Below, piece by piece: positions 1 to 64,000 of a DNA stretch of 64,000 nt. The first letter of the stretch is position 1. The number at the start of each line of letters is the position of its first letter. The stretch spans positions 1 to 64,000 of the IMG/VR virus record IMGVR_UViG_2939319381_000001; one strand, written 5' to 3'. Below the pieces are notes generated by a model that made no database searches, was not told the DNA's origin, and saw only the letters and a list, made by a program, of their open reading frames with translations. The stretch is from a virus (taxonomy: Duplodnaviria > Caudoviricetes). Made by a program: the position numbers and the translations under genes.

Positions 1-547
1 GGTCACACGTACGAGTGACCTTCCGCCCCACCCCTTCCCACCAGGCAGACCCCGCACTTGGCTGGAAACGCCGTACGCCCCGCTCGGGGCACGGCAGCAG
101 GGGCAGGGTGCCCCCACCCGGGTTCGCAGCACCCCTGCCCCTGCCCCCAGCCACCACCAGCAGGTACACCCAACCCCTACCCCCTGGCGAGAGTGGCGGT
201 CTACAATCTCCATCATCTGATGGGCATGCCCCGTGAGGTCTCAAGCCCCCGCCGGCTTGGGCGGCTGATGTCGGCGTCAAGCCCAGCCCCCACCAGGTGG
301 GGGCTTACCCATGCCCGACGATCACCCACCGCACCCATCCCGCACCCCTCCGTACGAGGATGGCCGGGACCATACCCCCAGCAGCGTCACCGCAGTATCA
401 AAAACCGGACCTGCCTTACCCACGTGACCGAATTGCTGTCACAGTGGCTTTCCCCGGTATAGGCCACCGGCAGCCACCTGGGGGAGACCGCGCGGACTGC
501 GACCGCGGGTCGCCCTTCCCAATGCCGGAGGAGCGGAGACGCCCCGT

Positions 548-955
548 ATGCCCTCATCAGCCGAGCCCGTACGCCACATGGGCAGCGACACCACCGGACC
601 CCCAGGCCCCAGCCCCGACACCCCGCCCGCCAGCACAAGCAACCGCGTCATCCCATTCGGCCGGCGCAACACCCGCACCGGCCAGGGCCGCCGCACCCCC
701 CAGCCCGCACAGCCGGAACGCGCCGTCGCCCCCGGCAGCCCCGAACAGCAACTCGCGGAAACGGCGGAAGCCTGGTTCCTCAAGCGCGGTACCAGCCTCA
801 CGGACGAGACGACCGCCGCCACCTATCGGGCCACCCTCGACCTGGTGCAGCTCATGCTCGACGGATCCCTCCACGAACAGATCGTCGGCGAGGACGAACA
901 CCGCCACCTGACCGGCATGGTCCGCGGTCTGCGGGACGCCCCTGACGCTCTGTGA
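548..955 (+). CDS. hypothetical protein
   Basis: ORF with GGAG RBS, high-GC3 codon usage and an ordered helical C-terminal half. Confidence 0.6.
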   Translation: MPSSAEPVRHMGSDTTGPPGPSPDTPPASTSNRVIPFGRRNTRTGQGRRTPQPAQPERAVAPGSPEQQLAETAEAWFLKRGTSLTDETTAATYRATLDLVQLMLDGSLHEQIVGEDEHRHLTGMVRGLRDAPDAL

Positions 956-1174
956 ATATGCCAACTGACAGTTCGGGCTGATGTGTGACGAGTCGGCAAC
1001 AGTCACACACAGCGCGTAGATCACTTAGTACGTTCTGTTCAACACGAGACCAAAGCGTGCCATCATGGGGCGTCCGGACTTACCCGGAGTGACAACCTCC
1101 GGCCACCGGCGCGCGCCCCGGCCCCACACCGCACCCCCCGCGCCCCCGGCCGGTCCAAGCGGGACGGGGACACC

Positions 1175-1708
1175 ATGCTGGGAGACGACACAACCGCTCA
1201 AAGGCTCCGGCTCCTCCAGGCGGAGTTCACCCAGCACCAACGCCGCGGACCCGGGGACGGGCGCACCGCCACCCGCACCGAATCACCCGCACCCCTCAAC
1301 CTCGGCGTCGTCGACTACATCACCAGCGCGACCACCGAGGTCGTAGAACACACCCGATCCATGGCCCCCGACGCTCAGCCGTTCGCCGGCCCCCTGCCCA
1401 GCCTCTACGCATGGTCCCGCCAGCAGACCGCCAACCTCGACGCGGAACGGCAAGCAGCCAGCGAGGCCCTGATCTACCGGCAGGGACTCGAGCACGCCCT
1501 CGCCATGGGCGACACCAACGTCGTCTGCGAACACCCCTGCCCCGCATGCGGATGCTGGGGCCTCCTCTGGCGGCCGGCCATCGAACGCGCCGCCTGCGTG
1601 CAGCGGTACTGCGTCGACAACGACGGCCTCTCCCACACATGGCCGCTCAAGACGCTCGCTCAGCAGCACATCGCCAAGAAAACTGCCGTCAACGCCCGTG
1701 CAACCTGA
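1175..1708 (+). CDS. hypothetical phage protein with C-terminal Cys cluster (CPAC...C...C)
   Basis: ORF with protein-like composition and a zinc-ribbon-like motif. Confidence 0.7.
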   Translation: MLGDDTTAQRLRLLQAEFTQHQRRGPGDGRTATRTESPAPLNLGVVDYITSATTEVVEHTRSMAPDAQPFAGPLPSLYAWSRQQTANLDAERQAASEALIYRQGLEHALAMGDTNVVCEHPCPACGCWGLLWRPAIERAACVQRYCVDNDGLSHTWPLKTLAQQHIAKKTAVNARAT

Positions 1709-1840
1709 CCGGCAGGTCAACGGTCTACCTAGCAACACCGCATTCTCATCACACAAAACCCTCAAGCGGACCCACCAGGTCCACCCCCGTGTCGGCCGCC
1801 GGAGCTGCGAACGATGGCCGCCCGACCCCGGGAGTACGCC

Positions 1841-2098
1841 ATGGCCATCGAGAGCATCGTCCCTCACCCGGTACCGAACGACCTGATGCCCCTGCAGACG
1901 ATCAGCGACCGCCTCCGATGTACGGGGCACCCCGCCTCCGTCAGCACGATCCGCCGGTGGATGGAGGAAGCGGAAGCCCGCAACGAGGCCATGTACACCG
2001 TGCGCCGGCGCTCCGCGAGGGGGTGGCGCAGAGACTACGTCTCCTTCTCCGACATCCTCCTCGTGCACCGCGACTGGGTGGCCAACAAGGAGCCCTGA
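1841..2098 (+). CDS. small HTH DNA-binding protein
   Basis: ISDRL...SVSTIRRW HTH-like pattern; GGGAG RBS. Confidence 0.6.
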   Translation: MAIESIVPHPVPNDLMPLQTISDRLRCTGHPASVSTIRRWMEEAEARNEAMYTVRRRSARGWRRDYVSFSDILLVHRDWVANKEP

Positions 2099-2116
2099 CC
2101 GGGCATCACTGAGACC

Positions 2117-2160
2117 AGCCCTCACCCCAATCCCCCGGGGGTGGGGGCTTCCTCATGCCC
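2117..2160 (+). terminator. putative intrinsic terminator
   Basis: GC stem (agccctcacccc / ggggtgggggct) right after the stop codon. Confidence 0.5.
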
Positions 2161-2174
2161 CGAGTTACCTCAAA

Positions 2175-2207
2175 CGTATTGCATAGCAATACGAGAGTGG
2201 GTACTGT
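2175..2207 (+). promoter_or_regulatory. operator palindrome CGTATTGC-ATA-GCAATACG overlapping promoter TTGCAT-N17-TACTGT
   Basis: Perfect 8-3-8 palindrome at 2175-2193; 17-bp -35/-10 spacing; motif occurs 4 times in the window. Confidence 0.8.
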
Positions 2208-2266
2208 GGTGTTCACCGGAAGGGAGACCACCCCCACCGGACCACCACCCCAACCAGGAGGCCGCC

Positions 2267-2611
2267 ATGGGCCACGCCGTGATGACGCACGCCCCCACAC
2301 AGGCCACCGAGATCCACCCCCACCACCTCCCGGCCACCCTCGCCGACCAAGTCAACGAACTCCTCGACCAGGCCAACGACTACGCCGACCACCGCGAACT
2401 CACCGCCAGCGCCATCCTCCACGCCCAGGTCATCCGCCTCACCGGCATCCGACCCCCCGCCAGCGGCGAACTCACCCGCTGCACCTGCCAGGCCTGCTAC
2501 TGCGGCTGCATCTTCGACGCCGCCAAGGCCCGCACCTACCTCGACGGCACCATCGAGTTCGTCCAGTGCATCCGCTGCGCCGACGAACACCGCCTCACCG
2601 GCGACGAGTAA
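2267..2611 (+). CDS. hypothetical Cys-rich phage protein
   Basis: AGGAGG RBS; CxCxxCxCxC and CxxC motifs. Confidence 0.65.
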   Translation: MGHAVMTHAPTQATEIHPHHLPATLADQVNELLDQANDYADHRELTASAILHAQVIRLTGIRPPASGELTRCTCQACYCGCIFDAAKARTYLDGTIEFVQCIRCADEHRLTGDE

Positions 2612-2718
2612 CACCCCAAGCCCCCCGGCCCCGAGTCGAGCACCACACCTACTGGGTGCGCAGTAGCTCCCGGGGCCGGGTGCACACCCCTTCCGCACCA
2701 CCGAACCCGGAGACAGCT

Positions 2719-2940
2719 ATGCCCATCACCCCCGCCACCACCATCGAGACCTTCCAGACCCCCGAGGGCAAGCAGTGGCGCCTCGCCGGGACCGGCAGCG
2801 ACGACACCCGCTACTTCGTCCCCGCCCACCTCGACCCCACGAAGATCCGCCCCAGCATCTGGGCATCGGAGACCCAGCTCCAGGCCGAGCTGGGCGACCT
2901 CACCCCCGTCACCGCTTCCGCCGACAAGGCCGCCGCCTGA
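2719..2940 (+). CDS. hypothetical protein
   Basis: GGAG RBS; translationally coupled to the next ORF. Confidence 0.55.
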   Translation: MPITPATTIETFQTPEGKQWRLAGTGSDDTRYFVPAHLDPTKIRPSIWASETQLQAELGDLTPVTASADKAAA

Positions 2941-3197
2941 TGGCCACCCCGGAAGAGCCGTACTGCACCGGCGACCGATGCGGCGACTGCATTCCTCCCC
3001 GGGACAAGGTCCACGGCGAGGACGACTGCTGCGAGGCCAGCTGCGGATGCTGCCCCCGCGTCGACGCCCACGGCCACTGCTTCCTCTACCCCGGCAGCGA
3101 GGAGGACTCGAAGTACTGCGACCAGCACGGCGAAAGGTGGCTCTTTGACCTCAGCCCCACCGCCGAACGCCGGTACCGCATCCTCCGCAACGCCTGA
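2940..3197 (+). CDS. hypothetical Cys-rich protein
   Basis: TGATG coupling; many Cys residues. Confidence 0.5.
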   Translation: MATPEEPYCTGDRCGDCIPPRDKVHGEDDCCEASCGCCPRVDAHGHCFLYPGSEEDSKYCDQHGERWLFDLSPTAERRYRILRNA

Positions 3198-3256
3198 CCG
3201 CCGTCCGCCCGGGGCCACCACGCCCCGGGCCCCACCTCGGAACAGGACGCCACCTG

Positions 3257-3550
3257 ATGACCCAGCAGCCCCTCATCCCCACCATCGCCCTCGACCTCCT
3301 CGACGACCACACCAACCCCGACCACGCCCACGGCCGCGCCGACGCCTACGACGACATCCACAACGGCACCCCCCTCACCGCCCTCCAGGACCGCATGGAG
3401 TGGATGACCGACCCCACCATCAGCGGCACCACCTACACCGCCGCCTACCTCACCGGCTACCGCGCCCAGATCGCCGACTGGCGGGCCTCCGCCCACGCCA
3501 ACCGCCGCGCCATCACCCACAACAACACCTACTGGACGGTCAGCCGATGA
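3257..3550 (+). CDS. hypothetical protein
   Basis: ORF with typical codon bias; ATGA overlap with the next ORF. Confidence 0.6.
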   Translation: MTQQPLIPTIALDLLDDHTNPDHAHGRADAYDDIHNGTPLTALQDRMEWMTDPTISGTTYTAAYLTGYRAQIADWRASAHANRRAITHNNTYWTVSR

Positions 3551-4089
3551 ACGACGAAATCTTCTGGGCCGAGCAGCGCGCCATCGACGCCGCCAGTCGC
3601 GGCCAGCAGGCCGACCCCACCGCATGTGGCACCTGCCAGGACAACGTGAAGGCTGGCGAGCAGGTCGAGCACGAGGAGTGCGCCCAGCGCGCCACCCTCC
3701 TGCAGGCCCCCGACCACCCCAGCTACGAACTCCTCGCGGGCGTCTCCATGGAGGAGAACGCGAAGCTCCCGGCCCGCTTCCACATCCCCGTCTTCGACGA
3801 CTGCGGCAAGCCGAATGCCTGGCTGTGCGCGGTCTGCCAGGAAGAGGGCGCTGTCAGCCTGTGGCCGTGCAAAACGGCCACGGAGCAGGGCACGAAGGTC
3901 TTCACCCCGGCCCATGAGGCCGAGACCGCGTTGCGGCGGCAGGCCGCCCGTATTGCCGAGCTGGAGAAGGCCGCCCGTAAGGCTCAGGAGCCCATGGAGC
4001 GTCTGGCTCTGGCGTTCGAGAACACCGGCGAGCCGGAGATCGGCCGACAGATCCGTTCCGCCATCAAGGCAGGCGCCGCCACCCAGTGA
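3547..4089 (+). CDS. hypothetical phage protein (CAVC...WPCxT motif)
   Basis: ATGA coupling; phage-typical WPC-T motif and coiled coil. Confidence 0.6.
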   Translation: MNDEIFWAEQRAIDAASRGQQADPTACGTCQDNVKAGEQVEHEECAQRATLLQAPDHPSYELLAGVSMEENAKLPARFHIPVFDDCGKPNAWLCAVCQEEGAVSLWPCKTATEQGTKVFTPAHEAETALRRQAARIAELEKAARKAQEPMERLALAFENTGEPEIGRQIRSAIKAGAATQ

Positions 4090-4222
4090 TCTGGCCGCCT
4101 ACCGCACCCGCCGTCATCGCCGCCGTGCTGGGACTTATCGCCATCGCCATGATCTACGCCTCCCAGCACGGCATCGGCACCACCACACCGAACCCCCAGG
4201 ACCCGCCGGACGGAGACCCGCC

Positions 4223-4795
4223 GTGAGCCGCAAAACCCACACCAAGAAACGCCCCACCCCCACCACCACAAAGCCGGCCACCGTCCGCGCCGTCCTCCCC
4301 GTACGCCCCACCACCGGCCCCGAGTTCATCACCGAACAGCAGATGAACGCCGCCTACGCCGCCCGCCTCCACGGGCTCCCCGCCACCGCGATACGCGCCT
4401 GGACCCCCAACCCCGACGGAACCGTCCACATCGCCTTCCCCTCCGGCAACCGCATCCACCACACCCCGGCCGGCTTCACCGCCATCACCCCCTGCGCCAC
4501 CGGCTACACCCACCAGACGCCGATAGCCGACCGCGACCAGCTCAACACCGCGGTTCACACCGCCGCCCAGTGCACCAGCCTCCACGGTCGGCCCCGCACC
4601 CTCACCCTGCACCAGGCCGCCACCACCGCCGAGGACACCCAGACCCTCGACGTCACCGACCTCCGCGCCGACCACGACCAAGCGCAGCCCCACCCCACCG
4701 AGACCACCCCCGGCTACGACATCGCCCTCGCCGCCGCCGAAGCCCACGGCCACGCCGCCGCCCAACACCAGAACCAGGAGGCTCCCCGTGCCTGA
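4223..4795 (+). CDS. hypothetical protein
   Basis: GTG start with GGAG RBS; coupled to neighbours. Confidence 0.55.
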   Translation: MSRKTHTKKRPTPTTTKPATVRAVLPVRPTTGPEFITEQQMNAAYAARLHGLPATAIRAWTPNPDGTVHIAFPSGNRIHHTPAGFTAITPCATGYTHQTPIADRDQLNTAVHTAAQCTSLHGRPRTLTLHQAATTAEDTQTLDVTDLRADHDQAQPHPTETTPGYDIALAAAEAHGHAAAQHQNQEAPRA

Positions 4796-5135
4796 GGCCC
4801 ACGACCAGACGTACATCGAAGCCCTCGGCGCCGACCTCGCCCAACAGAACCCCAACGCCCTCGTCCTCGCCGAGAACGGCACCAACCAGCTCGGCCAGCC
4901 GTATCCCCGCCACCCCGGCTGGCGCAACTGGAACGGCAACCTCACCCGCATCGGCCACCACGACCGCGACACCTTCGTCCTGGAGGCCAACGCGATCCTC
5001 CCCGGGACCATGCACACCGACCGCGCCCACCACCGTCACGCCCGCCTCGCCAACGGCACCTGGACCCGCTGCCACGCCACCGACGACGGCGCCGTCCCCC
5101 TCACCATCGCCATCACCCAAACCCGCGATGACTGA
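4788..5135 (+). CDS. hypothetical protein
   Basis: AGGAGG RBS; ORF in an operon. Confidence 0.55.
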   Translation: MPEAHDQTYIEALGADLAQQNPNALVLAENGTNQLGQPYPRHPGWRNWNGNLTRIGHHDRDTFVLEANAILPGTMHTDRAHHRHARLANGTWTRCHATDDGAVPLTIAITQTRDD

Positions 5136-5349
5136 GTACGAAGCCTCCTGCCTCGGCAAGACGTGCTTCCCCAGCCGCCGCCGAGCCCGCCGCCGCGCGA
5201 GGCAGATACGCGGCCAAGGCGGACCCCGCTTCCACACCTACCGCTGCCGGTACTGCGCCGGCACGCATCTAGGCCACGCCGCGGGAGACGCCTCCTACCT
5301 CCGCGACAGCTACCACGGCCCCATCCACGTGAAGGAGCTCACCCCGTGA
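5128..5349 (+). CDS. small zinc-binding phage protein (YRCxxCxxxHL)
   Basis: CxGK...YRCRYCAGTHLGH motif common in actinophages. Confidence 0.6.
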   Translation: MTEYEASCLGKTCFPSRRRARRRARQIRGQGGPRFHTYRCRYCAGTHLGHAAGDASYLRDSYHGPIHVKELTP

Positions 5350-5864
5350 CCACCGCGCCCCTCCTCGAACGGCACCACCGCCTGACCATCGTCGTCCACG
5401 GCCGGCCAGCACCCCAGGGCAGTAAGCGCTATGCCGGGCACCGCCTCAACTCCGCGTCCGGCCGAGTGTCCGCCGTCCTCGTCGAGCAGTCCAAGCGCGT
5501 CAAGCCCTGGCGAGCCCTCGTCACCCGCGCCACCGAAGAAGCCATGCGAGCCGGACACATCGGCAAGGTCCCCATCCACTACCCCCCGCTCGACGGTCCC
5601 CTCGAAGCCGGCATCACCTTCACCGTCCTCAAGCCCGCCAGCGCCCCCAAACGCAAGCGCACCTGGCCCACCACCCGGCACTCCGGGGACGTCGACAAGC
5701 TCATCCGCTCCACCTTCGACGGCATCGCCGACGCCGCCGCCATCGCCGACGACTCCCGCATCATCCGCGTCACTGCCACCAAGGCCTTCCCCAGCGAACA
5801 CCCCGACGCCCTCGACCAGCCCGGCGCCATCATCCGCCTCTACACCCTCGGAGACCCGACATGA
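5346..5864 (+). CDS. rusA: RusA-family Holliday junction resolvase
   Basis: GRPAPQGSK, KPWR, GDVDKLIRSTFDGI and DDSRII motifs. Confidence 0.9.
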   Translation: MTTAPLLERHHRLTIVVHGRPAPQGSKRYAGHRLNSASGRVSAVLVEQSKRVKPWRALVTRATEEAMRAGHIGKVPIHYPPLDGPLEAGITFTVLKPASAPKRKRTWPTTRHSGDVDKLIRSTFDGIADAAAIADDSRIIRVTATKAFPSEHPDALDQPGAIIRLYTLGDPT

Positions 5865-6691
5865 AGGGCCCCACCACCCCCGAGCAGAAAGACCGCATAG
5901 CCCGCTCGAAGGCGCGTGCCGCCCTACAACGCTGGAGGGAGAGCGGCGGCAATCCGCTCAACACAAGGGAGAGCCGGTCGGCCATCAACTGGACTCTGCG
6001 CGAGAAGGGCATCCCTGCGAAAGCGTGCTCGCAGTGCTTCACGGTCAAGTCGTTGGCTTCCTACCCAAGCTTCGCGAGCTCCGCTGACGGGCTGAGAAGC
6101 TACTGCCGAGACTGCAAGGCCGCGAATCACGCCACTCGGTCGGCAACAGACCCTGTGTACATCCAGAAGCGCCGCCAAGCCGCCGTGGCCTACTACCACG
6201 CTAACGCCACCGCGCGACGCGAGTACTCGATCAGGTACTCGAAGCGGAAGCGGCAAGCCAACCTGATCAAGAACGCCGCCAAGATCCAAGATCCCAACAT
6301 CCTCAAACGATGCATAGGCGCTTGCGGGCGCACCCTCCCGGAGACCCACTTCAGGCTCGACCGGGGCAAGGACGACGGGCTGCGCGCCAGATGCCGAGAC
6401 TGCGCTGACAGCTCCCTGCGCGCCCGACGGGCCTGCACCCAGGAATACGGCGGGCCAACTGGCCAGACCTGCTACCTGTGCATGAGCACCATCGGGAGCC
6501 ATGCGCAAGCGCACGCCGACCACCTTCACCCCACAAGCGCCGGCGGAAGCGACGAAGCCAGCAACATCTGGTGGACCCACGAGTTCTGCAACATCGCCCG
6601 CGGTGCCCGCCCCCTCACACCCGACGAGTGGGACCAAGTGCGAAGCCTCCAGCAACGAGCGTCCGCAGCCACCAAGGAGATGGCCTCATGA
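5861..6691 (+). CDS. HNH endonuclease with repeated Cys zinc modules
   Basis: CxxC...DGLRxxCRDC occurs twice; C-terminal CYLC...ADHLHP...GGSD...HEFCN. Confidence 0.8.
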   Translation: MKGPTTPEQKDRIARSKARAALQRWRESGGNPLNTRESRSAINWTLREKGIPAKACSQCFTVKSLASYPSFASSADGLRSYCRDCKAANHATRSATDPVYIQKRRQAAVAYYHANATARREYSIRYSKRKRQANLIKNAAKIQDPNILKRCIGACGRTLPETHFRLDRGKDDGLRARCRDCADSSLRARRACTQEYGGPTGQTCYLCMSTIGSHAQAHADHLHPTSAGGSDEASNIWWTHEFCNIARGARPLTPDEWDQVRSLQQRASAATKEMAS

Positions 6692-7170
6692 CCACCCAGA
6701 CCCCCGCCAACCGCCGCGCCATAACAATTGCCGCCCCGGACCCCAACTGGCGCTCGTACAGCGCCTGCCGGGACGTGGACCCGGAGCTGTTTTTCCCGCA
6801 CCGGGAGGACGGGCCGTGGGCTGAGCAGGTCGCTGATGCGAAGTCGGTCTGCTCGTGGTGCCCGGTCCGGCAGCAGTGCTTGGACTGGGCGTTGGAGACC
6901 CGGCAGGACACCGGGGTGTGGGGCGGCCTGTCGGAGTCCGAGCGGCGCTCCATGCACCGCCGGATCCGCCGGTACGACACCAGGATGCCGGGAGTGCCGG
7001 AGCAGATCATCCAGCACCGCCTGGCGGAGTTCGAGGCTGCGATGGCGGCCGGTGACGGGGTGGGCAGTGTGGCCCGGGCACTGGGAACGAACGTGACGAC
7101 CGTGAACACCGTCCTTGCCTTGTTGGACGAGCGGAAGCAGCTGGCCGCGGCCTCCGAGGAGGTGGCGTGA
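6688..7170 (+). CDS. whiB: WhiB-family Fe-S transcription factor
   Basis: ACRDVDPELFFP, AKSVCSWCPVRQQCL and GVWGGLSESER; C-terminal HTH-like extension. Confidence 0.92.
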   Translation: MTTQTPANRRAITIAAPDPNWRSYSACRDVDPELFFPHREDGPWAEQVADAKSVCSWCPVRQQCLDWALETRQDTGVWGGLSESERRSMHRRIRRYDTRMPGVPEQIIQHRLAEFEAAMAAGDGVGSVARALGTNVTTVNTVLALLDERKQLAAASEEVA

Positions 7171-8099
7171 TGCCGGGGACGTTGCCCCCGCACGGGACCT
7201 CCAGCCGATACGCCCGCGGTTGCCGCGGGGAGGCATGCACCAAGGCCGCGTCAAGGGCCGACCTCCAACGGAAGGTGGACCGCGCCGCAGGAAAGCCTCG
7301 GACGGTATCCGCTGGCCCGGCTGCGGAGCACGTTCGCAAGCTGGTCGCCCAGGGGTTGAGCTACATGCAGATCGAGCGGGCGTGCGGTGTCAGCCCTGCG
7401 GCTGTGGCCCGGCTCCTGAACGGGCAGAAGCGGATCTTTCTGGAGAACGAGAAGAAGATCCTCGCAGTGCCCCTGTCGGTGCGCGTAGACCTCGGCGACG
7501 TACCCGCGTGCGGCGCTGTCCGCCGGGTGCGGGCCTTGTACGCCCTGGGGCACTTCAACCTTCAGATCGCTGCTGCGGCAGGTATGTCCCGCGACGCCAT
7601 CGGGCACTTGGCCGCGGGCCGGTACCAGACGCTGAAGGTCAAAGCGGATGACGGTATTCGAGCGGCGTACGACCAGCTGTCGATGCAGGCCGGTTCGTCA
7701 TGGAAGACCCGGAAGCTCGCAGAGGAGCGCGGGTGGGCGCCTCCGCTGGCGTGGGACGACGACACGATCGACGACCCGGCCGCGGTACCGCAGCTCGACG
7801 CCCCACAGGCCGGGTTCACCGAAGGCGACGACGTGGCGAACCGGTTCCTGATGGGCGAGTCCGTCGTCCTGGACCGGGAGGCACGCCGTGCCGTGATCTG
7901 CCACCTCATGGAGTGGAGCACCGAGACCCCGGAAGAGATCGGAAGCCGCCTCGAGATGAGCGAGGGCGCGGTGTCTCAGGTGTGGGTGCGGGTGAAGCGT
8001 GAGGCCCGGATCGCGGGCCAGCCCGTTCCGTGGCGGCGCGTGTACGTGTCGCTGAGTGAAATGAATCTGACCAAGGACGACTTGAGGAGTGCAGCCTGA
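7167..8099 (+). CDS. multi-HTH DNA-binding phage protein with N-terminal HGT...GCRxxxC motif
   Basis: Several HTH-like segments; WAPPLAWDDDTIDDP motif seen in actinophage proteins. Confidence 0.7.
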   Translation: MMPGTLPPHGTSSRYARGCRGEACTKAASRADLQRKVDRAAGKPRTVSAGPAAEHVRKLVAQGLSYMQIERACGVSPAAVARLLNGQKRIFLENEKKILAVPLSVRVDLGDVPACGAVRRVRALYALGHFNLQIAAAAGMSRDAIGHLAAGRYQTLKVKADDGIRAAYDQLSMQAGSSWKTRKLAEERGWAPPLAWDDDTIDDPAAVPQLDAPQAGFTEGDDVANRFLMGESVVLDREARRAVICHLMEWSTETPEEIGSRLEMSEGAVSQVWVRVKREARIAGQPVPWRRVYVSLSEMNLTKDDLRSAA

Positions 8100-8225
8100 C
8101 CGGGCTGTGTGAATCACCTGAAAAACATGGTCTGACCTGCGAAAATATAGGTACGGGGCCGCTGGTGTTATCAGCACCAGCGGCCCCTAACTCACCATCC
8201 GACATCACCGGAAGGAGGGCTGATC

Positions 8226-8924
8226 GTGGACTCTACACAGCCACGTCTGCCGCTGCGAAAGCGGAAGCCCAACGACACCTGCGACCTCCCCGACTGTGAC
8301 GCTCCGTTCGTTGCCCGTGGGATGTGCCGTAAGCACTACATGGCCTGGCACCGAGCCACACCCAGAGAGGCTCGGAAGCCTGCGCCAGGCTTCAGCCGGC
8401 TCACCGTAGCTGAACGGTTCAACAGCAAGGTGGCACAGGGTGCTCCCGACGAATGCTGGCCCTTCACGGGATCTCAGCATGGGTTCGGGCACGGTCAGTT
8501 CTTCATCTCCAAGGACCGCGGTCTCGTTCCAGCTCACGCCTTCGCCCTGGAACTGGCAACCGGCGAGCCGTGCCCGGCCGGAATGGAGACCTGCCACCAC
8601 TGCGACAACCCGCCTTGCTGCAACCCGGCGCACCTGTACTTCGGCACGCGGCAACAGAACGTCGATGACATGTGGCGCAGGGGGCGGGCCAAGCGAGGAA
8701 GTCGGCACAGCAATGCTCAGCTGACCGAGGAGGCCGTGGTGCTGATTCGGCAGCGATACAAGGCTGGCGAGTTCGCGAAGACCCTCGCCGCAGAGTTCAA
8801 CGTCCGCGAGGCCGCAGTTACTGCCGTCGTGCTGGGCAAAACGTGGAAGCACGTCGGCGGCCCGATCCACATACCGAGGAGCCCGAGAGGGCTTCAGCTG
8901 ATCCAGAAGAGGAGCGCAGCCTGA
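8226..8924 (+). CDS. HNH homing endonuclease
   Basis: [35 protein letters not shown] and a C-terminal HTH. Confidence 0.9.
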
Positions 8925-9454
8925 TGGCTGGAGAGTGCGTTATTACGATCGTCGGCAACCTCGTAGACGAGCCCGAACTGAGGTGGACCCCGGCGGGTGC
9001 CGCGGTAGCCAAGTTCCGGGTGGCGTCGACCCCGCGCATCTTCGATCGGCAGACCAATGAGTGGAAGGACGGCGAGGGCTTGTTCCTGACGTGCTCGGTG
9101 TGGCGTCAGGCGGCAGAGAACGCCGCTGAGACGTTGACGCGCGGCATGCGGGTCATCGTGCAGGGCCGACTGAAGCAGCGGTCGTACGAGGACCGGGAAG
9201 GAGTCAAGAGGACCGTGTACGAGCTCGACGTGGACGATGTCGGCCCCAGCCTGAAGAGCGCGACGGCGAAGGTGACGAAGGTGTCCTCGAGCGGTTCCGG
9301 CGGCCAGGGCCAGGGCCGGGGGCAGGCGCAGCAGGGTGCGTCGGCGGATGATCCGTGGGCGTCGGGCGCTCCGGCGGCGGCACCGGCCGGTGGTGGGTGG
9401 GGGAGTGGCGCCCAGGGCGGTGGGGCGTACGCGGGGGATGAACCTCCTTTCTGA
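8924..9454 (+). CDS. ssb: single-stranded DNA-binding protein
   Basis: [28 protein letters not shown]; Gly-rich linker and acidic DEPPF tail. Confidence 0.97.
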
Positions 9455-9471
9455 TCTTGATGGCGCATGGC

Positions 9472-9508
9472 GAGGGTCCGGTCTCTTCGGGGGTCGGGCC
9501 CTTTGTTG
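9472..9508 (+). terminator. intrinsic terminator after ssb
   Basis: gagggtccggtctc-ttcg-ggggtcgggccc stem-loop followed by TTTGTT. Confidence 0.65.
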
Positions 9509-9535
9509 TGCCCGGGTGCACCATGACACCTGAAA

Positions 9536-9568
9536 CGTATTGCTATGCAATACGAGAATGGGTATGGT
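9536..9568 (+). promoter_or_regulatory. operator palindrome CGTATTGC-TAT-GCAATACG overlapping promoter TTGCTA-N17-TATGGT
   Basis: Second copy of the repeated operator/promoter. Confidence 0.8.
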
Positions 9569-9606
9569 GGTGACACCGCACCACACCACCCCAAAGGGGG
9601 CCCACC

Positions 9607-9801
9607 GTGCCGGAACTCCGCCTCCTCGACCCCGACGGCTACGTCGTCCCCGAGGGTCGCATCACCATCACCCCCACCACCGAACTCAAAGCCCGTGCCG
9701 ACCTCAAGGCGCTCGCCCGCGACCACGCCGACCGGTACACCCACGCCCGCTACGACCACCGCAACTACCGCATCATCACCGCCCCGGAAGGCCCCCGATG
9801 A
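9607..9801 (+). CDS. hypothetical protein
   Basis: First ORF after the promoter; coupled to the next ORF. Confidence 0.55.
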   Translation: MPELRLLDPDGYVVPEGRITITPTTELKARADLKALARDHADRYTHARYDHRNYRIITAPEGPR

Positions 9802-10406
9802 CCCGCCAGACCTCCGCCCCGTTCGATCACGTCAGCCTCAACCCGTCCTTCCAGTCGGCCCGCTGGCTGGCCCGGCGCGTAGTAGAAGGCGAGATCGACG
9901 CGAACCCGCCCTATCAGCGGGGCCAGGTCTGGAGCGGCGAGCAGCGCCTCGCACTCGTCCAGACCTGGCTGCGCGGCCTGCCCGCTGGCGTCGTCATCCT
10001 CGCCGACCGCTGCAACGCCAAGTGGGGGGCCGCCAACCCGGGTGCCGACCCCTACGACACGGGTACCGGACTGTGGGCCGTGGTGGACGGCAAGCAGCGC
10101 CTGACCACAGCCGTCATGTGGTTCGGCAGCGAGTTCGCCATCCCGGCTTCCTGGCTGCCCGCCGACCACGTGGACGTCACCGAGGACACCGACGACGGCC
10201 CCTACGTCCGGCATAGCGGACTGACGCTGAAGGGCCAGCGGTTCATGGAGCGGTACTGCTCCCTCCTCGTCGCCGAGACCAAGGACTGCGCCACCGAGTC
10301 CGATGAGGCCGCTTTCTACCTCTTGGTCAACGGCGGCGGCACACCGCAGACCGACACCGACATGAACAACGCCGCCCGGATCGCCGGTGGAGAGGAAACC
10401 CGATGA
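9798..10406 (+). CDS. DUF262 (GmrSD N-terminal, ParB/Srx-like) domain protein
   Basis: NPPYQRGQVW, VVDGKQRLTT and F..VNGGGTP motifs. Confidence 0.85.
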   Translation: MTRQTSAPFDHVSLNPSFQSARWLARRVVEGEIDANPPYQRGQVWSGEQRLALVQTWLRGLPAGVVILADRCNAKWGAANPGADPYDTGTGLWAVVDGKQRLTTAVMWFGSEFAIPASWLPADHVDVTEDTDDGPYVRHSGLTLKGQRFMERYCSLLVAETKDCATESDEAAFYLLVNGGGTPQTDTDMNNAARIAGGEETR

Positions 10407-10882
10407 CCAACACCCCGATGACCCCGGACATGGCCCTGGCCCGTCTCCGCCACTACGGGGAGTCCACCTCGACCTGGTCGACCGCCACGTACAACGACGG
10501 CAGGGAGAAGGCCCTGCACCAGATCGCGGTGAGCCTCGCCGCCGAGGTCGAGCTACTGCGGGCTCGACCGGTCGAGGCGCACGTCCTACGCGGCACGGCA
10601 TTCGCCTTGGAGGACGACCACCCCGATGCCGCCGCTGTGGTGCTGGAGCTGGCGAACCAGGCCGAGCGTGCTGCGGCTGCCCGTCCGTGGACAACAGGCG
10701 GCGACCAGCAGGCCAAGGACGCCCCGCGTGACCTCCGCCCGGGCGCCTGCGACGCGTGCGGCGCCATTCCGGACGAGTGGTGCCCGGACTGCGCGGCCTG
10801 CCACCAGGGCTGCCACGGCGGACACGACAACAACCCCTGCGCCCACCCCAACGCCTGCTGGAACACGGAGCCCACCTCGTGA
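10403..10882 (+). CDS. hypothetical protein with Cys-rich C-terminus
   Basis: GAGG RBS; ATGA coupling. Confidence 0.55.
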   Translation: MTNTPMTPDMALARLRHYGESTSTWSTATYNDGREKALHQIAVSLAAEVELLRARPVEAHVLRGTAFALEDDHPDAAAVVLELANQAERAAAARPWTTGGDQQAKDAPRDLRPGACDACGAIPDEWCPDCAACHQGCHGGHDNNPCAHPNACWNTEPTS

Positions 10883-11061
10883 AGGTCGTCCGCCACCACG
10901 TCGCCCCGTCCCCGTTCGGTTGCCGGTGGTGCGGTGAGCAGGCCGGAAGCCACGGCCACCGGTACGTCAACTCCCGGGGCATGCACGCCTGGGAGCAGCC
11001 CACCAACGCCCAACGCCTCGCCCGCATGCGCGCCCGCCGCGCCAACCGCAAGGAGAACTGA
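10879..11061 (+). CDS. small zinc-binding hypothetical protein (GCRWCG...H...H.W)
   Basis: GTGA coupling; Cys/His motif. Confidence 0.55.
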   Translation: MKVVRHHVAPSPFGCRWCGEQAGSHGHRYVNSRGMHAWEQPTNAQRLARMRARRANRKEN

Positions 11062-11063
11062 CC

Positions 11064-11264
11064 GTGGCCAGTCTCGGCTACGCCACCATCCGTGCCCTGC
11101 TCTCCGAGCACCACCAGAACGAGGACGACGAGATCGTGGCCCGCCCCGGAGGTGGCTGGCTCATCATCACCGCCAGCCACGTCCTGCCCGATGGGCGGAT
11201 GGACAAGGAGGCGGACACCTCGGACTGCCTCGCCATGTACAACACCGACCAGAAGGAGAACTGA
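11064..11264 (+). CDS. hypothetical protein
   Basis: AAGGAG RBS; flanked by a 14-bp direct repeat. Confidence 0.55.
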   Translation: MASLGYATIRALLSEHHQNEDDEIVARPGGGWLIITASHVLPDGRMDKEADTSDCLAMYNTDQKEN

Positions 11265-11266
11265 CC

Positions 11267-11668
11267 ATGCCGTACCCGCAGTACCTCACCGCCGAAGAGA
11301 AGCTCGAACAGGGCAAGGAGGCCCTCAAAATTCCCCGCATCGTCGTCATCTGTGGCAGCACCCGGTTCATGGCCGACATGCACGAGGCGAACCTTCGGGA
11401 GACGGCGGCCGGCCACATCGTTGTGGCGCCGGGCTGCAACATGAAGGAGCCCCACGCCCTGTGGGCCACGGAGGAGCAGGCCGAGCCGCTCAAGGCCCGC
11501 CTGGACGACCTGCACCGGGCGAAGATCCGCCTCGCAGACGAGGTCCTCGTGGTCGGGGACTACATCGGCGACAGCACCCGCGCGGAGATCCGGTACGCGG
11601 CGTCGCTGGGCAAGTCGATCCGCTACACCCACCCCGAGGCCAACCCGCTGCTGGACGGTGCCGCATGA
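11267..11668 (+). CDS. nucleoside 2-deoxyribosyltransferase-like (flavodoxin-fold) phage protein
   Basis: VVICGSTRF, HRAKIRLADEVLVV and YIGDSTRAEIRYA motifs. Confidence 0.7.
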   Translation: MPYPQYLTAEEKLEQGKEALKIPRIVVICGSTRFMADMHEANLRETAAGHIVVAPGCNMKEPHALWATEEQAEPLKARLDDLHRAKIRLADEVLVVGDYIGDSTRAEIRYAASLGKSIRYTHPEANPLLDGAA

Positions 11669-11916
11669 CTGGCCCCGAGCATTACCAGGAAGCCGAGCGA
11701 ATTCTTGCTGGGGCAGAGGACTTCGAGAGCGCCCCGCCCATCAGCGGCATGACCCGTGCCGAATGCGTGGTCGTCGCCCAGGCGCACGCGACGCTGGCCC
11801 TCGCGGCGGTCACCGCCCACCACATGGTCGCGACGACCGGCAACGACCGCGACGAGTGGAGCGAGGCCATCCACGGGCCCGCCGAGGACTACGACGTCAA
11901 GGACTCCCTCGGATGA
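11665..11916 (+). CDS. hypothetical phage protein (MTGPEHYQEAERIL...AQAHATLALA)
   Basis: Recurrent actinophage small-protein motif. Confidence 0.65.
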   Translation: MTGPEHYQEAERILAGAEDFESAPPISGMTRAECVVVAQAHATLALAAVTAHHMVATTGNDRDEWSEAIHGPAEDYDVKDSLG

Positions 11917-12197
11917 GCGCCCGTGCCGCCGTGTTGGCGTTCCTCCAGAAGGCCGGGCTCAGCACACCCCGCGCGAACGCCCGCATCGACCAGCTGCTCC
12001 AGGAGCACGCGCAAGGGCTGAGGGAGCGCCTTGCGTTGGTCGAGGCGCTGGTGTCCGACTTCGTCGACCCCGACCCGTGCTGGTTCGACCACCACGGCTA
12101 CTGCCAGGCGCACGGCTGGGTCGGCACCGATCCGGGGTGCCCGCACGGTCGGGCGAAGGCCCTCGGCCTGGAGGAGACGGAAGAGGACGGCTCGTGA
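11913..12197 (+). CDS. hypothetical protein (CWFDHHGYCQAH)
   Basis: ATGA coupling; Cys/His motif. Confidence 0.6.
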   Translation: MSARAAVLAFLQKAGLSTPRANARIDQLLQEHAQGLRERLALVEALVSDFVDPDPCWFDHHGYCQAHGWVGTDPGCPHGRAKALGLEETEEDGS

Positions 12198-12577
12198 CCG
12201 CCCCCGCCCAGGTGGGCCCGTCACCTTCGGGTGGCGGGCCCACGGCCTCTCTCACCCCCAACGAGCTCGCCGTCCTTCAGCGGGCCGCCCAGGGCGAGAC
12301 GTACGCCCAGATCGCCCACCACCTCGGGTACGTCGAGAAGTCGGTGAACAAGATGGCGTACCGCCTGGCCCGGAAGCTCGGCGCTGCCAACATCACGCAC
12401 GCCGTGTTCCTGGCCTGCCGGGCGGGGGTGTTGGACGGGCGGCCGCGCCGGCACGGGGACCATGCGGGGTTCGCCGCCCATGTGTATCGGGGTGAGGAGC
12501 CGTGCGAGGCGTGCCAGGTGGGGGAGCGGGCGTACCGGACGGAGCGCCGTGAGGCCCGGAAGGTCAACGCAGCGTAG
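12194..12577 (+). CDS. LuxR-type HTH regulator with C-terminal HG...EEPCEAC zinc motif
   Basis: LTPNELAVLQRAAQGETYAQIA...KLGA. Confidence 0.8.
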   Translation: MTAPAQVGPSPSGGGPTASLTPNELAVLQRAAQGETYAQIAHHLGYVEKSVNKMAYRLARKLGAANITHAVFLACRAGVLDGRPRRHGDHAGFAAHVYRGEEPCEACQVGERAYRTERREARKVNAA

Positions 12578-12736
12578 CCGGGCCCGTTCCGGTCTCGCCG
12601 TCGGCGCCCACCGGTCACCCTCAAGATTTCGGACATCTTAGACACGCCCGCCGGACGGAGACCCTCACCCCCTCGAATCACCTCCGCCCGGCCCTTGCTC
12701 GCCCGTAACCCACCGTCACGCCCCCTTGGAGTCCCT

Positions 12737-13114
12737 GTGATCCGCAAGCACCTGCCCGACATCATCTACGTCGTCATCCTCGTCGCCCTCGCCCTGCCGT
12801 ACGGGGTGTTCGTCGGCACGGTCCGCGCCCCGCTGTGGCTGTCTCTGGTCCTGTGCGCGGTCACGGGCATCGTCATAGCCATCGCGGTGGACCCGCTGGC
12901 CCGGAGCATCGTGCGCCGCCTGGACGACCGTGCGCGGGTGCGGGGCTACGGCTGGGCCGTAGCCAACGCCCCCGTCTGCGCGCACTGCCAGACGCCGATC
13001 CTCGCCATGTCCGTCACCGTCCCCTCGACTGTGGACGGGGTGGCGCGGAGCTGGCACCTGGACGCCGACCACCTGCAGTGCAGAGAGGCCTACGCCGCCG
13101 ACCGCGCGGCGTGA
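12737..13114 (+). CDS. membrane protein with CxxC motif
   Basis: Two hydrophobic helices. Confidence 0.5.
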   Translation: MIRKHLPDIIYVVILVALALPYGVFVGTVRAPLWLSLVLCAVTGIVIAIAVDPLARSIVRRLDDRARVRGYGWAVANAPVCAHCQTPILAMSVTVPSTVDGVARSWHLDADHLQCREAYAADRAA

Positions 13115-13514
13115 CACCCCCATCTCCTTGGAGCAATCGTGAAGTACCTCCTCAAGTACCTGCCGAGCATCGTGTTCATCGTTGTGCTGGCCATCGCCCT
13201 CTGGGTTGTCCGCGTTCCGATCTGGGCCGCGATCGGCTTGAGCGCCAGCGCTGGGCTCGCGGTCGTCGGGATCCAGGCGTGGGCCAGCAGAGGCGGCCCC
13301 CGGTGACCGCCCGGCGCGGCCGGTGCCGGTACTGCAAGCGCCACATAGCCATCGGCGCCACCGGCCGGCTGTGGGACCACGGCTCCAACGGCGGCTGCCC
13401 CGGCGCCCACAACTTCCCCGCTGGCACCCGACACCACTGGCCGACCCGCCACAACGGGCAGCCCGTCACCACCATCCCCGGACCCGACACCTGGAACCCC
13501 AAGGAGACCGCAGC

Positions 13515-13820
13515 ATGACCCAGCAGCCCGCTCCGCCCCGCACACACGACTTCGGCCCTGGCCGCCGCTGCTGGGGGCACGACTACACCATCACCCGGCG
13601 CGGCGAAGGCAACCTCACCGTAGAGGCCTCCGGGTGGGGTCACGACGGAGCCATGATCCAGGAGGGCGACTACCTGCTCCTCCAGGGCGGACAGCGGTGC
13701 ACCCGCTACCAGGTCACGAAGATCCACCGGGTGATGGACCCGCCCGACATGTGGCACGCCGAGCTGGCTTTCGCGCCTCGTACGTACGCCACCCAGGAAG
13801 AGAAGGACGCCGCCCGATGA
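13515..13820 (+). CDS. hypothetical phage protein
   Basis: AAGGAG RBS; WGHDY...GDYLLL...DPPDMW motif. Confidence 0.6.
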   Translation: MTQQPAPPRTHDFGPGRRCWGHDYTITRRGEGNLTVEASGWGHDGAMIQEGDYLLLQGGQRCTRYQVTKIHRVMDPPDMWHAELAFAPRTYATQEEKDAAR

Positions 13821-14458
13821 CCGAGAGGACGCCCGCTGAGTTGCGGGAGCAGCGTGCCCGGTTGATCGCGTCGACCGGGCTCACCGAAACCGTCCTCCGT
13901 GAGCGGGCCGAAGCGTTCCAGCTGTACCCCGAGCACCACGACATCTGGGCCACGGTCGAGGGCATCGACTACCTCCTCAGTGACACTCCGGACGAAGCGC
14001 CGTCGCCATGGCCTCGGCCGACGGTCTGCGTCCACGACGGTGCATTCTCTATGGCCACCATCCATCCGGACGGGCGCTTGACGTACGGGGAGGGGTACGA
14101 GCCGGACGAGGCGGCACAGCAGTTCTGGGCTGCGTTGCAGCGGTGGGCCCCGCAAACGTTCCGCGCGTCCCAGGCCGAGGAGACGCTGCGGATGCTGGCC
14201 CCGATGTTCGAGGGCCTGCAGCGCCTCCTGGCGACCAGTTCCCGGGACTGGGGCGAGTACCGGGTCGACGCCTGGCTGTGGGCGGTGCTGCTCGGCTGGG
14301 ACTGCGAAGAGGACGTCCACGGCGAGACGTGCGTCCACGGAACGATGGCGGAGATGCAGCAGGCGCACGGCTGGGACGACGCCGCGGTTGCGAAGGCACG
14401 TCGGTACCGGTCTGCGGTGCGCGCGGTCGAGGCGTTCAACGGGGAGGCTGGCCGGTGA
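13817..14458 (+). CDS. hypothetical protein
   Basis: ATGA coupling; protein-like composition. Confidence 0.55.
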   Translation: MTERTPAELREQRARLIASTGLTETVLRERAEAFQLYPEHHDIWATVEGIDYLLSDTPDEAPSPWPRPTVCVHDGAFSMATIHPDGRLTYGEGYEPDEAAQQFWAALQRWAPQTFRASQAEETLRMLAPMFEGLQRLLATSSRDWGEYRVDAWLWAVLLGWDCEEDVHGETCVHGTMAEMQQAHGWDDAAVAKARRYRSAVRAVEAFNGEAGR

Positions 14459-15123
14459 GCGCCCGGAACAGTGCGGCCGCCCAGGCCGCCGTCCTGCGCG
14501 CCCGGGCGCGTCGTGGGGTGTGGCAGCGTCTCCTGGCCGTCCTCGGGGTCCGTACGGGCCGTGTGCGGCGTGCTGACGCGGTCGCAGCCCGGTGGGAGCA
14601 TGGTGCTGCCGGGGAAGCCGCCACGGCCCGTCTGGTGGCTGCCCTGGGGGCGCAGGGGTGGGTGATACGGCACGACCTGCGGATGCCCGGCTCCAGGGCC
14701 AACCTCGACCACCTCCTCGTGTCCCCGTGCGGGACGGCGGTCGTGGTGCTGGACTCGAAGCACTGGCACCGCGGGCGCACCACCACGATGGTCGGCGGCC
14801 GGGTGCACTGCGGTACGGACGACCGGCAGGCCCAGGTCGACGCCGTTGCGTCGTACGCGCGCCGTGTCTTTCGCGCGCTGGGCCTGCCGGGGGTGGTGGT
14901 GTGGCCGCTCCTCGTCATCCACGGCTCTCCGATTGCTGGTGGCCGGCTGGAGGCGTCGGCGCCGGACTGGGACGGGGTCGTGCACGTCCTCGGCCCGGCC
15001 CGCCTGGTGCCGACACTGGCGGCCGCCCCGAAGCTGCACGACCCTGCCCGGGTGGCCGCCGTTGTGGCCAGGGTGGACCGGGTGTTGCTGCCGTACGTGC
15101 CGGGCCCTCGCCGCGTACGGTGA
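14455..15123 (+). CDS. NERD (nuclease-related domain) protein
   Basis: GAAGE...GWVIRHDL...ANLDHLLV...VLDSKHW. Confidence 0.88.
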   Translation: MSARNSAAAQAAVLRARARRGVWQRLLAVLGVRTGRVRRADAVAARWEHGAAGEAATARLVAALGAQGWVIRHDLRMPGSRANLDHLLVSPCGTAVVVLDSKHWHRGRTTTMVGGRVHCGTDDRQAQVDAVASYARRVFRALGLPGVVVWPLLVIHGSPIAGGRLEASAPDWDGVVHVLGPARLVPTLAAAPKLHDPARVAAVVARVDRVLLPYVPGPRRVR

Positions 15124-15361
15124 CCGTGAGGGTGCCGCACAGCACCGTGGCCCACTGCCCTACCTCCGGGGTAGTGGGCCACTCTTCTGCGTTCCGGGCC
15201 CCTCCGCGGATCACCGTCATACCGGTCGTACGCTGGGAGGATGAGCACCCAGACCGGCCCGTGCGCCACCTGCCAGCAGCCCACCCACCGGTACGGGCTG
15301 GGCGGGAACCCGCTGTGCGCGAAGTGCCGGGCGCTGCTCCCCACCGCGAAGAAGCCGGCCG

Positions 15362-15733
15362 GTGCCTGATCTGAGCGACGGCGACGAGCTGGCGGAGACC
15401 CCGGGGTACCGGGAGCCGACACCGCTCGAGAAGAACCGGGCCCTGGAGGAGTGGCTGCGCTGGCAGCTCGGGCAGGTCCAGGGCCGGATCCGGGATCTGG
15501 AAGCGCAGGAGGTGGAGGATCGGCGGCGCCGCCAGCAGGCGTACGCCGGGCTCCACTGGAAGATCCAACCCCAGCGGTCGAACGAGGTGGCGCTCCTCCA
15601 CCGCGGGGACTGCGGGACGTACCCGGTGCAGAGCGGGTTCATCGGCGAGAAGGACGCACTGATCGCGTTGTCGATGCCGGAGGTCGAGACGTGCCCGATC
15701 TGCCGGCCGGAGACCGGGCTCACCCAGGGGTAG
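15362..15733 (+). CDS. DUF6233-like protein
   Basis: Coiled coil followed by LLHRGDC...CPICRPET. Confidence 0.7.
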   Translation: MPDLSDGDELAETPGYREPTPLEKNRALEEWLRWQLGQVQGRIRDLEAQEVEDRRRRQQAYAGLHWKIQPQRSNEVALLHRGDCGTYPVQSGFIGEKDALIALSMPEVETCPICRPETGLTQG

Positions 15734-15818
15734 GCGTGGCGGCCGCCATCGCGGCGGACGTCGGATTGTCGACCGCCCGGATCTACCAGATTCTGGGTAG
15801 GCGGCGCTGATCAGTCCG

Positions 15819-15866
15819 GGACGCAGAGATACCCCCCCAGGCACGGGTGGGGGTATCTCTGCGTCC
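15819..15866. terminator. bidirectional terminator where the rightward and leftward arms converge
   Basis: Perfect 18-bp inverted repeat GGACGCAGAGATACCCCC / GGGGGTATCTCTGCGTCC. Confidence 0.8.
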
Positions 15867-15870
15867 GGGG

Positions 15871-16143
15871 TCAGCCGACCCGGACCTCGATCTCATCGGC
15901 TTCGGCCCGCGCAGGCACCCGGTACACAACGCTGAGCACCGCGTGGGCAGGGATCAGGAACGCGTCGTACTCGCCGCCCTGGTCCCGCTGGTCGGCCGGT
16001 CGGGGGTCGACGTGGAGGAAGCCGCCCTCGACCGCGACCCGTACGTTATGCAGGCGGTCCAGCAGCTGGCTGGAGGCGTTGGGGTTCGGGATCAGCTTGC
16101 CGTCGAGGTCCAGCAGGGTGACGGTGCGCCAGTTCAGTGCCAT
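15871..16143 (-). CDS. hypothetical protein
   Basis: AAGGA RBS; beta-rich small protein. Confidence 0.55.
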   Translation of the reverse strand: MALNWRTVTLLDLDGKLIPNPNASSQLLDRLHNVRVAVEGGFLHVDPRPADQRDQGGEYDAFLIPAHAVLSVVYRVPARAEADEIEVRVG

Positions 16144-16246
16144 GGGAAGGGTCCTTGCGTCGCTCGGGTGGGCCGGTGGTGGCATCGGCTTCGAGGCGGG
16201 ACCACCACCGGGTGTACAGCCTGGCACGAGGCACTGACACTGCGGG

Positions 16247-16537
16247 CTACGCCCGGGAGAAGGCCACCATCTGCCAGCCCGAAGCCTCGTCCAGTTCCCC
16301 GAGCTCCAGGGTGTACTGGTGCCGCATCGCGATGAGGTCGATCTGCTTGAGGTACTGGGCGTTGACGTAGCGCGCCGCAGGGACAGCGTTCAGGGCGGAG
16401 GCCAGGGACAGCTCCTGGTCGATGGCGCCGCACGTGTATCCGGCGACGAACGCCGCGTCGTCGAAGGGGCCGCCCTGCGACTGCACCAGCACCATCGGCA
16501 TGGCCAGCTCGTACTCGGTGTCCTGCTCGTCGCTCAT
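16247..16537 (-). CDS. hypothetical phage protein (GGPFDDAAFVAGY)
   Basis: GGAG RBS; coupled to the upstream ORF. Confidence 0.65.
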   Translation of the reverse strand: MSDEQDTEYELAMPMVLVQSQGGPFDDAAFVAGYTCGAIDQELSLASALNAVPAARYVNAQYLKQIDLIAMRHQYTLELGELDEASGWQMVAFSRA

Positions 16538-17103
16538 GCTTCTCCGCCTTGTAGTTCTGCGAGCCGCGCCGCGCCCTTGTCAGTGAGCCAGCTGGTGCGG
16601 AGGCTGACCCCGCAGTCCAGGTGCCCGCGGTCGTCTTCCCGGACGTACGCGGCGTTGACGACGTTCTCCGGGTAGACCGTGCACAGCGTCCACCACGCCC
16701 CCAGAAGAGCGCCTCTGTAATCGCCGGGCGTGACAGGGCGGCCGCGGTGGTCGTGGATGGCTTGGAGTAGAGCGAGGGTGGTGATGTCGGCGCGCTTCGG
16801 TGCCGGGGGCGCGGTACGCAGGGGGACGTGGCGTACCGCCTTGGCGGCCTGGTTGGGCTGGTCCGGGTCGACGTACCGGTGCCCGTCGGCGTTGCGGAGG
16901 AACTCGGTGTACTCGATCAGCTGGGTGCCGTCGGGATCGGTGACGATGCTGATCGGGTCGAGGGCAACGTCCTTGGGGTCGATTCCGTGCTCGCGCACCC
17001 ACGCCTGGAGCTTGGTGTTGCGTGGGGTGCCGAGCAGGTAGGGCCAGGTCTCCGGGGTGGCGAGGAGAACCCGGGTGTCGGCGGTCTCCGGTGTGGCGGT
17101 CAC
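16534..17103 (-). CDS. hypothetical protein
   Basis: GGAGG RBS and GTG start; C-terminal CGVSLRTSWLTDKG. Confidence 0.55.
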   Translation of the reverse strand: MTATPETADTRVLLATPETWPYLLGTPRNTKLQAWVREHGIDPKDVALDPISIVTDPDGTQLIEYTEFLRNADGHRYVDPDQPNQAAKAVRHVPLRTAPPAPKRADITTLALLQAIHDHRGRPVTPGDYRGALLGAWWTLCTVYPENVVNAAYVREDDRGHLDCGVSLRTSWLTDKGAARLAELQGGEA

Positions 17104-17597
17104 GCCCCCTCCCCTTCGCCCGGCTGCGGCACGCTCTTGGAGTGGTGGAGTGGGGTGGTGGCGATGTCGCCGGCGGCCTGCTGCTCGGACAGGAGGTAGT
17201 ACGTCTTCCCGCCGTCCGTGGAGAACGCCTCGCCGTTGCGGTTGGACTGCCACAAGGGGAGGGGGGTCATGCCTTCGGCGTGCCGGTCGATCCACTCTGC
17301 GGGGTCGTCGGTGAGGTCGGTGAGGGGCTGGAACCGCAGGAGGCGCTCCAGGTACTGGGCGCCTGCGTGGGCGCTACTTCCGCTGTGGCCCATGTCGGCG
17401 AAGGCTTGGACGACTTTGCAGAGGCCGCGGATGGTGTCGCGGTCTTCGCCGAGGATGCGGAGTTCGCGGCGGGCGTGGGCGACGAGGTTGGACTCGACGG
17501 CCCGCGGAGCGGCGCTGCGGCGTCGGGGCGGGCCGGGGGTCGGTTCGAGGGCTCCGGGGATGGCGGGGGCGTCGTTGTTGCTGAGGGAAGGGCTCAT
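17100..17597 (-). CDS. conserved phage protein of unknown function (GHSGSSA...PLTDLT...EW)
   Basis: Motif string typical of a widespread phage family. Confidence 0.65.
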   Translation of the reverse strand: MSPSLSNNDAPAIPGALEPTPGPPRRRSAAPRAVESNLVAHARRELRILGEDRDTIRGLCKVVQAFADMGHSGSSAHAGAQYLERLLRFQPLTDLTDDPAEWIDRHAEGMTPLPLWQSNRNGEAFSTDGGKTYYLLSEQQAAGDIATTPLHHSKSVPQPGEGEGA

Positions 17598-17673
17598 ACG
17601 TCCATGCTGTGCCCGCCAGCCCGGTTTGTTGCCCCCGGTCGGGTGCGGGCCGACGCGGGGGCGCAGGGGCGGG

Positions 17674-18723
17674 TCAGGCGTGCCAGGTTCCGCGGATCGC
17701 GGCGGTGGTGAAGCCGGGCCCGTAGGCGACCATGACGCCGCGGGCACCAGCGGTGGGCGGTTCGGTGTACGTCCGCTCCAGGATCCGCAGCACCGACGGC
17801 CCGCCGAGGTTGCCCTCCTGCTCCAGGGTGTCGGTGCTGTGCCGGGTGTCGTGGGCGTCGAGACCGAGCGCGCGGGCGGTGTCGTTGATGATGCGCTGCG
17901 ACCCAGGGTGGATGACCCCGAAGTCCACCAGGTCCGACCCGAGCCACTTCATGAGGTCGGGGAGGACGTCGTCGGCCGCGGTCAAGGCCTGCTTGGTGGA
18001 GTCGAAGTGGAAGCCGGCGTGGTCGACGCGCCCGTTGTAGCGGGTGAGGCTGTCCGGGAGGACGTGCTCGTACGTGTCCGCGGGGGAGCCGACACGGAGG
18101 CCGGGGCCGAGGGGCTGGGCGGTGACGATGGTCGCGGCCGCGCTGTCCCCGAAGAGGGCCTTGTAGATCATGTGCTCAACGGCGTCGTCGGCGTGGTTGT
18201 AGATCGCGCTGATGGTTTCCGCGGCGACGACGAGGACGCGGGCGTCGGGCCGGGCGGTGACCATGTCGACGGCGCGGATCAGGGCTTGGGTGCCGCCGGC
18301 GCAGGCCAGGGTGGTGAGGGCGACACGCCGTACGTCCGCGCGGAGCCCGAGGCGCTCCACCAGGTGGATGTCGAGGTTGGGGACGGCCCAGCCGGTGGAG
18401 TGGGTGGTGATGATGGCGTCCACGTCGGCGGGCTCGAGGTGGTGGTGGGCCAGGGTTCGGTGGGCTGCTTCGGTGGCGAGGTTGAGGGCGTCGCCGAACG
18501 CGGCTGCGGACCGGTCATCGATGCCGGCGTCTCCGGAGACGGTGGGGGCGTCCAGGGGCCGGGTGAAGTAGCGCGTCTTCACTCCGGTGTTGGCGACGAT
18601 GCGGAGGATCGCGCCGAGCTTGGGGTGAGCAGCGTGGTGGTGGCGGATGTCGTCGGCGATCTGGGTGGTGGTGACCTGGTGGGTGGGGAACACGGTGGCG
18701 GGGCGGTGTATGTAGGCGGGCAC
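17674..18723 (-). CDS. type III polyketide synthase (chalcone-synthase superfamily; germicidin/violapyrone synthase-like)
   Basis: Intact triad C141 (LACAGG), H272 (IHPGS), N305 (GNLGG); ALFGD gatekeeper; YGPGF loop; GGAGG RBS. Confidence 0.95.
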   Translation of the reverse strand: MPAYIHRPATVFPTHQVTTTQIADDIRHHHAAHPKLGAILRIVANTGVKTRYFTRPLDAPTVSGDAGIDDRSAAAFGDALNLATEAAHRTLAHHHLEPADVDAIITTHSTGWAVPNLDIHLVERLGLRADVRRVALTTLACAGGTQALIRAVDMVTARPDARVLVVAAETISAIYNHADDAVEHMIYKALFGDSAAATIVTAQPLGPGLRVGSPADTYEHVLPDSLTRYNGRVDHAGFHFDSTKQALTAADDVLPDLMKWLGSDLVDFGVIHPGSQRIINDTARALGLDAHDTRHSTDTLEQEGNLGGPSVLRILERTYTEPPTAGARGVMVAYGPGFTTAAIRGTWHA

Positions 18724-19004
18724 GACATCCTCCGGCAGGCCTGGGCGGCTGGTTCCGCCAACCTAAGGCACACCGTGCGGGGTATTGCCCCTGATCAGAG
18801 GCCTGAAATACGGGGCGTACGGTCGGTTTCCGTTTGCTGGGGCGGGTGTGACCGGTGGTACGTGTGGGGTGGTTCCTGCGGTTCCAAGGCCCGGTTTCGG
18901 GCGCGGGCGGGCATGGCCTGGCGTGGTGGCGGACGCATGGGTGAGGCCACCTGCGCGATGGGGGAGGGGCGTGCAGGTGGCCTCAGTCGATGGGTGTCGG
19001 TTTG

Positions 19005-19841
19005 TCAGGTGGAGTCGGCGCGGAGGGCGGGGGTGCGGGCGTGGGCTCGCTGCTCCCCGGCGTGGAATATCAGCACGATGAGGCGGGCGCCGGGTGCGGC
19101 CATCGGCTGCGCTGCGCACATCGTGACCCAGCCGGGGCCGGCTTCGGCGTGGAGGAGGGGGCGTTCGTCGCCGTCGGGGTGGATGTGGGCGACGGATCCG
19201 GTCCAGATCGGGGCGCAGTCGGGGTCGTTGAGGACTTCCTCCTCGAGGCCGCGGAGGATCGGGTCGTCGGGGCGTGCGGCAAGAGCGGCCCGGAGCTGGG
19301 GGAGGACGAGGGGTGCCCACGCGGTGTGCCAGTCGGTGAGCATGTGGCGTCCGGCCGGCTCCAACACCATCCACCGCATGGTGTTGCGGGGTACCTGGCC
19401 GCCGGGAAACAGGGCGGCGAACGGGGCGTTGTGGGCTATGAGCTCCCAGGAGGCGTCGGTGATGTACGCGGGGTGGTGCATCCCGTCAACGGCTTCCTGC
19501 CACACTCCGGGGACCTGCTTCCCGGAGGCGGGGGTGAGGGGGCCGGGGGGGTCTCCGATGCCGGCGTACCGGCAGAGGCTGGTCCACTCCTGCTCGTTGA
19601 GGGCGAAGAGGGCGGCGACGGCGCGGAGGTAGTCGGCGGGCGGGTTGGGGTAACGGCCGGACTCGAGGCGCCGGTACGTGCCGCCGGTACGGCCGGTGAG
19701 TTCGTCGACTTGGTACTGGGTCAGGCCGGGTGCGCGGAGGCCTTGTTTGCTGGGGCGGGAAAATCCGTGTCCGGCGGGGTCGATGAGTCCCCGACGCTCC
19801 GTCAGGAGTTTACGAAGGGCATCCTTACTAACCTTGCTCAT
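19005..19841 (-). CDS. MmyB-family regulator (XRE HTH plus PAS-like ligand-binding domain)
   Basis: LRKLLTERRGLIDP...GLRAPGLTQYQVDEL...YRRLESGR; C-terminal PAYITDASWELIAHN...NTMRW. Confidence 0.9.
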   Translation of the reverse strand: MSKVSKDALRKLLTERRGLIDPAGHGFSRPSKQGLRAPGLTQYQVDELTGRTGGTYRRLESGRYPNPPADYLRAVAALFALNEQEWTSLCRYAGIGDPPGPLTPASGKQVPGVWQEAVDGMHHPAYITDASWELIAHNAPFAALFPGGQVPRNTMRWMVLEPAGRHMLTDWHTAWAPLVLPQLRAALAARPDDPILRGLEEEVLNDPDCAPIWTGSVAHIHPDGDERPLLHAEAGPGWVTMCAAQPMAAPGARLIVLIFHAGEQRAHARTPALRADST

Positions 19842-19885
19842 GTGCTCGTATTCCCCCGTGTATGAGGCATGCGGTACTGGTGGAA

Positions 19886-19920
19886 AGCCTAGTTGGCGCC
19901 ATGGTTTTTAGCGCTAAAAA
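19886..19920 (-). promoter_or_regulatory. promoter of the MmyB-like gene with palindrome TTTTTAGCGCTAAAAA over the -35 region
   Basis: -10 TAGGCT at 19891-19886; perfect 16-bp palindrome at 19905-19920. Confidence 0.6.
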
Positions 19921-20258
19921 GTTGCCCTAGAAAAGTGGCTGTTTACCGGTGATGCTGGCGTGGTGTCCCGCTGGCCTGCGGAGTCTCGCAGCGCCCTGGG
20001 CGGGCGGGGCATGTGTGGGATTCCCGGCCATTCCGTGTGAGCGGTGTGCGGTGTGGTCACGCAGCGGGAATTCCGTTGCCCGTCTGGAACGGTGGCGGGA
20101 AGGGCTTGACCGGCAGACCGGTATTCCACCCCATAGGCGGGTGGGGCTTCGCAGCACGGTCTGTTGGTCCGGCTCTTCCGGTGGCCTTCCCGGCATCCCC
20201 CTGCCGGGTGGGGCGGGCGCGAGGCGCGGCTGGTACTTAGGTGCCGGCCGCGCCTTCG

Positions 20259-22147
20259 TCATGTCCGGGGCGGCCGGGTGCCGGTATGGGTGCACTGCCC
20301 GGCGGTGAGACGGCGGATCGTGGATTCGTCGGCGCGGTTCTCGGCGACAACGTGGTCGACGATCTGGTCGAGGCTGTAGTCCTCGCCCGGCTCGGCCCAG
20401 CCGAGGACCTGGGTGGCGAGGGTGTGGCGGCCGCGGCCGATGGTGTTGATCAGGTCGACGGTGGCCTTCATCAGGCCTGCGTGGCCCGCCTCCTGCGCCC
20501 GCACCAGTTCGGCGAGTTGCTCGGCTTCCTTGGGGAGGATCACCCCGCGTAGCAGCCGGTCGAGGAGGCGGTGGACGGGATCGGGCTGGGTGGTCACGTT
20601 TCCTCCTCGGGTACGGCGGTGATGGCGAGGCCCCATCCGAGGTAGCGGAACGCCGCCTGGATGGTGCTGATGGGGTGGTCGGCGATGTGGGTGGCGAGGG
20701 CGTGCGCGGCCGGGTCGTCGGGCTCTATCGGGTCGGCGGCCGGGCGCTCGGGCTGAGTGGTCACGGCCCCTCCTCTCGGTGTGCGGCGTTGATCTGGTCG
20801 CGTATGGCTTCGGCTCCGGTGAGGAACTCCCGCCACCTGGTGGGTTCGGGCCCGGTCTTGCCGAAGTGGACGCGGAGTTCGGCGACAAGGACGTCGTCTC
20901 CGGGGTTTTCGTCGCCGTGGCCGAGGGCTTCGGACAGGACGTCACGGAACCGGTCGGCTGCACCGGCGGCGGTCTGCCTGGCCTGCCGCTGGTCTTCGAG
21001 GTCGGCACGAAGGTGGGCGAGCTCGTCGGGCTGGGGCTGGGTCGTCACCGGGCCCCCTCGGTGTCGTCGAGGGCGAGCTGCCCGGGGGCCTGCATGACGG
21101 GCTCGGGCGGCATGAGGGTGTCGAAGTGGGCGCGGTGGGCGTCGTCGTCGGCCGGGCAGATGTGCCGTTCGGTGAGGTCGCGGGCAAGGACTGCCCACCC
21201 GGTGGTACGGACGGTCTGTTCGGCGGTGGACGCGTCGGCGAACCAGACGGGCTCTTCGGTCTCGGGGCCGACGTACTCGGTGTGGCAGATGTCGCAGGTG
21301 ATGACGTAGCAGTGCTGGAGGCGTGTGGCCACGGTGGTCCTTCCGGGTTGGGGGGTGGCCGCCACACAGCGGCCATCCGGCGGGGACAGGTCAGACAGCG
21401 GGCTGGTCGAGGGCGGCGCGGATGCGGGCGGTCGCTGCCCGGACGGTGGGGTCGGTGGTCGCCGCGTCGATGGCGTCGCACTCGGTGCGGATGGTGGCGG
21501 CGAGGGTGCGGGCGGCACGGAGGGCGATGGTTCGGGCGGCGCGTTCGCCGGGTCCGGGCTGGGTGGTACGGCGGCGGGGCGGGTTGGGCATGTCGTGGTC
21601 CTTCCGGGTTGGGGTGGCCGCCCCACCCGGGGCGGCCACCCAGCAGGGGCAGTCAGGCGGCGGGGGCGGTTCGGGTCACGAGAGCGAGTGACAGAGCGAC
21701 CAGTTCGTCGTCGGGGCGGGGGTCGTCTCGCCACCGCAGGACGGAGCAGCCGGTGATGGACCCCTCGTCGATCTCGTGCAGGGTCGGCTCCTGCCAGGCG
21801 CGGTCCTGCCAGTCCTCGGAGGGAGGCGTGGCCCCGCCCCGGGCGTTGTCCGGCCATGAGACCAGTACGGTCCGCTCAACCAGAGCGGCGGTGAAATCGG
21901 CGGGCTCGGTCATGGTGGTCTCCTCGGTGGGCCGGGATCACCCGGCAGCAGGGGCGGGGGTGGTGGTGTGCGGCGCGAGGCCGAGCACGATGGCGGAGGT
22001 GCAGGGCCAGGGGGCGTATCGGCGGTGTGCGGGCCGGCTCCCCATCCGGGGGTAGTTCCAGCGGCAGCGGGCGCATACGACGGCCCGGTTGGGCCAGTCG
22101 CCGCCGACCTCTATGGGCTCGTGGCCGAACGTCTCGGGCGTGGTCAT
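20259..22147 (-). other. cluster of about 7 small leftward hypothetical CDS (approx. 20259-20597, 20594-20763, 20761-21048, 21045-21329, 21391-21591, 21653-21913, 21938-22147)
   Basis: Short coupled ORFs with RBSs and phage-like starts (MTTQP...). Confidence 0.55.
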
Positions 22148-22150
22148 CGT

Positions 22151-22290
22151 TTGACGTCCTCCCAGCCCTTTCGGGGCGGGGATTCCCTCACTGGCGCTCG
22201 TTGTGGCGGAGCGCCTTGAGCTGGGTTCCTGTTTCATCGGCCGATGCCTCCGCAAGCGGAGGAGTTACTCAGCCTCCGCAGGCGTTTACG
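22151..22290 (-). ncRNA. putative TnpB omegaRNA scaffold / IS605-type right end ending in TCAA
   Basis: Minus-strand GGGAATCCCCGCCCCGAAAGGGCTGGGAGGACGTCAA hairpin directly 3' of tnpB; 5' boundary uncertain. Confidence 0.7.
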
Positions 22291-23426
22291 GTCTCCGCCC
22301 GTCCGGCGGCGACCTTGCGTCCTTCGGTCTTGATGTTGCGTGCGGCGTTGAAGTCGCGGTCGTGCACGGCCCCACAGTTGAGGCAAGTCCACGTCCGGAC
22401 CTTGAGGGGCTTCGGGCCGTCCTTGAACCCGCAAGCCGAACAGAGCTGCGAGGAGGGAAAGAACCGGTCCACCCGTGCGAAGGTGCGGCCGTAGCGCGTG
22501 GCCTTGTACTTCAGCATTCCGACGAAGGTGGACCATCCGGCGTCGTGCACAGACTTCGCGAGACGGGTCCGTCCGAGACCGCTCACTGCAAGGTCTTCCA
22601 CGTACACCGCTTGGTTCTCGCGGATGATCGTGGTCGACAGCTTGTGGTGAAAGTCCCGGCGGGCATTCGTTGTTCGGGCGTGCGCCCGTGCAACCTTGAC
22701 CACGGCCTTCTTGCGGTTGCTGCTTCCCTTCGCTTTCCGGGAAAGGCTCTGCTGCGCCTTGCGGAGGCGCTTCTCTGCCCGCCGGAACAGCTTCGGCGCA
22801 GCCACTTTCCGACCGTCGGAGAGGACCGCGAAGTGCGTGAGACCCAGGTCGATCCCCACCTCGCCGTCCGCTTCCGGTAGCACCTCGGACGGGTCGGTCT
22901 GGATCACGAACGAGACGAAGTAGCGTCCGGCCGCATCCTTGATCACGGTCACCGACGAGGGGGCGGACGGCAGCTTCCTGGACCAGCGCACCGAGACGTC
23001 GCCGACCTTCGGCAGGCGAAGCTTCCCGTTCGGTAGCACCCGGAAGCAGTCCGACTTGGTGTACCGGGCTACTTGCCGGTTGTCCCGCTTCGACCTGAAG
23101 CGGGGCTCGCCGACCTTGGGCCCTTTCCGTTTCCCCGACATGGAGTCGAAGAAGTTCCGGTACGCCGCGTCGAGGTCGCGCAGGGCTTGCTGCATGACAC
23201 CGACGGGGGCGTTGACCAGCCACGCTCGTTCGGGGGTGCGCTTCGCCTGGGTGATGAGCGTCTTGGACAGCTCGCCCGACCTGGGGAAGGGCACCTTCGC
23301 GGCGTGCGCATCCTTCCGAATGCGCAGAGCGTCGTTGTACACCACCCGCGCGCACCCGAACGTCCGGGCGAGCGCTGCGCGCTGGCCGGACGTCGGGTAG
23401 ACGCGGAAGTTGTACCGAAGCTGCAT
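22269..23426 (-). CDS. tnpB: IS200/IS605-family RNA-guided nuclease TnpB
   Basis: N-terminal YNFRVYPT..Q...FGCARVVYN; RuvC residues GIDLG, VEDL, DRDFNAARNI; CSAC/CLNC zinc finger. Confidence 0.97.
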   Translation of the reverse strand: MQLRYNFRVYPTSGQRAALARTFGCARVVYNDALRIRKDAHAAKVPFPRSGELSKTLITQAKRTPERAWLVNAPVGVMQQALRDLDAAYRNFFDSMSGKRKGPKVGEPRFRSKRDNRQVARYTKSDCFRVLPNGKLRLPKVGDVSVRWSRKLPSAPSSVTVIKDAAGRYFVSFVIQTDPSEVLPEADGEVGIDLGLTHFAVLSDGRKVAAPKLFRRAEKRLRKAQQSLSRKAKGSSNRKKAVVKVARAHARTTNARRDFHHKLSTTIIRENQAVYVEDLAVSGLGRTRLAKSVHDAGWSTFVGMLKYKATRYGRTFARVDRFFPSSQLCSACGFKDGPKPLKVRTWTCLNCGAVHDRDFNAARNIKTEGRKVAAGRAETVNACGG

Positions 23427-23472
23427 GGTCCCATTCTAGCTCCATCATGGGACCAGTGCCAGAATGGGACCA

Positions 23473-23636
23473 TGACGAAACACGTGAATCTCCGACTCCC
23501 CGACGACGTGCACGAGAAGGCTGTGGCTGCTGCCGCCTCCGACGACCGCTCCCTGAACTCATGGCTGATCTCCGTAGTGCGACGTGCCACTGAATCCCCC
23601 GGCGCATCGGACCGCCTCGGCGACGATCCGGCCTGA
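23473..23636 (+). CDS. ribbon-helix-helix (Arc/HicB-like) protein divergent from tnpB
   Basis: KHVNLRLPDDVHEK...DDRSLNSWL. Confidence 0.85.
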
Positions 23637-23638
23637 GG

Positions 23639-25000
23639 TCACTGGGGCTCCTCGGGCGCGGCAGGGGCAGCGGGCGGCCCGGGGCAGAGGAACGGGTAGT
23701 CGGGGTTGGTGCCCTTCGGCAGGTGCGTGGGCGGCTCCGCTGGCTCGACGGGCAGCGCGGGCGCGTCCAGCAGTTCGCACATGCCGCAGGAGAAGCCGAC
23801 GGTGATCGCACCGGTGGCCAGCGGGCATGTCTCCCGGTGGGCATCTCGGACTCGCCGGAGCTTGTCGGTGAGGGCGGAGGCTCCGTGCCCGTACTGGGTG
23901 ACCATGTCGCCGAGCCGGCGGATCTCCGCTGCCTGGCCCGCCTCGGTGGTGGGCGGCTGCACCCCGGCGGCAGCGTCGTCGGCCAGGCGGCGGAGGGACG
24001 CGGCCACCTCCAGTTCCACCACGCAGTTCTGGCAGTCGGACCGGAACGCCGCAGCCACCTCGGCGGCTTCGCGGAGCACGGCGGCCCGGTCGGCAGGCGC
24101 GGGCGGGGCGGCGTTCAGCGCGGCCTCGGCTTCGCCCGCCCGCAGGATCTCCTGCCCCAACTGCCGCCTGACCTCGTCAAGGGTGCGCTCCAGGGTGAGG
24201 ATCTGCTCGGACTGCTCCAGCACCCGCCTGCCGCGCCGCCTGCACTCTGCGCCCACCTCGTCACGGCGCCGCTGGAGGGCCGCCAGCTTCTTCTCGGTCG
24301 CGGCCCGGTCGTCCTCACTCGTGGTGCCGAGGAGCTGCCGTCCGCAGCGGGCCCCCTTCAGCCACTCCCGGACGTCCCCCGTCGTGACCGGGCGCTGCTC
24401 CCGGTCGGCGATATCGCAGCACTCCCCGACGAAGGCGAGGGCGTCCTGGGCTTGGTACAGCTCGGTGTTGAGCTCGTCGGCCATCTCGCGGGCCTCCTCG
24501 GCGGTGAGCTCGGCATACGGGGGCCGGACGCCGTGCTGCGGGCAGTCCTCCTGCGGCCCCTCGTAGTTGCCGACGCCCGGGGTGCCGCACGTGCACTCGG
24601 TGGTGCCGAGGAGCTGCCGGGCCACCGCCAGGGCCTCGACGTGTGTGCTGGCCCCGACCGTCACCTTCAGCCCGGTCTCCTCCGGGTGCGCGGAAGCGTC
24701 ATCGATCACCTGCCAGATCTCCGCCTCCCGGTCCAGCCAGGCGGCCAGGGCGAGGCCGACCCCGGGGTGCATCAGGGCGATGTAGTCGGCGTTCAGGTGC
24801 CCGTTGTACTGGCTGTCCAGGGTCGTGAGCGTCTTGCCCTTACCGACGAGCAGGGCGTCCTTCGTTTCACCCCACCGCTCGGCGGGGTGGTCGGCGGTCC
24901 ACGGCCCTTCGGTGGCGTCGATCGACGCTTCACGGAGCAGCTCGGCAGCGGCGCGCAGCTCCTCGGCGGGGCGGTCAGCGGGGGTGGGTGAGGTGGGCAT
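23639..25000 (-). CDS. large mosaic hypothetical phage protein (ATEGPW...NADYIA module, coiled coils)
   Basis: Ead/Ea22-like N-terminal motif; lies downstream of the repeated promoter. Confidence 0.65.
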   Translation of the reverse strand: MPTSPTPADRPAEELRAAAELLREASIDATEGPWTADHPAERWGETKDALLVGKGKTLTTLDSQYNGHLNADYIALMHPGVGLALAAWLDREAEIWQVIDDASAHPEETGLKVTVGASTHVEALAVARQLLGTTECTCGTPGVGNYEGPQEDCPQHGVRPPYAELTAEEAREMADELNTELYQAQDALAFVGECCDIADREQRPVTTGDVREWLKGARCGRQLLGTTSEDDRAATEKKLAALQRRRDEVGAECRRRGRRVLEQSEQILTLERTLDEVRRQLGQEILRAGEAEAALNAAPPAPADRAAVLREAAEVAAAFRSDCQNCVVELEVAASLRRLADDAAAGVQPPTTEAGQAAEIRRLGDMVTQYGHGASALTDKLRRVRDAHRETCPLATGAITVGFSCGMCELLDAPALPVEPAEPPTHLPKGTNPDYPFLCPGPPAAPAAPEEPQ

Positions 25001-25124
25001 CAACGGCTCCAGGTGGTGTGCGGGGCGGCCGGCGGCGGCGGTTCGGGGCCCGGGGGAAGGGGGCTCTTCCAGGGTCAGCCCGTTGTGGCCGTTCGTTCCC
25101 CCGGGTCCGTACGGGCGATGCCCC

Positions 25125-25157
25125 ATGATACCGCGAAACGTATTGCATAGCCATACG
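25125..25157 (-). promoter_or_regulatory. operator CGTATTGC-ATA-GCCATACG overlapping leftward promoter TGGCTA-N17-TATCAT
   Basis: Third copy (one mismatch) at 25139-25157. Confidence 0.75.
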
Positions 25158-25301
25158 AATGCGGGAGCGGTGTCCGGGCATGACGAAGCCCCCGACCACA
25201 CCGGTCAGGGGCTCAGTGCTGCACTACTCCCGCAGCACGCCTACGCGTTGGTGTCCGCGTCCTCGAGCTGGTCGTCGTCCAGCCAGTGGCCGGCCAGTCG
25301 G

Positions 25302-25627
25302 TCAGGCCCGGCCAGCGTTCTCCGCGTGGCTCAGCTGCGACGGCTCGGTACGGGGCGCGTCCTCGTACCAGCAGAACGGGCGGATCGTCCGGGACGCCGA
25401 GAACGCCCGGGTGGCCGCGCCGACGACGCTGCCGGGTTCAATGAGGGCACCTTCGATGGAGGCGGCCATCCGCGCCCCGTGGTGCTCACACCCGGTGGCC
25501 ACGTTCCCGGCGCCGTCAAGGACGGTGACGGCGTCGTACGGGCCGCAGCAGGGGGTGGGGTCCTCGATGTGCGCGGCGGTGCAGCGTTCGGCCGGCGGCG
25601 GGGTGGGGGCCTGGTCCACGACGTCCT
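25302..25627 (-). CDS. hypothetical protein (CTAAH.EDPTPC...GCEHHGAR)
   Basis: AAGGAGG RBS; start approximate. Confidence 0.55.
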
Positions 25628-25731
25628 CCTTGGTGCGGGGGTGTTCCCACTGTGGCATCGGGGACTGACAGGCCGGGCGGAAACACGACACCCCCCACCC
25701 GAACCGGGCAGGGGGCAACCAGGCGTGGCCG

Positions 25732-26232
25732 TTACGGTTCCGGGTGCACCTCGGGAGGTTCACCGCAGGTGACGCAGACGTCCGGCTGCATGAGCGTGTC
25801 CCAGAACTTGTGCGCGAAAGTGCCGGGGCCGGCGTAGTTGCGTTGCGCCTCTTTGAGGCAGTTCCGGCCGGGGGTGCACCGCCCGCAGCAGTCGTGACCC
25901 GGGATGGTCCAGTTGACCTTCTTGGAGCATGCGTAGTGGCGGCACATGTAGTAGTAGCCGTGGTTGTTCAGTTGGACGTGGCGGCCGAGGTGGTCGTAGC
26001 GCCCTTGTCCGGTGTTCTCTGCGGACTCGATCGGGCGTGCGGGCTCGTCCGCAGGCGCACGTCCGCCTGCGACGGCACGAAGGGCTCCCGCGGCCGAGAC
26101 TGTGAGACCGGTGACCACGATGGTCTTCGTGGTGGGGTGGAGGTTGTCCCAGCGGGCGGCGATGCGCTGGCGCAAGGGCGGCTTGGCGGGCTCGCTGGGT
26201 TCGGTCCGGGGTGTGGTGGTGATGTCGGTCAT
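25732..26232 (-). CDS. membrane-anchored Cys-rich protein
   Basis: One hydrophobic segment; C-terminal domain with many Cys. Confidence 0.6.
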   Translation of the reverse strand: MTDITTTPRTEPSEPAKPPLRQRIAARWDNLHPTTKTIVVTGLTVSAAGALRAVAGGRAPADEPARPIESAENTGQGRYDHLGRHVQLNNHGYYYMCRHYACSKKVNWTIPGHDCCGRCTPGRNCLKEAQRNYAGPGTFAHKFWDTLMQPDVCVTCGEPPEVHPEP

Positions 26233-26318
26233 GGGGCCCCCTGGGCGTGCGGTGGTGCGAGAACCGTAGCGACTCGAAAGGTCAACGAAATGTCAGAGCG
26301 GCGGCTTACAGTGCGGCG

Positions 26319-26666
26319 ATGTTCATACTTTCCATCGCGCTGACCGTGATCGGCGCTGTGCTGTCCGTCCTCGGCGTGTACTGGGGTGCACTCAAGACCG
26401 TCCGCGAGTACCGGGTCTTGAAGACTGATCTGGCGAAGCTCGACACGATCGTCCGCGACACGGAGGCCACCTCCGAGGAGCGGACCCAGCGCCGTCACGC
26501 TCTTCGGCATCCGACCGGGAACTGGGGGAGTCTGGAGTACTTCGAGGAGAACGCCCAGTTGGCGGCGCTCGAGCTGGTGGTGCATTCGTTGAAGTGGCCG
26601 GCGCTGCTGACGGTGGCGGGGGTGCTGGTGGGGTCGGTCGCGAACGTCGTGTCCCTCTGGGCGTAG
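26319..26666 (+). CDS. two-TM membrane protein
   Basis: N- and C-terminal hydrophobic helices; opposite strand to its neighbours. Confidence 0.6.
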   Translation: MFILSIALTVIGAVLSVLGVYWGALKTVREYRVLKTDLAKLDTIVRDTEATSEERTQRRHALRHPTGNWGSLEYFEENAQLAALELVVHSLKWPALLTVAGVLVGSVANVVSLWA

Positions 26667-26667
26667 A

Positions 26668-26700
26668 GCAGCCCCCGGCCGGCGTACGGTCGGGGGCTGT
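26668..26700. terminator. terminator between convergent genes
   Basis: cagcccccggcc / ggtcgggggctg inverted repeat. Confidence 0.55.
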
Positions 26701-26707
26701 CAGGTGA

Positions 26708-27427
26708 TCAGGAGGCCAGATCCTTACCGTTGTGAGCGTGCCGGGCCCGCGGGGTGCCTGAGAACGAGCCAGCCCGCCCCTGGGGGCCAGACCGCATCAT
26801 CTGCTCAGCCTCAGCGCGATCGGCCGCCTCGGCCGTCACGGGCATGACGTCATTCCAGTAGATGTCGAGCATTGTTCGGAGTGTTGTCGGGGTCTGATCG
26901 GGGCCGGTCGGCACGGTAAGCCTGTCGAGGAGCTGCCACAGTTCGTAGTCCGTCTGGTCAGCGATCCCGCCGGCCCGCGCGTGCGCAGCTTGATGGCGTT
27001 GTACAGCTACGGAAAGGCGCCGCAGGGTTTCCCGTGCCCCTTGAGCGACTTCCACGCTCTGAGCCCGGTTGACGTTCCGCTGCTCTTTGCCGAGTTCGGA
27101 GATGGCGCGCTGAACACGCTGGTGGAAGTTGGCGCCCCTGCGGCGGGTGGCTTCGTACTCGGGCTGGCTACCGAACCAGTCGGCTTTGCCGGCCTCGCCG
27201 CGGGCGAAGCACTCGGTACGGAACGCGTCGCGTTCGGTCTTGCGCCGTCGCAGGACGCTTGCGGTCCGTTCGTGGACGTTGACGAGGAGCTGCCGAGACC
27301 GTGCCAAGTTGTCAGGGTGGATGATCGCCGCCCACGCTTCGGGGTCCCTTGTCGGCGGGTGGATGTTGGAGACGATGAGTTGTTCGTACTCGTTGTCGGG
27401 TAGCTGGGCGATCTCTTCAGCGTCCAC
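26708..27427 (-). CDS. hypothetical helical protein
   Basis: GGAGG RBS; 239-aa ORF. Confidence 0.65.
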   Translation of the reverse strand: MDAEEIAQLPDNEYEQLIVSNIHPPTRDPEAWAAIIHPDNLARSRQLLVNVHERTASVLRRRKTERDAFRTECFARGEAGKADWFGSQPEYEATRRRGANFHQRVQRAISELGKEQRNVNRAQSVEVAQGARETLRRLSVAVQRHQAAHARAGGIADQTDYELWQLLDRLTVPTGPDQTPTTLRTMLDIYWNDVMPVTAEAADRAEAEQMMRSGPQGRAGSFSGTPRARHAHNGKDLAS

Positions 27428-27556
27428 TACTGGCCTCCAAGCCGGTGTTGGGCGGTCCTGAGTTCATAGTGGCGCACGGGTCTGACAAGCACTCTGATAC
27501 GCCGAAATAGGTCAGACCGATGCGCTACGGCTCTCGCCGGATGGGGCGGGCCTCGT

Positions 27557-27739
27557 TCAGGTCCGTCGGCCGAGCGTGGCCGCCATGGGCCAGACGCCGC
27601 CGAGAACGGTGACGGCCCCGCCGAGGTGCTGGAGCTGTTCTCCGGTGAGGGTGAGCAGTCCGCAGAGGGCGATGGTCATGGCGGCGGCCGCGATGTGTGC
27701 GGGGGTCGGGTTCTGGCCGGGCAGGTGGTTATCGGTCAT
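27557..27739 (-). CDS. small hydrophobic protein
   Basis: Directly downstream of the fourth operator/promoter; GGAAGG RBS. Confidence 0.5.
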   Translation of the reverse strand: MTDNHLPGQNPTPAHIAAAAMTIALCGLLTLTGEQLQHLGGAVTVLGGVWPMAATLGRRT

Positions 27740-27879
27740 CGTGGGGGCCTTCCGGGGCGTGGTGGGTGGTGCTGGTGGACGATGGGGCCACCACGCCGGA
27801 GGGCCTCCTGGGGGAGGACCGGTTGGGAGACGCACCGCGGGCCTTAGGCCTCGGAACCGGTGGCCCGGGGTGCGCACCC

Positions 27880-27912
27880 AACATACCCACTCTCGTATTG
27901 CTAAGCAATACG
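27880..27912 (-). promoter_or_regulatory. operator CGTATTGC-TAA-GCAATACG overlapping leftward promoter TTGCTT-N17-TATGTT
   Basis: Fourth copy at 27894-27912; spacer AGAGTGGG identical to copy 1. Confidence 0.8.
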
Positions 27913-27931
27913 GTTCGAGGTTCCGGGTAAT

Positions 27932-29347
27932 TCAGAACGGCGCCGGGCTGCACTCCTCGGCATCGGCCGGCTGGTAGCGAGCGGCTTCAACCTCCCACCA
28001 CGCAAGGCCCTCCGTCTCGGCGGAGTCCTCCACAAACGGCTCGCCGGGCTGTGCGGCCCTCTGCGGCGGCAGGGCAGCCTCGGCGGAACCGGTGCCCGCC
28101 CGGGCGGAGTTCGCGCCCTGGCGAGGCGGCTGGGCGCGCAGCCGGGCCCGTTCCGCCCGCCAGTCCGCCAACCGCTCCACACACAGCCGGCACACCTCCT
28201 TGGTGTCGACGTCCGCCCCGTTCTCGCACCGCAGATCCGGACACGCGAACCGGTCCCCACGCCGCAACGGCCGCACCAACGCGACCGCGACCCCCACCGG
28301 GCTGTCGAATGCCTTCTCCTGGGCCCAGATGTCCGCGAACCCGTGATTCGCCCACCGGAACCAGATCCGGTCCCGCATCTGCTCCACCGTTCGCCCCTCC
28401 GCCATCGCGCCCAGGATCGCGTCCGACAGCACCGGCAGATCCGGCAGGTCGCTCTCGAGGAGCTCCGGCGGGAAGAACGCCCGCACCCGGCGAACCAGGT
28501 CCAGCTGGTCCCGGGAGTGGGCCGCCTTCTTGCTGCCGCTTTTCGCCGTTCCGGCCGCCGTGCCGCGGGTGTCGGTCTTCGGGGTGGGGGAGGGGCTGGT
28601 CTTGCGGGACGCGGCGGAGCCGCCTTCACGCGCACGCCCGCTACTACCTGCAGAGGGCCTACGGCCGTCACCAGGGCTACGCCCTGAAAGGGCATCTCCA
28701 CCGGTAGCCGTACCAAAAGAAGGAACCAGAGGGCCGTCACGTTCAGGCTGCTCAGGTGCCGGATCCGGGTCGGAATTTGAACCCCGTGGGTCGGAATTCA
28801 AACCCGCCGGGTCGGAATTCCGACCCGTACCCTCCTCCGGGGCATCGCCATCGCCCTCCGGGTCGGAATTCCGACCCGCCTCCCGCGCGGCCGTCATCTC
28901 AGCGATGTGGCCCAGCTTGACCTCGGCGTTTCGCCATCCGGCGTACCCCTCGGGAGGCATGTCGTTGATCCGGAGCCGCATGGTGCGCTGTGCCGCCCCG
29001 GCGCGAGACGACGTCTTCACCGGGCCGCCCTCCGGTGTGGAGATCAGGCCGACGCTGGACAGGCCGGCCAGCATCCCGCGCACGCGCGTCAGGCTGCTCG
29101 GCTTCCCGTTCGGCCCGGGGATCAGGTCGCACAGGACAGCCAGAGTCAGCTTGCGGACCGGGTTCTTGTACTTCTCGACCACCAGCGCCCGTAGGACGAG
29201 GTAAGCCCGCACGTCCGGGTCCCGCAGGAAGGGACACAGGGCGATCCAGTCGTGCACGCGCGTCGTGAACCAGCCCCCGTCCTCGGGGCCGTACAGCTCG
29301 ACCGTGGTGTCCTCGGGCAGGCCGAACTGGAACTCATCGGCACTCAT
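27932..29347 (-). CDS. replication initiator (Rep) with N-terminal winged helix
   Basis: FTTRVHDWIAL...RAYLVLRAL...L.GLSSVGLI wHTH pattern; low-complexity linker with DNA iterons; C-terminal Cys domain. Confidence 0.7.
   Translation of the reverse strand: MSADEFQFGLPEDTTVELYGPEDGGWFTTRVHDWIALCPFLRDPDVRAYLVLRALVVEKYKNPVRKLTLAVLCDLIPGPNGKPSSLTRVRGMLAGLSSVGLISTPEGGPVKTSSRAGAAQRTMRLRINDMPPEGYAGWRNAEVKLGHIAEMTAAREAGRNSDPEGDGDAPEEGTGRNSDPAGLNSDPRGSNSDPDPAPEQPERDGPLVPSFGTATGGDALSGRSPGDGRRPSAGSSGRAREGGSAASRKTSPSPTPKTDTRGTAAGTAKSGSKKAAHSRDQLDLVRRVRAFFPPELLESDLPDLPVLSDAILGAMAEGRTVEQMRDRIWFRWANHGFADIWAQEKAFDSPVGVAVALVRPLRRGDRFACPDLRCENGADVDTKEVCRLCVERLADWRAERARLRAQPPRQGANSARAGTGSAEAALPPQRAAQPGEPFVEDSAETEGLAWWEVEAARYQPADAEECSPAPF
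28767..28878. repeat. iteron array (4x GGGTCGGAATT); probable replication origin inside rep
   Basis: Copies at 28767, 28788, 28809 (21-bp period) and 28860; the last two lie in perfect 20-bp palindromes CGGGTCGGAATTCCGACCCG. Confidence 0.75.
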
Positions 29348-29579
29348 CCGCTCACCCCCGCCATACGGACGACCACGGAGCGTGCACTTGCGGGGGTGCG
29401 GGGCACTACCGGTACTCTCGGGCGCATGAGCGACCTCGTTCTTTGAGCAGAGTGGACGTTCTGTGGGCAGCGGGCTGGAACCCGCTGTTGTGCTTGGAGG
29501 CCCGGTGGTGCTGCGATCCACCGGGCTTTCGCATGTCCAGGACTACCGCGTACTGCGGCTATGGCCGGGCGTAAGCGGT

Positions 29580-30113
29580 TCACGACTCGCCGCCCGCCGC
29601 GTGGCGCACGCGAAATCGACCGTTGTTCTGGAGAAGCCCGTCCGACCGCAGTAGTTCCAAGGCGGAGCGCGTCATGGCCCGTGAGGTGGCATATTGCTCG
29701 CTGAGGACGCCCACAGCTGGGAGGCAACTACCTGGTGGGTACTTGCCAGCGTGTACAGCGCTTCGGATCTGCTCCGCCAGCACTCGGGTTTCCGTCGTCA
29801 AGGCAGGGTCACTCTTCCGGTTGCTGGTACGCCAACCGGCGCCAAGTCGGTGGGTGTCTCCGAATCTCGGTCTCTCCAACCGCTCGATCTCTTCCTCCGC
29901 GAGGAGCGCGGCCTTCCTGTTTTCGCGCCAAGTGATGTCCGCTTGGGCAACCCAGTGCCACCAGAGCTTTCGGTTGGCGTGATCCTTGAGGCGGGTTTCG
30001 GGGGCCACTGAGATGCCGACGTACAGGAGTTCGCCACTTCCGTTCAGTAGCCGGTACACCGCAGTGCGGCCTGTGTACTCCGCGTTCCACGGAGACTCCA
30101 TGCTGCTTGTCAC
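29580..30113 (-). CDS. GIY-YIG domain fused to a GntR-type winged helix
   Basis: TAVYRL...LLYVGIS...RLKDH; C-terminal LAEQIRSAVHAGKYPPGSCLP...SRAMTRSALELL. Confidence 0.8.
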   Translation of the reverse strand: MTSSMESPWNAEYTGRTAVYRLLNGSGELLYVGISVAPETRLKDHANRKLWWHWVAQADITWRENRKAALLAEEEIERLERPRFGDTHRLGAGWRTSNRKSDPALTTETRVLAEQIRSAVHAGKYPPGSCLPAVGVLSEQYATSRAMTRSALELLRSDGLLQNNGRFRVRHAAGGES

Positions 30114-30412
30114 GGCTGGCTCCCTTCGTCTCCTCCGGCGTGCCCTGGGCGCCGGTAGTTCTGGCGGAAGAACTTGAGGAACGGCTCTGTCTCCATGAGG
30201 AGCGCATTACCGGCCTCTCCGTACGGGTACGGCCTATCAACGCCGAAGGGCCACACGTCGGCGTAGAGCTTCGACGTGGCGATGTGGCGGACGCCTTCGC
30301 GGGTGATGCTGTCGACGATCTTGAGCTTCACGAGGAGCTGGGCCCCGGATGTGAAGGTGACGGCCGGCGGCAGCCGTGTTTCTTCCTGATCTTGCTTCTT
30401 GCGGGCGCTCAT
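30110..30412 (-). CDS. small DNA-binding protein (Cro/excisionase-like)
   Basis: VTFTSGAQLL...ITREGVRHIA HTH-like pattern; first gene of the rep operon. Confidence 0.55.
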   Translation of the reverse strand: MSARKKQDQEETRLPPAVTFTSGAQLLVKLKIVDSITREGVRHIATSKLYADVWPFGVDRPYPYGEAGNALLMETEPFLKFFRQNYRRPGHAGGDEGSQP

Positions 30413-30434
30413 CGGCGTCTCCGCACGTCGCGAC

Positions 30435-30455
30435 CACTTGGCGGATTGCCAAGTG
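30435..30455. promoter_or_regulatory. palindrome CACTTGGC-N5-GCCAAGTG upstream of the rep operon
   Basis: 8-5-8 inverted repeat; related CACTTGTC half-site near 30504. Confidence 0.5.
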
Positions 30456-30600
30456 AAGGCGATACGCTCATGACGAATCTCCCTAGCTGGGGGTTCACGC
30501 AGCCACTTGTCTTCGCAGGTCGGTGGCTGTAAGGGGCGGTCGGCCGGGTGATGACCGGTCGGCCGTCCGCGCGTCCGGCTGGATGCCGGGGCGGACAAGA

Positions 30601-31347
30601 TCAGGCGTTATCAGCCCCTTCCTGCGGGCGTAGCGACGTGGTCCAGCGGAGGATCGTCGACCCCTCTGCAACCTTCACGGCCACCTCGACGACACGGCCA
30701 TCTTCGAGCGTCACCGTGCGGACGACCTGAGTGACGACCACGTCAGTGGCAGTCAGGCCCAAGGTCTCCTTCTCGGCCGCCGTGGCGAGCCGGCTGGTGA
30801 CCTCCTCGAGGACCTGGTCCTGAGCAACGCCCAGCCGGGACGCGGCGAGCTCCCTCGAGGCGCCGGTCGAAACCGGCTCCTGAAGCTCGGGGGTCACCGC
30901 GATCACGTAGGCCGGGTAATAGCTGCTGCTCAGATGAACCGGCATCCCGCCCCTGCTCACCACGCGCCGCCGCACCTGCACCGGCGTGCCCGGGGGCACC
31001 TCGAGTCGGGGCGCGACCAGCGCATCAGCGCCGACAGTGCCCACCTCGAGGATTCGCGACGACTCACCGCGCTCCAGGGCGCTACCCGTAGCCGCATGCA
31101 TTGCGACACGGGTGCCGATACCAGTGCTGGCCGGCGCGGCCACGATCGTCCCGACGCCCGGCTTGGTGAGGGTCAGCCCTTCCATCTTGAGGACCCGGTA
31201 TGCGCGGTTCACGGTCGTGTGAGCAACGCCGAAGCGCGCGCCGGACTCCTTGAGGCTCGGCATCGTGTCGCCGGGCCGGAGCGTTCCGTCCTGGATCTGC
31301 TGGCGAAAGTGCGCAGCGATCTCCGCGTACCCGGGTGTCTTGGACAT
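30601..31347 (-). CDS. GntR/HutC-family (UTRA) repressor, KorSA/TraR-like
   Basis: YAEIAAHFRQQIQDGTLRPGDTMPS...TVNRAYRVLKMEGL...PGVGT; UTRA C-terminus; divergent from the tra operon. Confidence 0.92.
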   Translation of the reverse strand: MSKTPGYAEIAAHFRQQIQDGTLRPGDTMPSLKESGARFGVAHTTVNRAYRVLKMEGLTLTKPGVGTIVAAPASTGIGTRVAMHAATGSALERGESSRILEVGTVGADALVAPRLEVPPGTPVQVRRRVVSRGGMPVHLSSSYYPAYVIAVTPELQEPVSTGASRELAASRLGVAQDQVLEEVTSRLATAAEKETLGLTATDVVVTQVVRTVTLEDGRVVEVAVKVAEGSTILRWTTSLRPQEGADNA

Positions 31348-31431
31348 GTCCTGCCTCCCTTCTCTGTCGTGGACTGCCCACTTCGTTGTGTGCAGCTGTG
31401 TCCCTATGAGAGTAGTCGACGAAAACTTCCC

Positions 31432-31471
31432 GCGCTACTAGTAGCGCCGGGGGTCGCGATGGGTCTACATT
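31432..31471 (+). promoter_or_regulatory. tra-operon promoter with 16-bp palindrome GCGCTACTAGTAGCGC
   Basis: Perfect palindrome at 31432-31447 upstream of -10 TACATT (31466-31471). Confidence 0.6.
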
Positions 31472-31601
31472 GAGGTTGTCGGGAACGACGGCGGTCCGAA
31501 AACGCCGAAGGGCCCAGGTGTGTCATCACCTGGGCCCGGAGGGGGCCGCCGAAACAGCCCGGCGGACCGTGTCCCACCTGCTCAACCAGGAGGAGATCCG
31601 C

Positions 31602-33739
31602 GTGAATCAGCGTAGCCGCATCACCGGACAGACCGCACCCACCACCACCCCCACCGAGCGCGTCTCCCGCGCCGACCAGATCATCGCCTTCCGCATCATG
31701 CGCGAGACCGAGATCGCCCCCAGCTGGTGGGCACGCCCCATCGAGATCGGCGAGACCGTCTCCGGCTTCGTGGCCGACCAGTTCTGCACCGAGCAGAACG
31801 CCGAGACGATGGACCGGAACCGGCTCAAGAGGCACCGCTACTACGCCGAGCCGATCTACGCCCCCACCGCCAACTCCGACGCCGACGAGGCCCTCCGCCG
31901 CGTCCAGGGCCGACCCGCCCCCACCACCACGCCGCGCACCCCGGCGGTGGCCTGATGGAAGACACCCTGCTCCGCCTCGCGATCGCCGGCATCATCGGCT
32001 CGCTGACCATCCTGTTCTTCCTCCGCACCCACCGGATCCCCGCCTGGGCGCTCCTCGCCATCTCGTCCGCACTGGCCGCGGTCGTGGCGAGCAACTGGGC
32101 GTACCGGGCCTTCCACATGGCCTGCACCATCACCTCGGTCTACGCCCTCGTGTCCGAGACGCGCCAGAACCGGGAGGCGCAGCGATGAGCACCGCCGACG
32201 ACCGCGCCCGCGCGCAGGCCCTCCTCGACGAGCTGTACCGGCTGAACGGCGCCGACACCCTCGGCAACCCCAACCAGGCCGCGGCCACCCGCATCCAGGT
32301 CCGCACCGCCGACGGCCAGCTGGTCGACGAAGCGCTCCTCTCCGCCCGGTCCACCGACGAGACCACCCTCGCCATCAGCGCCGTCGCCGAGTACGCCCTC
32401 GTGATGCCCGCCGACTACCAGGCCGGCCGCGGCACCCCCACCCCCAAGGTCGACGACCTCCTCATGGCCGACATCGAGGACCACTTCGCCGACGTCGACC
32501 TCGACGACCTCACCCGGACCGCCCTCAACGGCGCAGCCCCGGCTGACCGCATGGCCGTCACCCGCGCCATCGACGACATGTTCGGCCACATCCCGCACTG
32601 GGACGCCGAGGACGGCGACCTGTGATGGCCACCGCCGACCCCTACGGACCCGTCCACACCACCGGCAACGCCGTGCCGCCCCTGGACACCGACCTCTCCG
32701 GGGCCCTGGAGGACCTCGCCGGCATCCACCCCGGCATTGACCTCATCCGCGACGGCATCCGCCTCCTCGCCCTCGACCGCCACACGGTCGACGGCACCCA
32801 GACGCTCCTCGCGACCCTCGCCGGATCCGCCGGCGCCGACGTCATCACCGCAGTCGGCCACCTTGTCGCCCGGCTCGCCAACTCGGACCTCAACCCGGCG
32901 CTCCGCAACCTCCCCTTCGACGCACAGAAGACCGCCCAGCGGCACGGCGAACAGGCCGCCTTCCACCTGTCCGACCCCGACCTCGCCGACCACGCGAGCG
33001 AAGCATCCGCAGCGATCACCGGCACCTGACCACCACTGACCGCGGTGCCCGGACCCCCAGCCGGGCACCGCCCCACCGAAAGGACCCACCGTGACCGCCA
33101 CCGAATTCCGCCAGCAGCACGGAGACCCCGCCGGCTGGACCACCGCCGACATCGAAGCCCAGCAGAACCTCGCCGCCTGCGACGCCCTTCACCACCTCCC
33201 CGGCGGCACCCCCGGCCGAGGCAAAGGCAACCCGCTCTCGAACCTCGCCCCCACCGACATCAAGGCCGCCGCCGACCGCCTCCGCCAGCTCCTCGCCCCC
33301 GCCGCCTGATGGCCCGCCGCCTACGCCGCTTACGCCGCACCAGCCCCCTCGCCCGCTACGGCTTCCTCACCCTCACCCTCCTCGCCCTCGCCACCAACCA
33401 ACCCATCCCCGCCCTCATCTGCGCCGCCGCCACCACATACGCCTGGAAAGGACACCGATGACTTCGCTCTCCCTCGCCCTCCGCCACCACCGCGAAACCA
33501 CCACCCGCGACCTTGCCCAGCACATCACCACCAACCCCGACACCCACCCCGAGCTCCTCGAGAACCTCAACCAGCTGTGGCAGAAGCAGCCCGCCGACCA
33601 CACCAGTGACGACCTGGCCTGGATCGCAGCCGTAACCGCCCTCTCGCCGGAACTCCGCACGCATCTTCGGGACCAGGCCTACGCCGCCAGGCAGCACGCC
33701 GCCGCCCGATGCCTTACCTACACCAACGCCACCGCCTAA
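31602..33739 (+). other. run of small CDS at the start of the transfer/spread operon (31602-31955, 31955-32188, 32185-32625, 32622-33029, 33091-33309, 33309-33461, 33458-33739)
   Basis: Translationally coupled ORFs with RBSs; two are hydrophobic. Confidence 0.65.
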
Positions 33740-33775
33740 CCCGCCCCCACACGCACCCGAAAGGAAACCCGGCCC

Positions 33776-34972
33776 ATGCTGTCCCAGCTGCGCAACACGG
33801 TCGAGCAGGTGCCCGTCCAGGCATGGGTCACCCTCCTCGCCCTCACCACCCTCGCCTTCGGCTACCGCATCGCCCTGAAGTCCCGCCCCCGCACCACCAA
33901 GCCCAAGCCGGCCCGCGACCCCAAGAAGCGCCGCACCATCACCGGCTTCCTCGGCATGGGCCTCGTCGTACTCCTCGGCTTCGGCCTCTCCGCCGACACC
34001 AGCATCGTCTTCGCCGAAGCCCGACTCCACATGGAGTCCCCCTGGACCCTCACCGTCGGCCTCGCCCTCGAAGGCATCGTCCTCGGCCTCACCCTCTACT
34101 CCTGGGCCTTCGAGGACAAAGGCACCGCACGCGCCGCGTACCTCCTCGTCCTCGCCCAGGCCATCGGCGCCATCGAAGTCGTCCGCTTCCAGAACGAAGA
34201 CCTCGGCACCGCAGCCGTACGCATCGTCGGCCCCGTCATGCTCGCCTACGGACTCCACAAGCTCCTCGGACTCGAGACCAAGCTCAAGAAGATCGAAATC
34301 ACGTCCGACGGCATCCTCGCCCGAGCCTGGCGCGACCGCCTCAAGCGCATCGAATCCAAACTCGGCATCGGATCCCGCGGCGCCGACGCCGAAGCGATCT
34401 CCCGCAGCAACGCCGCCGACAAGTTCGTCGACCTCAACTCCGTCGGCAAGCCCCGGACCATGACCACCCGCCAGTACCGGCGCGCCCTCGTCCGCGCCGG
34501 CCGGGCCGCCCTCCACGGACTCGACGGACTGGAACGGCAGATGGCCGAAGCTCGCCTCGTCGACCGCATCGCCTTCGAGAAGGGCATGCAGATGGGTGGC
34601 GAGCACTTCGAGACCGCCCTCATGCGCGGAGTGCGTTCGAACACCGGACCGCTCAATCTGGATGCGGCCCCTCCGGTTGGCGGCGACCTCCTGACCAGCG
34701 CGGCTACCGAAGCCGCACCCTCCGGCCAGACCGAAACCACACCCGAGCCGCACGCCTCCAAGCCGCAGCCGCGTTCGAGCCCCGCCGCAACCGACGCCGA
34801 GCGGAAGTCGCGCGCCTTCGAGGTCTACGCCGACCTCGGCCAGCCCTCCCAGCGCGCCTTCATCAAGCAGTGGCGAGCCCTCGGCTACGGGGAGACCGAC
34901 CAGACCCTCCGCGACCTCTACGACGAAATGCACGCCGCCTTCGAGAAGGCCCGCAAGGGGAGCACCGACTGA
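33776..34972 (+). CDS. multi-TM plasmid spread (SpdB/DUF2637-like) protein
   Basis: 4-5 TM helices, then a soluble domain, Pro/Ala linker and terminal helical domain, as in Streptomyces Spd proteins. Confidence 0.65.
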   Translation: MLSQLRNTVEQVPVQAWVTLLALTTLAFGYRIALKSRPRTTKPKPARDPKKRRTITGFLGMGLVVLLGFGLSADTSIVFAEARLHMESPWTLTVGLALEGIVLGLTLYSWAFEDKGTARAAYLLVLAQAIGAIEVVRFQNEDLGTAAVRIVGPVMLAYGLHKLLGLETKLKKIEITSDGILARAWRDRLKRIESKLGIGSRGADAEAISRSNAADKFVDLNSVGKPRTMTTRQYRRALVRAGRAALHGLDGLERQMAEARLVDRIAFEKGMQMGGEHFETALMRGVRSNTGPLNLDAAPPVGGDLLTSAATEAAPSGQTETTPEPHASKPQPRSSPAATDAERKSRAFEVYADLGQPSQRAFIKQWRALGYGETDQTLRDLYDEMHAAFEKARKGSTD

Positions 34973-35229
34973 TGACCAGCCAAGGAGCCGACATGAAAGC
35001 CCAGTGGAACGCCGAAACGGCGCAGGCCGCCTTGAACCTTCTAGCGGCCGCGCAGGAGCGGATTGAGTCCGCGCTCAAGGTCGCCTCCCCCGGCGATGCC
35101 ATGGAACGGCACCGGGCAGCCGCGACGGCGCCCGTCCGCCTGTCCATCAGCCTCGACGTCTCCGACCTGGACCAGATCGGCAACGACCTGCACGCCTTCA
35201 ACGTGCAGGTCAGCAAGGAGAACACCTGA
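34972..35229 (+). CDS. hypothetical protein
   Basis: TGATG coupling on both sides. Confidence 0.5.
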   Translation: MTSQGADMKAQWNAETAQAALNLLAAAQERIESALKVASPGDAMERHRAAATAPVRLSISLDVSDLDQIGNDLHAFNVQVSKENT

Positions 35230-35777
35230 TGGACAGCGAGCGCGATTACATCGAGGCGAGGTTCCAGAACCTGACCTCCGGCCAGTGGGAGCAGCCCGCT
35301 GCAGCCCCCTACGGGCCGGCCGCCAGGGTGCCGATGACGGCGCAGACCAAGGCCGCTTTGGCCATGGTCGGGCTGGTCATCGCCGGGGGCACCGCGGTGG
35401 GCGTCAGCGCCTTCAGCGCCTCGTCCGGCCAGGCCGAGGTGCGGGCGCAGGAACTCGCTCTCCAGGCGCAGCAGCTGGAGGTGGAGAGGGCCAAGGTGAA
35501 TGCCCCGGACGCGAAAGCGGAGGAGCGTCGGGTGGCCGGTTTCCAGGCGTGCATCGAGAAGGCCGAGTACGACAAGGATGTCTGCGCGCAGGCGTTCCCG
35601 GCACCCAACGTGGGGCTGTCCGGACGGGCCTTCGGTGCCGCCAATGCCTCTTCCGTTTCTGACAGCGACCAGGGCGGAGGGATCAACGTCACCAGTGGTC
35701 TCGTGATCGCCGGGGTGGTTGTTGGCGGGGTCGCTTTCCTGGTCCGCAAGGCTGGCCGGACACATAACGCCGAGTAG
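35229..35777 (+). CDS. membrane protein with coiled coil (spread-associated)
   Basis: N- and C-terminal TM helices. Confidence 0.6.
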   Translation: MDSERDYIEARFQNLTSGQWEQPAAAPYGPAARVPMTAQTKAALAMVGLVIAGGTAVGVSAFSASSGQAEVRAQELALQAQQLEVERAKVNAPDAKAEERRVAGFQACIEKAEYDKDVCAQAFPAPNVGLSGRAFGAANASSVSDSDQGGGINVTSGLVIAGVVVGGVAFLVRKAGRTHNAE

Positions 35778-35778
35778 T

Positions 35779-35875
35779 TTCCTTCCCTCCTTCCTTCCCG
35801 CCCGGAAAGCCTGCCACCCGCCCTCGTGGGGCCTCTGAAAAGGGTCTTTCGGGCGGGAAGGAAGGAGGGAAGGAA
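35779..35875. repeat. perfect 26-bp polypyrimidine/polypurine inverted repeat
   Basis: TTCCTTCCCTCCTTCCTTCCCGCCCG (35779-35804) and its reverse complement (35850-35875). Confidence 0.9.
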
Positions 35876-35898
35876 GTCACACATAGTGAGGATTTCTT

Positions 35899-37770
35899 GT
35901 GACGACGCCGCCCCCGATGCCCGCCCAGCCGCCCACCGCCGGCACTCCGAACTTCACGCTGGCTCCGGCCCCGGCCACACCCCCAGCGCCCGCGCCGGCA
36001 CCCCCGACCGGAGGTGGAATTCTCGCTCCGGTTACGCTCGCTCGCCCCACCCGTGACCCCTCCGGAGGATCCGCCGCCCACACCTCGCAGGACGAGAACA
36101 GCAGCACGCCCGGGAAGCCCGGCAAGGGCGAGAAGAACACCGCCAACCCCGGCATGTGGAAGGGCATCGCCGCCCTCATCGCGAACCGGCCGCAGCGGAA
36201 AATGACGGTGCAGCACACCATCAGCGAGATCCGCGGAACATCCACCGACCGCAAGATCAACCACGGGGTCACGGAGAAGCGCGGGTCCACGTCCGACACC
36301 AAGTCGAACCGCTCCGCGACCACCGCCCACGCCAGCAAGAGCGACAAGTCCGCCAAGACCGCCGCCACCCGGGACGCGAAGACGTCGGCGGCCAGCACGA
36401 AGGCCGACAAGACCTCCCGGGACGCGAAGACCGCGGATACCCGCAGTGCGGCGAAGAAGGACAACCGCGACGCGAAGACGGCCGACACACGCAGTTCCGC
36501 GGACAAGACGTCCCGCGACGCGAAGACCGCCGACACCCGGGCATCGGCGGACAAGACCTCCCGCGACACCAAGGACGCTTCGGACCGCAAGGACCACAGC
36601 ACCCGCCAGCAGGCGGACAAGACGTCGGCCGACAAGCAGAACCGTGCGGCCCGCGACGACAAGACCCTCCGCAAGACGGACACCGCCGAACGGCAGCCGC
36701 CGGCAGGCAAGCACGTCTCCGCGGATCCATCGAAAACGGCACCGAACACACCGAAGACACTCGGCCCCGTGCCGGCGAGGAAGGACTCCGCCACCCAGCC
36801 GAAGGACCAGCCCGCAACGACCGAACCGCCAGCCCCCTCAGGCGCACAGGACAAGGCCAAGCCCAAGAAGGGCCCGTACACCGCGCAGCCCGCCCGCGAG
36901 GACGGCTTCAAGGCCGGGGCACAGGAGGCCGCCACTGAGGCGGACAAGGGTGCGTGGAGGGACGGCTACGAGGACGGCCAGCAGGCCATCCGCGACAAGG
37001 CCGCCCGCGACCGGGCACAGATGGACGCCGCCCGGGACCACGCCCGAGGAGTTCAGCCGGTCAAGCCCTCCATCCCTCCCAAGCCGTCCAGCCCACCGGC
37101 CAAGCCCCCCGTCCCCCCGAAGCCGGCCACCCCGCCGAACGCGCCAGTTCCTACGCCGTCCGCGCCCGCAACCCCCACAGCCACGAAGCCGACTGCCGCA
37201 CCCGCGGTGTCAGACCGTCAGCAGGCCATCCGCGCCGTCCGCGCCCGCATGCAAGGAACTCCGCCCGTGCCTGCCAACCCTGCCCCGAACAAGCCGTTCA
37301 CCCCCGCACCCACGATGGGAGCACAGCCCCTGGGGGCTGCGCTGTCCCGCTTCGGCGATGTTGAGCTGTCCAACGGCCGAGGGCTGACCACCGGCGAAGT
37401 CCGCACCCTCCGCAAACTCACCCAATTCCTGACCGGCAAGGAACAAGAAACCCACCAGATCGCCGACGAGTGCAAGCAGGCCAAAGAGGTCTCCGCAGGA
37501 CGCGTCAACGAGATCCAAAAGCTGATCGAGGACTGCCAGAACCCGAAGATCAAAGGCGGCAAGCAGCTGACCGCCGCCCTACAGAAACTCCTCGAAGCGA
37601 CCACCATCCAGGCGAGGGAGGCCGAGAAGATGCACGGCAACGCCGTACGAGGCATCGACGCCCTCAAAACCCTCAACCAGAACGCCCAGATCCGCCACGG
37701 CGGCGTGTACAAGGCCGTAGCCGACTCTCCCGAGACCGCCCCCGCCGAACGCCCCTTCTACAACCGATAG
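35899..37770 (+). CDS. transfer-associated protein with low-complexity ADKTSRDAKTADTR repeats and a helical C-terminal domain
   Basis: 623 aa; position two genes upstream of the FtsK-like translocase. Confidence 0.7.
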   Translation: MTTPPPMPAQPPTAGTPNFTLAPAPATPPAPAPAPPTGGGILAPVTLARPTRDPSGGSAAHTSQDENSSTPGKPGKGEKNTANPGMWKGIAALIANRPQRKMTVQHTISEIRGTSTDRKINHGVTEKRGSTSDTKSNRSATTAHASKSDKSAKTAATRDAKTSAASTKADKTSRDAKTADTRSAAKKDNRDAKTADTRSSADKTSRDAKTADTRASADKTSRDTKDASDRKDHSTRQQADKTSADKQNRAARDDKTLRKTDTAERQPPAGKHVSADPSKTAPNTPKTLGPVPARKDSATQPKDQPATTEPPAPSGAQDKAKPKKGPYTAQPAREDGFKAGAQEAATEADKGAWRDGYEDGQQAIRDKAARDRAQMDAARDHARGVQPVKPSIPPKPSSPPAKPPVPPKPATPPNAPVPTPSAPATPTATKPTAAPAVSDRQQAIRAVRARMQGTPPVPANPAPNKPFTPAPTMGAQPLGAALSRFGDVELSNGRGLTTGEVRTLRKLTQFLTGKEQETHQIADECKQAKEVSAGRVNEIQKLIEDCQNPKIKGGKQLTAALQKLLEATTIQAREAEKMHGNAVRGIDALKTLNQNAQIRHGGVYKAVADSPETAPAERPFYNR

Positions 37771-37782
37771 ACAGGACCCCCC

Positions 37783-38151
37783 ATGGACACCACCTACCGC
37801 AAGCTCCGCGAAAAGGTACAAGTACTGGCCCGCCACGTCGCCGCCGACGGCGAGACGATCCGCCAGATCGGGCAACGCGCCGACCAGAACGCCCAGAGCG
37901 TCGCCCGCGTCGCCGACGGCCTCGCGAACCTCGAAGTCGACACCCACACGACCGGCGAAGCCAAGGACACCGCGCGCATCATGCTCGGCCTTTCCCAGGC
38001 CGCCCTCGCCACCGCATCAGCCGCAGACAACGTCGCCGCCGCAGCCCGGGCCGCCGACACCCAAGCCCGCCAATCACACGAAGGCATCGACGAGCAGGTC
38101 AACGCCATGACCGTCCCCATGGCCCAAGCCGCCTTCTACACCCAGGAGTAA
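37783..38151 (+). CDS. small helical conjugal transfer accessory protein
   Basis: Ala-rich helical hairpin ending H.G....V...A..FY; directly upstream of the translocase. Confidence 0.7.
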   Translation: MDTTYRKLREKVQVLARHVAADGETIRQIGQRADQNAQSVARVADGLANLEVDTHTTGEAKDTARIMLGLSQAALATASAADNVAAAARAADTQARQSHEGIDEQVNAMTVPMAQAAFYTQE

Positions 38152-38160
38152 CCGACCACC

Positions 38161-40371
38161 ATGTCCCAGATCACCGTGACCCGCCGCCCCCACATCGCCG
38201 ACCAGGTCCCCGCACTCGCCTCGGTGATCGCCCCACCCGCCCTCGGCGCCCTCACCCCGCTCCTGGAGCCCGGGCTCGCCACCCTCACCGCGGCCGCCAC
38301 CGTCTGCGGCAGCGCCGCGTTCGCCACCCACTACATCGGCAAGATCCCCGAGAGCGCCCTCAACGCCACCGGCATCCGCGACGTCCTGAACAGTCAGCGC
38401 TCCACCCTCCTCGGCTCCAGCCTCCTCACCACCATGGCCGCCGCCCCCGCAGCGTTCCTCGGACCCGCCTACACCGACGCCCTCCTCGTCGGCGCCCTGG
38501 ACCCCGCCTCAGTGTCCGGACTCGTCTCCGCCGCCTGGTGGTCGGCATGGGCCGCACTCACCTACAAGCTCCGCCCCGCCCTCGCCGCCCGCAAAATCCG
38601 CATCCCAGCACCCGCCCAAGCGGCCGGCCCCGACACCAGCACCCTTGGCCCCCAGGGCCTCTACAAGGTCTGGGCCGACCACATCTCCGGCGAGAACGGC
38701 GCCCACCCCGGGCAGCACCTCGTCGGCATCACCAACAGCGAAGAAGCCTGGCAGGGCATCGTCGAAGCCCCCCAAGGCAAAGCCGTCAACGTCACCGCCG
38801 AAGCCATCGGGTCCGCCTACCGCGTCCCCGCCGCCTGCGTCACCTTCACCCACGGAGACCACCCCGGCGAGCAGTACGTCACCGTACGCCGCACCCCGCC
38901 GCCCGAACTCGACCCCACCACCATGGAAGGACTGTGGGCCCGCCTGGTCCGCCCGAAGGTCATGCCCGGCACCCACCTCAAGGACGCCCAGGTAGACCCC
39001 GCCACCGGCGGATGGGTCGCATGGGTCGTCGCCGACGATGACGTCCCCTCCGTCCCCGTCCCCGACCGCAAGAACCTCGTCGGCGCCCTCCACTCCTCCA
39101 TGACCCTGGTCGACTACCAGCCCCACGCCTCAGACCCGCGCCGCGGCAAGATCCGCATCATGGAGAAGAACCCCCTCGAGGACGGGGTGCCCTTCCCCGG
39201 CCCGCAGGCACTGGAGCCCTCCAAGGGCGGCTACATCGCCATCGGCCGCGGCGTCTCCGGCCGTGCCGCCCGCCTCCAGCTCTTCGACCCCAAGCTCGGC
39301 GCCCAGCACATTTTTATTGCCGGCGTCACCGGATCCGGCAAGGGAGGCGTCGTCCAGATCGTCGCCCTCGCCGCACACCTCGCCGCCATGGCGATCATCT
39401 ACGCCGACCCGAAGGGCAGCTCCAACCCGGACATCGAGCAGATGGCCGCCTACTCCGCCACCGGCGACAGCACAATCAAGTCGCTGCGTGTCGCTTACGC
39501 CCTGCTCCAGCACCGCATCAGGGAGTCCGCCCGCCTCGGCCGCAAGAACTTCAAGGCCACCACCAAATGCCCGTGGGTCATGGTGATCGTGGACGAAACC
39601 CACATGGTCACCGACGCCTCCACCGAAGAAGGCAAAGAGGCCGTCTTCATCCTCGACAAGATCGCAGCCCTGGGCCGCAGCATGGGCATGACGCTGCTCA
39701 TCGTCAACCAGGCCGTCAACGCCGACAAGCTCGGCGGCAGCACCGCCCTGCGCACCAACGTCATCCAAGGCGGCGCGATGGTCATGCTCCGCACCGACTC
39801 CGCCCAGTCCAACCTCGTCACCGTAGACGGCTTCGAAGGCATCGACCCCGGCGCCATCCCCGCCGCCTGGTCCGCCGAAGACGAACCCCTCGTATGGTCC
39901 GACGACATCCCGCTCAACGACCCAGCCCGCACCTTCGGCCTCGGCTACGTCGGCTCACCCGGCGAACCCGTCCAGATGATGCGCACCTGGATCCTCGAGT
40001 CCGCAGCCCCCCACATCCGCCACGACGCCATCATTTGGCCCGCGGACTGGCCCGCCTGGGAAGACCGCCACGACATCGCCGAGATCCCCGTCATCGGCGA
40101 GAGCGGCTACGTCCCCAGCGGCAGCCCCAGCCCGGGCGGCGACGACTTCATGCCCCCGCTCAGCAGCGGATTCACCAAAGCACCACCAGCGCCCACCGCC
40201 GACGCCGCAGTCCTCGCCTGCCTCGACGACGGGAGCCTTGAAGCCACCAAGGAAGACATCCGTATCCTCACCGGCCTCAACGACAAAACCCTCTCCAACA
40301 CCCTCACCGCCCTGGTGAAGACCGGCGCCATCGACCGGATCAAGCCCGGCCTCTACCGCAAGACCCCATAG
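38161..40371 (+). CDS. TraB/FtsK-SpoIIIE-family conjugative DNA translocase
   Basis: N-terminal TM region; Walker A GVTGSGKG; Walker B VIVDE; GRSMG...NQ motif; C-terminal winged helix. Confidence 0.9.
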   Translation: MSQITVTRRPHIADQVPALASVIAPPALGALTPLLEPGLATLTAAATVCGSAAFATHYIGKIPESALNATGIRDVLNSQRSTLLGSSLLTTMAAAPAAFLGPAYTDALLVGALDPASVSGLVSAAWWSAWAALTYKLRPALAARKIRIPAPAQAAGPDTSTLGPQGLYKVWADHISGENGAHPGQHLVGITNSEEAWQGIVEAPQGKAVNVTAEAIGSAYRVPAACVTFTHGDHPGEQYVTVRRTPPPELDPTTMEGLWARLVRPKVMPGTHLKDAQVDPATGGWVAWVVADDDVPSVPVPDRKNLVGALHSSMTLVDYQPHASDPRRGKIRIMEKNPLEDGVPFPGPQALEPSKGGYIAIGRGVSGRAARLQLFDPKLGAQHIFIAGVTGSGKGGVVQIVALAAHLAAMAIIYADPKGSSNPDIEQMAAYSATGDSTIKSLRVAYALLQHRIRESARLGRKNFKATTKCPWVMVIVDETHMVTDASTEEGKEAVFILDKIAALGRSMGMTLLIVNQAVNADKLGGSTALRTNVIQGGAMVMLRTDSAQSNLVTVDGFEGIDPGAIPAAWSAEDEPLVWSDDIPLNDPARTFGLGYVGSPGEPVQMMRTWILESAAPHIRHDAIIWPADWPAWEDRHDIAEIPVIGESGYVPSGSPSPGGDDFMPPLSSGFTKAPPAPTADAAVLACLDDGSLEATKEDIRILTGLNDKTLSNTLTALVKTGAIDRIKPGLYRKTP

Positions 40372-40384
40372 AAGGGAGACCTCC

Positions 40385-40795
40385 ATGCTTACCGACCTGA
40401 AGACCCAAGCGCACCGCGCGACCGCCCAGCCCCGCCCAGACGCACGAGCCGTACAAGCCCTGACCCAGCAAGTCGAAGCGGTCTACGCCGCCGGCCCGAC
40501 CGGCTACCCGGAACCCAACGTCCGCCACACCCTGCGCAACGCCCGCGAACTGATCATTCGCTACGGCTGGACCCGCGGAACCCTCTGCGACCACCGAGGA
40601 CTCTGCCTCCTCGGATCGATCCAGGCCGCCGCCCTCACCTACGACCCCGCCCTCTGGGCAAGGGAGGTCCAGGCCGCCGAGCTGCAGCTCATGAACACCC
40701 TCAACACCCGCGACCCCCACGACCTCGCCCGCTACAACAACGCCCAGCACTGGGCCGGCCCCGTCCTCGACCTCCTGCTCCGAGCTGCCCGCTGA
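40385..40795 (+). CDS. DUF6197-like protein
   Basis: RYGWTRG...CLLGSI...YN motif. Confidence 0.6.
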   Translation: MLTDLKTQAHRATAQPRPDARAVQALTQQVEAVYAAGPTGYPEPNVRHTLRNARELIIRYGWTRGTLCDHRGLCLLGSIQAAALTYDPALWAREVQAAELQLMNTLNTRDPHDLARYNNAQHWAGPVLDLLLRAAR

Positions 40796-40852
40796 ACCAG
40801 TCGAGCCCCGCAACCCGTGCGCGTACGGGGCTCGACTGCGCGACCATGAAGC

Positions 40853-41305
40853 ATGGACTCGACCGACATTCAGGCGCCCTGCAACTGCGGCGCCTTGGCC
40901 GCCCACCCACGCAACCCGAACTGCGCCCACAGGTCGACGGTCGAGTTCGAAGTTGCCGGCCAGCGCTCGGCCTGCCTTGAGGTCATCGGCTTCCTCCGTA
41001 CCGGCTACGACGTGGACATCACCCACGACTGGCAGGACCCGGCCACCGAGCAGTGGGCATTCAAGCTCGACGCCTCCCGGAAACTCATGGCCCCCCTCCC
41101 CGCGGTTACCGTCCCCGAGCCCCCCACCCCAGAGACCGCCGTACTCGCCTGCCTCGCCGACCCTCTCGGCGTGGAGATGAGCGACAGCGACCTGCACATC
41201 CTCACCGGCCTCGACCAGGCAACCCTGGCCAACACCCTGACCACCCTGGTCGGCAGCGGCGAAGTCGAACGGGTCGGGCCTGGCCTCTACCGCAAGAACG
41301 CCTAA
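40853..41305 (+). CDS. protein ending in a paralogue of the TraB winged helix
   Basis: C-terminus aligns by eye with the TraB C-terminus. Confidence 0.7.
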   Translation: MDSTDIQAPCNCGALAAHPRNPNCAHRSTVEFEVAGQRSACLEVIGFLRTGYDVDITHDWQDPATEQWAFKLDASRKLMAPLPAVTVPEPPTPETAVLACLADPLGVEMSDSDLHILTGLDQATLANTLTTLVGSGEVERVGPGLYRKNA

Positions 41306-41402
41306 CCGCAGCGACTCAAGCGACCGGGGCAGCCAGATAGCTAACGGCCCGGACACTGCAAGAGAGTGACCCGCCCGGTACGCCACCAGCAACAGGAGAG
41401 CC

Positions 41403-41795
41403 ATGGAACCCGCCCAGACCACCCCGACCGACTGCATCTTCTGCTCCATCGTCGCTGGCGACGCCCCCGCGACCATCCTGCGCGAGTGGGACGACACCAT
41501 CGCCATCAAGCCCCGCGGCGGCGTCAACGACGGCCACACCCTCGTCATCCCGCGTACCCACGTAGCCGACGCGGTCGAAGACCCCGGCGTGAGCGCAGCC
41601 ACCATGCGCCGCGCCTGCCAGTACGCCCGCGAACTCGGCAACCTCAACGTCATCACCAGCGTCGGCCCGGACGCTACACAGACCGTCTACCACCTGCACC
41701 TGCACATCGTCCCGCGCACCGCAGGCGATGGCCTGCCACTGCCGTGGACCCCGCAGCAGGAAGCCCTCGCCGCCGCGAAGGGCACACGGGCGTGA
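41403..41795 (+). CDS. HIT-family nucleotide hydrolase
   Basis: DCIFCSIV, GHTLVIPRTH and QTVYHLHLHIVPR. Confidence 0.95.
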   Translation: MEPAQTTPTDCIFCSIVAGDAPATILREWDDTIAIKPRGGVNDGHTLVIPRTHVADAVEDPGVSAATMRRACQYARELGNLNVITSVGPDATQTVYHLHLHIVPRTAGDGLPLPWTPQQEALAAAKGTRA

Positions 41796-42286
41796 CCGCC
41801 AACCTCGTCATGGCACGCGAGACCCTGCCTCTCGGACCGTCCGTGTTCCTCGCCGGCCCCACCCCAGACCCCAGCAACCCGGTCCCATCGTGGCGCCCCG
41901 CCGCCCTGAAGATCCTGACCGATCTCTGGGCCGGACCACAGACCCTGACCGTTCTGAGCCCCGAGTCCCGCAACGGCACACGCGCCGCCCGGTACGAAGA
42001 CCAGGTCGACTGGGAGACCGCCGCCCGGGCCAGCGCCGACGCGATCCTCTTCTGGATCCCCAGAGACCTCAAGACGATGCCCGGCATGACCACCAACGTC
42101 GAATTCGGCCTGGACGTCACCAGCGGCAAGGCCGTCCTCGGATGCCCGCCGAACTGCCCCAACCCCGAGCGGAACAGATACCTCATCTACGTCGCCCGCC
42201 GACACAACGTCCCCGTCACCGAGACCCTGCAGGACGCAGCCGCCGCAGCGCTGAAACTCATGGGCGCCTCCCGTACGACCAGGTGA
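41792..42286 (+). CDS. nucleoside 2-deoxyribosyltransferase-like protein
   Basis: VFLAGP...SWR...QVDWE...ADAILFWIP...TTNVEFG. Confidence 0.85.
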   Translation: MTANLVMARETLPLGPSVFLAGPTPDPSNPVPSWRPAALKILTDLWAGPQTLTVLSPESRNGTRAARYEDQVDWETAARASADAILFWIPRDLKTMPGMTTNVEFGLDVTSGKAVLGCPPNCPNPERNRYLIYVARRHNVPVTETLQDAAAAALKLMGASRTTR

Positions 42287-42515
42287 ACCGAGGTGAGGGG
42301 GGATCCGGGGGAAGGGCAGCCCGGACAAAACCCGATTCGTACGCCACGCTTGAACTGCACGGCCGGTCAGGGAGCCCCGGTGTCCCCGCGCCCACTCCCC
42401 GACCGGCCGAGCCCCCGAACCGCGCCGCCCGGCCCCCAGCCACCAGCGGCGCACAACGGCCCCCTCCAGAACCCGAGGCCTGGAGGGGGCCGCCGCATGT
42501 TCGGGACGTCGCCGA

Positions 42516-42962
42516 CTACGCCACGTCAGGGCGAGCCCGGAACCACGCCACCATCTGCTGCAACGGCTCCGACACCGCGAACCCGTTCCCCTTCGCCCCC
42601 AGGTTGTCCAGCCCGTAGTACTCCGCCCGCTGACGGGCCGTCTCCACAAACCCGATCGGCTCCGCGAACAACTCCCGGTCCTGCGCGCGCATCGCCGCCA
42701 TCACCTCCCCAGCGGCCGCCAGCTTCGCCGACACCAACTCCTGGCACTCCTCAGCCGTCTCGCAGCCCGGCGCCGCAGCCTCGTGGTACAGGTCCAGGGC
42801 CTCCCGCACCCCCATCACCCGCGCAGCCTCCGTCACGGACGGGCTCGCCGAACTCCCCGCTACACCACCACCGCCACCGCCACCGGCATCCGACCCGCAC
42901 CCAGCCGCACCCAACGCCACCACCACGGCGACAACCAACCCCACCCCACGCATCAGCCTCAT
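42516..42962 (-). CDS. lipoprotein
   Basis: Signal peptide with lipobox-like LGAAGC; Gly/Ser linker; helical domain. Confidence 0.7.
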   Translation of the reverse strand: MRLMRGVGLVVAVVVALGAAGCGSDAGGGGGGGVAGSSASPSVTEAARVMGVREALDLYHEAAAPGCETAEECQELVSAKLAAAGEVMAAMRAQDRELFAEPIGFVETARQRAEYYGLDNLGAKGNGFAVSEPLQQMVAWFRARPDVA

Positions 42963-43032
42963 GCCGCGCAGGATGGCACCTCCGACCGGGCAGGGGGAAG
43001 GAAAAGCCGGACATCGGGGATCATCAGTAACA

Positions 43033-43044
43033 GGCGCGGGGCCT
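43033..43044 (+). promoter_or_regulatory. GGCGCGGGGCCT motif upstream of terS
   Basis: Identical 12-mer also at 45182 and 47109. Confidence 0.6.
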
Positions 43045-43082
43045 AACGATGACCAACCACACACAGCGGGAGCCCCACCGCC

Positions 43083-43619
43083 ATGACACAAGGACGACTC
43101 GTCGAAGCCGAGACCGCCGCCCGCCGCGCCAAGCTCCTCAAGCTGCGCCGGCAAGGCATCCCGTACGACGACCCCCGCATCATGGACCTCGGCTACGCCA
43201 CCTCCGGCGCCGCACGCAAGGACCTCACCCGCGCCCTCCAGCACCACCACGAAGAAGAAGCCGCCGAGGCCAGCGTCTACCGCCAGCAGGAAAACGAACG
43301 CCTCGACGCACTCCTCACAGCCGTCTGGGACAAGGCCACCACCCCCAGCCCCGTCTTCGACAAGGACCACGAGATCGTCGACCACGTCATCGACCTCAAG
43401 GCCGTCGACACCGTCCTCAAGCTCATGGACCGCCGCGCCAAGCTCAACGGCCTGGACATGCCCGTCAGGGCCGAACTGTCGGGACCGGACGGCGGACCGA
43501 TGCAACTCGGACCCGTGAGCGAGGCGGAGCTGGAGGTCCTCATGAGTCTTGGCCGAAGCGCCGCCCAGCGCCAGGGCGACGCGGAGGAGGAAGCAGACGG
43601 CGATACCGATGAAGGGTGA
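43083..43619 (+). CDS. terS: terminase small subunit
   Basis: LRRQGIPY HTH...ERLDALL...MDRRAKLNGLDMP...ELSGPDGGP; precedes terL. Confidence 0.88.
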   Translation: MTQGRLVEAETAARRAKLLKLRRQGIPYDDPRIMDLGYATSGAARKDLTRALQHHHEEEAAEASVYRQQENERLDALLTAVWDKATTPSPVFDKDHEIVDHVIDLKAVDTVLKLMDRRAKLNGLDMPVRAELSGPDGGPMQLGPVSEAELEVLMSLGRSAAQRQGDAEEEADGDTDEG

Positions 43620-45138
43620 AACCCTTCTCCGCACCTACGGCACCCTCCCAGACCAGCAGCGCCTCGAGATAGCGCGGTCCGCATCGCCGGAGCTCCGGAT
43701 CCAGCTGGTCGCCATCGAGCGCAGCATGGCCATGGACCGGTCGCCCGGCGCCCTGTCCAGCGTGCTCACCGGCGGCCGCGAAATGCAGGCACCCCACCTC
43801 GACATCATCGACCGCATCTACCAGCGGATCGCGGCCGGCGAGCGCCTCAAGGTCATGGTCACCATGCCTCCGCGCGCGGGAAAGTCCCGGCGCACATCCC
43901 GCTGGGGCCCCGTCTGGTACCTGCGCAAGCAGCCCGACCACCGGTTCATGCTCGCCTCGTACGCCGCGCACCTCGCCGACGACCACGGCCGCTGGGTCCG
44001 CAACACCATCACCGAGCACGCCTCCACCCTCGGCATCAGCCTGAAGTACGGATCGCAGGCGGCGAACCGGTTCGACATCGACCGCCACGAGGGCGGCATG
44101 GTCACCGCCGGTGTTGGAGGGGCGCTGACAGGCCGCGGCGCCCACGTAGCAGCCGTGGACGACCCCTTCAAGGGTTCCGAGGACGCCGGGTCGCCCACCA
44201 TGCGCGACCGCGTGTGGGACTGGTGGCAGGCCGTCCTCCTCACCCGCCTCGAACCCCAAGGCTCCGTCCTCCTCGTGAACACGCGGTGGGACGACGACGA
44301 CCTCTCCGGTCGGCTTCTCAAGGAGGAGCCCGACGACTGGATCGTCATCGACCTCCCCGCCATTGCCCTCACCGCCGACGACCCCCTCGGCCGGCAGCCT
44401 GGCGAAGCGCTCTGGCCGACCCGGTTCTCCGCAGAGGACTACGCCCGCATCCGTAAGAGCGTCGGCGAACGAGTCTGGTGGTCCCTGTACCAGCAGCAGC
44501 CCCGCCCCCTGGAAGGCGGTGTCTGGCAGTGGTCCTGGATCACAGGCAACCGCGTCAGTTCCGTCGCGTTCCGCGGCGTCGACCTCGCCCGCATCGTGGT
44601 GGCCATCGACCCGTCCGGCGGATCCGGCCGGACCAACGACGAGACCGGCATCGTCGCCGCCGCCCGGGACACCGACAGCGACCTGTACGTCCTGGCCGAC
44701 AAGTCCGGCCGCCACGGCGCCAACGCCTGGGGGCGAGAGGCCTGCCTCCTCGCCATCGAACTGGGCGCGGACGCGTTCGTTGTCGAGACGAACTTCGGCG
44801 GCGACATGACCCGCCAGGTCCTCCTCCAAGCCTGGGCCGAACTCCAACGCGAGAGCCGGACCGGGGGCATGGCGATGCCGCGCATCGTCGAAGTCAACGC
44901 CAAACAGGGCAAAAGGCTCCGCGCCGAACCGATCGCCCAGCTCTACGAACAGGGAGCCGTCCACCACATCGGTGAGTTCCCCGAGCTTGAGCGGCAGATG
45001 GTCACCTGGATCCCCGGCATGGACTCCCCGGACCGCATGGACGCCGGAGTGCACGCCCTCACCGAGCTCGCCAACCCGGGCGCCGGCTCCACCGGGAGCA
45101 GCCCGTACAGCGACCAGCGTCTCGCTGGCCGCCGCTGA
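43609..45138 (+). CDS. terL: terminase large subunit
   Basis: MPPRAGKS Walker A, VDDP Walker B, YQQQP, VAIDPS and SPDRMDA nuclease motifs. Confidence 0.97.
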   Translation: MKGETLLRTYGTLPDQQRLEIARSASPELRIQLVAIERSMAMDRSPGALSSVLTGGREMQAPHLDIIDRIYQRIAAGERLKVMVTMPPRAGKSRRTSRWGPVWYLRKQPDHRFMLASYAAHLADDHGRWVRNTITEHASTLGISLKYGSQAANRFDIDRHEGGMVTAGVGGALTGRGAHVAAVDDPFKGSEDAGSPTMRDRVWDWWQAVLLTRLEPQGSVLLVNTRWDDDDLSGRLLKEEPDDWIVIDLPAIALTADDPLGRQPGEALWPTRFSAEDYARIRKSVGERVWWSLYQQQPRPLEGGVWQWSWITGNRVSSVAFRGVDLARIVVAIDPSGGSGRTNDETGIVAAARDTDSDLYVLADKSGRHGANAWGREACLLAIELGADAFVVETNFGGDMTRQVLLQAWAELQRESRTGGMAMPRIVEVNAKQGKRLRAEPIAQLYEQGAVHHIGEFPELERQMVTWIPGMDSPDRMDAGVHALTELANPGAGSTGSSPYSDQRLAGRR

Positions 45139-45213
45139 GCGGGGGGAACGGCCCGGCCTCGCGCCCGTACGCTGAGATCATGGCGCGGGGCCTGGTGTGA
45201 AGAGGTGCGCCCC

Positions 45214-47082
45214 GTGGGCCTGAAGAACGTAGTCATCGACGCCTGGTCGTGGCTGAACTACAAGCCGATCTTCAGCGACCCCACCCTCGGCATGCCGCAC
45301 CGCCGCGCGTTCCCCGAAGCGCACGCCACCTGGGTACCCGCCGAGGACGAACGCCGCCTGTCCGCGTACAAGCTCCTCGGCGCGTACGACAACAACCAGG
45401 CCGCCGAACTCGCCGAACTCCGCGACGGCCCGTCAGCCCGGGAGCGCCGCGAGTACGGCGACCCGTCCATGTTCATCGACACGCTCGTCGCGCACGTCAT
45501 GGGCCGCGAGCAGCACATCGTCGTCCCCGGCGCCGAGCAGACCGACGCGGACAACGAGACCGCGGCCGCCGCAGCCGAACGCGTCCAAGACCTCCTCCGC
45601 GAGTGGGCCGAGGACGAACTCCTCCCCATGCGGATACTCCAGTGCGAACGCAAGGCCGTCGGCCTCGGCGACGGGGTTTACCTCCTCGCCTGGGACCCCG
45701 ACAAGCAGCGCCCCCGCCTCAAGACCTACGACCCGGGCTTCTACTTCCCCGTCATCCCCGAGGACGGTGACGGGGCCGACTTCCCCGAGCGCATCCACCT
45801 CGCCTGGGAACTCCCCGAGGACAAGGCCCGCGGGCTCAAGCCCCGCCTGCGCCGCATCACGTACGAGATGGACTGGATCGGCCCCGCCACCGCATCCGGC
45901 GTCGACCGCGAAGGCCGCCCTGTACGCGCCCCCGTCATGGCCGACCCCACGGACGACAGCCCTGCGGTGCCGCTCATCGGCCGCGGCGACCAGGTCGACA
46001 GCAGCGGCGGGATCAGCCGCCTGTACCCGTGGAACGACCGGCCGACGTACCGCACCTGCTACCTCACCGACGCCACCTGGGACCTCGGCGACCTCAAGGC
46101 CCACCACGACGTCGACAACCTCCCAGCCGAACACGCCCGCTACGCCACCAGCAGCTTCGGCGAGGTCCTCGACCGCCTGGACCTGTACGTGGACTTCATT
46201 CCCGTCGTCCACACCCCGAACACCGTGCCCCCCGCCGAGGAGCACTGGGGGCAGAGCAGCCTCGCCAAGCCGCTGCAGGTCTTCGACGAGCTCGTCTCCA
46301 CCGACACCGACGCCGCCCGGGCCTCCGCCACCACCGGCCTCCCCATGATTGGCATCTCCGGCGTCACCGACCCCAAGCAGCAGTACGGTGTCGGCCCAGG
46401 CACCGTCTTCAAGCTCGGGGAGACCGGCAAGCTCACCACCATCGACACCTCCCCGGCCCTCAAGGAACTCCGAGCCCGCAGCCAGGAGCTGTCCGACCGG
46501 GCCGCCAACGTCGCCCGGCTTCCCGCCGTGTCCCTCGGCACCATGGACCCCTCCAAGGTGCCCTCCGGATACGCCCTCGAACTGTCCCTCGGCCCGCTCG
46601 ACTCCCTCATCTCCGGGATGCGCCTCGCCCGCGCCCACAAGGACATGCTCCTGCTGCGCTTCGTCCAGCGCCTGTTCCTCGCCGGGCAGCACCCCGACTG
46701 GGCCGGAATCACCCCGCTCCCCGCGAAGCTCGTCCGCGGCCCCTACACCCCGACCGACAAGGGCGCGGTGCTCGAGCAGGTCACCACCGCCTACCAGGCG
46801 AAGGTCATCAGCCTCGAGACCGCGCTCCGGATGCTCACCGAGGCCGGGTGGCCGATCGACGACGCGGAGAAGGAGATCGAGCAGATCCAGGCCCGATCCT
46901 TCGAGGACGCCCGCCTCCTGGCCGACGCCCTCGGCAACGCCGAAGAGGTCGCGAACTTCCTCGGCCGGAAGGCCCCCGAAACCAGGCAGGCACCCGCCCC
47001 GAACCTGCCGCCCGTCACCGGCGAGGACGACGAGGAGAACCCGTTGGCCGAGCAGCCCGAGGGAAGCGGGGGGAACGAATGA
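45214..47082 (+). CDS. portal protein
   Basis: Position after terL; PVVHTPN...WGQSSL; SGYAL...; ISLETAL motifs. Confidence 0.85.
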   Translation: MGLKNVVIDAWSWLNYKPIFSDPTLGMPHRRAFPEAHATWVPAEDERRLSAYKLLGAYDNNQAAELAELRDGPSARERREYGDPSMFIDTLVAHVMGREQHIVVPGAEQTDADNETAAAAAERVQDLLREWAEDELLPMRILQCERKAVGLGDGVYLLAWDPDKQRPRLKTYDPGFYFPVIPEDGDGADFPERIHLAWELPEDKARGLKPRLRRITYEMDWIGPATASGVDREGRPVRAPVMADPTDDSPAVPLIGRGDQVDSSGGISRLYPWNDRPTYRTCYLTDATWDLGDLKAHHDVDNLPAEHARYATSSFGEVLDRLDLYVDFIPVVHTPNTVPPAEEHWGQSSLAKPLQVFDELVSTDTDAARASATTGLPMIGISGVTDPKQQYGVGPGTVFKLGETGKLTTIDTSPALKELRARSQELSDRAANVARLPAVSLGTMDPSKVPSGYALELSLGPLDSLISGMRLARAHKDMLLLRFVQRLFLAGQHPDWAGITPLPAKLVRGPYTPTDKGAVLEQVTTAYQAKVISLETALRMLTEAGWPIDDAEKEIEQIQARSFEDARLLADALGNAEEVANFLGRKAPETRQAPAPNLPPVTGEDDEENPLAEQPEGSGGNE

Positions 47083-47147
47083 CCGCAGGCGTGCTTTCCT
47101 TGGATCAAGGCGCGGGGCCTGGTACGAGTCTGGGAGGACTTGCGCTC

Positions 47148-47966
47148 ATGCGTCGCCCCACGCAGCACCACAACATCCCCGCCATCCACTCGGCGTGGGC
47201 ACACCCGTACACCGGTGTCCCCGCCCTCGGGATGTTCTACAACGACGGCGGCAACCCCCCGGCACCCACCCCGGTGCCCACGCCCGCCGAGCTCGCCGCG
47301 CGCATCACACCTCCCGCCGCGCCCCAGGCCCCACAGACCCCGGTCGACCCGGACGACGAGAAGGTCACCTTCACCCAGCGCCGCCTCAACGTCATCATGC
47401 GAGACCAGAAGGAGGAGGGCCGCCGCGCTGCCCTCCGCGCCCTCGCCGAGACTGCCGGCCTCGACCCCGACCAGGTAGACCTCGACCAGGTCGGCCAGCT
47501 CGTCAAGGAAGCCGGCGAAGCGAACCGGCAGCGCATGAGCGAGGTCGAGCGCCAGCAGGCCGACGCGCAGGCCGCGACCGAGCGCGCAGCCCAGCAGGTC
47601 GCCGACGCCGAGAAGAAGGCCACCGCCGCCCAAGCCCTCGCCTTCCAGGTCCAGCAGCAGATGGCCCTCATCCGCCTCGGCGCCAACCCCGACGACCTCG
47701 CCGACGTCACCGCACTCCTCCGCAACGACCTCCAGGGCATCGACCAGCCCACCGAGGAGCAGATCCGAACGGCGGCCGAGGCCCTCAAGGCCCGCCGCCC
47801 CGCAGACTTCGGCGGCACCGCCCCGCAGACCCTGCCCCCGGCGCCCGGCGGTGGCCCTGCCGGCGGCCCCCCGCCGCGCACCCCCACAGGCGGCAAGGAC
47901 GCCGTGAACGCGAAGGCCCGCGAGCGCGCCGAGCGCATGGGCCTCCGCAAGCCCGAAGCCGCATAA
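47148..47966 (+). CDS. capsid scaffolding protein
   Basis: TFTQ..LN, MSEVERQQ coiled coil and Pro/Gly tail; precedes the capsid genes. Confidence 0.8.
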   Translation: MRRPTQHHNIPAIHSAWAHPYTGVPALGMFYNDGGNPPAPTPVPTPAELAARITPPAAPQAPQTPVDPDDEKVTFTQRRLNVIMRDQKEEGRRAALRALAETAGLDPDQVDLDQVGQLVKEAGEANRQRMSEVERQQADAQAATERAAQQVADAEKKATAAQALAFQVQQQMALIRLGANPDDLADVTALLRNDLQGIDQPTEEQIRTAAEALKARRPADFGGTAPQTLPPAPGGGPAGGPPPRTPTGGKDAVNAKARERAERMGLRKPEAA

Positions 47967-48070
47967 CCAGCACCACTCCGAAGACCAGGGACCACGCCCT
48001 CACCCCCCGTGGACGGCACCACGCAGGTGCCCTCTCACACATTCCGCGATCATCGCGAAAGGGGTTCGGC

Positions 48071-48805
48071 GTGGACATCCAGCCGTACACCATCACCGAG
48101 TCGTACGCAGTCGGCCGACCGTGGCTGATGAGCATGCTCGGCATCGAAGCAAACCAGACGATCACCCTCGACCTCAGCGCGTTCGACGAGACCCTCCACT
48201 GGACCGAGGCGTCGAAGTACCAGCCCGAGCGGAAGCTCAAGTCCGGCATCCCCCTCGGCAAGAACACCACGACGGGCCTGTTCGAGCCGTACGCCGCCGT
48301 CACCAACGAGGTCCAGACCCTCACCGTCACCGGCGGCCCGACCGGCGGAACGTTCACCATCACCTGGTCCGGGCAGACCACCGCGGCGATCGCCTACAAC
48401 GCCACCGCCGCCGTCGTCCAGACCGCCCTCGAAGCCCTGTCCAACGTGGCCCCCGGCGACGTCGTCGTCACCGGCGCAGCGGGCGGACCCTGGACCCTCA
48501 CCTGGGGTGGAGCCCAGCTCGGCGAGAACGTCGCCGCGCCGACGACCACCGAGACGTTCACCGGCGGCACCAGCCCCGACATCACCATCGCCACCACCAC
48601 GGCCGGAGGAACCGCAGCCACCGCAAACGGCACGGACGTTTTCGCCGGGTTCCTCTTCACCGAGGTGTCGTTCTACCCCACCACCACGAAGGTCGCCGCG
48701 CCGCTGATGGTCCACGGCCAGGTCGACGTGGCCAAGCTCCCCGTCGCCTTCGACCCGACCGACGCCCCGGCCGGATCCAACACCCAGTTCGTCTACAAGG
48801 TCTGA
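48071..48805 (+). CDS. head decoration protein with an inserted beta-rich domain
   Basis: LKSGIPLGK...GLFEPY / GFLF...HG.V..AKLPV halves flank an EVQTLTVTG.. domain. Confidence 0.8.
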   Translation: MDIQPYTITESYAVGRPWLMSMLGIEANQTITLDLSAFDETLHWTEASKYQPERKLKSGIPLGKNTTTGLFEPYAAVTNEVQTLTVTGGPTGGTFTITWSGQTTAAIAYNATAAVVQTALEALSNVAPGDVVVTGAAGGPWTLTWGGAQLGENVAAPTTTETFTGGTSPDITIATTTAGGTAATANGTDVFAGFLFTEVSFYPTTTKVAAPLMVHGQVDVAKLPVAFDPTDAPAGSNTQFVYKV

Positions 48806-48815
48806 GGAGAACCCC

Positions 48816-49883
48816 ATGCCGAACGACATGCTTGAGGTCCTCCTGCGGGACATCAACCCCACCGAGATCAACGCGTTCGTCCGCCAGATCCAGACCCCCG
48901 CCGACTACTACCTCACCCAGTCCGTGATCCCCGAGCGGACCGTGAACTCGGTGAAGTGGCAGGCTCGCGGAACGAAGCGACGCGTCGCCGCCGCCTCCTA
49001 CCGCGCGTGGGACGCCCAGACGAAGGTCGCAACCCGCGAGATCTCCCGCTGGGTCACCGAAGGCAAGCTCCTGCCCCTGGGGCAGAAGTACATCGTCGGC
49101 GAGCTGGAGACCATCCTCCAGAACGTGCAGCGCGGCATGGACGGCGACGACCTCGTCCAGTCCATCTACGAGGACGCCGCCGCCCACGTCCTGTCGATCA
49201 AGTCCCGCATGGAGCTCGCCGCCGGCGACATCCTCGCCGACGGCAAGTTCACCCTGGAAGGGGAGAACGGGCTGACGATCGAGGCCGACCACAACGTCCC
49301 GGCCGGGAACATGCCGATCGCCCCCGTCGCCTGGACCAACCCGGCCGCGGACATGCTCGCTGACGAGCTCCGCTGGATCGAGTACCTCCGCTCCAAGGGC
49401 GCCCCGCGCCCCGCGAGCGCCCTGACGTCCTACAAGGGCATGACGCTGGCAATGGCCAACGACTCCTACCGGGCCGCCTACCACCGATCGGTCAGCCCCA
49501 GCGCCACACCGACCGCCGTCCTGTCCCCGTCCGACGTCAACGTCGTCCGCGCGCAGTACAACCTGCCGCCGATCGTCGACTACGACGTCATGATCGACCT
49601 GGACGACGGCACCAACACCCGCGCCCTGCCCGAGAACATGTTCTTCCTCCTCCCGCCGGACACCCGGCAGATGGCGGAAACCCAGTACGGGCTCACCGCC
49701 GAAGGCATCGTCCTCTCCTCGGGCGGCAACCCGTCCATCGACAGCGAAGAGGCCCCCGGCATCATCGTCACCTCCGGCTACCAGGACGACCCGGTCCAGG
49801 TCTGGTCGAAGGGCGCCGCGGCCGCGCTCCCGGTCATGTACACCTCGGACATCCACATCGCCGCGACGATCTGGGACGAGTGA
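48816..49883 (+). CDS. major capsid protein (lambda gpE-like)
   Basis: 355 aa; YRAWDAQ, RMELAAGDIL..GK and terminal ALPV; follows the decoration gene. Confidence 0.92.
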   Translation: MPNDMLEVLLRDINPTEINAFVRQIQTPADYYLTQSVIPERTVNSVKWQARGTKRRVAAASYRAWDAQTKVATREISRWVTEGKLLPLGQKYIVGELETILQNVQRGMDGDDLVQSIYEDAAAHVLSIKSRMELAAGDILADGKFTLEGENGLTIEADHNVPAGNMPIAPVAWTNPAADMLADELRWIEYLRSKGAPRPASALTSYKGMTLAMANDSYRAAYHRSVSPSATPTAVLSPSDVNVVRAQYNLPPIVDYDVMIDLDDGTNTRALPENMFFLLPPDTRQMAETQYGLTAEGIVLSSGGNPSIDSEEAPGIIVTSGYQDDPVQVWSKGAAAALPVMYTSDIHIAATIWDE

Positions 49884-49886
49884 CCG

Positions 49887-50261
49887 ATGGGCGCCCAGCT
49901 GACGGGGACCGTGCACGTCACGGACCCGGACACCCACCAGATGGTGGAGCTCGCCCCGGGGACGTGCCCGGAGCCGCGCCTGGCCGTCCTGGTGACGAAC
50001 CCGGCCGCCTGGGTCGACGGGAAGCTCCCACGCCTCCCGAAGACCAAGACGGAGGGCGACAGCGGCCCTTCCGGAAGCGACCCGGACGGCGCCTCTGGCG
50101 ACGCCTCGGGAGACACCGGCAGCACTGACCCCCAGTCCGACGAGACGGAGCCCACCGAGGGCGGCACCTCCGACGACACCAAGCCGGCCGCGCGCAAGAC
50201 CGCGGCCAAGAAGCCGGCCCGGGGCCGGACGGCCGCCGCTGAGGGCACCGGCGGCCAGTAA
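49887..50261 (+). CDS. virion-associated hypothetical protein
   Basis: Post-capsid position; VTNPAAW motif. Confidence 0.6.
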   Translation: MGAQLTGTVHVTDPDTHQMVELAPGTCPEPRLAVLVTNPAAWVDGKLPRLPKTKTEGDSGPSGSDPDGASGDASGDTGSTDPQSDETEPTEGGTSDDTKPAARKTAAKKPARGRTAAAEGTGGQ

Positions 50262-50352
50262 GCGGTAGTGGGCCCGGCACCCGGTGGGGCGCCGGAGGCC
50301 GGGCCCGCACCTGCACCCCCTTCCCAGCCCACCCCCAGACCTGGAGGACCCG

Positions 50353-50685
50353 GTGGACACAGACGTACGCGCCTGGCTTCTCTCCGAGCTCGGCCCGACC
50401 ACCGACCTGCCCGACCTGGAGCAGCGCTACACCCGCCTCCAGTCCGGGCGAGCAGTGGCCATCGAGGTAACCCGCGAGCGCCTTGCTGCGCTGCGCGGCC
50501 AGCCGTCCACGGTGAACGTCTCCGGGGTTGTGTCCGTGTCGTACACGGAGACCATCAAGGCGTACGAACGCCAGCTCGCGCTTCTCGTCGCGGGTGAGCC
50601 CCCAGCGCCCGACGACCCCGCCGGCCAAGACACCAGCGGAGATGGATTCGGTCTCATTCGGCTCGTCGAACGGCCCCGCCGATGA
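50353..50685 (+). CDS. head-tail adaptor
   Basis: GGAGG RBS; synteny. Confidence 0.65.
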   Translation: MDTDVRAWLLSELGPTTDLPDLEQRYTRLQSGRAVAIEVTRERLAALRGQPSTVNVSGVVSVSYTETIKAYERQLALLVAGEPPAPDDPAGQDTSGDGFGLIRLVERPRR

Positions 50686-51533
50686 GCACCCCCACCCAGA
50701 TCCGGCCGGACCGGCAGCGCACGGAACTCCTCACCCTCATCGCCGCGTCCGCAGCGCAGCTCTCCCGACCGTGGGACCGCCTCGCCACCGCGCAGCAGGA
50801 CCTCCTCGCGACCCTGGAGCTCATCCAGCCCGGAGTGGGGGCCACCCGGCAGGCCCGGGCTGCGGTCAACGAGTTCAACCAGCAGGTCGCCCAGTTCGAC
50901 CGGGACGCCCGCGCGTTCACCACACGGTGGGCAGCCACCGACCTCCCCACCGCATACCGCGACGGGGCCCTCCAAGCCCTGCGCCGGGCGAACCGCAGCA
51001 TCACGAGGTTCCGGTGGACCGTCGACCACCAGGCCACCGTCACCCCACTGACCGCCGTGTTCTACGCCGACCTGATCCGCCGCATCCAGGAGACCGTACG
51101 CCGAGCGCAGGCCTTCGCCCGGGCAGCGCAGGACGCAGTCCGGGACGTGGTCGTCGGCCGCCACCACGACGGCATCGACCGAACCAAGCTGGCCTCCGAC
51201 CATCCCCTCGACAAGGTGATTTACGCCGATCAGTCCCGGCACCCCGTGGCCTCCTGGGCGCGATCCGCCTTGTCGTGGCAGGGAGTGGTGTCCGCGAACG
51301 CGGGTGCGGTCAACACCGCGCGCTGGGAACTGGGCGCCGAGTGGATGCAGTGCGTGGACGGCCCCGAGTGCGGGTTCGTCTCGCACGAGGACACCGACCA
51401 CGCGAGCGGCACGATCCGCAGCCTCGACGACGCCGCCATGTACCCCGCCGCCCACCACGGGTGCATCCGCGAGTGGATACCGCGCCCGGACCTCAACGGG
51501 CGAACCGACATCGAATCCGGAGACTCGATATGA
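50682..51533 (+). CDS. minor capsid / MuF-like protein
   Basis: DGPECG...H.D...AHHGCIREW motif. Confidence 0.75.
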   Translation: MSTPTQIRPDRQRTELLTLIAASAAQLSRPWDRLATAQQDLLATLELIQPGVGATRQARAAVNEFNQQVAQFDRDARAFTTRWAATDLPTAYRDGALQALRRANRSITRFRWTVDHQATVTPLTAVFYADLIRRIQETVRRAQAFARAAQDAVRDVVVGRHHDGIDRTKLASDHPLDKVIYADQSRHPVASWARSALSWQGVVSANAGAVNTARWELGAEWMQCVDGPECGFVSHEDTDHASGTIRSLDDAAMYPAAHHGCIREWIPRPDLNGRTDIESGDSI

Positions 51534-51769
51534 GCGAGCAGCGGATAGGCCCGATCCTTGATGGGCTCGGGGCAAGCATCGAGCTCGACGATGGTGACCT
51601 TGTGGCGTCCGCGCTCGTCATCGCAAAGGTTGTCGACTCGAACGGCGAGGTCTCCCTCGCGCTGAGCACCAGCAAAGGGCTTTCGTGGATTGATCAAAAC
51701 GGTCTGGTCATGTCCGCCCGCCAAATTCTCGACCAACGCCACATTGGGCTCAAGGAGGACGGCGAATGA
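51530..51769 (+). CDS. small phage protein
   Basis: ATGA-coupled; LDDGDLVASALVIAK...WIDQNGL. Confidence 0.6.
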   Translation: MSEQRIGPILDGLGASIELDDGDLVASALVIAKVVDSNGEVSLALSTSKGLSWIDQNGLVMSARQILDQRHIGLKEDGE

Positions 51770-52149
51770 CCACCCCCGCCGAGCCGTCCGCTTACGGCGT
51801 GCAGATTGACGCCCAGCCAGGCCAAGCCAGGATCCGCCTGAACGGTGATGCGCTCCCCGCGAACCAGGTCACCGGGTACGTCCTGGAACACGACGTCGCG
51901 GCCGCGCTACCCACCCTGGTGCTCCACACCCGTCAGCCCGACCACGTCCAGTGGCAGGGGCTCGCTCGCGTCGCTGTCGCCGACCCCGCTCAGGACGACG
52001 GGCAGGTGGTGGCCGCGTTCCTGCAGAACGTCGACCCCGGCGCCCTGGCGCGGGCCGCGCTGGAGCGTGACGACCTCGACGGCAGCCCCAACGAGCTGAC
52101 CGTGGCGATGCTCAAGCAGCTCGCCGACTGGGCGCAGGGGAGGGCCTGA
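51766..52149 (+). CDS. hypothetical virion-region protein
   Basis: AGGAGG RBS; coupled. Confidence 0.6.
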   Translation: MTTPAEPSAYGVQIDAQPGQARIRLNGDALPANQVTGYVLEHDVAAALPTLVLHTRQPDHVQWQGLARVAVADPAQDDGQVVAAFLQNVDPGALARAALERDDLDGSPNELTVAMLKQLADWAQGRA

Positions 52150-52595
52150 TGCAGGGCCTCGACGACGCGCTCCGAGGGGTGGTTGGGTGGATCGGGGAGA
52201 ACCTCCTCATCGATACCGTCCGCATCACCCTGCCTCCCACCGGCGAGCCCGTCTTCAACGAGGACACCGGGGAGCTGGAGTACCCCGACGGCGACGTCCT
52301 CTACGAAGGGCCTGGGGGCGTGCAGGGCTCCTCGGCGCAGGCGGAGATCGTCGCCACCCCCGACCGGAACTTGCCCTGGACGTCCGAGACCACCTCCCGG
52401 TACCGGCTTTTCACCCCCCTATCCGCACCCATCGCGCAGAAGGACGCCGTCGTCACCGTCGTCGGTGTCCACGACACCACCCGCACCGGGCTCATCGGCC
52501 GGTCGTGGATCGTCACCGACCCCGGCCGGGCAGGCACCGTCGAAGTTGTCCGTATCACCCCCCTCGATCAGCTACGGACCGAGGTGACTCCATGA
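52149..52595 (+). CDS. head closure protein (DUF6093-like)
   Basis: DTVRIT...TGELEY...LYEGPG; synteny. Confidence 0.75.
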   Translation: MQGLDDALRGVVGWIGENLLIDTVRITLPPTGEPVFNEDTGELEYPDGDVLYEGPGGVQGSSAQAEIVATPDRNLPWTSETTSRYRLFTPLSAPIAQKDAVVTVVGVHDTTRTGLIGRSWIVTDPGRAGTVEVVRITPLDQLRTEVTP

Positions 52596-52981
52596 CCCCC
52601 GACGAGCTCGCCGACCGCCTCGACCGCGCCGCGACCCGCGTCGGGCCCGCCATCCAGCGCGCCGTACGCCACACCGGGGAACTCGGCCGTGCCCGCATCC
52701 GGGGAAACGCATCCGGCAGGCCCGGGCCGAACGTCATCACCGGGGCGTACCGCAACAGTTGGGAGACGCACAACCGGCGCCTGCCGTACGGGGCGATGTG
52801 CACCATCGGCACCAACGCACCCCAGGGCCGACGCCTCGAGTTCGGGTTCATGGGCATGACCGACAGCCTCGGCCGCACCTACCACCAGCCACCGTTCCCG
52901 CACGTTGGCCCCGCCATCGACTTCATCGGGGCGACGCTGATGATGGAGATGCGGTTCGCGGTCGCGGAGGTGCTCCGGTGA
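52592..52981 (+). CDS. HK97 gp10-like tail completion protein
   Basis: TGAYRNSW...RRLEFG...PFPHVGPA. Confidence 0.85.
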   Translation: MTPDELADRLDRAATRVGPAIQRAVRHTGELGRARIRGNASGRPGPNVITGAYRNSWETHNRRLPYGAMCTIGTNAPQGRRLEFGFMGMTDSLGRTYHQPPFPHVGPAIDFIGATLMMEMRFAVAEVLR

Positions 52982-53427
52982 TCGCCCGCCGCCCCGTCAC
53001 CATCGCCCTGGCCGCGCTTCTCACCTCGGCAAGCAACAGGCCCGTCGGGCGCGGGAAGAAACCCCCGGGGAACTCGCAGCACTACTACCTGCTGTACTCC
53101 CTCGACGCCGCCGTCGCTGGCCCGCCGCTTGCCGATGAGAACGAGGACCTGTCTCCGGTCTATCAGGTCACCTCCGTGTCCGGGCCCGACCCGGCCCGGC
53201 CTAACAGCAGCGGTGACCCGGACCAGGTGGAGTGGATGGCTGACAAGGCCCGCGAAGTCTTCCTCGGCCGCCACCCGGGCACCGGCCTGTGGCTCCACCC
53301 CATCATCGTCACCGGCGTGAAGGTCATGGGTCGGTCCCTCGACGTCGAACCGGGGGGAACGAATGACCCCGCAGATGGGATCATCAGTTACGTACAGAGG
53401 TTCAGGTTCGACCTGACCCCCGCCTGA
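52978..53427 (+). CDS. tail terminator
   Basis: YYLLY...YQVTSV; precedes the major tail gene. Confidence 0.7.
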   Translation: MIARRPVTIALAALLTSASNRPVGRGKKPPGNSQHYYLLYSLDAAVAGPPLADENEDLSPVYQVTSVSGPDPARPNSSGDPDQVEWMADKAREVFLGRHPGTGLWLHPIIVTGVKVMGRSLDVEPGGTNDPADGIISYVQRFRFDLTPA

Positions 53428-53529
53428 CCCAGTCAGGCCGCACAACCGCACCGCGGCGGGACCCCACGCGGACGCCACCACGCAGGTGGCCGCACCCACA
53501 CCACATGTGAGGACAAGGGGTCCACCATC

Positions 53530-54003
53530 ATGGCCAGGTTCCAGCGCAAGGGCATCTCGAAGATCCTCTTCGCCGAGACGATTGCCAACGCCGGCTACAT
53601 GCCCACCAGTGCCGAGGTCACCGGCGCGACCGACTACTCCCGGCAGATTGCCGCCGTCGACGGCTTCACCCTCGAGAACCAGATGATCGAGACGCCCGAC
53701 ATGGCGTCCACGTTCGTCTCCAAGATCGGCGGCGACGACTCGGCCGCCGACTCCAGCATCACGTTCTACGAGGACGACGACCTCGACGACATCGAGACCG
53801 ATCTCGCCAAGGGCACCACCGGCTTCATCATCATCTGCCGCAAGGGCAAGGCCGCTACCACGCCCGGCATGGATGTCTTCCCGGTGACGGTCTCCTCCAA
53901 CAGTGCGGCGATCACCCTCGACAACGAGGCCGCGAAGATCGTCGTCAGCTTCGCGATCACCGACCGGCCGCTCCTCAACGCGACCGTTCCCTCCGGCCCC
54001 TGA
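53530..54003 (+). CDS. major tail tube protein
   Basis: Synteny; PTSAEV...GTTGFIII...DVFPV. Confidence 0.85.
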   Translation: MARFQRKGISKILFAETIANAGYMPTSAEVTGATDYSRQIAAVDGFTLENQMIETPDMASTFVSKIGGDDSAADSSITFYEDDDLDDIETDLAKGTTGFIIICRKGKAATTPGMDVFPVTVSSNSAAITLDNEAAKIVVSFAITDRPLLNATVPSGP

Positions 54004-54104
54004 CCGGCCCCTCTCAGCTCCCGGCCGGGCCCGACGCGTGTTCGGGAAGGGGCGCCGTCGGCGCCTGGCCGGGTCCCCTTCCCCTCTGATGGAGGACCAC
54101 CCTC

Positions 54105-54659
54105 ATGCCCACCAAGACCACCACACCCGCCCCGCCGCCCGCCGCCGTTGCGGCCGACGCGCACTGGGCAGCCAAGCGGGAGAAGCTCGCCAACCGGATT
54201 CGCCCGACGGTCTCCCTGACGATCTGCGACGACCTCGACCTCCGAGTCGCCCTGGACACGGCCAGGAGCAACCTGCGCCGTATCAAGGCGGCAGCAGAGG
54301 ACCGGCAGGACGACGCCACCGGACCTGAGGCGGTCGCCCTTGCCGAGGAGGACCTGGCGGCCGCTCAGGCCGCGTTCGATGAGGCAGCCATCGTGCTCCG
54401 GTTCCGGGCCCTGCCCCGCCTCGAGTTCGAGGCGCTGAAGAAGGCGCATCCGGCGACGGAGGAGCAGGCCGAGGACGGTCACGACCTGAACGTCGAATCT
54501 CTCGGCCCCGAGCTGGTCGCCAAGTCCTCGGTGGACGGCATGACCGTGGACGACGCCCGCGAATTCCTCGACACATGGTCTCCCGGTGAGGCCACGGCCC
54601 TGTTCAACGCCGCGTGGAACATCCAGGAAGCGGCGCGCATGGACCTGGGAAAAGGCTGA
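54105..54659 (+). CDS. tail assembly chaperone (gpG)
   Basis: Between the tail tube and tape measure genes; ends at a slippery site. Confidence 0.85.
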   Translation: MPTKTTTPAPPPAAVAADAHWAAKREKLANRIRPTVSLTICDDLDLRVALDTARSNLRRIKAAAEDRQDDATGPEAVALAEEDLAAAQAAFDEAAIVLRFRALPRLEFEALKKAHPATEEQAEDGHDLNVESLGPELVAKSSVDGMTVDDAREFLDTWSPGEATALFNAAWNIQEAARMDLGKG

Positions 54660-55051
54660 TCCGGGATGAACGCCTGCGAGAAGAACTCGCCCTCTGCGAC
54701 CGGTGGGGCATCCCGCACTCCCTGTTCCGGGGCATCGGTGACGGCACCTGGACGGCCCGCGACCGGGCCAAGGCCCGCGCCTACCTGGAGTACCAGCGCA
54801 CCGTGTGCCCGCAGTGCAACACCCGCCCCGACGACTGGGACCACGGCGGCCCCGACGAAGAGGACGCCTACGCAGTCACCGTCCAGCGGTGCGTCGGCTG
54901 CCAGGTCCTCGCCGACCGGCAGGACCAGCTGGGCCGCGACGGCATCGACACGAACGGCGTCAAGGTCGGCCTGATCCCCGCCGCGGCGGCGGCCGCCATC
55001 AAGGCGCAACGCGAACTCGCCGGACACCGGCACACCGGCCACGACGACTGA
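54647..55051 (+). CDS. gpGT extension by -1 programmed frameshift at GGGAAAA (54647-54653)
   Basis: X XXY YYZ heptamer just before the gpG stop; -1 frame open to 55051. Confidence 0.85.
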   Translation, partial: GKRLIRDERLREELALCDRWGIPHSLFRGIGDGTWTARDRAKARAYLEYQRTVCPQCNTRPDDWDHGGPDEEDAYAVTVQRCVGCQVLADRQDQLGRDGIDTNGVKVGLIPAAAAAAIKAQRELAGHRHTGHDD

Positions 55052-55078
55052 ACAGCACGGAGAGGGGAGGGCGGCACG

Positions 55079-58000
55079 GTGGCGAACTGGAACCTGAGCG
55101 TGGACCTGCGCGGCCACGGCAACGACCTGGCCCAGTCCCTCAAGTCCGCTTCCAAGCACGCCCGGACCCTCGGCACCCACGCCCGGGCAGCCAGGTCGGA
55201 TGTGCGGGAGCTGGGGCGGGCGTCCCAGACCGCGTCCCGGCACATCCGGACCCTCGGCAACGAAGCCCGTACCGCCGGACGCCACGTCAGCACCTTCGGC
55301 AACCACGCCCGTACTGCCGGCCGGAACCTCGGCCGGTACGGGGACGCCGCCCGTACGGCGAACCGGCACCTCAACTCCCTCGGCGGGAACAGCCGCACCG
55401 CCGGCCGGGACCTGGCCCGCATGTCGAACCAGATCGACAGTGCGGTCCGGGACCTGAACCGCCTGGCGCAAGCCGCTCAGCGGGCGTCCACCGGCATGCG
55501 TGGCGTCGGGTCCGGCGGCACGCGCAGCCTCCGTCAGATGCGGGCCGAGACCGGGCGTCTCCGCCACCAGCTCACCGGCCTGGCCGCCCTCATGTCCGGC
55601 GGCGCCCTCGTCATGGGCTTCGGCGGGATGATCAAGCACGGCAACGAATACCAGCAGTCGATGAACACCTTCGGTGCCGTGACCTCGGCGACCGCGATCC
55701 AGATGCAGCGCGCGGCCGCCACCGCGAACCAGCTCGGCGGCGACCTCACCCTCCCCGCCGCCACCGCCGCCGGCGCCGCCGAGTCCATGGTCGAACTCGC
55801 CAAGGCCGGCTTCCGCACCGACCAGGCCATCTCCGCGACCCGCGCGTCCCTCACCCTGGCCTCCGCCGCCAACGTCTCCGCCGCCGACTCCGCCAGGTAC
55901 CTCGGCGACATGATGGACCAGTTCGGCATGGGCGCCGACCAGGCCTCTCGCGCCGCCGACACCCTCGCCGCGACCGCGAACAACGCCTCCGGCGACATCA
56001 TCGACATCTACTACGCCATGAAGTACGCGGGCCCCGTCGCCCACGGCCTCGGCGTCAGCATGGAAGAAGCCGCGTCTGCGGTCGGCATGCTCGGCAAGGC
56101 AGGCATCCTCGGCCAGACCGCTGGCACGACCCTGCGCGGCATGATGGCCAACCTCGCCGCCCCCACCAAGCAGATGAAGCAGGGCCTCACCGACATGGGG
56201 ATCGAGGCGTGGGACGCGACCGGAAAGTTCAAGGGGCTTCGGTACGTCATCGAGGGCCTGTCCAAGGCCCAGCACTCCATGACCCAGCAGGACTTCACCG
56301 CCGCGGTGAAGAAGTCCATGGGCAAGCCGGCCATGTCCGGTGCGATCGCCCTCGCCCACCAGGGCACCGACAGCTTCGACGGGCTGATGGCCGCCGTGAC
56401 CCGCACCGGTGCCGCATCCGACATCGCCGCGGCGAAGGGCCTAGGCCTCGCTGGTTCCATGGTCCAGCTCAAGGCCAAGTCCGAGCAGGCCGGCCTCGCC
56501 ATCTACACCGGCATCGCCCCCGGCCTGGAGTACATGATCCGCGGACTCACCACCGGGATCTCCAACGCCACCCCGAGGATCGAAGCGTTCTTCAAGTACC
56601 TCAACGACGCCGCGACCCTCTTCGGCCCCGACGTCTCCTCCGCCGCCCGCTCCACGTTCAACGGCATCGGTGACGCAGCGAAGGGCATGCTCGAGCCGTT
56701 CAAGGAGATCGGCGGCGACGCCGTCGCATCCGCCCTCCATGTCCTGCTGTCCGTCGGCCAGATGGTCGTCACCGTCTTGGAGAACCTGACCAAGGGGGCA
56801 GAACCCGTCGCGGAAGCGCTCGGCGAAGTCGCCGGCAAGGGCGAAGGGGTCGCTACCGCCCTGGACGTCGTCGTCTTTGTCCTGGACGCCGCGACCAGCG
56901 CTGTATCGGCTCTCTCGGCAGTCCTTGGGCCGATCGGCGCACTGGTCGGCGTCCTCGTATCCGGTTTCGCGTCCCTGCCGGGACCCGTGCAGGCAGCTGT
57001 CCTGTCGATGCTCCTCATGCGGCGCGTCGGCCCCATAGCCCAGACCCTCGCCGGGAACATCGGTGGCCGCCTCACCGGCGCCTACCAGTCCCTGAACCAA
57101 CAGATGGCCGTGCAGCGCTCCCTCGCGGCTACCTCCGGGCAGTCCCTCACCCGCTACGGGGCCGCCATGGCGGTCCTCCAGACACGCGTCCCCGTGATCG
57201 GCGCGGTGGGGTCCGCCTTCCGAACCGCAGCCGTGCAAGGGAACCGGTTCACCGGCACCCTCCGCGGAGTAAGCGCTGCGGCCGGTGCTGGCATGCGCGG
57301 AGCGATGAGCGGCCTATCCGGTGCCCTTGGCGGCCCATGGGGTCTGGCCATGGTCGGCGCGACGATGCTCCTCGGTACCTACCTGAGCGCCCAGCAGGAT
57401 GCCGCAGCCGCCGCCGCCCAGCACAAGGCGTCCGTGGACGGCCTCACGTCCGCCCTGCGGGAATCCAACGGAGCCATCACCGAGAACGTCCGCACCCAGG
57501 CGGCACAGACTCTCGCCGACACGAAGATCACGCAGAAGAACATCGGCGTCAACACCTCCCTCATGAAGGTCCTGGAGAACAAGGGGCACACCCTCCAGGA
57601 CGTCACCGACGCATATCTCGGCCAGCGCGGCAGCATCAAGGACCTCGCCGCCGAGATGGAATCTCTCGCCAAGAAGGAACTGGAGAAGGGGGGAGACGGA
57701 TCGGCTAAGCGCGTCACCGAGTACGGGCTCGCCGCCAAGGCGCTGCGCGGCATGTCCGGGGACGCGGAGACGGCCGCGAAGAACGCCAAGGACCTCGACA
57801 ACGCAGTATCCGGGCGTGGCGTCACCGCCTACAGCCGGCTCAAGGACGCGGTTGGCGCGCTCGCGGACAAGACTGCGGATGCCGACTCCCGCACCAGGGC
57901 CCTCCGCGACGCCCTCGACCTGCTGTCCGGCGGATCTGTCTCCCTCCAGGCCGCCCAGGCCCGCGTGAACGAGGCGATCACCCAGGCCAACGAATCCCTC

Positions 58001-60499
58001 GCCGCCGGAGTCGACGAAGCGGACGGGTGGGGCAAAGCCCTGATCGGCCTGAACGGGGCGGTCGACACCACCACGAAGAACGGGCAGCAGCTTTTCTCCA
58101 CCCTGGACTCGATCGCTGACAGCTCCGCGTCCGCAGCCGTCGCCGCGTACGACTTCGCACAGTCGCAGGGCAAGTCCGTACCCCAGTCGATCGCCGCAGC
58201 CACGAAGGAGATGCAGAAGGGGAGGGACGCTGCCACCAAGCTGATTGGCAGCTACGACGTCGGGGCCGATGAAGCCGCCAAGATGGCGGACGCCATGGGC
58301 CTGATCCCGGGCCGAGTGTCGATCCTCCTGCAGACCAAGGGCGTCGACACCGCCCTCGCGGAGCTGCTCGGTGTGCAGGCCGAGTTCGAGCGGTTCCCCA
58401 CCAAGAAGACCATCAAGGTCGACGCACTCGGCGAGGAAGCGAAGAAGGAACTCGAGGACATCGGGTACCAGATCAAGCTGATCCCGGGCACCCGCGAATA
58501 CAAGATCACCGCGCCTACGGCAGCCGCCCGCACCGAACTCAATCTTCTCATTGCGAAACTCGGTGAGACGAACGGCAAGACCGTCGAGATCGACGCCAAA
58601 ACCCAGGGCGCGATCACCGACCTGGAAACCCTCCAGGCGAAGGTGAAGGGCACCAAGGGCACGACTGTCACGATGAAGGTGCCCACCGAGGAGGGGCGCC
58701 GACAGCTCGAACAGCTCGGCTTCAAAATCAAGTCCACCAAGGGCAAGACGGTCACCATCGCGGTCCCCACTGGCGGCCAGAAGGCGGCCGTGCAGTCCCT
58801 CGCCGCCGCCATCGCCGGCCTGAAGGACCGCACCGTCACCATCCGCACCATCGAGGTGACCGACCGGCGGATCACGAACACCGTCACCGGCGAGACCCGC
58901 TCCCGCACCAAGCTCCGCGCCGGCGCCCAAGCCGACGGCAGCGTCCTCAGCTTCTATGCCGGTGGCGGCATGAACACCCCCGGCGCCTTCCCCCGAGGGG
59001 AGAACCACACCGCACAGATCGCCCCCGCCGGCGCATGGCGCGTGTGGGCCGAGGACGAGACCGGCGGCGAGGCGTACATCCCCCTCGCCCCGTCGAAGCG
59101 CGGCCGCTCCCGGGCCATCACTGAGGAGACGATCCGCCGCCTCGGCGGTGACCCGAAGACCGTGCAGTGGAAAGCAGACGGCGGGGTCGTCTCGTTCGCG
59201 GACGGCGGGTTCTCCTACACCCCGACCGGGATGCGCCGCGACACCTCCTCCGTGCAGTCCTCGTACGCCGAATCCCACCAGCCGATCGACAAGGACGCCT
59301 ACCTCAAGAAGGTCCGCGCCCGGAAGAACGCAGTCGACAACCTGCGCGCGGCCGAGGCGAGGCTGAACCAGGTGCGCCGGGGCAAGCACACGCACGCCCA
59401 GCTTGTAGCCGCTGAGACCCGGGTGGCGAAGGCGCGCCGCAGTGTCGCCACCGCCACGGACGCCGCCCAGAAGGCCGAGGCCCGGTACAAGAAGAAGTTC
59501 AGCCTGGGCGACTGGCAGAAGACCCTCAAGTCTGCGGTGTCGGCGAACGCCTCGTACGAGTCGAACCTGCGGGCGATCACGAACCGCGGTGGCGGCGACG
59601 TGGTCGACCAGCTCCGTGACCTCGGGGAAGAGGGCGCCGCGATGGTGTCGGCCCTCGCCCGCGCGTCGAAGAAGCAGTTCGCGGACATCGTCGCGAACCT
59701 GCGGAAGCTCGGCCCGCTAGCGAAGGCATCCCTGGCCGACTACACCAAGCAGCTCACCGCTTCCACCAAGACGTCCAGCGCGTTCCAGGCCAACCTTGCG
59801 AAGCTCGCCTCCATGGGGTACGGCGACCTCGCCACCCAACTCGCCGGTCAGGGCGATGAGGCGTCCCAGAAGCTCGCTGCGGAGGCCGTGAAGAACAAGG
59901 CTGCGGCCGGCTCGGCAGACAAGGCGGCGAAGGCGTCGGCGAAGACCCTGTCGGACGACGATCTGCAGCAGCTCCTCGCCATTATCGCCGCGGTGAAAAC
60001 GTCCAAGACCGGCCTGCACGCGGTCGCGGACACCACTGGGATCGGTGAGGACGAGGTCATCACCGTCGCCAACAAGGCCAGCACGCAGATCAAGGCGTCC
60101 CTCGGCTCCCGCGCCACCCAGTTCCTGGCCGACCTCGCCCGCGCCAACAAGGGCTTGTCCTACGCCGACGGGGGGATCCGGGAGGGTATCTACGCCACCC
60201 GCGGCGGCGCCGTGACCTTTGCCGAGCCCTCCACCGGCGGGGAGGCGTACATCCCTCTCGGGGCGAGCAAGCGTGGCCCGGCCACGAATGTCCTCCGGGA
60301 CGTGGCGTCCCGGTTCGGCGTCGGCCTCACCGACGTCGCTACCAGTCGCCCGATGGTCATCGTCCGGGAGGGTGGCGACACCTACGTCACCGTCCCCGCT
60401 GTCCGCACCGGGGCCTCCGGGTCCGACATCGGCGCCCAGGTCGGACGCAGCGTCCGCAGGGCTCGCAGGGGAGGGGTGAACGCCCGTGCCGCCGCTTGA
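55079..60499 (+). CDS. tape measure protein (TP901-type core)
   Basis: 1806 aa, Ala-rich; ELAKAGF...AGTTLR core; N-terminal 14-aa ARTAGR repeats; two AE..TGGEAYIPL motifs. Confidence 0.97.
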   Translation: MANWNLSVDLRGHGNDLAQSLKSASKHARTLGTHARAARSDVRELGRASQTASRHIRTLGNEARTAGRHVSTFGNHARTAGRNLGRYGDAARTANRHLNSLGGNSRTAGRDLARMSNQIDSAVRDLNRLAQAAQRASTGMRGVGSGGTRSLRQMRAETGRLRHQLTGLAALMSGGALVMGFGGMIKHGNEYQQSMNTFGAVTSATAIQMQRAAATANQLGGDLTLPAATAAGAAESMVELAKAGFRTDQAISATRASLTLASAANVSAADSARYLGDMMDQFGMGADQASRAADTLAATANNASGDIIDIYYAMKYAGPVAHGLGVSMEEAASAVGMLGKAGILGQTAGTTLRGMMANLAAPTKQMKQGLTDMGIEAWDATGKFKGLRYVIEGLSKAQHSMTQQDFTAAVKKSMGKPAMSGAIALAHQGTDSFDGLMAAVTRTGAASDIAAAKGLGLAGSMVQLKAKSEQAGLAIYTGIAPGLEYMIRGLTTGISNATPRIEAFFKYLNDAATLFGPDVSSAARSTFNGIGDAAKGMLEPFKEIGGDAVASALHVLLSVGQMVVTVLENLTKGAEPVAEALGEVAGKGEGVATALDVVVFVLDAATSAVSALSAVLGPIGALVGVLVSGFASLPGPVQAAVLSMLLMRRVGPIAQTLAGNIGGRLTGAYQSLNQQMAVQRSLAATSGQSLTRYGAAMAVLQTRVPVIGAVGSAFRTAAVQGNRFTGTLRGVSAAAGAGMRGAMSGLSGALGGPWGLAMVGATMLLGTYLSAQQDAAAAAAQHKASVDGLTSALRESNGAITENVRTQAAQTLADTKITQKNIGVNTSLMKVLENKGHTLQDVTDAYLGQRGSIKDLAAEMESLAKKELEKGGDGSAKRVTEYGLAAKALRGMSGDAETAAKNAKDLDNAVSGRGVTAYSRLKDAVGALADKTADADSRTRALRDALDLLSGGSVSLQAAQARVNEAITQANESLAAGVDEADGWGKALIGLNGAVDTTTKNGQQLFSTLDSIADSSASAAVAAYDFAQSQGKSVPQSIAAATKEMQKGRDAATKLIGSYDVGADEAAKMADAMGLIPGRVSILLQTKGVDTALAELLGVQAEFERFPTKKTIKVDALGEEAKKELEDIGYQIKLIPGTREYKITAPTAAARTELNLLIAKLGETNGKTVEIDAKTQGAITDLETLQAKVKGTKGTTVTMKVPTEEGRRQLEQLGFKIKSTKGKTVTIAVPTGGQKAAVQSLAAAIAGLKDRTVTIRTIEVTDRRITNTVTGETRSRTKLRAGAQADGSVLSFYAGGGMNTPGAFPRGENHTAQIAPAGAWRVWAEDETGGEAYIPLAPSKRGRSRAITEETIRRLGGDPKTVQWKADGGVVSFADGGFSYTPTGMRRDTSSVQSSYAESHQPIDKDAYLKKVRARKNAVDNLRAAEARLNQVRRGKHTHAQLVAAETRVAKARRSVATATDAAQKAEARYKKKFSLGDWQKTLKSAVSANASYESNLRAITNRGGGDVVDQLRDLGEEGAAMVSALARASKKQFADIVANLRKLGPLAKASLADYTKQLTASTKTSSAFQANLAKLASMGYGDLATQLAGQGDEASQKLAAEAVKNKAAAGSADKAAKASAKTLSDDDLQQLLAIIAAVKTSKTGLHAVADTTGIGEDEVITVANKASTQIKASLGSRATQFLADLARANKGLSYADGGIREGIYATRGGAVTFAEPSTGGEAYIPLGASKRGPATNVLRDVASRFGVGLTDVATSRPMVIVREGGDTYVTVPAVRTGASGSDIGAQVGRSVRRARRGGVNARAAA

Positions 60500-61388
60500 G
60501 CTGACGGACTGGCAGTACGACCTGGGCGGTGTCCTCATGGGCGCCGGTACGTCCATCCAGGTCATCGAGACGTCCGGGCTAGGGCGGCCCCCGGTCCGGG
60601 ACTCCGATGTCGACCAGCCGTCCATGGACGGGGTCTTCGCCGGCAGGGACTACTACGGCGCCCGCCAGGTCCAGATCGACGCCGCGATCAATGTCCCCGG
60701 GAACCCGGCCGCGTGCCACGACATCATCGCCGCGCTCCAGGCCGACGCCGACGACGAGGGCGTTCGTCTGGCCGGCGGGGTCACGATGCCGCTGCGGATC
60801 CTCCGCCCGGGCCGCCCCGTCAAGCGCCTCGACGGGCGCCTGCGCCGCGTGGACCCCGAGTTCCGGCGGGTCATCCACGGCTACGTCCCCCTCGACCTGG
60901 AGTTCATCGCCACCGACCCCAGGTTCTACGCCGACGAGGAGACCACCACCGAGATCCCTCTCGGCTGGCTCACCGGCGGCGGATTCGCGGCCCCCGTCGT
61001 CGCCCCGATCTACGTCCAGTCCGGCACCGTCGCAGCCGACCGCCCGGGCTGGGCCCACAACCTCGGCACCGGCGCCGCGTGGCCCGTCATCCGGATCACC
61101 GGGCCCGTCGCCAACGTGAGCGTCATCCACTCCACCAGCGGCCGACGCCTCGACCTCCCCACCCTCACCCTCACGGCCGGCCAGTGGGTGGAGATCGACA
61201 CCCGGCCCGGCCACCGCACCGTGACCAGGGAGAACGGCGGCAACGCGTCCGCACTGCTCACCCCGTCATCCCGTATTGACCTGTTCTCCCTGCCGCCCGG
61301 GCCGTCCGAGATCCGATGGACCGGCTTCGACGCCACGAACACGGCCCGCCTCCGCCTGACCTGGCGCGACGCCTACACAGCCCTCTGA
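60486..61388 (+). CDS. distal tail protein (Dit)
   Basis: First gene after the tape measure; ATDPRFY and WPVIRITGPV.N motifs. Confidence 0.85.
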   Translation: MPPLELTDWQYDLGGVLMGAGTSIQVIETSGLGRPPVRDSDVDQPSMDGVFAGRDYYGARQVQIDAAINVPGNPAACHDIIAALQADADDEGVRLAGGVTMPLRILRPGRPVKRLDGRLRRVDPEFRRVIHGYVPLDLEFIATDPRFYADEETTTEIPLGWLTGGGFAAPVVAPIYVQSGTVAADRPGWAHNLGTGAAWPVIRITGPVANVSVIHSTSGRRLDLPTLTLTAGQWVEIDTRPGHRTVTRENGGNASALLTPSSRIDLFSLPPGPSEIRWTGFDATNTARLRLTWRDAYTAL

Positions 61389-61398
61389 GGAGCACGGC

Positions 61399-62340
61399 AT
61401 GACCCTCGAACCCCGGCCGATCCTCACCGACGGCGCCACTCACCCCGCCCAGCAGTTCCGCAATCTTGTCTCCGACCTCGCCCGGGACAACGAAGGCGTG
61501 ACCCGAGGAACTGACCTGAAAGTGACCCAGCTCGGCACTCCTGGCGGCTCCGTTCAGGTGTCGTCGGGAACAGGGCTGGTCCGTGGCCGGTACCAGGCCT
61601 ACCAGGGGACCTACGCGGTCATGAACGTCGGCTCCGCCAATGTGGACATTGCGCCCACCGGCGGTAGCCCGCGCTCCGACATGCTCATCATCCGCGTCGA
61701 GGACAGGGAGTACGAAGGGAACATCGACCCAGCAACGGGGCAGGTCAACTACTTCCAGATCATCTCGAACGTCAGCTCGTCCGCCACCACGATCCCCGAC
61801 GGGCGCACCGGGATCCCCCTGGCCCGGATCGACATCCCCGCATCCACGTCCACGATCACCGACGCGTACATCAAGGACATACGGCAGGTCGCAAACCCCC
61901 GCCGCGACCGGCAAATGTTCCCCCACTCCCCGGCTTCCGCCTCCACCGAAATCACCGGCAGCGCCAGTTCCTGGGGGTACTTCACCACCGAGGCCGGCTG
62001 GAGCCTGGCCGTCCCGGCATGGGCCAGCCGGGCCCTGATCCGCATCGACATGTACAGCGTTCGTCTCTCCACCGCCAACTTCTACGGGGCGGTCCGCGCC
62101 GTGTTCGGGTCCTCCCTCCTCGTTGTCCAGGCGGTCTCCGTCGATGACAACCAGGGGACCGCCGTACGCCGCATCAACGTGGGCGTCGCCGACACCATCA
62201 CCATCCCCGACTCCTACCGGGGAACCACCCAGCTCCTGCGCCCCCAGGCCGCCGGCTACTCCGGGAACGCCGGCCGGATCAGCGTCGATGGGTCCTCGAC
62301 CTTCGTGTACGAGGTCGAGTTCTACGAGGGCCCCCGATGA
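61399..62340 (+). CDS. minor tail / baseplate protein
   Basis: PRSDMLIIRVEDREY...IPLARIDIPA...IKDIR. Confidence 0.75.
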   Translation: MTLEPRPILTDGATHPAQQFRNLVSDLARDNEGVTRGTDLKVTQLGTPGGSVQVSSGTGLVRGRYQAYQGTYAVMNVGSANVDIAPTGGSPRSDMLIIRVEDREYEGNIDPATGQVNYFQIISNVSSSATTIPDGRTGIPLARIDIPASTSTITDAYIKDIRQVANPRRDRQMFPHSPASASTEITGSASSWGYFTTEAGWSLAVPAWASRALIRIDMYSVRLSTANFYGAVRAVFGSSLLVVQAVSVDDNQGTAVRRINVGVADTITIPDSYRGTTQLLRPQAAGYSGNAGRISVDGSSTFVYEVEFYEGPR

Positions 62341-63443
62341 CCACGACTCCGGGCCGGGTCCTCACGCAGCACGCCCTGACGGGGGAGTGGCTGTCGACCG
62401 CCCTGCCGCTGGGCGACCTGGAGTACGGGCCCGAGCTCAACGGCCCCGGCAGCCTGTCCGGGACCCTGTCGCCGCGTCTCCTGTCCCAGCACCCCGCCCT
62501 CATCGACCCGGGCACCACCCTCATCTACGTCGAGGCCGACGGGGAACTCCGCTGGGGGGGCCTGGTGTGGCACCTGGAGATGGAAGGCGACCAGCTCCGC
62601 CTGGAAGCGGCGGGCTGGTCGTCGTACCTGCAGAAGCGCCGCGACCTTGACGGGAACTACGGCGGCCGCGGCCCGTACGTGAACGCCGACCCGTGCAACG
62701 TGATTCGGGACATCTGGGCGTACGCGCAGAGCATCGCCGACGGAAACCTGGGTGTCGTCGTCGACTCGACTACGTCGACCGCGAAGGTCGGCACCCCGGC
62801 GGAGCCACTCGCCTCACCATTCTGGGAGAAACCCGTCCTGGGCGACGCAGCCGACAACCTCGTTTCCGGTGAGGCCACCCCCGACTACACCTGCTCGGTC
62901 GCCTGGAATCCGGGCAAGACCGCCCCGGTGCGCCGGATCCGCCTCGGCTGGCCACGGCTCGGCGCCCGCCGCACCGACATCACCTTCAGCTCAGGCGTGA
63001 ACATCCTCGAGGACCCACCGGTAACGATGGCCGCCGACGACTACGCCCAGGTCGTCATCGCCACCGGCGAAGGCGACGGCTCCGCGAAACCGTCCGAAAT
63101 CTCCGCCGTACGCAACGGTCGCCTCCGCCTGGAACACCTCATCGACATCCCGGACGTGAAGGGCCGCGACATCCTCGCCTCCCGCGCGGCCGCCGAACGC
63201 GCCCGCCGCCAGAACCTCGGCAGCGTCGACCAGATCGTCCTCCGCGACACCAGCGCCGCACCCTTCGGCAGCTGGCAGGTCGGCGACGACGTGTACACCC
63301 GCGTCAACAACGCCTGGACCACCTACGTCGGCTGGCGGCGCATCACCGGATGGCGCACCCAGCCCCACGCACAAGGCGGCCCCCGCGCCGTCATCGACCT
63401 CCAGCCCGCCGACTCCTACCAGTACGGAGGGGTCACCTCATGA
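62337..63443 (+). CDS. minor tail hub (Tal-like) protein
   Basis: LNGPGSLSG, RWGGLVW and VIATGEGDG motifs. Confidence 0.8.
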   Translation: MTTTPGRVLTQHALTGEWLSTALPLGDLEYGPELNGPGSLSGTLSPRLLSQHPALIDPGTTLIYVEADGELRWGGLVWHLEMEGDQLRLEAAGWSSYLQKRRDLDGNYGGRGPYVNADPCNVIRDIWAYAQSIADGNLGVVVDSTTSTAKVGTPAEPLASPFWEKPVLGDAADNLVSGEATPDYTCSVAWNPGKTAPVRRIRLGWPRLGARRTDITFSSGVNILEDPPVTMAADDYAQVVIATGEGDGSAKPSEISAVRNGRLRLEHLIDIPDVKGRDILASRAAAERARRQNLGSVDQIVLRDTSAAPFGSWQVGDDVYTRVNNAWTTYVGWRRITGWRTQPHAQGGPRAVIDLQPADSYQYGGVTS

Positions 63444-64000
63444 GCACCGACATCGGCCAGATGATTGTCGACCTGCAACGCCGCATGCAGAAAGTCGAGG
63501 CCCAGTCCCGGCTCAAGTCCGCGTCCCTGGACGACGCCGCGCTCGTAGTCCGCGACGGCGCCGGGTCTTTGCGTGCGGTCGTGGGTCAGCAGGGCGACGG
63601 CACCACCGCGGTGAACGTCGTCAACGGGGCACCCCCGCCGACCCCGTCCACCCCGACCGCGGCCCCGGCGCTCGGCGGTGTCTCCGCGGGGTGGGACGGG
63701 ATGTTCGCTGACGGTGCGGTCATCCCCCTGGACTGGGCCCGTGTCGAGGTCCACGCCTCCCCGGACACCGGGTTCACCCCCACCGCAGACACGCTCGTCG
63801 CGACGATCGAAACAGCCCAGGGCGGCATCGTCTACGTTCCCGCCACCGTGCCCCAGTACGTACGGCTCCTGGCCCGCAACACCTCCGGGGCCGCCTCGGA
63901 CCCGACGGTGCAGGTCGGCCCGTACGCGCCGAAGCCGGTAGCAGGGGAGATCGGCATCGGGGAGATCACCGAGACTCTCATCGCCGACGGGGCGGTGACC
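63440..64000 (+). CDS. tail fibre / minor tail protein with FN3-like domain (truncated by the window edge)
   Basis: ATGA-coupled ORF open to the end; coiled coil then WDG...VEVHAS...YVRLLARNTSG. Confidence 0.75.
   Translation, partial: MSTDIGQMIVDLQRRMQKVEAQSRLKSASLDDAALVVRDGAGSLRAVVGQQGDGTTAVNVVNGAPPPTPSTPTAAPALGGVSAGWDGMFADGAVIPLDWARVEVHASPDTGFTPTADTLVATIETAQGGIVYVPATVPQYVRLLARNTSGAASDPTVQVGPYAPKPVAGEIGIGEITETLIADGAVT

Follow-up and report, generated by a model that had tools for sequence, protein, structure and literature searches.

A vioA/vioB-like polyketide synthase and regulator pair on a pZL12-type Streptomyces plasmid-phage

The DNA analysed here (the window) is a stretch of 64,000 nucleotides from an element whose genome is one 91,308-bp contig. 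Two adjacent genes on its minus strand, one for a polyketide synthase (PKS) of type III and one for a regulator with an MmyB-type ligand-binding domain, were analysed together with their surroundings, in which the following features were recognized.

15810..15880, no strand assigned: long perfect-stem hairpin at the junction of the leftward arm (with the pair) and the rightward arm
16247..17103, minus strand: two small ORFs (16534-17103 and 16247-16537), co-oriented with the pair
17100..17597, minus strand: gene of the Tad3 family (inhibitors of type I Thoeris), 165 aa; PF25185 at 111.3 bits (cut-off 27), phrog_14697
17674..18723, minus strand: type III polyketide synthase gene, 349 aa, GTG start; counterpart of VioA, the alkyl-alpha-pyrone (violapyrone) synthase
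18760..18798, minus strand: conserved PKS upstream region, from a comparison of 16 loci
18943..18984, minus strand: terminator-like hairpin just past the regulator stop codon, from folding
19005..19841, minus strand: gene for a regulator with an XRE-HTH and an MmyB-type ligand-binding domain, 278 aa; counterpart of VioB
19886..19931, minus strand: candidate promoter/operator in the conserved region 5' of the regulator

The PKS open reading frame matched the Pfam families Chal_sti_synt_N (PF00195, 83.9 bits) and Chal_sti_synt_C (PF02797, 31.4 bits) above the cut-off of 27, and both thiolase-fold domains lie in one stand-alone protein of 349 aa, the arrangement that marks a type III PKS. The triad C141/H272/N305 was complete, and its columns matched the Cys, His and Asn of the S. 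coelicolor enzyme 1u0m in an alignment. Together, the Pfam matches, the triad and this alignment bore out an earlier note on the DNA, which had proposed an intact type III PKS. The protein was 84% identical to its counterpart in phage ZL12 (pZL12) and 73% identical to the PKS proteins of pCQ3 and pCQ4 (347 aa for pCQ3.110c). As type III PKSs, the S. coelicolor enzymes Gcs (PDB 3v7i) and THNS/RppA (PDB 1u0m) share its fold and its catalytic triad, and Gcs likewise produces small alkyl-pyrones out of beta-keto-acyl starters, but the sequences are distant (167 and 143 bits, respectively, by phmmer). The genes of both enzymes are chromosomal, and we know of no MmyB-type regulator adjoining either of them.

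The regulator matched HTH_31 (PF13560, 30.8 bits; cut-off 27) and MLTR_LBD (PF17765, 70.9 bits; cut-off 26.3), which upheld its earlier description as an XRE protein with an MmyB ligand domain, and both genes lie on the minus strand, co-oriented as described. It was 84% identical to the regulator of the pZL12.99/pZL12.100 pair and 65% identical to pCQ4.19c and the pCQ3 regulator. The same architecture, an XRE HTH followed by a PAS-like ligand domain, characterizes the MmyB/MltR regulators (PMC3406030), while a phmmer search against PDB sequences, the solved MltR chain included, yielded no match at E <= 0.001. According to the accessible part of PMC3406030, the MltR crystal structure contains a fatty acid, as the earlier note had stated, and MmyB-type pockets accept head-and-tail lipids. 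MmyB is a described activator, whereas VioB acts as a repressor (PMC4924298, accessible part). Neither the PKS nor the regulator fell into any PHROGs family, and all 25 copies checked were free of TTA codons (bldA control) in both genes.

The window has genes for a terminase and for capsid (E-type) and tape-measure proteins, and it matched phage ZL12 (GQ919031) with 84% nucleotide identity across 28% of a 20-kb query. By its tailed-phage genes for packaging and virions, carried on a replicon of plasmid size (~90 kb), and by its relatedness to pZL12, the element is a pZL12/phiZL12-type plasmid-phage, and in this sense the pair is phage-borne, as first stated. The arm with the pair is syntenic with that of pZL12 (pZL12.100/pZL12.99), but the small genes flanking the pair are unlike those of pZL12, and the window has a TnpB insertion at 22269-23426. 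pZL12 itself reportedly forms virions.

The regulator and the PKS gene are separated by 281 nt in the window. A promoter/terminator consensus scan of 16000-20600 returned no promoters and no terminators; since such a scan is geared to sites of the E. coli type, a comparison of orthologous loci and folding were used in its place. Across 16 orthologous loci, TAnnnT-type boxes were conserved 5' of each gene (TAGGCT, 19886-19891; TAGGTT, 18760-18765). Upstream of the regulator, TTTTTAGCGCTAAAAA (19905-19920) forms a perfect palindrome, with TCTAGGGCAAC before it and TAGGCT, a -10-like box, after it, and a T4-5/N6/A4-5 arrangement was seen in most of the orthologous regulator upstream regions compared. 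We regard this region as a candidate promoter and operator. Upstream of the PKS, a CTGATCAGGGGCAAT box (18784-18798) and a short dyad, GCAC-N3-GTGC, precede the -10-like TAGGTT, and these boxes may well have a regulatory function. The hairpin past the regulator stop codon had a dG of -29 kcal/mol (z -5.7, with none of 200 shuffles equally good); hairpins occurred at the equivalent place in relatives with different arm sequences. Being terminator-like, it would divide the regulator and the PKS into two transcription units. The proposal that each gene has its own promoter thus has only indirect support, from the conserved boxes at both genes and the dividing hairpin, whereas the consensus scan returned no promoter for either. 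The hairpin at the junction of the two arms (dG -53.5 kcal/mol, z -5.0, none of 200 shuffles equally good) is probably a bidirectional terminator.

Downstream, the Tad3-family gene begins 77 nt past the PKS stop in the same orientation, and no significant hairpin was found between them (17598-17680; fold z -1.4). Each of the two small ORFs that follow shares 4 nt with the gene just upstream, an overlap suggestive of translational coupling; 16247-16537 belongs to phrog_21481, whose function is unassigned in PHROGs, and neither had a Pfam match. Among the neighbour ORFs scanned (10 by Pfam and 8 by PHROGs), matches were limited to the product of the Tad3-family gene, a protein with DUF6233 and two PHROGs without known function; no tailoring, export or resistance genes were among them, in agreement with the earlier note. 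The slot behind the PKS varied in the 10 relatives scanned, with Tad3 in 2, DUF7352 in 3 and no Pfam match in 5, and in pZL12 it holds no Pfam-recognizable gene. In 15 annotated loci of relatives, the next gene was co-oriented and 42-253 nt away in 11 and convergent in 4. The pair heads a slot of anti-defence genes, a hint that it may matter for infection or for establishment, which a cargo explanation does not call for.

The published vioA/vioB cluster consists of this gene pair as well, with order and orientation unchanged and on a plasmid of the same type (PMC4924298, PMC5898002; for both papers, what follows refers to the accessible parts). This two-gene violapyrone cluster of Streptomyces somaliensis SCSIO ZH66 lies on a circular plasmid of ~85 kb (PMC4924298), which confirmed the plasmid location given in the earlier note. 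The neighbours of vioA/vioB in Table 1 of PMC4924298 are pCQ3/pCQ4 genes; pCQ3.110c is 95% identical to VioA, and pCQ4.19c and the pCQ3 regulator are 95% and 94% identical to VioB, respectively (PMC4924298). With the pCQ3/pCQ4 proteins as proxies for VioA and VioB, the window proteins showed identities of ~73% (PKS) and ~65% (regulator) to those of the vio cluster, and the sizes agreed (PKS, 349 aa against 350 aa; regulator, 278 aa against 272 aa). On this likeness in sequence, the pair is a further copy of the described violapyrone cluster and not a new unit, although given 73% identity its product could have another chain length than that of VioA.

vioA alone suffices for violapyrone production in S. 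coelicolor M1146, and VioA clusters with Gcs, DpyA and Cpz6, with which it has its types of starters and extenders in common (PMC5898002). Deletion of vioB increased violapyrone B ~8-fold, and VioB is therefore a repressor of production; overproduction is the sole phenotype published in the accessible part of that paper (PMC4924298). The ORFs flanking vioA/vioB were irrelevant to the cluster, and the developmental regulator WblA affects vioB and vioA (PMC4924298). The reported activities of violapyrones are anti-MRSA and anti-influenza (PMC4924298, PMC5898002). The cluster was also listed in 21 other genomes (Table S3 of PMC5898002), which may overlap the plasmids counted here. Among actinobacterial prophages, type III PKS genes occurred only in plasmid-borne ones (PMC10023795, accessible part), and the prophage BGCs of its Table S9 may likewise overlap our count. 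The word "phage" does not occur for the vio plasmid in the accessible text of PMC4924298, and none of the papers found that name vioB or violapyrone mentions MmyB.

To describe the distribution of the pair, a family of 34 related plasmids with both capsid and terminase was compiled. PKS presence was read from the best 60 of 158 tblastn matches, the weakest of these with 32% identity, and regulator presence from the best 60 of 61 matching records. Among the matches listed, both genes were adjacent in 26 of the 34 plasmids and neither was present in 8; no plasmid had a single gene. Absence was confirmed over the whole record for five of the eight (positive control 4/4), and for CP108843, CP054917 and CP109172 it was judged from the listed matches only. 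Five further plasmids of 88-102 kb carry the pair (CP109332, CP046906, CP108705, CP109578 and CP108279) and were left out of the 34 because the capsid list and the terminase matches listed both lacked them. Presence in 26 of 34 related plasmids (among the matches listed) and a PKS on four IMG/VR viral contigs rule out a sporadic capture, and the minimal module of synthase and ligand-domain regulator on a phage-plasmid, as the earlier note had it, was borne out.

Gene order was constant in the pZL12-family records compared, with the regulator 5' and co-oriented and a gap of 3-964 nt. Capsid identities among relatives were 41-80% and those of the PKS 43-86%, and the two rankings disagreed. Retention in 26 of 34 such highly mosaic relatives, among the matches listed, exceeds what is usual for casual cargo and counts against a cargo reading. 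Both genes appeared to be under purifying selection, with median dN/dS of 0.29 (PKS) and 0.27 (regulator), values that are rough because strong GC3 bias compresses dS. The pair was also present in ordinary chromosomal surroundings in eight species (74-78% identity, contigs of 56-443 kb). These eight loci had no other gene of the element and were flanked by genes for alpha-galactosidase, protease, carboxylesterase, NUDIX and GNAT proteins. The module is therefore not tied to the mobile element or its life cycle, being missing from 8 of the 34 plasmids and present at eight chromosomal-type loci without phage genes. The chromosomal copies formed one clade among the plasmid copies (regulator tree, 100/99); since the trees were midpoint-rooted only, a direction from plasmid-phage to chromosome is suggested, not demonstrated. 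From these sequences, the plasmid-phage family appears to be the home of the pair. A relative of the regulator with 58-61% identity occurred in seven plasmid records outside the best 60 of 158 PKS matches, and no PKS lay within 5 kb of it in the one of these records that was examined. The regulator clade is thus not tied to a PKS everywhere, as those relatives are in records outside the listed PKS matches.

As it stands, the locus is one more copy of a characterized natural-product cluster on a known plasmid-phage type. The survey joins three facts that were published apart, on the two-gene plasmid vio cluster, on pZL12-like plasmids being phages and on PKS prophages being plasmid-borne (PMC10023795). 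It adds that the vio repressor belongs to the ligand-binding MmyB family and that the two genes stay or go together in a very mosaic phage family, heading an anti-defence slot.

The regulatory reach of the pair was assessed from copies of its sites. The conserved non-coding boxes, themselves predicted from the comparison of loci, had no further copy in the 91-kb element. The palindrome TTTTTAGCGCTAAAAA and CAGGGGCAAT each occurred once in the 91-kb genome; CTGATCAG occurred twice, and its second copy, at 15807 inside the 15.8-kb hairpin region, was judged to be due to chance. The equivalent palindrome in a Kitasatospora relative had no further copy in that element either. When 3-4 mismatches were allowed in the 13-mer and 16-mer boxes, the extra matches were unconvincing, one of them lying at 17628-17640, just 5' of the Tad3-family gene. 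The degenerate box yAGGG(s)sAAy was uninformative as a regulon marker (4 genome matches versus ~8 expected by rough arithmetic). A 19-bp master operator was present at four sites in the window, at four sites in ZL12 and in CP109524, and it was not found at the pair. It was absent from the pair-bearing pCQ4, pSLE1 and CP108975 (three of five pair-bearing relatives tested) and from five plasmids without the pair. The operator thus does not track the presence of the pair either way. As operators may differ between immunity types, the correlation of operator and pair was dropped as a test of whether the MmyB-type regulator is the binder of this operator.

Because its conserved boxes occur only at the pair, we read the pair as an alkyl-pyrone cargo module that is complete in itself, has a local repressor and is carried by pZL12-type Streptomyces plasmid-phages. 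We consider this explanation as a whole, in which the element profits via the effect of the pyrone on cells, fairly probable. The PKS alone would join a beta-keto-acyl starter from host fatty-acid metabolism to one methyl- or ethyl-malonyl unit, and ring closure would give a 3-alkyl-4-hydroxy-6-alkyl-2-pyrone, as is known for VioA and predicted for the window PKS at 73% identity. The regulator would be transcribed first, from its own promoter, with transcription ending at the hairpin, and would repress the PKS promoter; for VioB the evidence is genetic, and direct binding is predicted. Its MmyB-type pocket probably holds a head-and-tail, lipid-like ligand, either the pyrone or a fatty-acyl precursor, and the ligand would relieve repression. 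Transcription from the PKS promoter probably extends into the small genes of the variable slot behind it, in the window the Tad3-family anti-Thoeris gene. Regulatory reach would be local, and the lysis, maintenance and transfer decisions of the phage would not be controlled by the pair. The payoff to the element would be inhibition of the growth or germination of competitors or kin by the pyrone. The question raised is why a temperate phage-plasmid lineage retains a germicidin-like pyrone synthase under a lipid-sensing repressor.

The earlier note had gone further and proposed that the pair senses lysogen density and biases lysis, maintenance or conjugation. In such a model, carriers would make a diffusible pyrone, and the MmyB-type receptor would control the PKS and other genes of the element. 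In SPbeta-like phages, the signal of arbitrium (AimP/AimR) is a peptide, and its receptor governs a defined lysogeny regulator; neither was seen at the pair, and the common ground is limited to the broad concept of a signal and its receptor on a phage. By analogy, the best precedent for the way such a system would work is PpyS/PluR of Photorhabdus, in which the pyrone of one ketosynthase-type enzyme is sensed by one cytoplasmic transcription factor (PMC4578411, PMC4414361; accessible parts). There, however, PpyS, which does not belong to the type III PKSs, joins a pair of acyl chains head to head, PluR is a LuxR solo and not an XRE/MmyB protein, and the system is chromosomal, not phage-borne. 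In favour of signalling, the synthase and the ligand-domain regulator are adjacent and gained or lost jointly (26 with both, 8 with neither and none with one, among the matches listed), the plasmid-phage family appears to be their home with the chromosomal copies as one clade among plasmid copies, photopyrones are proven signals (PMC4578411, accessible part), MmyB-type pockets bind head-and-tail lipids (PMC3406030, accessible part), and a repressor relieved by the product of its own pathway would yield autoinduction. Yet 8 of 34 otherwise similar plasmids are without the pair, chromosomes keep it with no phage genes around, its conserved boxes have no second copy in the element, the four-site master operator differs in sequence, is not at the pair and is missing in three of five pair-bearing relatives tested, and the phenotype published for the vioB deletion is limited to overproduction (PMC4924298, accessible part). 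Density sensing was thus left unsupported by the pair-less plasmids, the chromosomal copies, the boxes only at the pair and the operator elsewhere, and we regard it as distinctly unlikely. We give as little credence to a private channel in which released pyrone re-enters cells and binds the repressor, turning on the PKS, counter-defence and possibly distant genes, so that density or entry into naive cells would set plasmid life, transfer or lysis. Signalling, if true, would extend phage communication from peptides to polyketides and would be the first polyketide-based phage communication system.

Two further readings concern the slot behind the PKS and the target of the product. The PKS promoter could head a counter-defence operon that fires briefly on entry, because a naive cell is without the repressor, and is then silenced by the regulator, the pyrone being a by-product or an aid. 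The short distance to the Tad3-family gene (77 nt past the PKS stop, with no significant hairpin between), the recurrence of Tad3 in 2 and DUF7352 in 3 of the 10 relatives scanned, a co-oriented gene 42-253 nt after the PKS in 11 of 15 loci and a repressor gene upstream with its own terminator are consistent with such an operon. The next gene is convergent in 4 of 15 loci, however, co-transcription of PKS and Tad3 is a prediction only, and the chromosomal copies retain the pair without such downstream genes; we know of no role of pyrones in defence evasion and hold this reading to be very unlikely. Alternatively, the product could act like germicidin, a close relative among the alkyl-pyrones, and restrain germinating spores or growing hyphae, whether of the host or of neighbours, and so aid an element that spreads through growing mycelium. 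VioA groups with Gcs, DpyA and Cpz6 and their kinds of starter and extender units (PMC5898002), germicidin A is an autoregulatory germination inhibitor (PMC5693915, accessible part), and both vio genes are responsive to WblA, a regulator of development (PMC4924298). On the other hand, the violapyrone activities in the accessible parts of PMC4924298 and PMC5898002 are anti-MRSA and anti-influenza, with no germination assay among them, and no TTA codons link the genes to bldA, and we consider germination control unlikely. Competition or germination control, if true, would provide a clear example of a secondary metabolite that a phage carries in Streptomyces. Control of germination or development bears on what the product acts on and on nothing else, and it fits the mechanism of a cargo module under a local repressor.

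The pair comprised two minus-strand genes in a window of about 70% G+C, which covers the first 64 kb of a single source contig of 91,308 bp. The regulator ORF came first, 281 nt ahead of the PKS ORF; both genes were assigned by ORF and Pfam analysis:

19005-19841, minus strand: XRE-HTH and MmyB-type regulator, 278 aa
17674-18723, minus strand: type III PKS, 349 aa

Both chalcone/stilbene-synthase domains of the PKS exceeded the Pfam cut-offs, and C141, H272 and N305 were present and lined up with the catalytic positions of 1u0m, a solved S. coelicolor enzyme; after it, the best-matching solved structures were those of germicidin synthase (3v7i) and of Pks11, a mycobacterial alpha-pyrone synthase. 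The regulator carried an XRE-type helix-turn-helix and an MmyB-like ligand-binding domain (MLTR_LBD, 70.9 bits, Pfam), and no direct match was obtained against the sequences of solved chains. Given these domains and catalytic residues and the shared strand, the earlier note's observation of a PKS beside an XRE/MmyB regulator is therefore correct in every particular visible in sequence. Both genes were under purifying selection, with median pairwise dN/dS values of 0.29 and 0.27 (300 and 299 pairs).

Among the products encoded in the window are a large terminase, a major capsid protein of E type and a tape-measure protein of 1806 aa. Of the 20-kb stretch around the pair, 28% aligned at 84% identity with Streptomyces phage ZL12, the virion form of plasmid pZL12; the stretch also matched 38 Streptomyces plasmids. 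Since the same 34 plasmids (Streptomyces or Kitasatospora, 85-152 kb) were picked by the capsid and the terminase searches, and given the identity to ZL12, the element is by sequence a plasmid-phage of the pZL12 family. Zhong et al. reportedly described in 2010 that pZL12 forms infectious virions.

A published cluster matched the pair. Huang et al. (2016; PMC4924298) located the S. somaliensis SCSIO ZH66 violapyrone cluster on a circular, roughly 85-kb plasmid, in line with the earlier note, and showed that two genes alone make it up: vioA, for a type III PKS of 350 aa, and vioB, for an XRE-family regulator of 272 aa. Violapyrone B rose about eightfold when vioB was deleted, and deletions of flanking ORFs had no effect. 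Its Table 1 gives as best matches pCQ3.110c for VioA and pCQ4.19c for VioB (95% identity each). Plasmids pCQ3 and pCQ4 were both in our capsid and terminase lists, and the window PKS and regulator were 73% and 65% identical, respectively, to their counterparts on both plasmids. Judged by these matches, the pair is the published cluster, of vioA/vioB type. Hou et al. (2018; PMC5898002) reported that vioA alone yielded violapyrones in S. coelicolor M1146, grouped VioA with Cpz6, DpyA and Gcs, and detected vioAB loci in 21 further genomes, "most" of these loci on plasmids. A type III PKS with no cluster around it was noted on the pZL12-like plasmid pSLE1 (PMC4487206), and when actinobacterial prophages were surveyed, the type III PKS genes all lay in plasmid-borne ones (PMC10023795). 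Within the reach of our literature searches, these papers do not identify the vio plasmid as a phage (the word "phage" does not occur in PMC4924298), and no published link of vioB or violapyrone with MmyB was returned.

Among the matches listed, 26 of the 34 family plasmids held both genes, eight held neither and none held only one; the regulator was upstream and co-oriented in all 26. When entire records were searched, neither protein was found in five of the eight pair-less plasmids (positive control: PKS recovered in 4/4 known carriers). The matching arm of pSAM1, which is among the eight, held only small hypothetical genes. Identities of PKS and capsid ranked differently (for example, CP109524, 86% and 49%; CP108353, 66% and 80%); the pair has thus persisted while modules were extensively exchanged. 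The PKS was also found at 75-85% identity on four IMG/VR viral contigs.

Outside phage, the pair was detected on plasmids of 238-939 kb and, at 74-78% identity, in eight species on 56-443-kb contigs. The eight chromosomal-type loci were flanked by genes for alpha-galactosidase, secreted protease, carboxylesterase, NUDIX and GNAT proteins, and no other gene of the element was found nearby. Because these copies formed one clade (100/99, regulator tree) among the plasmid-phage copies, several of which branched deeper under midpoint rooting, the tree suggests a single capture out of a plasmid-phage.

Local anatomy, with the first four features drawn from a comparison of 16 loci:

19905-19920, upstream of the regulator: conserved T-tract/N6/A-tract palindrome, here TTTTTAGCGCTAAAAA
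upstream of the regulator: conserved TAGGCT box
past the regulator stop: hairpin (dG -29 kcal/mol, z -5.7), arm sequences differing between relatives
upstream of the PKS: conserved CTGATCAGGGGsAAT box, then a short dyad, then a TAGGTT box
17100-17597, minus strand: Tad3-family gene, 165 aa, starting 77 nt downstream of the PKS (Pfam, 111 bits)
15810-15880: very strong hairpin at the meeting point of the rightward and leftward accessory arms (dG -53.5 kcal/mol, z -5.0)

The region after the PKS showed no significant hairpin (z -1.4). Two ORFs with 4-nt overlaps followed the Tad3-family gene, then the hairpin at about 15.8 kb, which adjoins a DUF6233 gene (15362-15733); DUF6233 occurred at the arm junction in relatives too. 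Tad3 proteins inhibit the ThsB sensor of type I Thoeris (review, PMC13728456). The slot behind the PKS held Tad3 in two, DUF7352 in three and nothing recognisable in five of 10 relatives scanned, and resembles an exchange site for counter-defence genes. Tad3 genes in the same slot of relatives lay at L007:3627-4124 and L012:2298-2708 (Tad3 scores, 111-116 bits).

The palindrome and boxes at the pair had no second copy in the 91-kb genome. In a Kitasatospora relative, both genes form an operon (5-nt gap), and the perfect palindrome upstream had no other copy in that plasmid at up to 3 mismatches. Away from the pair, T4-N8-A4 palindromes occurred in the 91-kb genome only as two identical perfect copies of TTTTACGGCCGTAAAA, 1.6 kb apart and outside the window (89121-89136 and 90743-90758 of the complete contig). 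A repeated operator, the 19-bp palindrome CGTATTGCWWAGCAATACG, was present at 2175-2193, 9536-9554, 25139-25157 and 27894-27912 and not at the pair; its GT...AC ends would presumably suit a GntR-type repressor. It occurred four times in ZL12 and in CP109524, and was absent from pCQ4, pSLE1 and CP108975, which carry the pair, and from five pair-less plasmids, and therefore lends no support to a link with the pair. These searches, made with candidate boxes of putative function, tentatively point to local control by the regulator.

We consider it probable that the pair is a self-sufficient alkyl-pyrone module with its own ligand-responsive repressor within the cluster, and that the plasmid-phage family carries this module as selected cargo. 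For VioA/VioB, the class of product, the ability of the PKS to act alone and the repressor role of VioB have been shown (PMC4924298, PMC5898002). At 73% identity the window PKS would perform VioA-type chemistry, and the regulator would bind directly at the PKS promoter and respond to a lipid-like ligand; genes downstream of the PKS may be co-transcribed with it.

The earlier note went further, casting the PKS product as signal and the regulator as receptor in steering the element's life-cycle choices; this interpretation is supported in part. Strict pairing, the MmyB pocket (occupied by a fatty acid in MltR, PMC3406030) and the precedent of photopyrone signalling (PMC4578411) favor such a system, and a synthase with a ligand-domain regulator is indeed retained in 26/34 relatives among the matches listed. 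The steering itself is unlikely, however: a quarter of the family (8/34) does without the pair, chromosomal copies live independently, and the candidate boxes had no distal sites in the 91-kb genome. Two further readings bear on the purpose of the product or the operon. Germicidin-like control of germination by the product has a precedent (PMC5693915) and is somewhat less improbable, though still doubtful. An expression burst on entry into a naive cell, also driving the counter-defence genes behind the PKS, appears the least probable of all. Both the cluster and the plasmid-phage family are already in print. The additions here are small: the link of one to the other, the placing of VioB in the MmyB type, the presence or absence of the pair as a unit, and the slot with anti-defence genes. 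Taken together, they bring the remaining question within reach of a direct test.

Partial loci were also observed. The chromosome of Streptomyces sp. NBC_01590 (L026) held only a PKS fragment (residues 159-347, 67% identical), and the same strain has a 102-kb plasmid, CP109332, with the full pair. On the S. melanogenes linear plasmid NZ_CP108296 (L037), a regulator 61% identical to that of the window had no PKS within 5 kb and was followed by a small ORF, then DUF3995, sigma-factor and SRPBCC genes. Regulators of 58-61% identity were present on six more plasmids, with no PKS there among the matches listed.

Upstream of the regulator, a TnpB/IS605 OrfB-type gene (22269-23426, minus strand; OrfB_IS605, Cas12f1-like TNB and HTH domains) was inserted; it was absent at that place in the close relatives annotated here, and plasmid CP109593 carried a TnpB matching it at 75%. 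In several relatives (NZ_CP032230, NC_013449, NZ_CP134214, NZ_CP108353 and NZ_CP109524), the terminase match was in two pieces or had HNH/LAGLIDADG homing-endonuclease genes annotated under it, which suggests that their terminase gene holds introns or inteins.
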